35,723 nt of DNA from the IMG/VR virus record IMGVR_UViG_3300047289_000009, positions 1 through 35,723 of that record; one strand, written 5' to 3'. The position numbers and the translations under genes are program-made. Source of the DNA: a virus (taxonomy: Duplodnaviria > Caudoviricetes). Below the pieces are notes generated by a model that was given only the letters and a program-made list of their open reading frames with translations, did no database searches and was not told where the DNA came from. Positions 1-35,723 of the stretch are shown piece by piece. Each line of letters opens with the position of its first letter. Within the stretch, counting starts at the first letter, position 1.

Positions 1-1309
1 CGCACTGCACGGCATCTACGAAGAGCTGGGCGGCTTTGGCACTGCGGCATCCATCATCTTGCCCGACTACAAGAACATCATCCACCACTACCCAGTGACC
101 ACAGGTGAGTTCTGCGTGGCGCAAGACTATCAAGGCAAGATTTGCACAATCTATCGCGAGTTTGAAAAGACCGTGGGCGAGATGGTCAAAGAGTTTGGCT
201 ACAAGCAATGCTCAAAGACTGTGCAGAACCTGTATGACCGTGGCAGCTTAGATGCTTGGATTCCAATCATCCACGCCATCGAGCCACGCGCTGACCGTGA
301 CATTCGCAAGAAGGACGCGCTCAACATGCCTTGGGCCTCGTACTACTTTGAGATTGGTGGCGAGCGCAACAAGTACCTGCGCGAGTCTGGCTTCAAAGAG
401 TTCCCTGCTGTCGTGCCTCGTTGGGCAACCGCAGGTGGTGACATCTACGGCAACAGCCCTGCGATGGAAGCGCTCGGCGACATCAAGCAGTTGCAGCATG
501 AGCAGCTTCGCAAAGCTCAAGCGATTGACTACCAGACCATGCCACCGTTGCAGGTTCCAACCTCGATGAAGAACCGTGACGTTGAGCGCTTGCCCAACGG
601 CATCACCTTCGTTGACGCGAACAGCCCAAGCGGCGGCATCAAGTCCATGTTTGAGGTCAACTTGAACCTTGACCATTTGCTGATGGACATCCAAGACTGT
701 CGCGAGCGCGTGCGTGGCGCTTTCTATGCTGACTTGTTCTTGATGCTGGCCAACGCCACCGACACTCGCATGACCGCGACAGAGGTTGCAGAGCGCCACG
801 AAGAGAAGCTGCTGATGCTTGGCCCAGTGCTTGAGCGTTTGCACAACGAGCTGCTTGACCCGCTGATTGAAACCACTTTCACTCGCATGCTTGAAGCTGG
901 CGTGCTGCCTCCTCCACCTGAAGAGATGCAGGGCATGGAGCTGAATGTTGAGTTCGTGTCGATGCTTGCTCAAGCCCAGCGTGCCATTGGCACAAACGGC
1001 GTTGACCGCTTCGTTGGCAACCTCGGCATGGTCGCTCAGTACAAGCCAGACGTGCTTGACAAGTTCAATGCTGACGAGTGGGCTGATGCTTACTCTGACA
1101 TGCTTGGCGTTGACCCCAAGCTCATCGTGGCCAACGACCAAGTGGCCATCGTTCGCGATGCACGCAACAAGGCAGCGGCCGCGCAAGCGCAAACCGAAGC
1201 CATGCACACCCAGTCAGAAGTTGCTCGCAACCTCGCTGGCGCTCAAACCACTGAACCCAGTGCGTTGACCAACGTGATGGACATGTTCTCTGGCTACAAC
1301 TCACGATAG
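1..1309 (+). CDS. Portal / head-to-tail connector (T7 gp8 / BPP-1 Bbp21-like), 5'-truncated
   Basis: The frame is open from base 2 (ALHGIYEELGGFGTA...). Motifs RW...GDIYGNSPAMEALGDIKQLQ and RMTATEVAERHEEKLLMLGPVLERL are typical of podoviral portals. Confidence 0.93.
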   Translation, partial: ALHGIYEELGGFGTAASIILPDYKNIIHHYPVTTGEFCVAQDYQGKICTIYREFEKTVGEMVKEFGYKQCSKTVQNLYDRGSLDAWIPIIHAIEPRADRDIRKKDALNMPWASYYFEIGGERNKYLRESGFKEFPAVVPRWATAGGDIYGNSPAMEALGDIKQLQHEQLRKAQAIDYQTMPPLQVPTSMKNRDVERLPNGITFVDANSPSGGIKSMFEVNLNLDHLLMDIQDCRERVRGAFYADLFLMLANATDTRMTATEVAERHEEKLLMLGPVLERLHNELLDPLIETTFTRMLEAGVLPPPPEEMQGMELNVEFVSMLAQAQRAIGTNGVDRFVGNLGMVAQYKPDVLDKFNADEWADAYSDMLGVDPKLIVANDQVAIVRDARNKAAAAQAQTEAMHTQSEVARNLAGAQTTEPSALTNVMDMFSGYNSR

Positions 1310-1318
1310 GAAATCATC

Positions 1319-1729
1319 ATGGCAACCAAAGGCACACTGCTGTACGGCAGCGCAGAAAAATACGGCAACAGCGCAGATGCAACCGCATTCATCGAGAAGA
1401 TGCTTGTTGCCGTTGACACGCTGCACAAGGTTCACCTGATGACCACAGGCGCTGGCAGCTTTGCCGCGCATGAAGCATTGGGCGACACATACTCAGCTCT
1501 TGAAGATGGCCTCGATGGCTTGGCTGAAAGCTGGATGGGCTGCACTCAGCAAGCCGTTCAATTCAAGGGCGTTGATGTCAGCAGCTACTCTGCCGAAGCT
1601 CGCAAGATTTACGACTACATCGAAGCCAACCGCGCGTTGATGGGTGGTGAGTCACACATCCAGAACTTGATTGACGACATCCTCGACAAGCTCGCACGCA
1701 ACCTGTTCAAACTTGACCGCCTCGCATAA
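1319..1729 (+). CDS. Ferritin/Dps-like four-helix protein (DUF5856-like)
   Basis: HKVHLMT...SFAAHEALGDTYSALEDGLDGLAESWMG matches the Dps-like H/H/D/E ligand pattern. AGGA RBS upstream. Confidence 0.7.
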   Translation: MATKGTLLYGSAEKYGNSADATAFIEKMLVAVDTLHKVHLMTTGAGSFAAHEALGDTYSALEDGLDGLAESWMGCTQQAVQFKGVDVSSYSAEARKIYDYIEANRALMGGESHIQNLIDDILDKLARNLFKLDRLA

Positions 1730-1738
1730 GGAAAAATC

Positions 1739-2113
1739 ATGGCACTCGTAAACATGAAGATGTCGCAAGAAGAGCGTGGCGAATACACTGGCCAAGCAAT
1801 CGAAGTCAAAGAGCCAAGCTACCCCTATGGCTTGAGCATCGACCTCGATGACGGCTCAATGGAAAAGCTGGGCATCACTGCCTTGCCAAAGGTCGGCACT
1901 GAGATGATGATTACCGCCAAGGTGGTGGTCAAGTCTGTCAGCTCTAACCAGTACGAAGGCAGCGATGCTGAGTCTCGCATGTGCTTGCAAATCACCGACA
2001 TGGAAATTGGCGGCGAGAACAAGAAGCAAGACAAAGCTGAGTCGCTCTACGGTGACAGCTCAGAAGGCTCACGCATCAACAACATCTCCAACGCCTTGTA
2101 CGGCGCAAGCTGA
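1739..2113 (+). CDS. Capsid staple/decoration-like protein (epsilon15 gp10-like)
   Basis: YPYGLSIDLD...LGI..LPKVG...LQITDME pattern, and position in the head module. Confidence 0.55.
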   Translation: MALVNMKMSQEERGEYTGQAIEVKEPSYPYGLSIDLDDGSMEKLGITALPKVGTEMMITAKVVVKSVSSNQYEGSDAESRMCLQITDMEIGGENKKQDKAESLYGDSSEGSRINNISNALYGAS

Positions 2114-2853
2114 TGCAGTTGCCAGTCCACTACCCATCGATGACCGAGCATGGCAGGGTCGAAGCATGGGACTTGAATGTGGCCAGAGGCTTGGTGAAGA
2201 ACCACACCAGCCTCAACATCTCTGGCTACCAATCGTCTGTCGGCTCCACGTTCATCCCAATTTGGGAAAACAACACGGCATACGTCTATCCATCAAACGG
2301 CACAATGCTGCTGTGGAGTTCAAGCGCATCTGACACCAACGTGTTGATTCAAATCAACGGCCTTGATGCCAACTACAACATGCTGAGTGAAGAGCTGCTG
2401 TTGACGAATGGCACGACTGGCGTGGCCACGGCGAATGCGTACAAGCGCATCAACGGCATCACCGTCATCGATGGCGTGAACCCTGTTGGCGCAATCAGCC
2501 TTGGCAACAATGCGAAGACTGAAACCTACGCCAAGATTGCTGTTGGCGCTGGCACAAGTGCGATGAGCATTTACACCGTACCTGCTGGCTACACGTTTTA
2601 CTTGGCTAAGGTCAACGCTTACACAGACCAAGGCAACAACCAAATCACAAACTATCGGTCTTACACCATTAACGCATCTGGCATCATTCGCGCTGTGCTG
2701 CAAGTGCCATTCGCTGGCTCTTACATCTCAGACAAGACAGTGCCTCGCGGGTACGTAGAGAAAACCGACTGCCAATGGCAATGCAGTTCAAGCGCCACAT
2801 CGCAGGTCGGCATCCAGATTGAGGGCATCCTCATCAAGAACGACACGCCTTAA
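2113..2853 (+). CDS. Hypothetical beta-rich virion-module protein
   Basis: 246-aa ORF coupled to the upstream gene (TGATG), S/T/N/G-rich, genome-typical codons. Confidence 0.75.
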   Translation: MQLPVHYPSMTEHGRVEAWDLNVARGLVKNHTSLNISGYQSSVGSTFIPIWENNTAYVYPSNGTMLLWSSSASDTNVLIQINGLDANYNMLSEELLLTNGTTGVATANAYKRINGITVIDGVNPVGAISLGNNAKTETYAKIAVGAGTSAMSIYTVPAGYTFYLAKVNAYTDQGNNQITNYRSYTINASGIIRAVLQVPFAGSYISDKTVPRGYVEKTDCQWQCSSSATSQVGIQIEGILIKNDTP

Positions 2854-2854
2854 T

Positions 2855-2887
2855 GGTGACCGTAATACCAAGCACTGTGGATAGATT
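2855..2887 (+). promoter_or_regulatory. Putative late promoter 1: GGTGACCGTA-N17-TAGATT
   Basis: The same 10-mer, 17-nt spacer and TAnnnT occur at three intergenic sites (2855, 9059, 20628). Confidence 0.7.
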
Positions 2888-2893
2888 GACAAC

Positions 2894-3241
2894 ATGAGTA
2901 CCAGCTACGACCCAACTGACGTGCAGATGCAAGAGCGCAAAACTTCCGAGAGGGAGCTGCGCGAACGCAACGCCGCCAAGAACGAAGAAGCTGACCTCAA
3001 ATGGCTCATGGGTAGTCGGAGGGGTCGCCGCATTGTCGGCCGACTTCTGGAGCAATCAGGCGTGTACAGGCTGTCGTTCAACACCAACTCGATGCAAATG
3101 GCATTCGCAGAGGGCAACAGGAACTACGGCAACCGCATGCTGGCAATGCTTCACGCTCACTGCCCTGAGCTTTACATGCAACTAATCAAGGAGCAATCCA
3201 ATGGAATCGCTGATGACGGACACAGCCGCAACGACCACTGA
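2894..3241 (+). CDS. Bbp19-like protein
   Basis: DLKWLMGSRRGRRIV.RLLE..GV...SF......MAFAEG.RN.G signature, upstream of the scaffold gene. Confidence 0.8.
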   Translation: MSTSYDPTDVQMQERKTSERELRERNAAKNEEADLKWLMGSRRGRRIVGRLLEQSGVYRLSFNTNSMQMAFAEGNRNYGNRMLAMLHAHCPELYMQLIKEQSNGIADDGHSRNDH

Positions 3242-3875
3242 AGGTACGGCCTCATCGCAAGACGCAGCCAGCACAGCGCCGCAAGGCAATGAGCAGGTCG
3301 CGAACCAGCAGCAAGCCAATGCTGACCAGAACCAGACTAGCACTCAAGACGGTGTGAAGGATGGGGCTGCTGATGGCAACACGGAAGGCAAACCTCAAGG
3401 TGCGCCTGAAAGCTACGAGTTCAAAGCCCCCGAAGGCAAAGAGTTCGATTCCGAAACGCTGACCGCATTTTCGGAAGTTGCCAAAGAAGCCAATCTGTCG
3501 CAGGAAGCCGCGCAGAAACTGCTCGACAAGATGGGGCCAACATTGGCTCAACGTCAAATGGAGCAGTTTGAGAGTATCAAGAATGACTGGGCGCAATCAG
3601 CGCAAACAGACAAAGAGTTCGGAGGCGAAAAGCTGAACGAAAACTTGGCTGTTGCAAAGAAAGCTCTGGACTCTTTTGGCACTCCCGAACTACGCACGCT
3701 GCTTAATGAGTCTGGCTTGGGAAATAACCCCGAAGTAATTCGGTTTATGTACCGAGCTGGCAAGGCAATCAGTGAAGACAAGTTTGTTGGTTCAACGACT
3801 GGTGCAAATCCTCGGAGCGCACCTCAGTCGTTTAACGACCAAGCCTCGGCACTCTATTCAAATCAGCAATCTTAA
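3201..3875 (+). CDS. Capsid assembly scaffolding protein
   Basis: Disordered N-terminus, then GAPESYEF, DKEFGG, LNESGLGNNPEVIRF..GKAISED. Lies immediately before the major capsid gene. Confidence 0.8.
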   Translation: MESLMTDTAATTTEGTASSQDAASTAPQGNEQVANQQQANADQNQTSTQDGVKDGAADGNTEGKPQGAPESYEFKAPEGKEFDSETLTAFSEVAKEANLSQEAAQKLLDKMGPTLAQRQMEQFESIKNDWAQSAQTDKEFGGEKLNENLAVAKKALDSFGTPELRTLLNESGLGNNPEVIRFMYRAGKAISEDKFVGSTTGANPRSAPQSFNDQASALYSNQQS

Positions 3876-3887
3876 AAGGAAATCAAA

Positions 3888-4907
3888 ATGGCAACTCTTG
3901 CTAATACCTCCCTGACCTTGGCCGACTGGGCCAAACGTACCGACCCAGATGGTCGCATCCCAATCGTTGCTGAATTGCTCTCGCAATCCAACGAAGTGCT
4001 TGAAGACTGCGTGTTCAAAGAAGGCAACTTGCCTACTGGTGACCGTGTGGTGATTCGCACTGGCTTGCCCACCGTCTACTGGCGTGCATTGAACCAAGGT
4101 ATTCCAAACAGCAAATCGACCACTGCTCAAGTGGACGAGGCTTGCGGCATCTTGGAAGCTCGCTCTGAAGTCGACAAAGACTTGGCAATGTTGAACGGCA
4201 ACACCGCTCAATTCCGTTTGTCTGAAGACACAGCTTTCTTGGAAGCTATGAACCAGACTCAAGCCACGACTTTGTTCTACGGCAACCCATCGACAGACCC
4301 CAAGCAATTCTTGGGTTTGGCTGCTCGCTACTCAAGCCTGTCCGCCTCTAACGCTCAAAACATCTTGAGCGCTGGTGGTTCTGGCTCTGACAACACATCC
4401 ATCTTCTTGGTGGTGTGGGGTGACAACACTGTGTACTGCCCTTTCCCTAAAGGCTCTAAGGCTGGTTTGATTCACGAAGACCTCGGCGAACAAACCGTGT
4501 ACAACAGCGATGGCACTCGTTTGCAAGCCTACGCTACCCGCTACCAGTGGAAAAACGGCTTGGTCGTGAAAGATTGGCGCTATGTCGTTCGCATCGCAAA
4601 CATCGATGTGAGCGATTTGGTTGGCCAGACTGGCACTCAAGCCTCTACCGCTGCAACCGCTGTCATCAAATTGATGGCTCGCGCTTTGTATCGCATTCCA
4701 AACATGGCAATGGGTCGTGCTGCGTTCTACATGAACCGTACTGTTCACTCTGGTCTGAGCGTTGCCGCTTTGGACAAGAGCCAGTATGTGTTGAAAGTGA
4801 ACGAAGGCTTGTCTCAGTTCGGCACACCATATAGCTGGTTGTCGTTCTTGGGAGTTCCTTTGCGCCGTGTTGACGCAATCCTGAACACTGAAGCTGTTGT
4901 CAGCTAA
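3888..4907 (+). CDS. Major capsid protein (BPP-1 Bbp17-like)
   Basis: 339 aa. TLADWAKR, RTGLP...WRALNQG, GLVVKDWRYVVRIANID, FLGVPLRRVDAILNTEA. Strong RBS and highly biased codons. Confidence 0.93.
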   Translation: MATLANTSLTLADWAKRTDPDGRIPIVAELLSQSNEVLEDCVFKEGNLPTGDRVVIRTGLPTVYWRALNQGIPNSKSTTAQVDEACGILEARSEVDKDLAMLNGNTAQFRLSEDTAFLEAMNQTQATTLFYGNPSTDPKQFLGLAARYSSLSASNAQNILSAGGSGSDNTSIFLVVWGDNTVYCPFPKGSKAGLIHEDLGEQTVYNSDGTRLQAYATRYQWKNGLVVKDWRYVVRIANIDVSDLVGQTGTQASTAATAVIKLMARALYRIPNMAMGRAAFYMNRTVHSGLSVAALDKSQYVLKVNEGLSQFGTPYSWLSFLGVPLRRVDAILNTEAVVS

Positions 4908-4913
4908 TTAGCA

Positions 4914-4935
4914 GGAGGGGGCTAACGCCTCCTCC
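4914..4935 (+). other. GC-rich stem-loop after the capsid gene (no U-tract)
   Basis: GGAGGGGGC-TAAC-GCCTCCTCC, a 9-bp stem. Likely an mRNA-stabilising or pause hairpin. Confidence 0.55.
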
Positions 4936-4960
4936 GTCCAAACCTTGAAAGGAAATTCAA

Positions 4961-5392
4961 ATGATTACCGATAAATTGCTCCGTGTTTCAGAAGACCAAG
5001 CACTGACCACCACTGCCGTTTCCACAAACACCATTGACCTCTCTATCGCTCGCGATATGGGTGAAGGCCACAACCTGTTCATGAACTTTGCTGTGACTGC
5101 TGCCTTGACTGGTGGTACATCCGTGAAGTTTGAAGTTATCAGCTCGGCCTCTGCTGACTTGTCTAGCCCCACCGTCATCGGTAGCACAGACGCAATCGTG
5201 TCAGCTTCTTTGGTGACTGGTTACAACACTGCCGTGCGTATCAACCCTGCGATTGCATCTAAGGGCCAACGCTACCTCGGCGCACGCTACACTATCTCTG
5301 GCACATACAGCGCTGGTACAGTGACTGCTGACGTTGTTGAAACCATCCAAGACGGCAAGAAGTTCTACGCTTCTGGCTTCACTGTTGCTTAA
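4961..5392 (+). CDS. Capsid cement protein (Bbp16-like)
   Basis: MITDKLL..SEDQA.T.TA.STNTIDL...RDMGEG and RYLGARYT motifs. Follows the major capsid gene. Confidence 0.85.
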   Translation: MITDKLLRVSEDQALTTTAVSTNTIDLSIARDMGEGHNLFMNFAVTAALTGGTSVKFEVISSASADLSSPTVIGSTDAIVSASLVTGYNTAVRINPAIASKGQRYLGARYTISGTYSAGTVTADVVETIQDGKKFYASGFTVA

Positions 5393-5410
5393 ATTTAAGG
5401 AAATTACATC

Positions 5411-5605
5411 ATGGCTAAATGTCGCGTGCTTGTTAAGTCGTTCATCGGTAACGCCATCCGTGAGGAAGGTGACATTGTTGAATACGAAGGCAAACTAGGT
5501 GAGAACCTAGAGCTGGTCGAAGAGGAAGATGCCCAAGCCAAACCCACCAAGAAGTGGAAAAAAGGCGAAGCGGCTGAACCGACTGAAACTGCTGACGCAG
5601 AATAA
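5411..5605 (+). CDS. Small hypothetical head-module protein
   Basis: 64 aa, AAGGA RBS, SFIG..IREEGDIVEY then a charged tail. Confidence 0.75.
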   Translation: MAKCRVLVKSFIGNAIREEGDIVEYEGKLGENLELVEEEDAQAKPTKKWKKGEAAEPTETADAE

Positions 5606-5638
5606 GCTCGGTGTAGTTCTTCTTTTTTGAAGGCATCG

Positions 5639-5676
5639 GGGGTGGCTGTGGGAAACCGTAGTCACCCCTTTTTCTT
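5639..5676 (+). terminator. Rho-independent terminator after the head genes
   Basis: GGGGTGGCTGTGG-GAAA-CCGTAGTCACCCC followed by TTTTTCTT. Confidence 0.85.
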
Positions 5677-5687
5677 AGGAGCCTGAC

Positions 5688-6368
5688 ATGGCCAGCGAAA
5701 TTGACATCTGTAACTTAGCCCTTGGCCACCTTGGCGATACTGCCACAGTGTCAAGCATCAAGCCGCCTGAAGGCTCGGCTCAATCACAACACTGCGCTCG
5801 GTTCTACCCGATTGCGCGTGACACTCTTTTTGAGATGCACTCATGGGGCTTTGCCACCAAGCGTGCGTCACTTGCCCTTCTGACCAGCTCATGGCCAGAA
5901 TGGGACTATTGCTATGGCATGCCGCCTGACGTTGCAAACATCCTTGCCATCATTCCACCTGACGCGAATGACGACTACTCATCGCACTTTGTCCCAACGG
6001 ACACACCGTTCACATCGGCCAACTTTGCGCCTGTGGTTGCTGCTGGTCGATATGTGCCGCAAGACTTCTCTGCTGAAATTCTTGAAGATGGCACACAAGT
6101 CATCTATACCGACCAGTCAAACGCTGTGATGCGATACACGGCCACCATCTCTGACACCACAAAGTTCTCGCCGCTGTTCACCATGACGCTGTCGTGGCAC
6201 TTGGCATCGATGCTGGCTGGCCCAATCATCAAGGGTGATGCTGGCGCTGCTGAAGCCAAGCGCTGCACTGCCATGATGCAAGGCTACTTGGCTCGCGCAA
6301 CATCGTCTGATGCAAACCAACGAAAGGCCAACCCGCAACAAATCGTTGGCTGGATGGCTGGGAGATAA
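5688..6368 (+). CDS. Tail tubular protein A / head-tail adaptor
   Basis: MASEIDICNLALGHLG, CARFYPIARD, H.WGFATKR, FSPLF...LSW.LAS.LA motifs. Confidence 0.85.
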   Translation: MASEIDICNLALGHLGDTATVSSIKPPEGSAQSQHCARFYPIARDTLFEMHSWGFATKRASLALLTSSWPEWDYCYGMPPDVANILAIIPPDANDDYSSHFVPTDTPFTSANFAPVVAAGRYVPQDFSAEILEDGTQVIYTDQSNAVMRYTATISDTTKFSPLFTMTLSWHLASMLAGPIIKGDAGAAEAKRCTAMMQGYLARATSSDANQRKANPQQIVGWMAGR

Positions 6369-6370
6369 GC

Positions 6371-6730
6371 ATGGCCACACTACCCATCATTGATTTGGCT
6401 GCGGCTGCATTCACGCAAATCGTCCACAAGCCAAACACCAAAGAAGAGTTCGACCCAGAGGGTGAAGACTACGACTACGAGGCTGCAATGGCCGCTGGCA
6501 TGGGGCCAACAGGCACAGGTGAAAACCTTGGCCACTGGGGTTCTGTGCGTGAAGCCACTGACGCTGAGAAGCACAAGCACGGCTTGCCAGCAGAGAGCTA
6601 CCTCATGCTCAAGGGTAAGACTCATGAGTCATGGGACAAAGCCGTGGCTGGCGAAGAAGAGCGCGGCTTCACCGTCAAGAAGTTTGGTGACCGCTACTAC
6701 TCAATCCCGAATGAACAAGGAGCCGATTGA
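6371..6730 (+). CDS. Hypothetical protein between adaptor and nozzle genes
   Basis: 119-aa ORF tightly packed between its neighbours, with genome-typical codons. Contains FDPEG.DYDY, GHWGS, LKG.TH and RYYS motifs. Confidence 0.7.
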   Translation: MATLPIIDLAAAAFTQIVHKPNTKEEFDPEGEDYDYEAAMAAGMGPTGTGENLGHWGSVREATDAEKHKHGLPAESYLMLKGKTHESWDKAVAGEEERGFTVKKFGDRYYSIPNEQGAD

Positions 6731-9057
6731 TGGCTAACTTCCGCACGCTACAAAAGTCGTTTGCTGGTGGCGAGATGTCACCAGAGATGTTTGGCCGCAT
6801 CGATGACAACAAGTTCCAGTCGGGCGCTGCTCGCCTTCGCAACTTCATCAGCAAGCCGCAAGGCCCAGCCGAGAACCGTGCTGGCTTTGCTTATGTGCGT
6901 GAGGTCAAGGACTCCACCAAGAAGGTGCGCCTCATCCCATTCACGTTCAACACCACGCAGACGATGGTCATCGAGTTGAATGCTGGCTACATTCGCTTTC
7001 ACACAGAGGGTGCGACACTGCTGTCTGGCGGCTCACCTTACGAAATCACAAACCCATACGCCGAAGCCGACTTGTTCGACATCCACTATGTGCAGTCGGC
7101 TGACGTGCTGACACTGGTGCATCCCAACTACGCGCCGCGCGAGCTGAAGCGTTTGGGCGCAACCAACTGGACATTGACCACAATCAGCTTTGCTGCACCT
7201 CTGGCCGCTCCAACTGGCGTGACTGCGACAAAGTACGTCCCAGCTTCTGCATCCGTCAACACCGACACCTACCAAGACGTGAAGTACGTTGTGACCTCAC
7301 TGACTGACGACCTGTTTGGACAGTCTGTCGCATCGTCTGTGGCCACTGTGTCGACCAACATCTATGTGACTGGCGCGTACAACACCATCTCATGGACTGC
7401 TGCGTCAGGTGCTGCACGCTACTACGTCTACAAGTTGCAGGGTGGCATCTATGGCTACATCGGCAACACCACTGGCACGTCAATCGTGGACGACAACATC
7501 GCCCCAGACCTTGGCGTGACACCTCCGCTGTACAGCTCAGACCTGCAAAGCTCTGGCAACTACCCAAGCGCCGTGTCCTACTTTGAGCAGCGCCGCTGCT
7601 TTGCTGGCACTACAAACGACCCACAAACGATTTGGATGACCAAGTCAGGCACTGAGTCCAACTTCAGCTACGGCTTGCCTGTGCGCGATGATGACCGCAT
7701 CAAGTTCAAGGTGGCCGCGCGTGAGGCCAACACCATTCGCCACATCGTGCCTTTGACCCAGCTCTTGCTGCTCACTGGCTCTGCTGAATGGCGCGTGTCA
7801 TCTGTGAACTCAGATGCCATCACACCGTCATCCATCTCGGTGCGACCACAGTCCTACGTTGGCGCATCCAATGTGCAGCCTGTCATCATCAATAACTCGC
7901 TGGTGTACTGCGCCGCGCGTGGTGGCCACATCCGTGAGCTGGGCTACTCTTGGCAGTCGAGCGGCTTCGTGACTGGCGACCTGTCGCTTCGTGCGGCTCA
8001 CCTGTTTGACAACTACGACATCACCGACATGGCGTACTCAAAGGCTCCGCAGCCTCTGATTTGGTTCGTGTCATCGTCTGGCTACCTGATTGGCCTGACC
8101 TATGTGCCAGACCAGCAGATTGGCGCATGGCATTGGCACGACACCGATGGCGTTTTTGAGTCCTGTGCTGTTGTGGCCGAGGGCAAAGAAGACGTGCTGT
8201 ACGTTGTGGTCAAGCGAGTCATCAACGGCAGCACCAAGCGCTACGTTGAACGCATGAACACTCGCCAGTTCGCCAACCTTGAAGACGCATTCTTTGTTGA
8301 CTGTGGCGCAACATACGATGGCACAAACACCACGGCCGTCACCATGACCGTGAGCGGCGGCACAACTTGGGGGCCAGCAGACACATTGACCGTGACTGCA
8401 TCAAGCGCCAAGTTTGCTTACCCTGCCACAACCGATGTTGACGATGCGATTGTGTTGACCGACTCCGCTGGCGTGAAATACCGCCTGAGAATCATCAGCA
8501 CGTCCAGCACCACGGTTGCACAGGCAAGGGTAGACCGTACCCTTCCCGCCGAGCTTAGAAGCACTGCAACGGCCGTCTGGTCGTTTGCACGCAACTCAAT
8601 CAGCGGCCTGACTTGGCTCGAAGGCAAGACCGTCAGTATCTTGGCCGATGGCGCTGTGCATCCACAGCAGGTCGTGACCAGTGGCGTGGTCAACCTTGAG
8701 CGTGCCGCATCCAAGGTTCAAGTCGGTTTGCAGTACGACTCAGACCTGCAAACCCTGCCTGTGGCGCTTCAGGTTGATGCTGGCTTTGGCCAAGGCCGTT
8801 TCAAAAACGTCAACAAAGCATGGCTGCGCGTGTTCCAGTCGTCAGGCATTTTCATTGGCCCAGACGAAGCCAACTTGGTCGAGGCCAAGCAGCGCACGAC
8901 TGAGAACTACGGCACGCCACCTGCGCTCAAGACGCAAGAACTCATGGTCATGCTCACGCCGTCATGGGCTGACAGCGGCCAAGTCTATGTTCGCCAGCAA
9001 GACCCATTGCCTCTGACGGTGGTCGGCCTGACCATTGAAGTGGCTCTGGGCGCTTGA
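6730..9057 (+). CDS. Tail tubular protein B / nozzle (T7 gp12-like)
   Basis: SFAGGEMSP...GRID, YPSAVSYFEQRR.FAG, QQIGAWHWH and PLPLTV motifs. ATG at 6730 overlaps the upstream stop. Confidence 0.9.
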   Translation: MANFRTLQKSFAGGEMSPEMFGRIDDNKFQSGAARLRNFISKPQGPAENRAGFAYVREVKDSTKKVRLIPFTFNTTQTMVIELNAGYIRFHTEGATLLSGGSPYEITNPYAEADLFDIHYVQSADVLTLVHPNYAPRELKRLGATNWTLTTISFAAPLAAPTGVTATKYVPASASVNTDTYQDVKYVVTSLTDDLFGQSVASSVATVSTNIYVTGAYNTISWTAASGAARYYVYKLQGGIYGYIGNTTGTSIVDDNIAPDLGVTPPLYSSDLQSSGNYPSAVSYFEQRRCFAGTTNDPQTIWMTKSGTESNFSYGLPVRDDDRIKFKVAAREANTIRHIVPLTQLLLLTGSAEWRVSSVNSDAITPSSISVRPQSYVGASNVQPVIINNSLVYCAARGGHIRELGYSWQSSGFVTGDLSLRAAHLFDNYDITDMAYSKAPQPLIWFVSSSGYLIGLTYVPDQQIGAWHWHDTDGVFESCAVVAEGKEDVLYVVVKRVINGSTKRYVERMNTRQFANLEDAFFVDCGATYDGTNTTAVTMTVSGGTTWGPADTLTVTASSAKFAYPATTDVDDAIVLTDSAGVKYRLRIISTSSTTVAQARVDRTLPAELRSTATAVWSFARNSISGLTWLEGKTVSILADGAVHPQQVVTSGVVNLERAASKVQVGLQYDSDLQTLPVALQVDAGFGQGRFKNVNKAWLRVFQSSGIFIGPDEANLVEAKQRTTENYGTPPALKTQELMVMLTPSWADSGQVYVRQQDPLPLTVVGLTIEVALGA

Positions 9058-9058
9058 T

Positions 9059-9091
9059 GGTGACCGTATAAATCAACCCCAAAGATAACCT
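9059..9091 (+). promoter_or_regulatory. Putative late promoter 2: GGTGACCGTA-N17-TAACCT
   Basis: Second copy of the motif, upstream of the ejection-protein genes. Confidence 0.7.
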
Positions 9092-9111
9092 GAACGCATT
9101 GGAGAATAGGC

Positions 9112-9789
9112 ATGGCGGGAACCTCAACACCTTCGTGGGCGAACTGGACAGGCGGCTATGAAACGTCTGGCGCTTCAGCCGTGAAAGAAGCAAACACGGC
9201 CGACATGTTTAAGACTGTCGGGCCGATTTTGGCCATCGCTGGCATGGCCAGCAGCGCCATTGGCGCTTACTACTCAGCCAAGACTCAGCAGTACCAACTC
9301 AACTCTCAAGCACTCACGATGGACTTCCAAAAGTCCATGTCGGAGCTGAACGCCAAGAACGCTGAGTTCACCGCGCAGACCATCTTGGAGTCTGGCCAAC
9401 GTCAGATTGGCGCAGCCACAATGCGTGCTGGCAACATCAAAGGCTCGGCAAAAGCATCGATGGCAGCTCGCGGCATTCAGGCTGGTGTAGGTTCCGCTGC
9501 TGACGTTATCGCAACAACCGACCTCATCAAAGAGGTTGACGTGAACACCATCAATGCTCGCTCGGTTCAAGCGGCCGAAGCCCAGCGCATGCAGAAGGTC
9601 AACTTGGAAAACCAAGCCATGATGTCTGGCGTGTCTGCTGACAACGCTCGCATGGGCGCATCGACTATCAACCCATTCATGAGTACAACTGGCTCACTGC
9701 TCGGCAGCGCAAGCACCGTGGCCACAGCCTACTACTCAGACAAACGCATGGCCGCATACGAAAACTGGCTGGCCAAACAGTCGTCATAA
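9112..9789 (+). CDS. Internal virion / ejection protein (T7 gp14-like)
   Basis: Ala/Gly/Ser-rich with a hydrophobic N-terminal helix and ASMAARGIQAGVGSA. First of three genes of increasing size after the nozzle. Confidence 0.75.
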   Translation: MAGTSTPSWANWTGGYETSGASAVKEANTADMFKTVGPILAIAGMASSAIGAYYSAKTQQYQLNSQALTMDFQKSMSELNAKNAEFTAQTILESGQRQIGAATMRAGNIKGSAKASMAARGIQAGVGSAADVIATTDLIKEVDVNTINARSVQAAEAQRMQKVNLENQAMMSGVSADNARMGASTINPFMSTTGSLLGSASTVATAYYSDKRMAAYENWLAKQSS

Positions 9790-9799
9790 GGAAACAAAG

Positions 9800-11965
9800 A
9801 TGGCAACCGTACCAATGCTTGACGCACCATCTCAGTCGCTTGATGCGGCTCAGATGCCCAACTTCACTGCCGCTGGCGTGGAGCCAATGAAGAACTTTGC
9901 GCCAGAGCAAATGCAGAAGATGGGTTCTGGCATGACCGCTGCTGGAACAACCTTGATGAAGATTGGCCAAAGCATCCAGAACGACTTGGATGATGCCAAC
10001 ACCAAGGCGATGGTCACATCATTCAGCGCCAACGCTCAAGCCATCTTGATGGACAAGGATGCTGGCTACCTGACCACGGCTCAAGGCAAGATGGCCAAAG
10101 ACCGCTACGCATCCACGCAAGAGGCCATGCTCAAAGCTCGCAAAGATGCAGAGGCTGGCCTTGAAAATGAGTTCCAGAAGAAGATGTTCACGCAAGCCGT
10201 TGACCGTCAGATGCTGCAATTCAAAGGCCAGATGGATTTGCACGCCGTCAAAGAGGTGCGCCAGTACGAGAAGAAAGAGTCCGAAGCGTTTGTGAACAAC
10301 GCAGCAGACTTGGCCATCAAGTCGTATGGCTCACGCGACCAGAAGGATGCGACTGGCCGTGTGAACAACCTGTACACATCGAACGTGGCCACAGGATTGC
10401 AGACAATCGTGGATGACTTTGCCAAGGACGGCATCGCTGAAGACTCCGAGCAGGTCAAACAAGCCAAGCAAAAGTTCACTGGCTATGTGGCCACTGGCGC
10501 TGTCACCGACATGATGCTCAACAACAAGTTCATCGAGGCTCGCAAGTTTCTCGATGGCGCTTACAAGAGCGGTGATGTTGACAGCAAGACAGCTCAGACC
10601 CTGTACAAGCAAATCGATGCTGGCTACAACAAAGAAGTGGCCACAGGTGCTGGTGACAAAATCTTCAGCTCGCGTGGCCCAACAGGCACTGACTTTGACA
10701 GTGCGGCCAACTGGACAATGTCGAAAGATGTTGAAGGCGAATATGTCGCAGACGATGCTGGCAAAGGCCCAACAAAATACGGCATCAATGGCTCTGCGTA
10801 TTTTGGCGTTGCAGCCAAAGACATGACCGACTCGCAGAAGAATTTCATTGCCAACCTCACACCAGAGAAGGCAAAGGAAATCTATCGCAAAAACTACTGG
10901 GACAAAATCGATGCAGACAAGCTCGACCCAAGGATGCGTGCGATTGCATTCGACACCGCAGTCAACCAAGGCCCAGAGATGGCCAAGCGATTGCTTGCAG
11001 AGGCTGGCAACGACCCAGAAAAATTGATTGAGCTGCGCCGCGCAGAGTACAAGAAGCTCATCAAGAGCAACCCAGAAAAGTTCGCTCAATACGAAAAGGG
11101 CTGGATGAGCCGACTGGACAAACTGGAGGCAAGCATCACAGGCACTCGCTCGCTGTCTGGCATGCTTACTGAGGCAGACCAGATTCAAGACCCAGAAGTT
11201 CGCGAGATGACGCGCCAGCGCATCAAGAACAAGTGGAGCGAAGACGAGGCCATTAAGCGCGAAGACTACACGCAAAAAACAATGGACGCTTGGTCTTACG
11301 TTGACAAAAAAGGCGTTGGTGGATGGCGTGACATCCCAGCGCCTCTGTGGGCAGACATGAAGCCAGAAGACAAAGCTCGCTTGATGAACCCAACAAAAGC
11401 TGACGACCCAAGCACGCTGTTTGAGCTTGAGATGAATCCAGACCTGTGGAACAAGGACGACTTGGCGGCTCGCCGAGGGTTGCTGACTGAGTCCACATTC
11501 AGGAAATATTACATGCTTGGCGAAACGCCAGAGCATAAAGAAAAAATTGTCACAGCAAAGATTGATGCAACACGATTCAAAGACTTGTTGAACGATGCTG
11601 GCATGAGTGACATCGCCACACCAAAAGGCAAAGAGCGAACCGAAGAGGCTGTGAAGCTCAAGGTGATGATTCAAGATGCAATCATTCAAGAGCAAAAAAT
11701 CAAGAAGCGTGATTTGCAGCAATCAGAAAAAGACGAAATCATCAAGATGATGATTAAGCCTGTGAAGATTCGCGCATTGCACAACTGGATGCCATCTGGC
11801 TGGGACTCGACAACCGATGAAGTGAACTTCTACAAAGTCAAAAACTCCAGCAACGTCATCATCCCTGAAAAGACAAGAGACAAAATCATTGCCGACTTTC
11901 AAAAGAACGGCGTTGCTGTTAATGAGAAATCAGTTCTTGCTGCCTACTTGAGAATGGAAAATTAA
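9800..11965 (+). CDS. Ejection protein (gp15-like) with an internal GH108 lysozyme domain
   Basis: About 10691-11130 encodes VEGEYVADDAGKGPTKYGI...AKEIYRKNYWD...AFDTAVNQG...GWMSRL, the GH108 plus peptidoglycan-binding signature. Confidence 0.8.
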   Translation: MATVPMLDAPSQSLDAAQMPNFTAAGVEPMKNFAPEQMQKMGSGMTAAGTTLMKIGQSIQNDLDDANTKAMVTSFSANAQAILMDKDAGYLTTAQGKMAKDRYASTQEAMLKARKDAEAGLENEFQKKMFTQAVDRQMLQFKGQMDLHAVKEVRQYEKKESEAFVNNAADLAIKSYGSRDQKDATGRVNNLYTSNVATGLQTIVDDFAKDGIAEDSEQVKQAKQKFTGYVATGAVTDMMLNNKFIEARKFLDGAYKSGDVDSKTAQTLYKQIDAGYNKEVATGAGDKIFSSRGPTGTDFDSAANWTMSKDVEGEYVADDAGKGPTKYGINGSAYFGVAAKDMTDSQKNFIANLTPEKAKEIYRKNYWDKIDADKLDPRMRAIAFDTAVNQGPEMAKRLLAEAGNDPEKLIELRRAEYKKLIKSNPEKFAQYEKGWMSRLDKLEASITGTRSLSGMLTEADQIQDPEVREMTRQRIKNKWSEDEAIKREDYTQKTMDAWSYVDKKGVGGWRDIPAPLWADMKPEDKARLMNPTKADDPSTLFELEMNPDLWNKDDLAARRGLLTESTFRKYYMLGETPEHKEKIVTAKIDATRFKDLLNDAGMSDIATPKGKERTEEAVKLKVMIQDAIIQEQKIKKRDLQQSEKDEIIKMMIKPVKIRALHNWMPSGWDSTTDEVNFYKVKNSSNVIIPEKTRDKIIADFQKNGVAVNEKSVLAAYLRMEN

Positions 11966-11966
11966 A

Positions 11967-14900
11967 ATGAGCGCTTATGACGACTACATCCAGCAACTGA
12001 AAAAAGAGCAAGACCGAAGCAGGATGCTGTCTGCATCGCTGAGTGAAGCGGTGGACACAAATCCAAACGAGTTTGCAGAGATGAAGCGTTTGTCGCGTGC
12101 GGCAGATGTCAACATGGAGATGTTGCCTGAGTTCCGCACTGAGGCTAAGACCATCAAGACATTGCAAGATGCTGGCGGCTCTGACTGGTTGTGGAAGACC
12201 GCGCCAAAGACTTCTGCTTTCATGGTGAACCCAGACAACTCAAAGCTGGCTCACGATGACATCAACAACTTGGCCAACATTGAGCGCACATTCACTGGCA
12301 CGCTTGGTGACGTTGGTATCACAGCGCTGAAGGGTGCTGTTGGTCTGCCTCAGTCTTTTGTTGGCTTGGCTGATATTGCCACTGGCGGCTACGTTGGCAA
12401 AGGTCTTGAAAGCGCTGGCTTTAAGTTCAATGAGACTCAAAAGATTCTCAGTGAGATGTACTCACCAGCTCAACGTGCGGCGCAGCAACGTGTCGAAAAT
12501 GCACAAGGCTTCTTTGGAACTATTGGCGCAGCGCTTGAAAATCCAAGCGTGATTGCCACAACAGTCGGTGAGTCGTTGCCTCAGATGCTTGGCGGCGCAT
12601 ACCTGTCACGACAGATTCTGACCTATGGCGCAAAGACTCTCGGAGCTGGTGTTGCTGGCGCTGCGTTGCCATCTTTACTGACTCGCACTGTTGGCGAGAA
12701 ACTGGCTCCTGTGGTTGCTGGCGCTGCTGGCGAAGGCTTGCTTGGTGCAGGTAGTGCAGCAGAACAGATTCGCGACCAGAACGCAGACAAGCTACTGACG
12801 GCCAAGCAAGTTGCCGCATCGGTTGGCTCTGGTGTTGGCACGGCGGCATTTGGCTTTGCTGGTGGCCGTGTTGCCCAAAGGTTTGGCGTTGCCGACTTGG
12901 ACACCATGATGGCTCAAGGCGGCATCGAAGCTGCAACCGCTGGCTTCTTGAAGCAAAACTTTTTCAAGACGGTTGGCAAAGCTGGCTTGTCTGAAGGTGT
13001 GTTTGAAGAGATGCCTCAGTCTGCTCAAGAGCAGATTTGGCAGAACTTTGCAATGGGACGACCACTCGATGAGGGTGTGCCTGAAGCGGCCGCTATGGGC
13101 ATGGTTGCTGGCTTCACAACTGGTGGCGCTGCTGACACGATTGTCTACGCAAGCCAGCGCAAGAACGCAGCAGACCGCGCTGAAGCTGGTGGTGCAATCA
13201 TCGAGCAAATCAACGTACTGACTACAGACAGCAAGTTGCGCGAGCGTGATGCTGAAGCGTTTGCTGACTGGGTTGACCAAGCGTCAGAAGACAGCGCAAT
13301 CAAGAATTTTTATTTGAGCAGCGAAGTGCTGCGTCAAAATAGCCTTGGTGAAAAGCTGGCAGAGGTTGCGCCTCAACTCAAAGATGCCATCACTCAGTCA
13401 ATGGAAAACGGCAACGAGCTGCAAATCCCGATTGCCGATTACCTCAAGAGCGTTGCGCCAACCGCACTGAGCCAACAGCTTGTTGACGAGCTTCGCATTG
13501 AAGGCGAAGAGTTTACCCGCAAGCAGGGCCGTGAGTTTGTCAACGAGAAGGCTGAGACTCTCATCAAAGAGATGGAGCAACGCGCTCAGAAGCGCATGGA
13601 AGATGTCGACTTCATCAAGTCTGGCAAAGAAGTGCAGCAGGTCATGTTTGACCAAATCAAAGCCACTGGCATCTACCCAGCCAACGTGGCACGCGACCAG
13701 TCGTTCTTCCAAGCCAAGGTGTATGAGAGCCTTGCAGCTCGCTTGAACATGACACCAATGGAAGCGTACCAAGCATTCCCCAACGTCATCGCAAAAGACG
13801 AAGGCGGAATGATGGTCGAAGGCGACCAGATGTTCAACCAGCGCGGCGAGATTCAAACTGAGTCGACTGCATTCAAGGAGTTCTTCAAGGACACCAAGAT
13901 TGTCGATAAGCAAGGCAAGCCGCTGAAGATGTACCACGGCACAGCTCAGAACATTCAACAGTTCCGCGCAAAGCAAGCTGGCGCAATCTTCACCACGCCA
14001 GACCCTGAGTTTGCCGATGACTACACGGAGATGAGTAAGGACTGGATGGTCGACCACTACGATGAAATCCTGACTCGCGAGCAAGTTGCCGCAGCGATGG
14101 ATGTGGCTGGCCAACGCATTCGCGAAGAGTTTGCAAACGACCCAGACAAGGCTGAAATCCTTGAGCATGAGATGCGTGTTGGCGACAGGCTGACAAACAT
14201 CAAGGCACGCAGCATCTTCAACAAGGCGATTGCCGAGCAGATGCCGTCTGGCCCAAACATCATGCCTGTGTATGTCAATGCCACCAATCCGTTTGACTAC
14301 GAGAACCCTGACCACGTTGCGGCCGTTGTGGCTGAGATGAACAAATTCTCTGACACTTGGGGTCGTCCTCGCGGCGATGCAGCCAAGAGCTTCTTGTCGT
14401 CTGGCAACTGGGAAGAGATTGAGAAGACTCGCACGCAAGACGCAATCAAGGCGCTTGGCTTTGACGGCTTCTACATGAAAGAAGGCAAGCACAAGAACCT
14501 TGCCGTCTACAACTCAAACCAAGTCAAGTCGGTGTTCAACCAGAACCCAACTGAGTCGCCAGAAATTCTTAACCAAAGAGGTAAAAAGAAATTGGCGACT
14601 GAGGATGCGTTTGACGAAGACGCGCTGAAGCTCGAAGACCAGATTGCAGAAGCTGGTGGTGAAGTCAAAGATGTGATGCAGGTCGACCAGTTGCTCGACA
14701 GCAAAGACATTCCTGTCATCACGATGCAAGACCTCGTTGGCATGAACATCTTCCCAACGATTGCTGACCGCACCGCAGCCGCTGCTCTGTACACAGGCAT
14801 CGACTCATCGCAAATCAACTTGGCCATCCCTTTGCTTGGTGGCCCATTCTTTCCGCTGCGCCTTACCAACGCGATGTCCAACATCGTGTGGGCAAACCGT

Positions 14901-17900
14901 GGCAAAGGCGTGACATCTCAGAAGGCTGCAAAGCTCAAAGAGGGCGCGAACTACATGATGGTGTTGATGGGCGATGCAGACATGCACCAGTCCAACAGCA
15001 CTGTGGCTGCTGCATTCATCTCCACGCTTGAGGCATGGAACCGTGACGGCCGCATCACCAAGAAAAACGTCAAGGCACTTGGCGACTTGGTGAAAGATGT
15101 TGGCGCAAAAGCTGTTGCCGCATCCAAAGCAAAGATGGCCAAATCTGAGGCCGACTTGGCCGCAGCTAAAGACGATGCCGCGATTGAAAAGGCAAAGAAG
15201 GACATCGCCAAAGACAAGAAAGCGATTGCCATCAACCAGTCGGTTGAGAACTTTGTTGGCTTTGAAGACCCTGTTGCGCTGCACAAGTACATGGACAGCA
15301 TCTCATTTGACTCTCGCAAGCGAGTCCTTGAGGTGATGGCCAGTAAGCAAGCGCTTGACCTTGGCGCACCTCCAATGGCACGCATCTTGGAAGCCACGCG
15401 CGAGCCAAGTCTGGCTGGCCACCGTTGGGGTGACGGTGTCATCTTGCTTGAGGTCGACCAAGAGTCGCCACAAGTTGACCTTGGCACTGAAGGCACAACG
15501 CCTCACCCAGACTTCCCTGTTGGCATTCGTGGCCGTGTGGTTGGCAAGATGAACGCGCCAATCAACTACGAGCTGCTGTGGCAAGACTGGATGGCAGAGA
15601 ACTCAGGCAAAGCATCTCCACGCCGTGCATTTGAGTTGAGCAAGCCCATCGTCAGCGTGACTCAAGAGCTGGTTGACCGCATTGGCCCTATTGTGCAAAA
15701 GAACATTGACAGCGCCAAGCAAGCACGCCTTGCTGCTGACTTTGCTGCCGACAACTGGAAGACATCGAGCGAAGCCAAGAAGGACGGCGGCGTATCGCCT
15801 CAAGAGTTCTTGGATGCAATCGACAACTCGCCAGCCAAGAATGTGCTGGGCAAGTACACCCTGTCTGAGCTGAAGAAGGGCATCAAAGACAAGACCATGA
15901 AGGTCTACCAGCTCGGCGATGGCCAAGCGTTTTTCTTGCTCAAGACCGAGGGTGAGCGCGTCATCTTGGACACTTGGGTGGTGAACGAGCAAGGCTCAAA
16001 CGGCATTGCCGAACCAGCCATCATGCTCAAGGCGCTGCAAGAAGGCGCAACCGAGGTGAGCAGTTACGCCGTCAAGAGCGCTGAGTTTCCGCAGGGCTTC
16101 TTGCCCACGCTGTACAGCGCCTTTGGCTTCACAGAGAACGGCAAAACACAGCCTTTGGCCAAGCTAAAACTTACAAGCAAACAGCTCGCTGACACTGTAA
16201 AATACTGGACAGAGAGCAACGCAGGTTTTGACGCAGCCAATGGCATGCCAGAACTTGTCACAATGGAGTGGAAACATGGAAAAGAACAAAGAGAAGGCAT
16301 CATCGAGCGCTATCTCCAAAGCGGCTTTGCAAGCCTTTACAGCGGAGGAGTTGAAGCAAATGCCGAAGCAGCTTCGTCTGAGTTTGATGACGATAATCAG
16401 CAACAGGCTCAACAGGATGGACTTGCCAACGCCATCGAAAGAGGAATTGCAGGGTATCAAGAAAATGCTACTCAACCACTTGACGCAGCCGCAACTCAAC
16501 GAGCTGTCCAATCGATTGGCAACTTAACTGACAACGAACTCAAGAACCTTGGCCTGACTCCAGAAGACAGAGCCGCAGTTCAAAAGATTCTTGGCCAGAT
16601 GTCTGGCGTGTTGAACCAACGCGCTACACCACAAAACCTTGCAGAGAAGTCACGCACCGAGTCATCGGCCAAGACTGGCTTGCTCAACCAAACCAACCGT
16701 GGCGGCTTTGCGCCAAACACGTTGACCACCATCCTCACCAAAGAGGCTGACTACTCCACACTGCACCACGAAACCGTCCACTTTGTGGTCGAGGCATACA
16801 CGCGCATCGCTCAACAAGAGAACGCGCCAGCTCAAATCGTTGCCGACTTGGAGGCGCTCATCAAGTTTGGTGGCGTTGACACCATCGAGCAGTGGAATGG
16901 CATGAGCTTGGAAGAGCGCCGACCCGCGCAAGAAGCCATCGCCTACGCCTCTGAGATTTACTTTTTTGAAGGCAAGGCTCCAAGCGTTGAGCTTGAGTCT
17001 GTGTTTGACCGTCTGGCTCAATGGATGCGCGACATCTACACGTCAATCGTTGACGAGCTGAATGCCATGTACAAGCAAGAGTTCGGCAAAGACCTGCCCA
17101 TCTTGAATGACGAAGTGCGCTCTGTGTTTGACCGCATGCTGGCCAGCGATAAGCAAATCCAGCAAGCGCAGGAAATCCGCGACATGGTTCCAATGTTCCA
17201 GACTCAGGAAGAGTCGGGCATGGATGACGCGCAATGGCAAGCCTACAAGGTCATGTCTGACGAAGCTGACCAAGCTGGCGTGATGGACTTGACCAAGGCA
17301 TCGATGCGCCAAATCAAGTGGCTGGACAACGCACGCAGCAAGCTGCTCAAAGAGATGCAGAAGAAGACCGCAGCCCAGCGCAAGATTGTGCGCGAGCAGG
17401 TCGAGGAAGAGGTCAACAACGACCCTGTCTACATGGCCATCAACTTTCTCAAGCGCGGCGAGACAAAGGATGCTGACGGCAACCCTATCAAGGTGACGCA
17501 GGGCCACAAGCTCTCGTTGGCCGAAGTCAAAGCTCTCTACCCAGAGAGCGACACTGGCCTTGCCGCAGCACCCGACTTCACCACGCTTGGCTATGGCAAA
17601 TACGGCATGCTGGGCGAGCAGGGCATCTCGCCTGACTTGGTGGCTGGCATGTTTGGCTTTCAATCTGGTGACGCTTTGGTGCGCTCGCTGGTGGATGCCA
17701 AGCCAATCAAAGAAGAGGTCGAGGCTCGCACTGACCAGCGCATGCTTGAAGAGCATGGCGACATGTACGACCAGAAGACCGTAGACGCTGAAATTGAGAA
17801 GGCGCTACACAACCAAGCACGCGCACGTTTTGTGGCCGTAGAGCTGCGTTTCTTGGCCAAGGCAACGGCTCCTGTGCGCCTGATGCTGCAAGCCGCCAAG

Positions 17901-20627
17901 AAGGCAGCAAAGCAAATCATCTCTGGCAAGGCCATTGGCGACATTAACCCACGCGAATACTCCATCGCAGAGGGCCGTGCTTCAAAGCAAGCCACTACCG
18001 CCATGAAGAAGGGCGACAGCTTGGCCGCGCAAAAGGCAAAGCAGCAGCAACTGCTCAACAACCAGTTGACCACGCAAGCGATGGAAGCCAAAGCCGAAGT
18101 CGAAAAAGCCATCGATGGTTTCCGCAAGTTGTTCCGTCCTGACGAAAAGATTGCCAAGGGCCGCAACATGGACTTGGTCAACGCTGCTCGCTCCATCCTT
18201 GGCTACTATGGCATTGGCCCCAAGGGTAAATCACCGCTCGACTTCATCGACACGCTGCGCTCCTACAACCCAGACTTCTACGCCGACATCGAGCCGTTGA
18301 TTCTGGAGGCTGCAAGCGGCTCCAAGCCATACACCGAGATGACTCTCGATGAGTTCCGCAGCTTGAATGATGCAATCAGCTCTCTGTGGTTCCAGTCCAA
18401 GCGCGAGAACGAAGCAATGATTGAAGGCCGCATGGTTTCAATCGAGCAGATTCGTGGTGAGCTGGTTGGCCGTCTTGAAGAGATTGGCATCCCAGAAGTG
18501 GTGGCAGGTGAGAAAGCGCCATTCACCAAAAAAGAAAAGTTCATGAAGCGCCTGTTGAACATCAAGGCGATTGGTCGCCGTGTTGAATACTGGGCAGACT
18601 CTTTGGACGGCTCCGCAGGTGGCAACGCTTTCACGCAGTACATCTGGCGACCAGTGCGCTCCGCGCTCGACAACTACCGCATTGACCGCAACAAGTACGT
18701 CAGCCAATACGTTGACATGGTTTCAAAGCTCACGCTCGGCAAATGCAAGATTGACGCAAGCGAAGAGATTGGCTACACGTTTGGCGATGAGAACGGCGGC
18801 AGCGGAAAAGCTGAATTGCTGGGTGCGATGCTGCACATGGGCAACGAGTCAAACTTCAAGAAGCTGTTGGTCGGCCGTGGTTGGGGTTCAATAAACCAGA
18901 ACGGCGTGCTGGATGCATCGCGCTGGAATGCGCTCATCAACCGCATGATTGCCGAAGGTCACCTCACCAAGTCTGACTTTGACTTCTTGCAGTCGGTGTG
19001 GGATTTGAACGAGGAAATCAAGCCTCTGGCCCAGAAGGCTCACCACGACATGTTTGGCTACTACTTCAAAGAAGTTGAGGCCACGCCATTGGTGACACCG
19101 TTTGGCACTTACCGTGGCGGCTATGTGCCAGCCAAGACCGACCCAGAGATGGTGCGTGACGCGCAGAAGAACGCCAAGATGGAAGCTCTGGAAAGCGACT
19201 TCCGTCAGTCTATGCCAAGCACTGGCCTTGGTTTTACCAAAGGTCGTGTCGAGTACAACAAGCCGTTGTCGCTTGACCTGCGCGTGATGACCAAGCACAT
19301 CGATGACGTGATTCGTTTTGCTCATGTGCAGCCAGCCATCAAGGACGTGCTGAAGATTATTCGCAGCCGCGACTTTGCAGACAACTTGTCGCGCATCGAC
19401 TCAGAGGTTGTGGAGGGTATGTTGCTGCCGTGGCTCAACCGCGCTGCTCGCCAAATCACAAGCGAAGCTGGCATGAACTCATCCATCGACAACTTCTGGC
19501 GCACCGTGCGTCAGCGCACTGGCGTGGCCATCATGTTCGGCAACTTGAGCAACGCGCTGCAACAGTTCACTGGCCACTTCTTGACAGGCGTGAAGGTCGA
19601 CAAGAGCAACATGAAGGCTGCGTTGGCCATGTACATGAAGAGTCCAAACTCTGTGACTCAAGGCGTGGTCGAGAACTCCAAGTTCATGGAAGACCGTCTG
19701 AAGAATCAAATCTTTGACATTCAAGACAACCTCAACCAGTTGCTGCTCAACCCCACCAAGTTCGAGAAGGTGCAAGCATGGACAAGCCAGCACGGCTACT
19801 TCTTGCAGACAGCCTTCCAAAACCAAGTGGACATCGTTGCATGGGTCGGCGCGTACAACCAAGCCATCGAGCAGCTTGGCTCTGGGTATGACGATGCAGA
19901 AGCTCACGCCGAAGCCGTGCAACGCGCTGACGCTGTGGTGCGTATGACGCAGTCAAGCCTGACCGCAGAAGACAAGTCTGCCTTTGAGGTTGGCACGCCG
20001 TTCATGGCCACGCTGCTCCAGTTCTCTGGCTACTTCAACATGATTGCCAACTTGAACGCCACTGAGTTCACAAAGATTTTCCGTGACCTCGGATGGCGCG
20101 GCCACAAGGGCATGCTGTTCCAGAAGTACCTGCTTGGCTTTGCGTTGCCAATGCTGGTGGCTGACGCGATTGTTCGCACACTTGGCGGCGGCTGGGATGA
20201 CGAAGACGATGACGGCTACCTTGACGAGTTCATGGAGTGGTTCTTTGGCTCTCAAATCAAAGGCGCTGTGGCTATGGTTCCAGTCGCTGGCCCAGCCGTT
20301 TGGTCGCTCACCAACGTGGCCAACGACAAGCCATACGATGACAAAATGTCATCAAGCCCAGCCGTGTCTACGCTTGAAGGCTCGACCTTTGGCGTGGCCA
20401 AGGCGGCAATCAACATTGTCGACAAGGACAAGGAAGTCACAGGAAAGAACGTGCGTGACGTTTTAACTGCAATCAGCTTGGCCACTGGTGTGCCAGTCGC
20501 AGTGCTTGGCCGACCACTCGGCTACGCAGTTGACGTGAACCGTGGCAAAGTGAATCCAACCAGCAATGCAGACTACGTTCGCGGCCTCGTAACAGGCAAG
20601 GCGAGCGAAGAGTCTGTGAAGAAGTAA
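11967..20627 (+). CDS. Giant ejection / polyvalent protein (2886 aa; gp16/Bbp10-like) with ART-like, unknown, GNAT-like and HExxH metallopeptidase domains
   Basis: MYHGT...IFTT...MPVYV..NPFD...GFDG...AVYNSNQVKS resembles ART-PolyVal. NEQGSNGIA...KALQEGA...LPTLYSAFGF resembles GNAT. HETVH lies at 16767-16781 with a downstream QEAIA. Confidence 0.8.
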   Translation: MSAYDDYIQQLKKEQDRSRMLSASLSEAVDTNPNEFAEMKRLSRAADVNMEMLPEFRTEAKTIKTLQDAGGSDWLWKTAPKTSAFMVNPDNSKLAHDDINNLANIERTFTGTLGDVGITALKGAVGLPQSFVGLADIATGGYVGKGLESAGFKFNETQKILSEMYSPAQRAAQQRVENAQGFFGTIGAALENPSVIATTVGESLPQMLGGAYLSRQILTYGAKTLGAGVAGAALPSLLTRTVGEKLAPVVAGAAGEGLLGAGSAAEQIRDQNADKLLTAKQVAASVGSGVGTAAFGFAGGRVAQRFGVADLDTMMAQGGIEAATAGFLKQNFFKTVGKAGLSEGVFEEMPQSAQEQIWQNFAMGRPLDEGVPEAAAMGMVAGFTTGGAADTIVYASQRKNAADRAEAGGAIIEQINVLTTDSKLRERDAEAFADWVDQASEDSAIKNFYLSSEVLRQNSLGEKLAEVAPQLKDAITQSMENGNELQIPIADYLKSVAPTALSQQLVDELRIEGEEFTRKQGREFVNEKAETLIKEMEQRAQKRMEDVDFIKSGKEVQQVMFDQIKATGIYPANVARDQSFFQAKVYESLAARLNMTPMEAYQAFPNVIAKDEGGMMVEGDQMFNQRGEIQTESTAFKEFFKDTKIVDKQGKPLKMYHGTAQNIQQFRAKQAGAIFTTPDPEFADDYTEMSKDWMVDHYDEILTREQVAAAMDVAGQRIREEFANDPDKAEILEHEMRVGDRLTNIKARSIFNKAIAEQMPSGPNIMPVYVNATNPFDYENPDHVAAVVAEMNKFSDTWGRPRGDAAKSFLSSGNWEEIEKTRTQDAIKALGFDGFYMKEGKHKNLAVYNSNQVKSVFNQNPTESPEILNQRGKKKLATEDAFDEDALKLEDQIAEAGGEVKDVMQVDQLLDSKDIPVITMQDLVGMNIFPTIADRTAAAALYTGIDSSQINLAIPLLGGPFFPLRLTNAMSNIVWANRGKGVTSQKAAKLKEGANYMMVLMGDADMHQSNSTVAAAFISTLEAWNRDGRITKKNVKALGDLVKDVGAKAVAASKAKMAKSEADLAAAKDDAAIEKAKKDIAKDKKAIAINQSVENFVGFEDPVALHKYMDSISFDSRKRVLEVMASKQALDLGAPPMARILEATREPSLAGHRWGDGVILLEVDQESPQVDLGTEGTTPHPDFPVGIRGRVVGKMNAPINYELLWQDWMAENSGKASPRRAFELSKPIVSVTQELVDRIGPIVQKNIDSAKQARLAADFAADNWKTSSEAKKDGGVSPQEFLDAIDNSPAKNVLGKYTLSELKKGIKDKTMKVYQLGDGQAFFLLKTEGERVILDTWVVNEQGSNGIAEPAIMLKALQEGATEVSSYAVKSAEFPQGFLPTLYSAFGFTENGKTQPLAKLKLTSKQLADTVKYWTESNAGFDAANGMPELVTMEWKHGKEQREGIIERYLQSGFASLYSGGVEANAEAASSEFDDDNQQQAQQDGLANAIERGIAGYQENATQPLDAAATQRAVQSIGNLTDNELKNLGLTPEDRAAVQKILGQMSGVLNQRATPQNLAEKSRTESSAKTGLLNQTNRGGFAPNTLTTILTKEADYSTLHHETVHFVVEAYTRIAQQENAPAQIVADLEALIKFGGVDTIEQWNGMSLEERRPAQEAIAYASEIYFFEGKAPSVELESVFDRLAQWMRDIYTSIVDELNAMYKQEFGKDLPILNDEVRSVFDRMLASDKQIQQAQEIRDMVPMFQTQEESGMDDAQWQAYKVMSDEADQAGVMDLTKASMRQIKWLDNARSKLLKEMQKKTAAQRKIVREQVEEEVNNDPVYMAINFLKRGETKDADGNPIKVTQGHKLSLAEVKALYPESDTGLAAAPDFTTLGYGKYGMLGEQGISPDLVAGMFGFQSGDALVRSLVDAKPIKEEVEARTDQRMLEEHGDMYDQKTVDAEIEKALHNQARARFVAVELRFLAKATAPVRLMLQAAKKAAKQIISGKAIGDINPREYSIAEGRASKQATTAMKKGDSLAAQKAKQQQLLNNQLTTQAMEAKAEVEKAIDGFRKLFRPDEKIAKGRNMDLVNAARSILGYYGIGPKGKSPLDFIDTLRSYNPDFYADIEPLILEAASGSKPYTEMTLDEFRSLNDAISSLWFQSKRENEAMIEGRMVSIEQIRGELVGRLEEIGIPEVVAGEKAPFTKKEKFMKRLLNIKAIGRRVEYWADSLDGSAGGNAFTQYIWRPVRSALDNYRIDRNKYVSQYVDMVSKLTLGKCKIDASEEIGYTFGDENGGSGKAELLGAMLHMGNESNFKKLLVGRGWGSINQNGVLDASRWNALINRMIAEGHLTKSDFDFLQSVWDLNEEIKPLAQKAHHDMFGYYFKEVEATPLVTPFGTYRGGYVPAKTDPEMVRDAQKNAKMEALESDFRQSMPSTGLGFTKGRVEYNKPLSLDLRVMTKHIDDVIRFAHVQPAIKDVLKIIRSRDFADNLSRIDSEVVEGMLLPWLNRAARQITSEAGMNSSIDNFWRTVRQRTGVAIMFGNLSNALQQFTGHFLTGVKVDKSNMKAALAMYMKSPNSVTQGVVENSKFMEDRLKNQIFDIQDNLNQLLLNPTKFEKVQAWTSQHGYFLQTAFQNQVDIVAWVGAYNQAIEQLGSGYDDAEAHAEAVQRADAVVRMTQSSLTAEDKSAFEVGTPFMATLLQFSGYFNMIANLNATEFTKIFRDLGWRGHKGMLFQKYLLGFALPMLVADAIVRTLGGGWDDEDDDGYLDEFMEWFFGSQIKGAVAMVPVAGPAVWSLTNVANDKPYDDKMSSSPAVSTLEGSTFGVAKAAINIVDKDKEVTGKNVRDVLTAISLATGVPVAVLGRPLGYAVDVNRGKVNPTSNADYVRGLVTGKASEESVKK
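16276..16527 (+). CDS. Nested +1-frame ORF (83 aa, helical); candidate immunity/antitoxin protein
   Basis: GGAG at 16265-16268 lies 7 nt before the ATG. Codons are genome-typical in the +1 frame while the host frame becomes atypical. Protein MEKNKEKASS...LNELSNRLAT. Confidence 0.6.
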   Translation: MEKNKEKASSSAISKAALQAFTAEELKQMPKQLRLSLMTIISNRLNRMDLPTPSKEELQGIKKMLLNHLTQPQLNELSNRLAT

Positions 20628-20660
20628 GGTGACCGTAACTATGCACCAAATGTTTAGCCT
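20628..20660 (+). promoter_or_regulatory. Putative late promoter 3: GGTGACCGTA-N17-TAGCCT
   Basis: Third copy of the motif, upstream of the tail fibre and lysis genes. Confidence 0.7.
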
Positions 20661-20687
20661 ATTCAAAATCCAGCAGGAGCCACGTCC

Positions 20688-22949
20688 ATGACGATTAGTT
20701 CAACAAACCGCAGGGCTGGCCCATATTCGGGCAACGGCTCTCAGACGGCATTTCCGTTTTCGTTCAAAGTATTTCAAGCCTCCGACATGCTTGTCGTGAA
20801 GGTGCAGGTGTCTACAAACATCGAAACAACTTTGACGTTGACAACCGACTACACAGTTGCATTGAATGCAGACCAGAACTCAAACGCTGGCGGCAACATC
20901 AACTTGGTCACAGCTCTGCCAACTGGCTACAAACTTGTTGTCAGCTCCAAGGTCGAGTACCTGCAAGAGACTGACCTGACAAACCAAGGTGGCTTCTACC
21001 CAGAAGTCATCACTGACGCGCTTGACCGACTGACGATTGAAGCTCAACAGCTCAAAGAAGGTCTTGACCGTGCGGCTCAGTTGCCAATCACAAGCGAAGC
21101 TGATGCTGCCGCTTTGGTTGCTGACATTGTGCGAATTGCAGACAGCGCAGACAACCTTGACACCGTTGCCACCAACATCGATGACGTGAACACGGTTGCT
21201 GCCGACATCACAAACGTCAACTCTGTTGCAGCAAACATTGCAAACGTGAATGCCGTTGCGGCCAACGAGACAAACATCAATGCGGTCAAGAACAACGCGA
21301 CCAACATTAACGCTGTCAATGCCAACAAGACGAACATCGACACCGTAGCTGGCAACAATGTCAACGTGACGACTGTGGCTGGTATCAGCGCAAACGTCAC
21401 CACGGTGGCTGGCATCTCTGCCAACGTCACAAGCGTGGCTGGCAATGCTACAAACATCAACGCCGTGGCAGGTAACGCCACGAACATCAATGCGGTCAAT
21501 GCAAACAAAACCAACATTGATGCTGTCGCGGGTAACTCTAGCAACATCAACTCGGCTGTTTCAAACGCATCAAACATTAACTCAGCAGTCGCCAACATGG
21601 CTGCAATCATTGACGCGCCAACGCAAGCCGCAAACGCAGCAAGCTCTGCCGCAGCGGCCGCAGCTTCTGCCGCCTCTGGTATGTACTCGGCAGTGCAGGA
21701 CAAGAGCGACAACTACACAGTTGTTGCTGGCGATGCTGGTGACCTGATTCGTGTGACCACGACCAGTGGTGCAATCACAATCACACTGCCAGCAATCAGC
21801 ACAGTAAGCGATGGCTTCAAGGTTGCCATTGTCAAGTGGACATCTGACGCAAACGCAGTCAACATCAACCGCTCTGGCAGCGACACCATCAACGGCGCAA
21901 CAACTGCACAGATTGGCTCACAGTACAGTCAAATCATCTTGGTTGCTGATGCTGAGACAAGCACATGGTTTGCATCACAGTCTGGTCTTGGTGCGACAAA
22001 CGTCAACGTGGACAACTTCTCTGGCAACGGCAGCACAACAGCTTTCACTCTGTCATCTGACCCAAGCACAGAGAACAATACCTCCGTGTTCATCAGCGGC
22101 ATTTACCAACAGAAGAACACCTATTCTGTGTCTGGCACTACGCTGACATTCAGCACTGCGCCCCCATCTGGCACAAGCAACATTGAGGTGTACTACGCGA
22201 CACCGTTGGCCATCGGTACGCCAAGCGATGGCACTGTCACGACTTCAAAGTTAGTTGACGCTAACGTGACCTACGCCAAGATTCAGAACGTCACTGCTGG
22301 TAAGGTGCTTGGTCGCAACACTTCTGGTTCTGGTGTTGTGCAGGAGCTGCCGATTGCAGTTGATGCCAGCGGTAACGTGGGTATTGGGATAAGTTCTCCA
22401 GACCAACCATTAGCTTTTGCTGACAGCTTAGGTACAAAAATTCAGTTCAACGGGTCGAACTCTAACGGGTATCAGATAGGAATGGCATCCTCCGTAGGTG
22501 GTGGAGATGCATTGATGAAGTTCACCGCTGGCGAAGTTGGTGCTGGAGAGTTTGGCTTTTATACAACCACAAGTTTACGAGTATTAATCGACTCCAGTGG
22601 CAACCTTCGATTCAATTCAGGTTATGGCTCTGCCGCCACTGCCTACGGTTGCCGCGCTTGGGTGAACTTCAACGGCACTGGTACGCCTGCCATACGTGCG
22701 AGTGGAAATGTTTCGAGTATCACTGACAACGGCACGGGTGATTACACAGTTAACTTAACGACTGCAATGCCAGATGTGAATTACGGATGGGCCATTAACG
22801 TACAACGCCCAGACGCTGGAACTGACGGTATTGGTGGTGGATATGTTAAGAACGGTGGAGTTGCATCTGGGTCGTTGAGGTTATTCACGAGTTGGTACAA
22901 CGCATCTGGAAATGACTTGATATCCATAACTGCTTCCATCTTCCGCTAA
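20688..22949 (+). CDS. Tail fibre protein
   Basis: T7 gp17-like N-terminus (GNGSQTAFPFSFK...DALDRLT), 10-aa shaft repeats, and a C-terminal RAWVNFNG...NVSSITDNGTGDYTVN tip domain. Confidence 0.88.
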   Translation: MTISSTNRRAGPYSGNGSQTAFPFSFKVFQASDMLVVKVQVSTNIETTLTLTTDYTVALNADQNSNAGGNINLVTALPTGYKLVVSSKVEYLQETDLTNQGGFYPEVITDALDRLTIEAQQLKEGLDRAAQLPITSEADAAALVADIVRIADSADNLDTVATNIDDVNTVAADITNVNSVAANIANVNAVAANETNINAVKNNATNINAVNANKTNIDTVAGNNVNVTTVAGISANVTTVAGISANVTSVAGNATNINAVAGNATNINAVNANKTNIDAVAGNSSNINSAVSNASNINSAVANMAAIIDAPTQAANAASSAAAAAASAASGMYSAVQDKSDNYTVVAGDAGDLIRVTTTSGAITITLPAISTVSDGFKVAIVKWTSDANAVNINRSGSDTINGATTAQIGSQYSQIILVADAETSTWFASQSGLGATNVNVDNFSGNGSTTAFTLSSDPSTENNTSVFISGIYQQKNTYSVSGTTLTFSTAPPSGTSNIEVYYATPLAIGTPSDGTVTTSKLVDANVTYAKIQNVTAGKVLGRNTSGSGVVQELPIAVDASGNVGIGISSPDQPLAFADSLGTKIQFNGSNSNGYQIGMASSVGGGDALMKFTAGEVGAGEFGFYTTTSLRVLIDSSGNLRFNSGYGSAATAYGCRAWVNFNGTGTPAIRASGNVSSITDNGTGDYTVNLTTAMPDVNYGWAINVQRPDAGTDGIGGGYVKNGGVASGSLRLFTSWYNASGNDLISITASIFR
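21153..21600 (+). repeat. Degenerate 30-bp (10-aa) tandem repeats in the tail fibre shaft
   Basis: About 15 units such as TNINAVAGNA and ANVTTVAGIS, diverged at synonymous sites. Confidence 0.85.
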
Positions 22950-22964
22950 TCAGGAGCAATCAAA

Positions 22965-23375
22965 ATGACACAACGAATCATCTACCCAACAGACGAAGGC
23001 GGTGTTGCCATCATCATCCCAAGCGGCGAACTACCCATTGAAGAAGTTGCCCGCAAGGACGTACCCGCTGGTGTGCAATTCAAAATCGTTGACACCACAG
23101 AAGTGCCTGATGACCGCACATTCCGCAGCGCATGGGAAGCCGACATGACTTCTCCGCACGGTACAGGTATTGGTCAGCAAGCGTGGTTCATCGAACAGTA
23201 CGAAGCCGAGATTGCAGCCATCAACGCAGAGCAAATGCCAGCGCGTTTGCCTGACAATCAGCAGACAGTCGAAGAGTATGACGCTGTCGTGGCTCAGTGG
23301 GAAGCAAGCAAAGCCTCACGCATTGCCCAGCTCAATACTCAAATCGCAACACAGCAAGCGGAGATGCAAGCATGA
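22965..23375 (+). CDS. Tail fibre accessory/assembly protein
   Basis: RIIYP..EGGVAIIIP...ARKDVPAG...VPDDRTFRSAW, a family typically found after this fibre tip. GGAG RBS. Confidence 0.65.
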   Translation: MTQRIIYPTDEGGVAIIIPSGELPIEEVARKDVPAGVQFKIVDTTEVPDDRTFRSAWEADMTSPHGTGIGQQAWFIEQYEAEIAAINAEQMPARLPDNQQTVEEYDAVVAQWEASKASRIAQLNTQIATQQAEMQA

Positions 23376-23614
23376 TTACCATCAACATCGACAAGGCCAA
23401 AGCCATCGCGCATGATGTGCGCCGTGCTGCACGCGCCGAAGAGTTCAAGCCACTTGATGAAGTGATTGCAAAGCAAATCCCAAACACTGACGTTGCCGCT
23501 GTTGAGGTAGAGCGTCAAGCTGTGCGCGACAAGTACGCGGCGATGCAAGCAGCCATTGACGCTGCTGTTGCCGTGGATGAAATCAAAGCGGCCATTCCGC
23601 AGCAAGGAGCCTAA
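23372..23614 (+). CDS. Tail fibre accessory protein (80 aa)
   Basis: ATGA-coupled start. MITINIDKAKAIAHD.RR.AR..EF.PLD...RQAVRD. Confidence 0.7.
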   Translation: MITINIDKAKAIAHDVRRAARAEEFKPLDEVIAKQIPNTDVAAVEVERQAVRDKYAAMQAAIDAAVAVDEIKAAIPQQGA

Positions 23615-23616
23615 TC

Positions 23617-24321
23617 ATGGCATTGACACAAGTCGAAACAGGCATGATTAAAGATGCCGCAGTCACAACTGCAAAGATTGCTGATGCCAACGTGACGACT
23701 GCAAAGGTTGCTGACGATGCGGTGACAAACGCAAAGCGAACAATGGGCATTCAAGTATTCACATCAAGCGGCACGTTCACCGTACCCGCTGGTGTGTCAA
23801 AGGTGAAAGTCACCGTCACAGGTGGTGGCGGCTCTGGCGGCGCTTACAACACAGTCAACGGTGGATTTGGTGGTGGCGGCGGCGCAACCGCAATTAAGTA
23901 CATCACTGGATTGAGTGCTGGTGGAACTGTTGCTGTGACAGTTGGCGCTGGTGGAGCTGGTATTACTGGTGTGGCAAATGGTAACTCTGGCGGCACTTCA
24001 TCGTTTGGAGCTTATTGCTCTGCAACTGGAGGGCAAGGTGGTTATAACAATGGCTCTCTAGCGCATGCATCTGGTGGAACTGCAACTGGTGGCGACATAA
24101 ACATCAGTGGCGGCATCGGTGGAGCCAACATTCAAGCATCCGATAACCCTGCTGGTCATGGCGGCTCATCTTTTTGGGGTGGTGGTGACGCTGGAGGCGG
24201 CGGCGGTTCTACTGGTGGCAATAACGGCAACCCTGCTGGTTCTACTTATGGAGCTGGTAGCGCTGGCGGTTGGGGCGCGTCTGGCGCTGGTGGTGGCGGT
24301 GTTGTAGTTGTGGAGTATTAA
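23617..24321 (+). CDS. Glycine-rich second fibre / adhesin
   Basis: VTTAKIADA pentapeptide repeats, FTSSGTFTVPAGV.KVKVTVTGGGG, and a GGGGVVVVEY end. Confidence 0.8.
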   Translation: MALTQVETGMIKDAAVTTAKIADANVTTAKVADDAVTNAKRTMGIQVFTSSGTFTVPAGVSKVKVTVTGGGGSGGAYNTVNGGFGGGGGATAIKYITGLSAGGTVAVTVGAGGAGITGVANGNSGGTSSFGAYCSATGGQGGYNNGSLAHASGGTATGGDINISGGIGGANIQASDNPAGHGGSSFWGGGDAGGGGGSTGGNNGNPAGSTYGAGSAGGWGASGAGGGGVVVVEY

Positions 24322-24323
24322 AA

Positions 24324-24620
24324 ATGAAAGCACTTATCTTGAATGGCAAAGTCGTTGAAACGGCTGCTGCTGAGTTTGAAGTCCACGAAAGCATGACTTG
24401 GGTTGATGCACCAGACGAAGTGCAGCATGGGTGGTCTTATGATGGCACTTCATTTGTAGAGCCTGTTGTGCCGCAACCATCTTACGACCAGCTTCGCGCT
24501 GCCGAATACCCACCCATCACCGACTACCTCGATGGCGTAGTGAAGGGTGACCAAGCTCAGATTGCTGCGTACATCGCAGCATGCCAAGCGGTGAAGGCTA
24601 AGTATCCCAAGGGCGCATGA
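24324..24620 (+). CDS. Tail fibre chaperone-like protein
   Basis: ATG at 24324 with GGAG RBS. GWSYDG and YDQLRAAEYP...VKAKYPK motifs. Confidence 0.7.
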   Translation: MKALILNGKVVETAAAEFEVHESMTWVDAPDEVQHGWSYDGTSFVEPVVPQPSYDQLRAAEYPPITDYLDGVVKGDQAQIAAYIAACQAVKAKYPKGA

Positions 24621-24880
24621 TGGACAACCAAGCACTATTCAACATTGCAGTCGCATGTGCTGGTGGCCTTGCGCTATGGGTGTTGAACTCAATGACGCGA
24701 CAAATCCAAAAGCAAGATGACAAAATCACTTTGCTTGAAGAGCGTTTGTCAAACCTTAGAGACACATTGCCTCACGACTATGTGCAGAAAGCTGACTACC
24801 GCGAAGACATCAAAGAGGTGAAGGAAATCCTGCGGCAGATTTTCGACAAGCTCGACAACAAGCAGGACAAGGCTGTGTGA
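24617..24880 (+). CDS. Single-TM plus coiled-coil protein (holin-like), first lysis-region gene
   Basis: N-terminal hydrophobic helix, then LPHDYV.K.DY...IFDKLDNKQDK. Confidence 0.6.
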   Translation: MMDNQALFNIAVACAGGLALWVLNSMTRQIQKQDDKITLLEERLSNLRDTLPHDYVQKADYREDIKEVKEILRQIFDKLDNKQDKAV

Positions 24881-24881
24881 T

Positions 24882-25640
24882 GTGGGGCCAGAGATTGTCA
24901 TCGCTCTTCAAGCCATGCGTGGCGCGTGGGCTGGCATTCAGTTCTGTTGTGATTGCCTTCGCGAAGGGTCTGTTGAAATCCAAAAAGTCAAAAAGACTGT
25001 CGAGGGTGGAGTCACTGACGCAAAGAAAATCTACGCTGAAGTCACTGGGCTTTGGGGTTGGTTTCAAAAGTTGGTTGGCATTAAGCCAGCCGAAAAAGCA
25101 GTGGCCATTCCCAGTGCAGAAACCAAACGAGAAGCCTCGCCCAGTCCTGCCAAGACCTCTAAGCGCGATGAGTATGTTGACCACATCCCATCTCAAGATG
25201 AAATTGTTCAACAGTTCATTGGCCATGTCGGAGAGTGGTTTGACAACTATCACACGCTGAAGACGTACACCGAGAAGCGGTATGCGGAAGTTTTTGGAAA
25301 GGACGAAATCGACCAAAAGGAAGTTCTAGAGCTGACGCAGTTGCAGGTTGAGGTGGACTCAGCCTACCCAGCGTTGATGAGCTTGATGACCACCAACGCG
25401 CCTTGGCAGCTTGGCCCGATATGGTCACAGTTCAAAGAGATGCAGGACAAGGTCAAGGTTGGCCAAGCCGCTCGCCAGATGAAGCAAAAGCGCGAGAAGG
25501 CCAAGCGAGATGCCGAAGCGGCGCAGAAGCGCAGCGATGACATTGACCGCAACATGACTTTGTTTTGGGCGTTTGTGACGGTCTTTTACTTCTGGGCGTT
25601 GATGGGTGCTGTATGGCTAAACACGAAGACAACGCAATAA
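24882..25640 (+). CDS. Hypothetical membrane-anchored coiled-coil protein
   Basis: 252 aa, GTG start, amphipathic N-terminus, C-terminal TM segment (LFWAFVTVFYFWALMGAVWL). Confidence 0.7.
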   Translation: MGPEIVIALQAMRGAWAGIQFCCDCLREGSVEIQKVKKTVEGGVTDAKKIYAEVTGLWGWFQKLVGIKPAEKAVAIPSAETKREASPSPAKTSKRDEYVDHIPSQDEIVQQFIGHVGEWFDNYHTLKTYTEKRYAEVFGKDEIDQKEVLELTQLQVEVDSAYPALMSLMTTNAPWQLGPIWSQFKEMQDKVKVGQAARQMKQKREKAKRDAEAAQKRSDDIDRNMTLFWAFVTVFYFWALMGAVWLNTKTTQ

Positions 25641-25825
25641 TTTATCTTCTGTGTGTCGTCATTGGCATCCTGTTGATTTTGTTTTTCTTTGTGCTGCTGC
25701 GGATGACTACATTGGATTCGCAGCTCTTGCGTAACAAGCGAGAAGTTGATAAAGCAATCGTGCTGCTGCGTGATGAGCGTGAGAAATTTAAAGCGGCCTT
25801 GAAGGTCGAGAAAGGCGAAGAGTGA
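25613..25825 (+). CDS. Small single-TM protein (70 aa)
   Basis: ATG at 25613. IIYLLCVVIGILLILFFFVLL followed by a charged helix. Confidence 0.65.
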   Translation: MAKHEDNAIIYLLCVVIGILLILFFFVLLRMTTLDSQLLRNKREVDKAIVLLRDEREKFKAALKVEKGEE

Positions 25826-26013
25826 GATATGTAATTTTGATGATTGCGCTAGTCGCATCGGTGTTCATCTTTGGTGAAGACCGTTATCGATACCCATGCC
25901 AGAACCCACGCAACTGGGACAACATAGAGTGCAAGCCCCCAATCTGCACAGTCGAAGGCACATGCCCAGACAAACTACTTCCACCTGAAATGCTTTTAAA
26001 GGATGACAAATGA
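25822..26013 (+). CDS. Small exported Cys-rich protein (DRYRYPCQ type)
   Basis: Signal/TM segment then EDRYRYPCQNP.NW...ECKPPIC...GTCP (4 Cys). Confidence 0.75.
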   Translation: MRYVILMIALVASVFIFGEDRYRYPCQNPRNWDNIECKPPICTVEGTCPDKLLPPEMLLKDDK

Positions 26014-26390
26014 CCTTCACTGAAAAATTTAAAAAAGTTCTCTGCATCATGCTTGGCATCGATGGCCAGCCCTTCATCCCTGAAGAGCGCATGACCGTTG
26101 AGCAAATCCAAGTGCGCGTGTGGGCTGTTGTGATTTTGACAATCGCATTCGTGTTTGCATCCACTGTGCTGATTGCAATCATCTCTTTGATTTTCACCAT
26201 CCAGCCAATGCTGCGTATGGCTCCCATCGATGCCATCTTTGCCAAGCAGGTGAACGATGCAATGCTGCTGTCTGGTGGCGTGCTTGGTGGTGTGGCAGGT
26301 ATGACGTTCGTCAATGCTGGCGTGAACTACGTCTACAAGAAACTGACTGACGAGCAAGAAGCTCCAAAGGTTGAAGACGATGCTGCGTAA
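26010..26390 (+). CDS. Two-TM membrane protein (holin candidate)
   Basis: Two long hydrophobic segments; ATGA-coupled to the Cys-rich gene. Confidence 0.65.
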   Translation: MTFTEKFKKVLCIMLGIDGQPFIPEERMTVEQIQVRVWAVVILTIAFVFASTVLIAIISLIFTIQPMLRMAPIDAIFAKQVNDAMLLSGGVLGGVAGMTFVNAGVNYVYKKLTDEQEAPKVEDDAA

Positions 26391-26775
26391 CCTTGGCATT
26401 TTCATTGGCTGCTTGCTGATTGCTTTTTTCGCTGGCCGATACGAAGAGCGTCAGGCAATCAAGGCAGAAGTCGAGCGCATTGAATCATCGATGCGTGACG
26501 AAGCTGCCGCCACTACCGCAAAACTTGAAAAGGAAAAACGTGATGCTCAAACCAAAGTTGACCAGCTTCGTGCTGATGTCGCTGCTGGCGCTGTCAGGCT
26601 GTCAGTCCGTGCCAGTTGCTCTGCCTCCACTGCCGCAGGGGATTCAGAAGCGCGAGCCGAACTTGACCCAAAGACTGCTGACGACCTTATCGCCATCACC
26701 GCAGACGGCGACCAAGCCATCATCGAACTAAACACCTGCATCGATTTTTACAACAAACTGAGGGAAATTAAATGA
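26380..26775 (+). CDS. Inner-membrane spanin (Rz-like)
   Basis: N-terminal TM, coiled coil, LRADVAAGAVRLSV, RAELDP, GDQAI..LN.C. Contains an embedded lipoprotein gene. Confidence 0.88.
   Translation: MLRNLGIFIGCLLIAFFAGRYEERQAIKAEVERIESSMRDEAAATTAKLEKEKRDAQTKVDQLRADVAAGAVRLSVRASCSASTAAGDSEARAELDPKTADDLIAITADGDQAIIELNTCIDFYNKLREIK
26543..26731 (+). CDS. Outer-membrane spanin (Rz1-like lipoprotein), embedded in Rz
   Basis: +1 frame, AAGGA RBS, MLKPKLTSFVLMSLLALSG-C lipobox, Pro-rich mature part. Confidence 0.85.
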   Translation: MLKPKLTSFVLMSLLALSGCQSVPVALPPLPQGIQKREPNLTQRLLTTLSPSPQTATKPSSN

Positions 26776-27242
26776 CTCAACTCACCGCGCACTTCAGCCT
26801 TGAAGAGCTGACACACACAGACCATCGCGAGCTGGACAACACACCAACCACGGCAGAGCATTGCATCATTGATGGCAAAGAAGTCATCGTGAACGCATAC
26901 GAGAACCTGCCACGCTTGGCTGCATTCTTGGAGCAGGTCAAAGTTTTGTTGGGCGGCAAAGCAATCTTTGTCAACAGCGGCTTTCGCTCTCACGCTGTGA
27001 ACACCGCAGTCGGTTCAAAGGACACCAGCGACCATCGCCGTGGTTGCGCTGCTGACATCCGTGTTGACGGCATGACACCAGACCAAGTGACCCGCGCCAT
27101 CATTGCCAGCGACCTGCCGTACCAGCAAGTCATTCGCGAGTTTGACCGCTGGACTCATGTGGCCATCACGACAAACGAAGGCGACACACCCAAGAAGTCA
27201 AAGCTCATCATTGACAAGGCTGGCACACGACCCTTTGCCTGA
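26772..27242 (+). CDS. Endolysin, peptidase M15 family
   Basis: HFSLEEL, NSGFRS..VN.AVG...TSDH..GCAADI and W.HV zinc-ligand motifs. Confidence 0.9.
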   Translation: MTQLTAHFSLEELTHTDHRELDNTPTTAEHCIIDGKEVIVNAYENLPRLAAFLEQVKVLLGGKAIFVNSGFRSHAVNTAVGSKDTSDHRRGCAADIRVDGMTPDQVTRAIIASDLPYQQVIREFDRWTHVAITTNEGDTPKKSKLIIDKAGTRPFA

Positions 27243-27248
27243 TATACT
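27240..27248 (+). promoter_or_regulatory. Extended -10 promoter (TGaTATACT) overlapping the endolysin stop
   Basis: TGn followed by TATACT. No ORF downstream, only ~70 nt to a terminator. Confidence 0.55.
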
Positions 27249-27254
27249 GGCATC

Positions 27255-27325
27255 GGTTCTTACATGCAGTTGCTCTCTCCATGTAGGTTGAAAGCCCCAG
27301 CCGTAAAAAGCTGGGGCTTTTTCTT
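27255..27325 (+). ncRNA. Candidate trans-acting antisense sRNA (anti-RBS seed TTGCTCTCTCC)
   Basis: Promoter, then hairpin CTTACATG/CATGTAGG with loop CAGTTGCTCTCTC, then terminator. The seed is complementary to the RBSs at 30425-30435, 31129-31139 and 34405-34415. Confidence 0.55.
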
Positions 27326-27326
27326 T
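27291..27326 (+). terminator. Rho-independent terminator between convergent operons (possibly bidirectional)
   Basis: AAAGCCCCAGC-CGTAAAAA-GCTGGGGCTTT followed by TTCTTT. Confidence 0.88.
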
Positions 27327-27570
27327 ACCACTTGGGGGCGCAGGTGACCTCGGCCACTATCTCTGTGGTGTAGCCATTGATTTTGCGTTTCGCGTAGAGG
27401 ATGACGGCTCTCAGGCCGTTTGTCTCACACTCACGCACGGCAACAATAATCTCGTTGCGCGACATTGGCTGCACCTTGTTGTCCAGCACCAGCTCTTGGT
27501 CGGTCAGCTTTGGTTGGCTTGAGCAGCCAGCCAGTGCCAACACGACCATGATGAGGAATAGTTTTTTCAT
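27325..27570 (-). CDS. Small lipoprotein (81 aa)
   Basis: MKKLFLIMVVLALAG-C lipobox. GGAG RBS upstream of the ATG at 27570. Confidence 0.8.
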   Translation of the reverse strand: MKKLFLIMVVLALAGCSSQPKLTDQELVLDNKVQPMSRNEIIVAVRECETNGLRAVILYAKRKINGYTTEIVAEVTCAPKW

Positions 27571-28052
27571 TTTGACTCTCCTTTTGGCCAACCAAGTTTG
27601 CTGAGTTCTGCCGACATGTTTGCTATTGCTGGCAAATTAGCTGACGGCTTGTCTTCTGTTGGGAAATACTTTTTGAACTCAGGAAGCCTGTCGTTTAATT
27701 GCTTCAATGATGTGCATGCATCAACCACGCCAGTCAGCTTTCGCTTTGCATCATGAATCGCTTGGTCTTCTTGCTCATATTTTTTGACAAGCTCTTTGAT
27801 TTGCTTTTCGGTGACATCGGCGCAAACAATTCTGCGGCCTTCATGGTAGTAACCGTTGTCGCAAATTAAATCGCCAACATGATATTCAGCGAGAGCCTTT
27901 GGTGTTGTCTTGTAAATTTTTCTCAATGCTGGTGACATGAGTTTGACGACAGCTTCTTGCAGCTCAGTTCTGCGTTTTGTTTTGTTTGGCTTGGGTACGT
28001 CTGCCATGATTGCTTTGACGATTGCCTGTTTATCCCACTTTGTAATTCTCAT
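27567..28052 (-). CDS. Nmad5-like (nucleotide-modification-associated domain 5) protein
   Basis: MRITK..KQAIV..IM N-terminus and CTSLKQL...LPE..KY.P.....NLPA C-terminus. Confidence 0.65.
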   Translation of the reverse strand: MRITKWDKQAIVKAIMADVPKPNKTKRRTELQEAVVKLMSPALRKIYKTTPKALAEYHVGDLICDNGYYHEGRRIVCADVTEKQIKELVKKYEQEDQAIHDAKRKLTGVVDACTSLKQLNDRLPEFKKYFPTEDKPSANLPAIANMSAELSKLGWPKGESK

Positions 28053-28054
28053 GA

Positions 28055-28252
28055 TTAACCTTTGGTAGTTACGAATCGATTTGATTTTTCAAAAGCCTCA
28101 ACGTCTTCAATGCGGTAGCGCACCTCTGCGTTGCGACCTTCACCCAGCTTGATGTAGTCAGGGCCGACATTGGCCACACGCCACTTTCGCAGCGTGCTGT
28201 CGGTCAAGCCCCAACGCTCACAAAGCTCTTTAGGCTTGAGGAGCTTGGCCAT
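28055..28252 (-). CDS. Excisionase/AlpA-like winged HTH protein
   Basis: LLKPKELCERWGL...TL.KWR....GP.YIKLG....VRYR..DV. Confidence 0.85.
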   Translation of the reverse strand: MAKLLKPKELCERWGLTDSTLRKWRVANVGPDYIKLGEGRNAEVRYRIEDVEAFEKSNRFVTTKG

Positions 28253-29060
28253 CTTGTGCCTCCTCTGGTTGCAACACTTCGCCAGTGTCTGCGTCCACAG
28301 TTCCCATAGAACGCTTCAGGCGGCTCAAAGGCGCGACTTGGGCCTCTGGTTCAGGCGTGATGTTTACAGGCGCTCTACGCTCGATTTGGTCAAATCCTGA
28401 CGCATCGTTGTCTGACTCGAACACTTGGTCGACATCGGCGCTGGATGGCAGACGCTTGGCCATGCGGCGAATGACTGTCTTCTTGGCCATCTCATCCCAC
28501 CAGTCAGCCCAAGGGCCAAACTTACCAGCGCGGCTGGCTGCACGCACCTTCTCGACATCGGCCACACTCATCACCTCGCGGTAAATTGCGCCGTCCTTGG
28601 TCTTGGCCACGGCGTACACAGCGATTTGCTGGCCACGGTCTGCACCCAAGAATGGCTTGTGAACGATGCGCTCATCATCACCCAGCTCATACTCGAACGA
28701 GTCTTTGTCGTACACCACGTTGGCGCTGATGCTGGCCAACTCGCCTGAGTTGCGAATCTTCTTTAAGATGCCGCCAACCATTGGCATGTACTGCACCTTC
28801 TTTCCGTCCTTGGTGTTGAAGATGACAGGCGCAGCTTCGCGGCCATCAAGCAGCAAGCCATCCTGTGCGGCCTTCATGCACGCGCCCAACAGGCTGCGGC
28901 GGTCAGCGCTCAACAGCTCTGGGTTCATCTGCACTGCGGTCAATGTGGTGCGAATGAACTTCTCGACTGGGATTTGCGGAGGCAAGGCAGAGGCAAACTC
29001 TGGCTGCATCTTTACCAGCGTGCCGCGCATCGCTTCCATAGGGGTCAGTTCTGTACTCAT
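28230..29060 (-). CDS. recT: RecT-family single-strand annealing protein
   Basis: ALP......KFIR......NP.L, AAQDGL..DG.EA, V...D.F.YELG and W..W.DEMAKKTVIRR..K.LP motifs. Confidence 0.93.
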   Translation of the reverse strand: MSTELTPMEAMRGTLVKMQPEFASALPPQIPVEKFIRTTLTAVQMNPELLSADRRSLLGACMKAAQDGLLLDGREAAPVIFNTKDGKKVQYMPMVGGILKKIRNSGELASISANVVYDKDSFEYELGDDERIVHKPFLGADRGQQIAVYAVAKTKDGAIYREVMSVADVEKVRAASRAGKFGPWADWWDEMAKKTVIRRMAKRLPSSADVDQVFESDNDASGFDQIERRAPVNITPEPEAQVAPLSRLKRSMGTVDADTGEVLQPEEAQDGQAPQA

Positions 29061-29251
29061 TCCATGCTCTCCAGTGATGTTGTAACTTCAAGTGGTAAAA
29101 AATTCACGTTTGATTGGCGCAGCTCGATGACGGCATCACGCACTGCGGTGTTGATGATGGACAACAATTTAATGCGCTCTTCATCTTTGGTCGTGGCTGG
29201 CACTGCAATCACAAACCTGCTGACGCATTTGAGTTCTGTGAAGTAACTCAT
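29057..29251 (-). CDS. Hypothetical protein (64 aa)
   Basis: 4-bp overlaps with both neighbours in the operon. Confidence 0.55.
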   Translation of the reverse strand: MSYFTELKCVSRFVIAVPATTKDEERIKLLSIINTAVRDAVIELRQSNVNFLPLEVTTSLESME

Positions 29252-29478
29252 GCTGCACCTTCAATCAAGTCTGCTTGCTCTGCGATGGTCGATGCAATCT
29301 CAACCACAGCACCTTGCTTGCCCATCATCATGGCCACGTCAACCGCGCGTGCCACTTCGATGCTGTACTGTTTGCCAGCAATGTGGCGCAGGGCTTGCGC
29401 TTGGCTGGTTGCTTGGACGAGGTACACGTTGTTGTTGCCTGTCACTTTGTAGATGCGTTGTTCTGCTGCCATTTTCAT
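29248..29478 (-). CDS. Hypothetical phage protein
   Basis: Coupled to the exonuclease gene. RIY.V....LV.A.SQAQALRH.A motif. Confidence 0.75.
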   Translation of the reverse strand: MKMAAEQRIYKVTGNNNVYLVQATSQAQALRHIAGKQYSIEVARAVDVAMMMGKQGAVVEIASTIAEQADLIEGAA

Positions 29479-30425
29479 TTTTCCTTTTTTGCTGTGAAGC
29501 GAAAGTTGCGAAAGCCCTTGCGAGCGCCGTAGTAAGTGCCGACCATGTCAGCGGTTATCTGCGTACCCAAACTGTCTTTTGTTGTACCGCAGGAAATTGT
29601 TCCGAGCTGGCTGACCACCTTGCTTGCGCTGCCAATGGCCATGAGAATCTCAGCCTTGGTTGCTTCGCGAATATCGGTCTGCTCTTTGATGGATTGGCCA
29701 AGGTAGTGGTAGCGCTCGATGAGCATGTCCAGCTCTGGTGTTGCCTCGGCAACCAAGCCATCGATGGAGTCGCCGCGCAACTGCTTGATGATGAACTCAG
29801 CATCGGCTGAATAGTCTGGATTGGGCGCAGCGTTGGCATCGACCTTGGCCCAGAACTCAGCAATCTTCTTGCGAATATCTGCACCAATTTCCTTGTCGCG
29901 CTTACGCAGCACAATCTTCAAAGTGTTGCCGCCAACCAGCAAGCACAGCGCTGTCCACTCGTAGCCTGTCAGCTCCATCTGGTGTTGGATTTGCAGCTCA
30001 ATGTGTTCTGGCGCTTCAATATTGCCAGCGCCGTCATCGAGCCAGTTGCGTGCGTACTGCAAGCCGTCCACGTTCTTGACCTCCAAGATGCCTTTGCCCT
30101 TGTCGCTGTCAAGAATCTCAAAGTCAAAGCTCGAACCCATACGCAGGTCTGGGTCGCGCATGTACACCTTGAGCGGCGCAATGCTCCAACCCATCTCTTC
30201 GGCCGCGCCGTGGGCGATTGCAGCCTCAAGGCGGTTGCCCCACTTCATGCGCTCGTTGGCCTCAAACTTGACAGACACGCCGTCACGTTTTTCGTGGAAC
30301 AGCTCGAACTCTGTCTTGTATGGTGACAGGCCGTACAGAGCTGGTATCTCTGTGCTGGTGATGTCTTTCTTGCGCTCACCCAACCATTGGGCCTCGCTGG
30401 TGATTTGGATAATCTCTACTGTCAT
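29475..30425 (-). CDS. YqaJ-like viral recombinase / lambda-exonuclease family protein
   Basis: WL.ERK..I.STE, SPYKT..EL..EK, WG..LE, S.D...LEVK and Q.QHQM motifs. Adjacent to recT. Confidence 0.92.
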   Translation of the reverse strand: MTVEIIQITSEAQWLGERKKDITSTEIPALYGLSPYKTEFELFHEKRDGVSVKFEANERMKWGNRLEAAIAHGAAEEMGWSIAPLKVYMRDPDLRMGSSFDFEILDSDKGKGILEVKNVDGLQYARNWLDDGAGNIEAPEHIELQIQHQMELTGYEWTALCLLVGGNTLKIVLRKRDKEIGADIRKKIAEFWAKVDANAAPNPDYSADAEFIIKQLRGDSIDGLVAEATPELDMLIERYHYLGQSIKEQTDIREATKAEILMAIGSASKVVSQLGTISCGTTKDSLGTQITADMVGTYYGARKGFRNFRFTAKKEK

Positions 30426-30439
30426 TGCTCTCTCCTTGG

Positions 30440-30622
30440 TTAAATTTTCAATTTAAGTGAATCGGCCGACTCTGGCGACTCACTATCTGCGTACAGGTTC
30501 AACTCGATTTGTTCGCCAGATTCTGTGGTGATGGTGATGGTGCGGCTTGCATAGTGGCCACGGTCATACACCTTGTCAAACTCAATGCTCTTCACTTTGT
30601 GAATGTCTAAACTCATTCCCAT
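30440..30622 (-). CDS. Hypothetical protein (60 aa)
   Basis: GGAGAAGCAA RBS before the ATG at 30622. MGMSLDIHKVKSIEF... Confidence 0.7.
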   Translation of the reverse strand: MGMSLDIHKVKSIEFDKVYDRGHYASRTITITTESGEQIELNLYADSESPESADSLKLKI

Positions 30623-30650
30623 TTGCTTCTCCTTGTGTTTGTATGTGCTA

Positions 30651-30683
30651 ATTTTAGCATGGATTGTTGATGCTGCATCAACT
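30651..30683 (-). promoter_or_regulatory. Leftward extended -10 promoter (TGcTAAAAT) with palindromic operator TGTTGA-N7-TCAACT
   Basis: Operator at 30665-30683 (GTTGATGC-T-GCATCAAC) covers the -35 region. Confidence 0.6.
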
Positions 30684-30747
30684 CTTTTTGTTGGGGCAGT
30701 TGGGGCATTTGCGTGACTGGCAGACCCCCAACTCTTCGCATGTGCGC

Positions 30748-31128
30748 TTAACCACGGCTGTGGCCCCACGATGGCATGACCCAGTCGTTCATCTTGTTGA
30801 CGAGGTCTGAGTGCAGCTCCTTCTTTTGAATGTTCCCTCGCAGGTAAGCATCCCAGTCGGCCATCATCTGCTGCCAGTGGACATGCAGATATTTGTGGGC
30901 GCGAGCTTGTGACTCGAACTTGAAGCTCTCAGGTGCGTACTGGTTGATGCGCTCCTGAATCCACTCAGTGATGCCTTGCTGCTGCTTGGCCAACGCAGCC
31001 TGTGCGGCCGACTTGAGTGGGCTGTCCTTGAGGCTGTCCAACCAGCATGACAGGGTTGCCCATTGCATGAAGCCGTCTTGAGTGACGCGACCTTGAATGC
31101 CATCGAATGTGAAAGTTGCTGTTGTCAT
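30748..31128 (-). CDS. Hypothetical early protein (126 aa)
   Basis: First gene of the leftward operon, GGAGAGAGCAA RBS. Confidence 0.7.
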   Translation of the reverse strand: MTTATFTFDGIQGRVTQDGFMQWATLSCWLDSLKDSPLKSAAQAALAKQQQGITEWIQERINQYAPESFKFESQARAHKYLHVHWQQMMADWDAYLRGNIQKKELHSDLVNKMNDWVMPSWGHSRG

Positions 31129-31151
31129 TTGCTCTCTCCGTGTTGTTGATG

Positions 31152-31170
31152 TGTTGATTCTAGTTCAACA
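31152..31170. promoter_or_regulatory. Operator TGTTGA-N7-TCAACA overlapping leftward -10 (TAGAAT)
   Basis: Perfect 6-bp inverted repeat in the AT-rich divergent intergenic region. Confidence 0.65.
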
Positions 31171-31247
31171 TTTCATGCATTTTTACGTTCCAATAAAAAT
31201 AAATTTGTAGTTTGACCTTTTGTTTTCAAAAACCAGTGGTCAATGTT

Positions 31248-31266
31248 CGTTGAGTTTGTGTCATCA
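31248..31266. promoter_or_regulatory. Degenerate operator CGTTGA-N7-TCATCA upstream of the Cro-like gene
   Basis: Same spacing as the other two operators; ends 7 nt before the ATG at 31274. Confidence 0.5.
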
Positions 31267-31273
31267 TTGGGGG

Positions 31274-31492
31274 ATGACTACACAAAACCTCACACCAGTC
31301 GATTTGGTGATTAACTCGTTTGGCGGCGTGCGAAAGCTCGCTCGCGCAATAGACCGCGACCCTGCGGCCATCTCGCGGTGGCGCAAGTCAGGCACTGTGC
31401 CAACGCCTGTGCAGCGCAAGCTGCTTGAGCTAGCATGGGCGCGTGGCATCAACATCAGCGCACACGACCTCATCTTTGGCCGTGAAGCATGA
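31274..31492 (+). CDS. Cro-like HTH regulator (72 aa)
   Basis: VINSFGGVRKLARAI......ISRWRK.G.VP motif. First gene of the rightward operon. Confidence 0.85.
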   Translation: MTTQNLTPVDLVINSFGGVRKLARAIDRDPAAISRWRKSGTVPTPVQRKLLELAWARGINISAHDLIFGREA

Positions 31493-31845
31493 TTGATGCG
31501 TTGCTGCCGTGGCCACCCACGGTCAACACATACTGGCGCAACATCAAAGGGCGCACCATCATCAGTGAGCGCGGCCGCTTGTACCGACTGAAGGTATACG
31601 GCCAGTTCAAAGCTGAAGGCTACACCGCACCAATGACTGGGCGCTTGGCCATCAAGATTGCAGCCTACCCGCCTGACAAACGGAGGCGCGACCTTGACAA
31701 CATCCTGAAGGCATTACTCGATTCGTTGACGTTTTCGCAAGTCATCGAAGACGACTCGCAGTTTGACTTCATCTCTGTAGCGCGGCGCAACGTCATCACT
31801 GACGGCGCTGTGCGAATCACTATCACTCAACTGGAGCAACTATGA
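31489..31845 (+). CDS. rusA: RusA-family Holliday junction resolvase
   Basis: LPWPPTVNTYWR and PPDKRRRDLDNILKALLDSL.....IEDDSQ. Confidence 0.95.
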   Translation: MIDALLPWPPTVNTYWRNIKGRTIISERGRLYRLKVYGQFKAEGYTAPMTGRLAIKIAAYPPDKRRRDLDNILKALLDSLTFSQVIEDDSQFDFISVARRNVITDGAVRITITQLEQL

Positions 31846-32252
31846 ACCTCGGCGTTTTAACTGGCAACCTTGGGCGCGACCCTGAGATGCGTCATCACAA
31901 TGGCGATGCCATTTTGAACTTTGCAATCGGCGTGCAGACTGGCACACGCGACAAACCAAACACGATGTGGGTTGACTGCACGATGTGGGGCAAGCGTGCC
32001 GAAGCTGTGCAGCCTTACTTGGCCAAGGGCATGCGCGTCACCGTGCAAGGCCCACTCAGCATGGAAGAGTACAAGGCCAAAGACGGCACGCCTCGCACCA
32101 AGCTCAAGCTCAAGGTGGACAACCTCGACCTGCCACCAAAGAGCGAAGGCAGTGCAGCACCTGCACCACGTCAGGCAGCGCCAGCACCAGCACCAGCGTC
32201 TACGCCAGCACAAGGTGGCTTTGACGACATGGACGATGACATCCCTTTCTAG
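31842..32252 (+). CDS. ssb: Single-stranded DNA-binding protein
   Basis: GNLGRDPE, WGKRAE....YL.KG..V.V.G and acidic DDDIPF tail. Confidence 0.95.
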   Translation: MNLGVLTGNLGRDPEMRHHNGDAILNFAIGVQTGTRDKPNTMWVDCTMWGKRAEAVQPYLAKGMRVTVQGPLSMEEYKAKDGTPRTKLKLKVDNLDLPPKSEGSAAPAPRQAAPAPAPASTPAQGGFDDMDDDIPF

Positions 32253-32261
32253 AAAGAACAC

Positions 32262-32573
32262 ATGGAACAATTTCGCAACATTCGCGGCTGGGCCGAAGCT
32301 CGCAACCTAGTCAACGGCAGCACGCCTTAGAAGCAATTCGTCAAACTGGTGGAGGAGGTCGGCGAGCTGGCCGCTGGCATTGCACGAAAGAACCGTGGCG
32401 CAATCATGGACGGCATCGGTGACGCAGTCGTTGTGCTGACCATATTGGCTGCACAGTACGGTGTCACTGTTGAAGAGTGCATCGATGCAGCTTGGGACGA
32501 AATCAAAGACCGCAAAGGTCGAATGATTGAAGGCGTGTTTGTCAAAGAGGCAGACCTGCCGCCACGTCAGTAA
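32262..32573 (+). pseudogene. MazG-like NTP pyrophosphatase interrupted by an in-frame TAG
   Basis: MEQFRNIRGWAEARNLVNGSTP*KQFVKLVEEVGELA...DGIGD..VVL...AWDEIKDRKG. TAG at 32328-32330. Confidence 0.8.
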
Positions 32574-32578
32574 GTTAA

Positions 32579-32642
32579 GGGGGAAAGCTGGGGCATCCTG
32601 CCCACCTATCAACCGATAGAGCTACAGTTCGGTGAGTACCCC
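32579..32642 (+). ncRNA. Candidate structured RNA element (multibranch, loop-E-like)
   Basis: GGGG/CCCC closing stem, GAA/AGUA internal loop, GCUG/CGGU helix, and hairpins GGGCA/UGCCC and CUAUC/GAUAG. Confidence 0.55.
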
Positions 32643-32658
32643 ACCTTTGGAGAATCAA

Positions 32659-32865
32659 ATGGCACTCGGAACCGAAGCAAGAGTCTGCGAAGACATCACC
32701 CGCCGCCAAGCATTTGGCCTCAACAAGTACGGCATGCAGGTGGCCAACAACCCGCTTGAGCTGCGTGCATGGCTTCAGCACCAGTACGAAGAGCTGCTCG
32801 ATGCGGCCATCTATTGCCGCCGCGCAATCGAAGAGTTGGACAAATCCACCGAGCTTAAAAAATAG
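32659..32865 (+). CDS. Small all-alpha NTP pyrophosphatase-like protein (68 aa)
   Basis: GGAG RBS. R...G..KYG......L....WLQH..EELLDAAIY motif. Confidence 0.7.
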   Translation: MALGTEARVCEDITRRQAFGLNKYGMQVANNPLELRAWLQHQYEELLDAAIYCRRAIEELDKSTELKK

Positions 32866-32885
32866 TTTTTGCTCCGTTATATCTG

Positions 32886-32894
32886 TGATATAGT
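32886..32894 (+). promoter_or_regulatory. Extended -10 promoter (TGaTATAGT) for the replication operon
   Basis: AT-rich intergenic region; differs by one base from the TGATATACT at 27240. Confidence 0.5.
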
Positions 32895-32925
32895 CATACT
32901 CATAGTCAACAACATGGAGTATGAG

Positions 32926-33114
32926 ATGAGCGGAAAACGGATGCAAGCAGCCCGACTGGGCGAGAAGAAGTTCAAGGGCAACCCTTGCAAAGTTTGCGGC
33001 GGCACTGAGCGATACACAGCCAGCGGCGGCTGCGTTGCGTGCGCTTCCAAGCACTCAAAGGTGTATCGCGAGCGCATTCAGGAAACCATGAAGCAGTCAA
33101 ACGGAGCTGCATGA
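32926..33114 (+). CDS. Small Zn-binding protein (62 aa)
   Basis: GGAG RBS. GNPCKVCG.TERY....GCVAC has two CxxC motifs. Confidence 0.75.
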   Translation: MSGKRMQAARLGEKKFKGNPCKVCGGTERYTASGGCVACASKHSKVYRERIQETMKQSNGAA

Positions 33115-33788
33115 TGGTCTATCGAATCAAAGGCTGGCACAAGTTTCAGCATTTCAAAGACAGGAAACCACCTTGGGTGAAGCTGTACCGTGACGTTTTG
33201 GACGACATGGATTGGCACGAACTCGACCCAGTTGCTGCAAAAGCTCTGGTCATGATGTGGCTGATTGCAAGCGAAGACGATGGCCGACTGCCTGATGAGA
33301 AAAAACTCGCCTTCAGGTTGCGTGTGTCAGAAAACTCAATGAAATCAATCATCTCAAAGCTCCATCACTGGCTGGAACAAGATGATATCAACGCGATATC
33401 AGACGGACATCAAGATGATGGCCTAGAGACAGAGACAGAGGAAGAGAGAGATACAGAGAAAGAGACAAAGACAAAACGCGCTTCGCGCTTGTCGCCTGAC
33501 TTTAGGTTGCCCAAAGAATGGGTTGACTGGACTTTTGAAAATCACCCCAAGGTGAATGCCCAGCAAACCTTTGACCAGTTCAAAGACTACTGGATTGCAA
33601 AGGCAGGGCCAAATGCCTCAAAGCTGGATTGGTTTAGCACATGGAGGAATTGGGTGCGCCGTTCAGAAGAGAAAAAACCCAGTGGGTTTCAGCCAGTCAA
33701 CAAGCAAGCAGCACTCGAAGAGCGCAACCGTGCAGTCATGGCCGAGTTCTTGGCACAGGATGAGCCACCACAGGAGGAGTTCGTATGA
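33111..33788 (+). CDS. Phage replication initiator / replisome organiser
   Basis: W.KFQH.KDR.PPW.KLYR N-terminus, ETETEEE linker, and F.DYW......KLDW..TWRNW C-terminal domain. Confidence 0.8.
   Translation: MMVYRIKGWHKFQHFKDRKPPWVKLYRDVLDDMDWHELDPVAAKALVMMWLIASEDDGRLPDEKKLAFRLRVSENSMKSIISKLHHWLEQDDINAISDGHQDDGLETETEEERDTEKETKTKRASRLSPDFRLPKEWVDWTFENHPKVNAQQTFDQFKDYWIAKAGPNASKLDWFSTWRNWVRRSEEKKPSGFQPVNKQAALEERNRAVMAEFLAQDEPPQEEFV
33378..33490. repeat. Putative replication origin inside the initiator gene
   Basis: GAYATCA at 33384, 33395 and 33406 (11-bp period), CAAGATGAT twice, then a purine-rich AGAGAC-type run. Confidence 0.55.
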
Positions 33789-34420
33789 CACCAGCAGACA
33801 AACCAAAGCTGTCGGCCATCGTCACTGACGTGATGGCCTACTACCGCCAAGACACCTCGCTGTTCACGCTGGGCATCTGGTGGGAAGCCTTCAAAGGGTT
33901 TGAGCTTGAGCAGGTGAGCCATGCCCTCACACGCCACGCAACCGACCCAGAGCGCGGTCAATTCGCTCCGAAGGTGGCAGACATAGTCCGACTGCTTCAA
34001 GGCACGCCTACAGACCGCGCACAGCTTGCTTGGGGTAAATGCCTCGATGCCATGCAGCGCATCGGTGCGTACAGCGACATCGTGTTCGATGACCCAGCAA
34101 TTCACGCAGTGGTCGAAGACCTTGGCGGCTGGTCAAAGATTTGCCGCAGCACCTACGAGGAGTTGAGCTATTTGCAACACCGCTTCTGCGAGGCTCACAA
34201 AGCCTACACGCGACAGGAGCGATTCGAGTACCCGCGCATGCTGTCTGGCGACAGGTCATCTGACGACATGTACCGCATGAAGGGATTGAAGCCACCAGCA
34301 CCAGCAGTCGTTGGTGACAAAGAAGTGGCACGACTGGTTTACAAGGGTGGCAAGACTGGCGGCAAGACCGTGATGTCACTCGCTGATTTTTCAACCAAAC
34401 AACTGGAGAGAGCAAATTGA
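33785..34420 (+). CDS. DUF6475-like replication-associated protein
   Basis: F.PK.AD, G.YSDIVFDDPAIHAVV..LGGW..IC motifs. Follows the initiator gene. Confidence 0.8.
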   Translation: MTPADKPKLSAIVTDVMAYYRQDTSLFTLGIWWEAFKGFELEQVSHALTRHATDPERGQFAPKVADIVRLLQGTPTDRAQLAWGKCLDAMQRIGAYSDIVFDDPAIHAVVEDLGGWSKICRSTYEELSYLQHRFCEAHKAYTRQERFEYPRMLSGDRSSDDMYRMKGLKPPAPAVVGDKEVARLVYKGGKTGGKTVMSLADFSTKQLERAN

Positions 34421-34584
34421 AAACAATCTACATCATCGCAATCATCTTGGCCATGCTTGGCATCGCTGGCACGATTGACTACGAAGAGCAACTGCGTGAA
34501 GACCAACACTACTGCGAGATGGTCAAGGCAGGAAACTGGCCAGCCTACAAACCAGAGGTGGACTGCAAGGAGTACGCAAAATGA
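34417..34584 (+). CDS. Small exported/membrane protein (55 aa; absent from the ORF track)
   Basis: TTG start after GGAGAGAGCAA, overlapping both neighbours by 4 bp. MKTIYIIAIILAMLGIAGTIDYEEQ...YCEMVKAGNWPAY. Confidence 0.75.
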   Translation: MKTIYIIAIILAMLGIAGTIDYEEQLREDQHYCEMVKAGNWPAYKPEVDCKEYAK

Positions 34585-34898
34585 ACGGCCAAGCAATCGG
34601 ACACTTTCGCGCAGAGCAAGCCGCGCAGAATGCTGGCCTCACATGGCAGATGATTGCCTACGGCAACTTTGTTGAGTTCGCTGAGACTCATGACTGTTTC
34701 ACCACCGAGCAAGTGCGTGCAGCATTCAAAGACATGCCAGCACCACCTGACTCACGCGCTTGGGGTGCAATCGCACTCAAGGCACGCCGCAGTGGTGTTG
34801 TCGACTCCATCGGCTGGGTTCGCGCCGAAAGCGCAAGCGTCCACGGCATGGTGGTCACGCAATGGAAATCAAAAATTTTTAGAGGAGCGCAAGCATGA
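34581..34898 (+). CDS. Hypothetical phage protein (105 aa)
   Basis: AAGGAG RBS. FTTEQVR...P.PPDSRAWGA motif. Confidence 0.75.
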   Translation: MNGQAIGHFRAEQAAQNAGLTWQMIAYGNFVEFAETHDCFTTEQVRAAFKDMPAPPDSRAWGAIALKARRSGVVDSIGWVRAESASVHGMVVTQWKSKIFRGAQA

Positions 34899-35002
34899 GC
34901 TGGCCATTCCCACCAGCCACTGGCCCAGTGCCGTGGACATCAAAACAAATCAAAGACCACGCGCAACAGCAACGCGCACAACTACCAGAAGCACCACTAT
35001 GA
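34895..35002 (+). CDS. Small hypothetical protein (35 aa; absent from the ORF track)
   Basis: GAGGAG RBS, ATGA overlaps at both ends. MSWPFPPATGPVPWTSKQIKDHAQQQRAQLPEAPL. Confidence 0.7.
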   Translation: MSWPFPPATGPVPWTSKQIKDHAQQQRAQLPEAPL

Positions 35003-35451
35003 CTGCAAAAAATCAACTATCACAAAAGCTGCGCGACTTTATGCGCCAAGACTCACACGGCATGACCATTGCAGGTTTGGCTGAATCAGTGAAAGCATCG
35101 CCTGACAGTGTTCGCAGGTCACTCAAGCTGATGCCTGACACCTACATCGCAGAGTGGGTTTTGAATGTTGGCAATGGCCGCTTCACATCGGTGTGGAAAA
35201 TTATCACACCACCTGCTGATGCACCAGAGCCTGATGAGAATCACCCGCGCTTCAAACCGTGCAACCCAAACTGGATGACAGACCTGCGCCGACAACCACG
35301 CAAAGTTTTGCAGAGAGCAATCACGCCACCAAAGCAAAAGACAGAGTCGACATGCACACCAGTCGAGCGCAAGAACTACCACCCAGAACACAAGCCACAG
35401 AAAACCAACTGGGTTCCAGTTGCACCTTGGCCAAAGGGAATGAAGCCATGA
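34999..35451 (+). CDS. Putative winged-HTH protein (150 aa)
   Basis: ATGA-coupled start at 34999. GMTIAGLA........VRRSLKLMPDTYI..W motif. Confidence 0.65.
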   Translation: MTAKNQLSQKLRDFMRQDSHGMTIAGLAESVKASPDSVRRSLKLMPDTYIAEWVLNVGNGRFTSVWKIITPPADAPEPDENHPRFKPCNPNWMTDLRRQPRKVLQRAITPPKQKTESTCTPVERKNYHPEHKPQKTNWVPVAPWPKGMKP

Positions 35452-35723
35452 AGTATGGATGCCACAACAGAGAGCCGTACAAAGAGCCGCACCGCATGTC
35501 ACCTGACTGTGAGTACACCAAAACAGAATTGGGAAAAGTTGATGAGCGATGTGCTGGATGCAGGTGGAAGATTGAAGAGCAACTGCCAGACCCTTGGGCT
35601 GTTGGTCATGGAGGTAGGCCAATGACACTGCGTGAATGTGCTGATTCAGAAGATATTCAGATTGACGAATGGAATGGATTGACTGACAAGCACAAAGTTG
35701 TTTTGATTCGACATGCTCCGAAC
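35448..35723 (+). CDS. Hypothetical Cys-rich protein, 3'-truncated
   Basis: ATGA-coupled start. MKYGCHNR...DCEY...CAGCRW; the frame is open to the window end. Confidence 0.65.
   Translation, partial: MKYGCHNREPYKEPHRMSPDCEYTKTELGKVDERCAGCRWKIEEQLPDPWAVGHGGRPMTLRECADSEDIQIDEWNGLTDKHKVVLIRHAPN

Follow-up and report, generated by a model that had tools for sequence, protein, structure and literature searches.

An RNA gene predicted between the lysis and early genes of a podovirus, with complementarity to host histone-H1-like and SWIB gene starts and to early ribosome binding sites of the phage

What does a phage keep in the short gap between its last late gene and the end of the convergent early operon? 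The window analysed here is the whole record of a freshwater podovirus, 35,723 nt in length, with a head-tail module, RecE/RecT, Cro, RusA, SSB, MazG and a replication protein; domain and PHROG annotation of these 35.7 kb gave no match to CI or to an integrase. A preliminary description of the gap had suggested a small RNA whose hairpin is antisense to a ribosome binding site (RBS) shared by several early genes. Host mRNAs had not been considered as targets, and it is to these that the most conserved part of the RNA appears to point. Among cultured phages the nearest is Limnohabitans phage DC33 (91% identity in the capsid protein, 60% in YqaJ), from which we infer that the host of the window is a Limnohabitans-like Comamonadaceae cell.

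The element and its matches in the window

The features on which the argument rests are as follows.

26772..27242, plus strand: endolysin (peptidase M15), the last late gene and upstream neighbour of the element, by annotation
27220..27248, plus strand: predicted sigma70-type promoter, with -35-like CTGGCA at 27220-27225, 17 nt, and extended -10 TG-N-TATACT at 27240-27248
27255..27326, plus strand: predicted sRNA of about 70 nt, its start placed from the -10 box; supported by fold energy
27259..27287, plus strand: hairpin 1, predicted by folding, with an 8-bp stem (27259-27266/27280-27287) and a 13-nt loop
27266..27274, plus strand: family core GCAGUUGCU (family consensus GCAGUUGCC), from family comparison
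27270..27280, plus strand: 11-mer complementary to three early-gene RBSs of the phage, spanning core and anti-Shine-Dalgarno segment, from a match search
27274..27282, plus strand: anti-Shine-Dalgarno (anti-SD) segment UCUCUCCAU, from the sequence
27294..27326, plus strand: intrinsic terminator, predicted by folding, with GC stem 27294-27301/27310-27317 and U-tract 27318-27326
27325..27570, minus strand: Cor-like lipoprotein, with which the convergent early operon ends (weak match to PHROG 1119, E 3.6e-5)
30425..30435, minus strand: predicted own target, RBS of the YqaJ exonuclease gene (29475-30425), exact 11-mer
31129..31139, minus strand: predicted own target, RBS of the first leftward early gene (30748-31128), exact 11-mer
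31834..31841, plus strand: weaker predicted own target, ssb RBS, 8-nt match
34404..34415, plus strand: predicted own target, RBS of a 55-aa gene (34417-34584, PHROG 6168), 12-nt match

The extended -10, which overlaps the endolysin stop codon, the 8-bp hairpin and the terminator are present as first described, and the region of hairpin and terminator folds at -30.3 kcal/mol (z -4.6); the terminator at 27294..27326 was not picked up by a simple terminator scan and was seen by folding. In one relative (L003) hairpin 1 has the same loop on a different stem sequence. The 11-mer had been placed almost entirely in the loop, and 10 of its 11 nt do lie within the 13 nt, but the positions predicted to be open are limited to 27270-27276 (UUGCUCU) and 27279, and two bases of the loop pair internally. 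The statement that this strand holds no open reading frame needs amendment, as a 62-codon TTG-started frame (27103-27291, plus strand, in another frame) extends into the element.

The sequence GGAGAGAGCAA occurs exactly four times in the window, opposite the hairpin (27270-27280, minus) and at 30425-30435 (minus), 31129-31139 (minus) and 34405-34415 (plus), whereas shuffled sequences hold 0.06 copies on average and none of 100 shuffles reached four. The genome-wide count that had been proposed as a check thus returned the hairpin and the three early-gene RBSs as claimed, except that the match at the 55-aa gene is 12 nt long and not 11. With two mismatches permitted the count (14) is at chance level (12.8 expected), so the own-RBS signal consists of exact matches only. 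Over 49 hand-set starts (four of them mis-set, three of these by one base), the longest antisense match was 11, 11 and 12 nt for the three targets, 8 nt for ssb and the 32926 gene, 7 nt for recT and the replication gene and 5-6 nt for the 30622 and Cor genes, and it never exceeded 6 nt at the 26 virion and lysis starts, in line with the earlier remark that no virion-gene RBS carries the full 11-mer. The duplex of the element with the YqaJ RBS is predicted at -31.9 kcal/mol, which is lower by 8.6 than expected from the swap. The first leftward early gene has the same target site in L003, L150 and L151, and in L151 a fourth gene matches as well.

Further observations were made elsewhere in the window. 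Inverted repeats GTTGA-N7-TCAAC (30666-30682 and 31153-31169) lie over both predicted leftward early promoters, the -10-like boxes of the 30622 and 31128 genes. Orthologs in relatives are preceded by similar repeats as well, and we regard the repeats as candidate Cro operators. A gene with an Nmad5 domain (27567-28052, minus) is inserted between the HTH gene and the Cor-like gene and is missing or replaced in related-phage contigs from four RNA runs, and a head-module gene (1319-1729, plus) matches PHROG 858, annotated as a starvation-inducible transcriptional regulator.

The family and its own-gene matches across lineages

Relatives were reached through the endolysin, Cor and YqaJ. Behind their last lysis gene, in the corresponding slot, they carry a -10-like box and a terminator, with 35-60 nt in between that include the motifs GUUGYY and UCUCC. 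The family layout comprises a -10 box, a conserved GCAGUUGYY core, the anti-SD segment UCUCC, which is predicted to be more open than the rest (0.72 vs 0.49), and a terminator; motif order and spacing vary, the anti-SD segment standing 3' of the core (colinear order) in 44 of 69 lineages and only 5' of it in 20. The pattern GTTGYC plus terminator gave 115 distinct viral matches, 27 of them with GCA directly before it against a background of 1.9%, and GCAGTTGYC plus terminator is estimated to occur in about 860 IMG/VR stretches versus about 520 in 596 Gb of bacterial genomes. Since CTCC lies alongside the core in 83 of 105 viral but only 22 of 118 bacterial pattern matches, the bacterial ones are mostly chance, and a search for a chromosomal copy in the host family with a loose pattern gave matches in 15 of 151 genomes that likewise looked mostly chance-like.

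The element occurs in unrelated phage types and in different contexts (62 convergent, 23 tandem and 11 divergent among 109 loci). Of 71 lineages, 30 have a TATAAT-like box (at least five of six bases) at a distance of 25-95 nt upstream of the terminator, and in 29 of these the distance is 37-61 nt. Such a box precedes 9 of 150 other terminators (p=2e-10); shuffling would give 10.4 lineages with a box, and the opposite strand and a region further upstream gave 2 and 3 of 71, respectively. Because box, core, anti-SD segment and terminator recur together in unrelated phages and contexts, the element is likely a stand-alone sRNA gene, and the family-wide -10 box strengthens the original proposal on this point. 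Assembled contigs of seven public RNA runs were compared with the window in two rounds; none of those in the second round covers the element, and runs with a small share carry no weight in this. Three of four GenBank phages found by synteny (DC33, zth2-2 and MW202722) carry the element and MW202640 lacks it, while BLASTN of the element against cultured phages yielded terminator-level matches only. No Rfam family reaches its gathering score in the window, the element family is absent from Rfam, and the open-access listings and abstracts consulted describe neither this family nor a phage sRNA directed against H1-like genes.

Several loci show variations on this arrangement. In one subfamily (L007, L018, L022, L249, L263, L276, L347, L373, L375, L382, L420 and L424) the opposite strand reads an RBS, an ATG and an ORF of 13-15 codons, which in several loci runs into the start of a gene of about 800 aa that looks primase-like; by analogy with plasmid copy control, the RNA would there be cis-antisense to a leader peptide. 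Five other loci (L060, L061, L063, L064 and L065) have a tRNA-like sequence directly after the endolysin, in the slot used elsewhere by the sRNA. Elements with the same core and terminator were also seen in bacterial genomes (L458, about 5950-6060, of Comamonadaceae PBBC2; L540; L560; L802). Those of L458, L540 and L560 lie behind a -10 box and a palindrome that we take to resemble a LexA box, and in L802 bases complementary to the conserved H1-like leader adjoin the core; these are possible SOS-controlled members of the family on mobile DNA.

Does the match to own RBSs follow the element through the family? Each element was compared with start windows (-22..+3, from a crude ORF caller) of its own record and of other records, with lineages clustered at 15 shared nt in a 30-lineage test and at 16 in later tests, and with rows removed by eye before counting (8 of 60 candidates, to which five syntenic elements were added, and later 9 of 144). 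At locus level the own element was significant in 5 of 30 and then in 7 of 58 lineages. Whole records ranked their own element at p<=0.05 in 9 of 49 cases, or 8 of 43 by lineage (binomial p=0.0012), against 4 of 43 for an upstream window, 1 of 43 within genes and none of 43 for the same sense. The match was not significant in 35 of 43 lineages, including the close relatives L026, L163, L186, L199 and L202, and among cultured phages it was significant for zth2-2 (p=0.014) and not for DC33 (p=0.5) or MW202722 (p=0.93). Repeated own matches of 12-14 nt were found in L335, L361, L376, L396, L399 and L426, and in L360 the change affects the SD core itself, in the RNA as well as in the RBSs.

By ortholog family, 13 of 122 reached p<0.05 and five p<0.01, mostly non-virion genes where identified, and an energy version of the test was concordant (11 of 94 families; p=0.0096, n=6, for the family of the window's 55-aa gene). 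The best family is an early gene of about 135 aa, with 9.4 nt to its own and 6.7 nt to foreign elements in 11 lineages with different flanks (p=0.0002). This gene (L756 1513-1911 and orthologs) sits between a helicase gene and a 300-aa gene of unknown function, and PHROG 13900 labels it a minor head protein, a poor fit with the early context. A genome-wide swap of duplex energies was null (p=0.64, over 37 of 43 lineages, the window not among them), and is insensitive because it also missed known 13-nt matches. A prospective set comprised 11 records that carry the 12-nt seed of the window without being related to it; in this set, two of the visible orthologs of the 135-aa gene match (10 nt in L735, 12 nt in G190) and those of two lineages do not; a second copy of the 11-mer is missing in 10 of these 11 records and in L214, most of them fragments.

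From the 8 significant and 35 non-significant lineages and the prospective results, we conclude that the own-RBS match is real in the window, independently recurrent and optional; the co-variation of RNA and RBS holds in a minority of lineages and is lineage-specific rather than family-wide. The expectation that loop and RBS would co-vary in relatives was thus borne out in some lineages but not in 35 of 43, nor in the yqaJ (p=0.46) and recT (p=0.23) families. A family-wide RBS barcode is not supported, and the loop of the window recurs in unrelated phages, most of them without a matching RBS; the RBS motif with its start codon is itself rare in unrelated phages and found in only 13 of 121 host-family genomes. 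GGCAAC upstream of SDs, looked for as an own target of the core, precedes one early gene in only 3 of 7 lineages and shows no general enrichment. In relatives with a GUUGCC core (L089, L152, L156, L158, L017, L163 and L168) yqaJ starts with ATG GCA A, and core and anti-SD segment can pair in two parts across this start (-24.7 kcal/mol in L156, -26.6 in L089); the lineages are related, and the family test gave p=0.17.

Complementarity to host histone-H1-like and SWIB genes

The constant part of the family leads elsewhere. The core is the exact complement of G GCA ACU GC, with UCUCC able to pair with an SD just upstream; in the window, 27266..27274 complements G-GCA-ACU-GC with a G-U as the last pair. 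Not one of 4047 phage genes has a start with the full core target, and a test for avoidance of the target start in phage genes gave small counts (1 of 67 vs 2 of 37). Searching post hoc with a pattern built from the core, we found the host start motif ATG GCA ACY GCN AAR in 59 of the 61 genomes of a Comamonadaceae genome's family, at 125 sites (ACT codon at 118) versus 2 for the reversed control and usually twice per genome, and GGAGA followed by GGCAACTGC in 56 of these 61 (110 sites vs 16 in the control). Across the order, only 20 of 151 genomes carry the start motif.

Thirty host loci were fetched: 23 are the starts of Lys/Ala-rich proteins beginning MATA, one is transporter-like and six lack the ATG. 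Seventeen of the 23 proteins are histone-H1-like and six combine an H1-like tail with a SWIB domain; the three of the former that were scanned all match NF038053 below its cut-off, one of them also matching PF07382 above cut-off, and the three scanned of the latter all match PF02201. In the host loci L757-L786 and L804-L815 the first codons ATG GCA ACT GC are kept at nucleotide level, in a genome of 66% GC as well, and upstream of the SD the H1-like genes have a conserved leader in common. This nucleotide-level conservation, together with the shared leader, suggests that the starts form a host regulatory site of its own. One such protein, BpH1, is described as dispensable in culture in the consulted part of its source (PMC2848022).

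Is the agreement with the core more than coincidence? An A follows the core in 31 of 59 viral lineages versus 31 of 117 chance matches (p=0.0006), at a position that the search pattern did not cover. This is what would be expected if pairing runs on into the AUG, where A would meet U, and the overall score for the core flanks gave p=1e-4. The base before the core, however, is mostly A (27 of 59), against the predicted U or C. Most core variants in the synteny set are transitions, in which a G-U preserves the pair; this is a hint only, because that set was filtered on the motif. The loop of the window is predicted to pair at -27.1 kcal/mol with SWIB leaders (n=5) and at -21.3 with H1 leaders (n=17), compared with -23 to -24 for its own targets and a median of -12.4 for 70 other host starts. 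With the core masked, 34 of 69 elements favoured H1/SWIB leaders over a set of 28 further leaders with GGAGA, which is no preference (p=0.44); in G155, 400 kb of one 66%-GC genome with 90 starts, the sole such gene ranked 27th of 90 against masked elements. The whole element of DC33 pairs only slightly better with H1 leaders than with controls (-24.5 vs -22.3). The complementarity of the core to host H1-like/SWIB starts is new here, and the constant part of the family would point to host mRNAs, whereas self-targeting appears to hold for the lineage of the window.

Interpretation and comparison with known systems

Sequence and computation establish the promoter-like box, the hairpin, the terminator, the family, both complementarities and the minority co-variation. 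We propose, at a probability of roughly 0.45, that the element encodes an sRNA that acts in trans and blocks translation initiation, with one address that is fixed and directed at the host and another that is variable and directed at the phage itself. Host sigma70 would transcribe the RNA from entry onwards, and the late mRNA could supply the same RNA again as its 3' end. Hfq binds the U-tract of such sRNAs in general and may aid this one in that way. The loop bases UUGCUCU could serve as the nucleating seed from which the RNA would pair across the SD and start region of its mRNAs, excluding the ribosome; the core would engage the first codons of host histone-H1-like and SWIB mRNAs, and the anti-SD flank would also match own early genes. 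A fall in these DNA-compacting proteins might free phage DNA for transcription and replication, and accumulation of the RNA could damp the phage's own recombination and early genes as a delayed negative feedback in lineages with converged RBSs. Against the host address stand the masked-core null, the post hoc target, the wrong order of the anti-SD segment in 20 of 69 lineages and the A before the core. The proposal is directly testable, because the cultured pair of DC33 and Limnohabitans carries the element.

A more far-reaching version, which we hold only tentatively and consider rather doubtful, is that of a widespread, mobile sRNA module whose invariant seed silences host H1-like/SWIB genes while own RBSs converge on a fast-evolving flank. 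The outcome would be an early-to-late switch made of RNA alone and possibly immunity groups of sibling phages that are set by the RNA. If the invariant seed does act in this way, the H1-like/SWIB proteins of freshwater Betaproteobacteria would be revealed as an obstacle to the growth of phages and would gain a role in phage defence, and many uncultured phages of abundant freshwater bacteria would share one RNA tool against these little-studied compacting proteins. A single RNA would then address both host and self, with a phage regulon written in RBS flanks and not in operators.

It is unlikely, in our estimate, that the RNA only shuts off own early genes through a private RBS barcode, with the core serving another role (protein binding, processing or dimerisation) and the host match arising by chance. 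The three exact matches of 11-12 nt in the window, the fourth gene in L151, the co-variation in 8 of 43 lineages and in early-gene families and the null result with the masked core all count in favour of this explanation, and the 8-mer GCAGUUGC, self-complementary when G-U pairs are allowed, would suit dimerisation. Most lineages, however, keep the RNA without an own match, and its most conserved letters lack an own-gene target but have an exact conserved host target with a flank effect.

We give an equally low probability to an anti-SD RNA that represses host mRNAs broadly, in the manner of the betaproteobacterial double-hairpin 'toxic' sRNAs; the own matches would then be a by-product, with no functional repression of phage genes. 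Size and layout resemble the RF02278 RNAs, which, according to the consulted parts of PMC5688073 and PMC11722255, cover the RBSs of genes for transporters and metabolism; in the ranking of 90 starts in G155, host leaders of the GGAGA type come out top with masked elements, and the seed recurs in unrelated phages. Yet the Rfam matches, at 18-29 bits (20.4 for the window, 18.4 for MW202722 and seven of 22-29 among 20 other members), all remain far below the RF02278 gathering score of 50, repeated own matches of 11-14 nt with lineage-specific flanks are not what a generic anti-SD sequence would produce, and the 11-mer of the window is rare at host starts.

Far less credible is an immunity factor that, as had been suggested, replaces CI, here in keeping a carrier or lysogenic state, or that silences the early genes of a superinfecting sibling, the flank defining the immunity group. 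It would accommodate the lack of CI and integrase matches in the window and among the 36 of 52 DC33 proteins tested, the presence among the targets of the first gene behind an early promoter and the Cor-like exclusion lipoprotein next door, but the plaques of DC33 are clear according to the consulted part of PMC12195039, cro and the replication genes are not strong matches, and at 35.7 kb the window falls short of its complete relatives of 39-40 kb. That the RNA replaces CI is improbable, given the clear plaques of DC33 and the lack of integrase and CI among its 36 proteins tested. The weakest explanation does without an RNA gene: next to a terminator, the minus strand would hold an RBS and an ATG-TAA minigene as the relic of a copied early gene. 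A relic was raised in the preliminary description itself, and the explanation draws on the RBS-ATG-TAA reading of the minus strand in the window and L150 and on the subfamily with 13-15 codons, but it largely fails because the minigene is not kept (18 codons in L003, and SD plus ATG in only 25 of 143 elements) and the -10 boxes lie on the plus strand (30 vs 2 of 71), and the conservation of the core across unrelated phages also speaks against it.

Returning to the trans-acting sRNA with two addresses, its own promoter and intrinsic terminator and the lack of a conserved ORF, as read from sequence signals, would place the element among trans-encoded sRNAs. P1/P7 C4 acts in trans on short sites near an RBS, and C4 and P4 CI RNA are processed from their target operon and serve lysogeny; the present element differs in having its own promoter-like box and terminator, and no integrase or CI was found. 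Neither C4 (RF01695) nor P4 CI gave an Rfam match at gathering score, and the 12 matches obtained around the element at E values of up to 10 did not include C4. P22 Sar, lambda OOP and aQ are likewise phage RNAs that repress own genes by base pairing, each antisense to one phage gene in the consulted part of PMC12197685, whereas here several dispersed RBSs on two divergent operons match.

Closer in host range are two chromosomal families. The anti-hemB RNAs (RF02837; PMC1950547, consulted in part) share a betaproteobacterial CU-rich loop and a terminator with the element, but have three hairpins and are chromosomal in 31 of 41 family genomes; there is no match in the window, and family members score 16-28 bits, mostly driven by the terminator. 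As a parent family they were rejected, since the cut-off of 49.5 is not reached and the core is absent from 30 of 30 copies. The RF02278 RNAs (ncS03, ncS05, ncS27, ncS62 and the related Bordetella S17; 57-92 nt in the consulted parts of PMC5688073, PMC4603805 and PMC11722255) resemble it in combining, in the same host class, a short hairpin and a terminator with unpaired CU-rich anti-RBS stretches, a combination that the element also displays. They differ in being chromosomal, with one in a Comamonadaceae genome (57.8 bits), and neither their consensus nor the one copy examined holds the GCAGUUGCC core.

The nearest functional parallel may be HnrS, a prophage-encoded 66-nt sRNA of EHEC/EPEC that represses hha translation according to the consulted part of PMC13502914, and which we compare by description only. 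Both would be short phage-borne RNAs that act in trans by pairing with the RBS of a host nucleoid-associated-protein mRNA, hha in the case of HnrS, and so block translation; complementarity to the translation start of a host nucleoid protein is present here too, with the masked-core test null. The element described here differs in its host group and in its H1-like/SWIB targets, with the predicted pairing including their first codons, and it is carried by apparently lytic phages with a second address on their own early genes.
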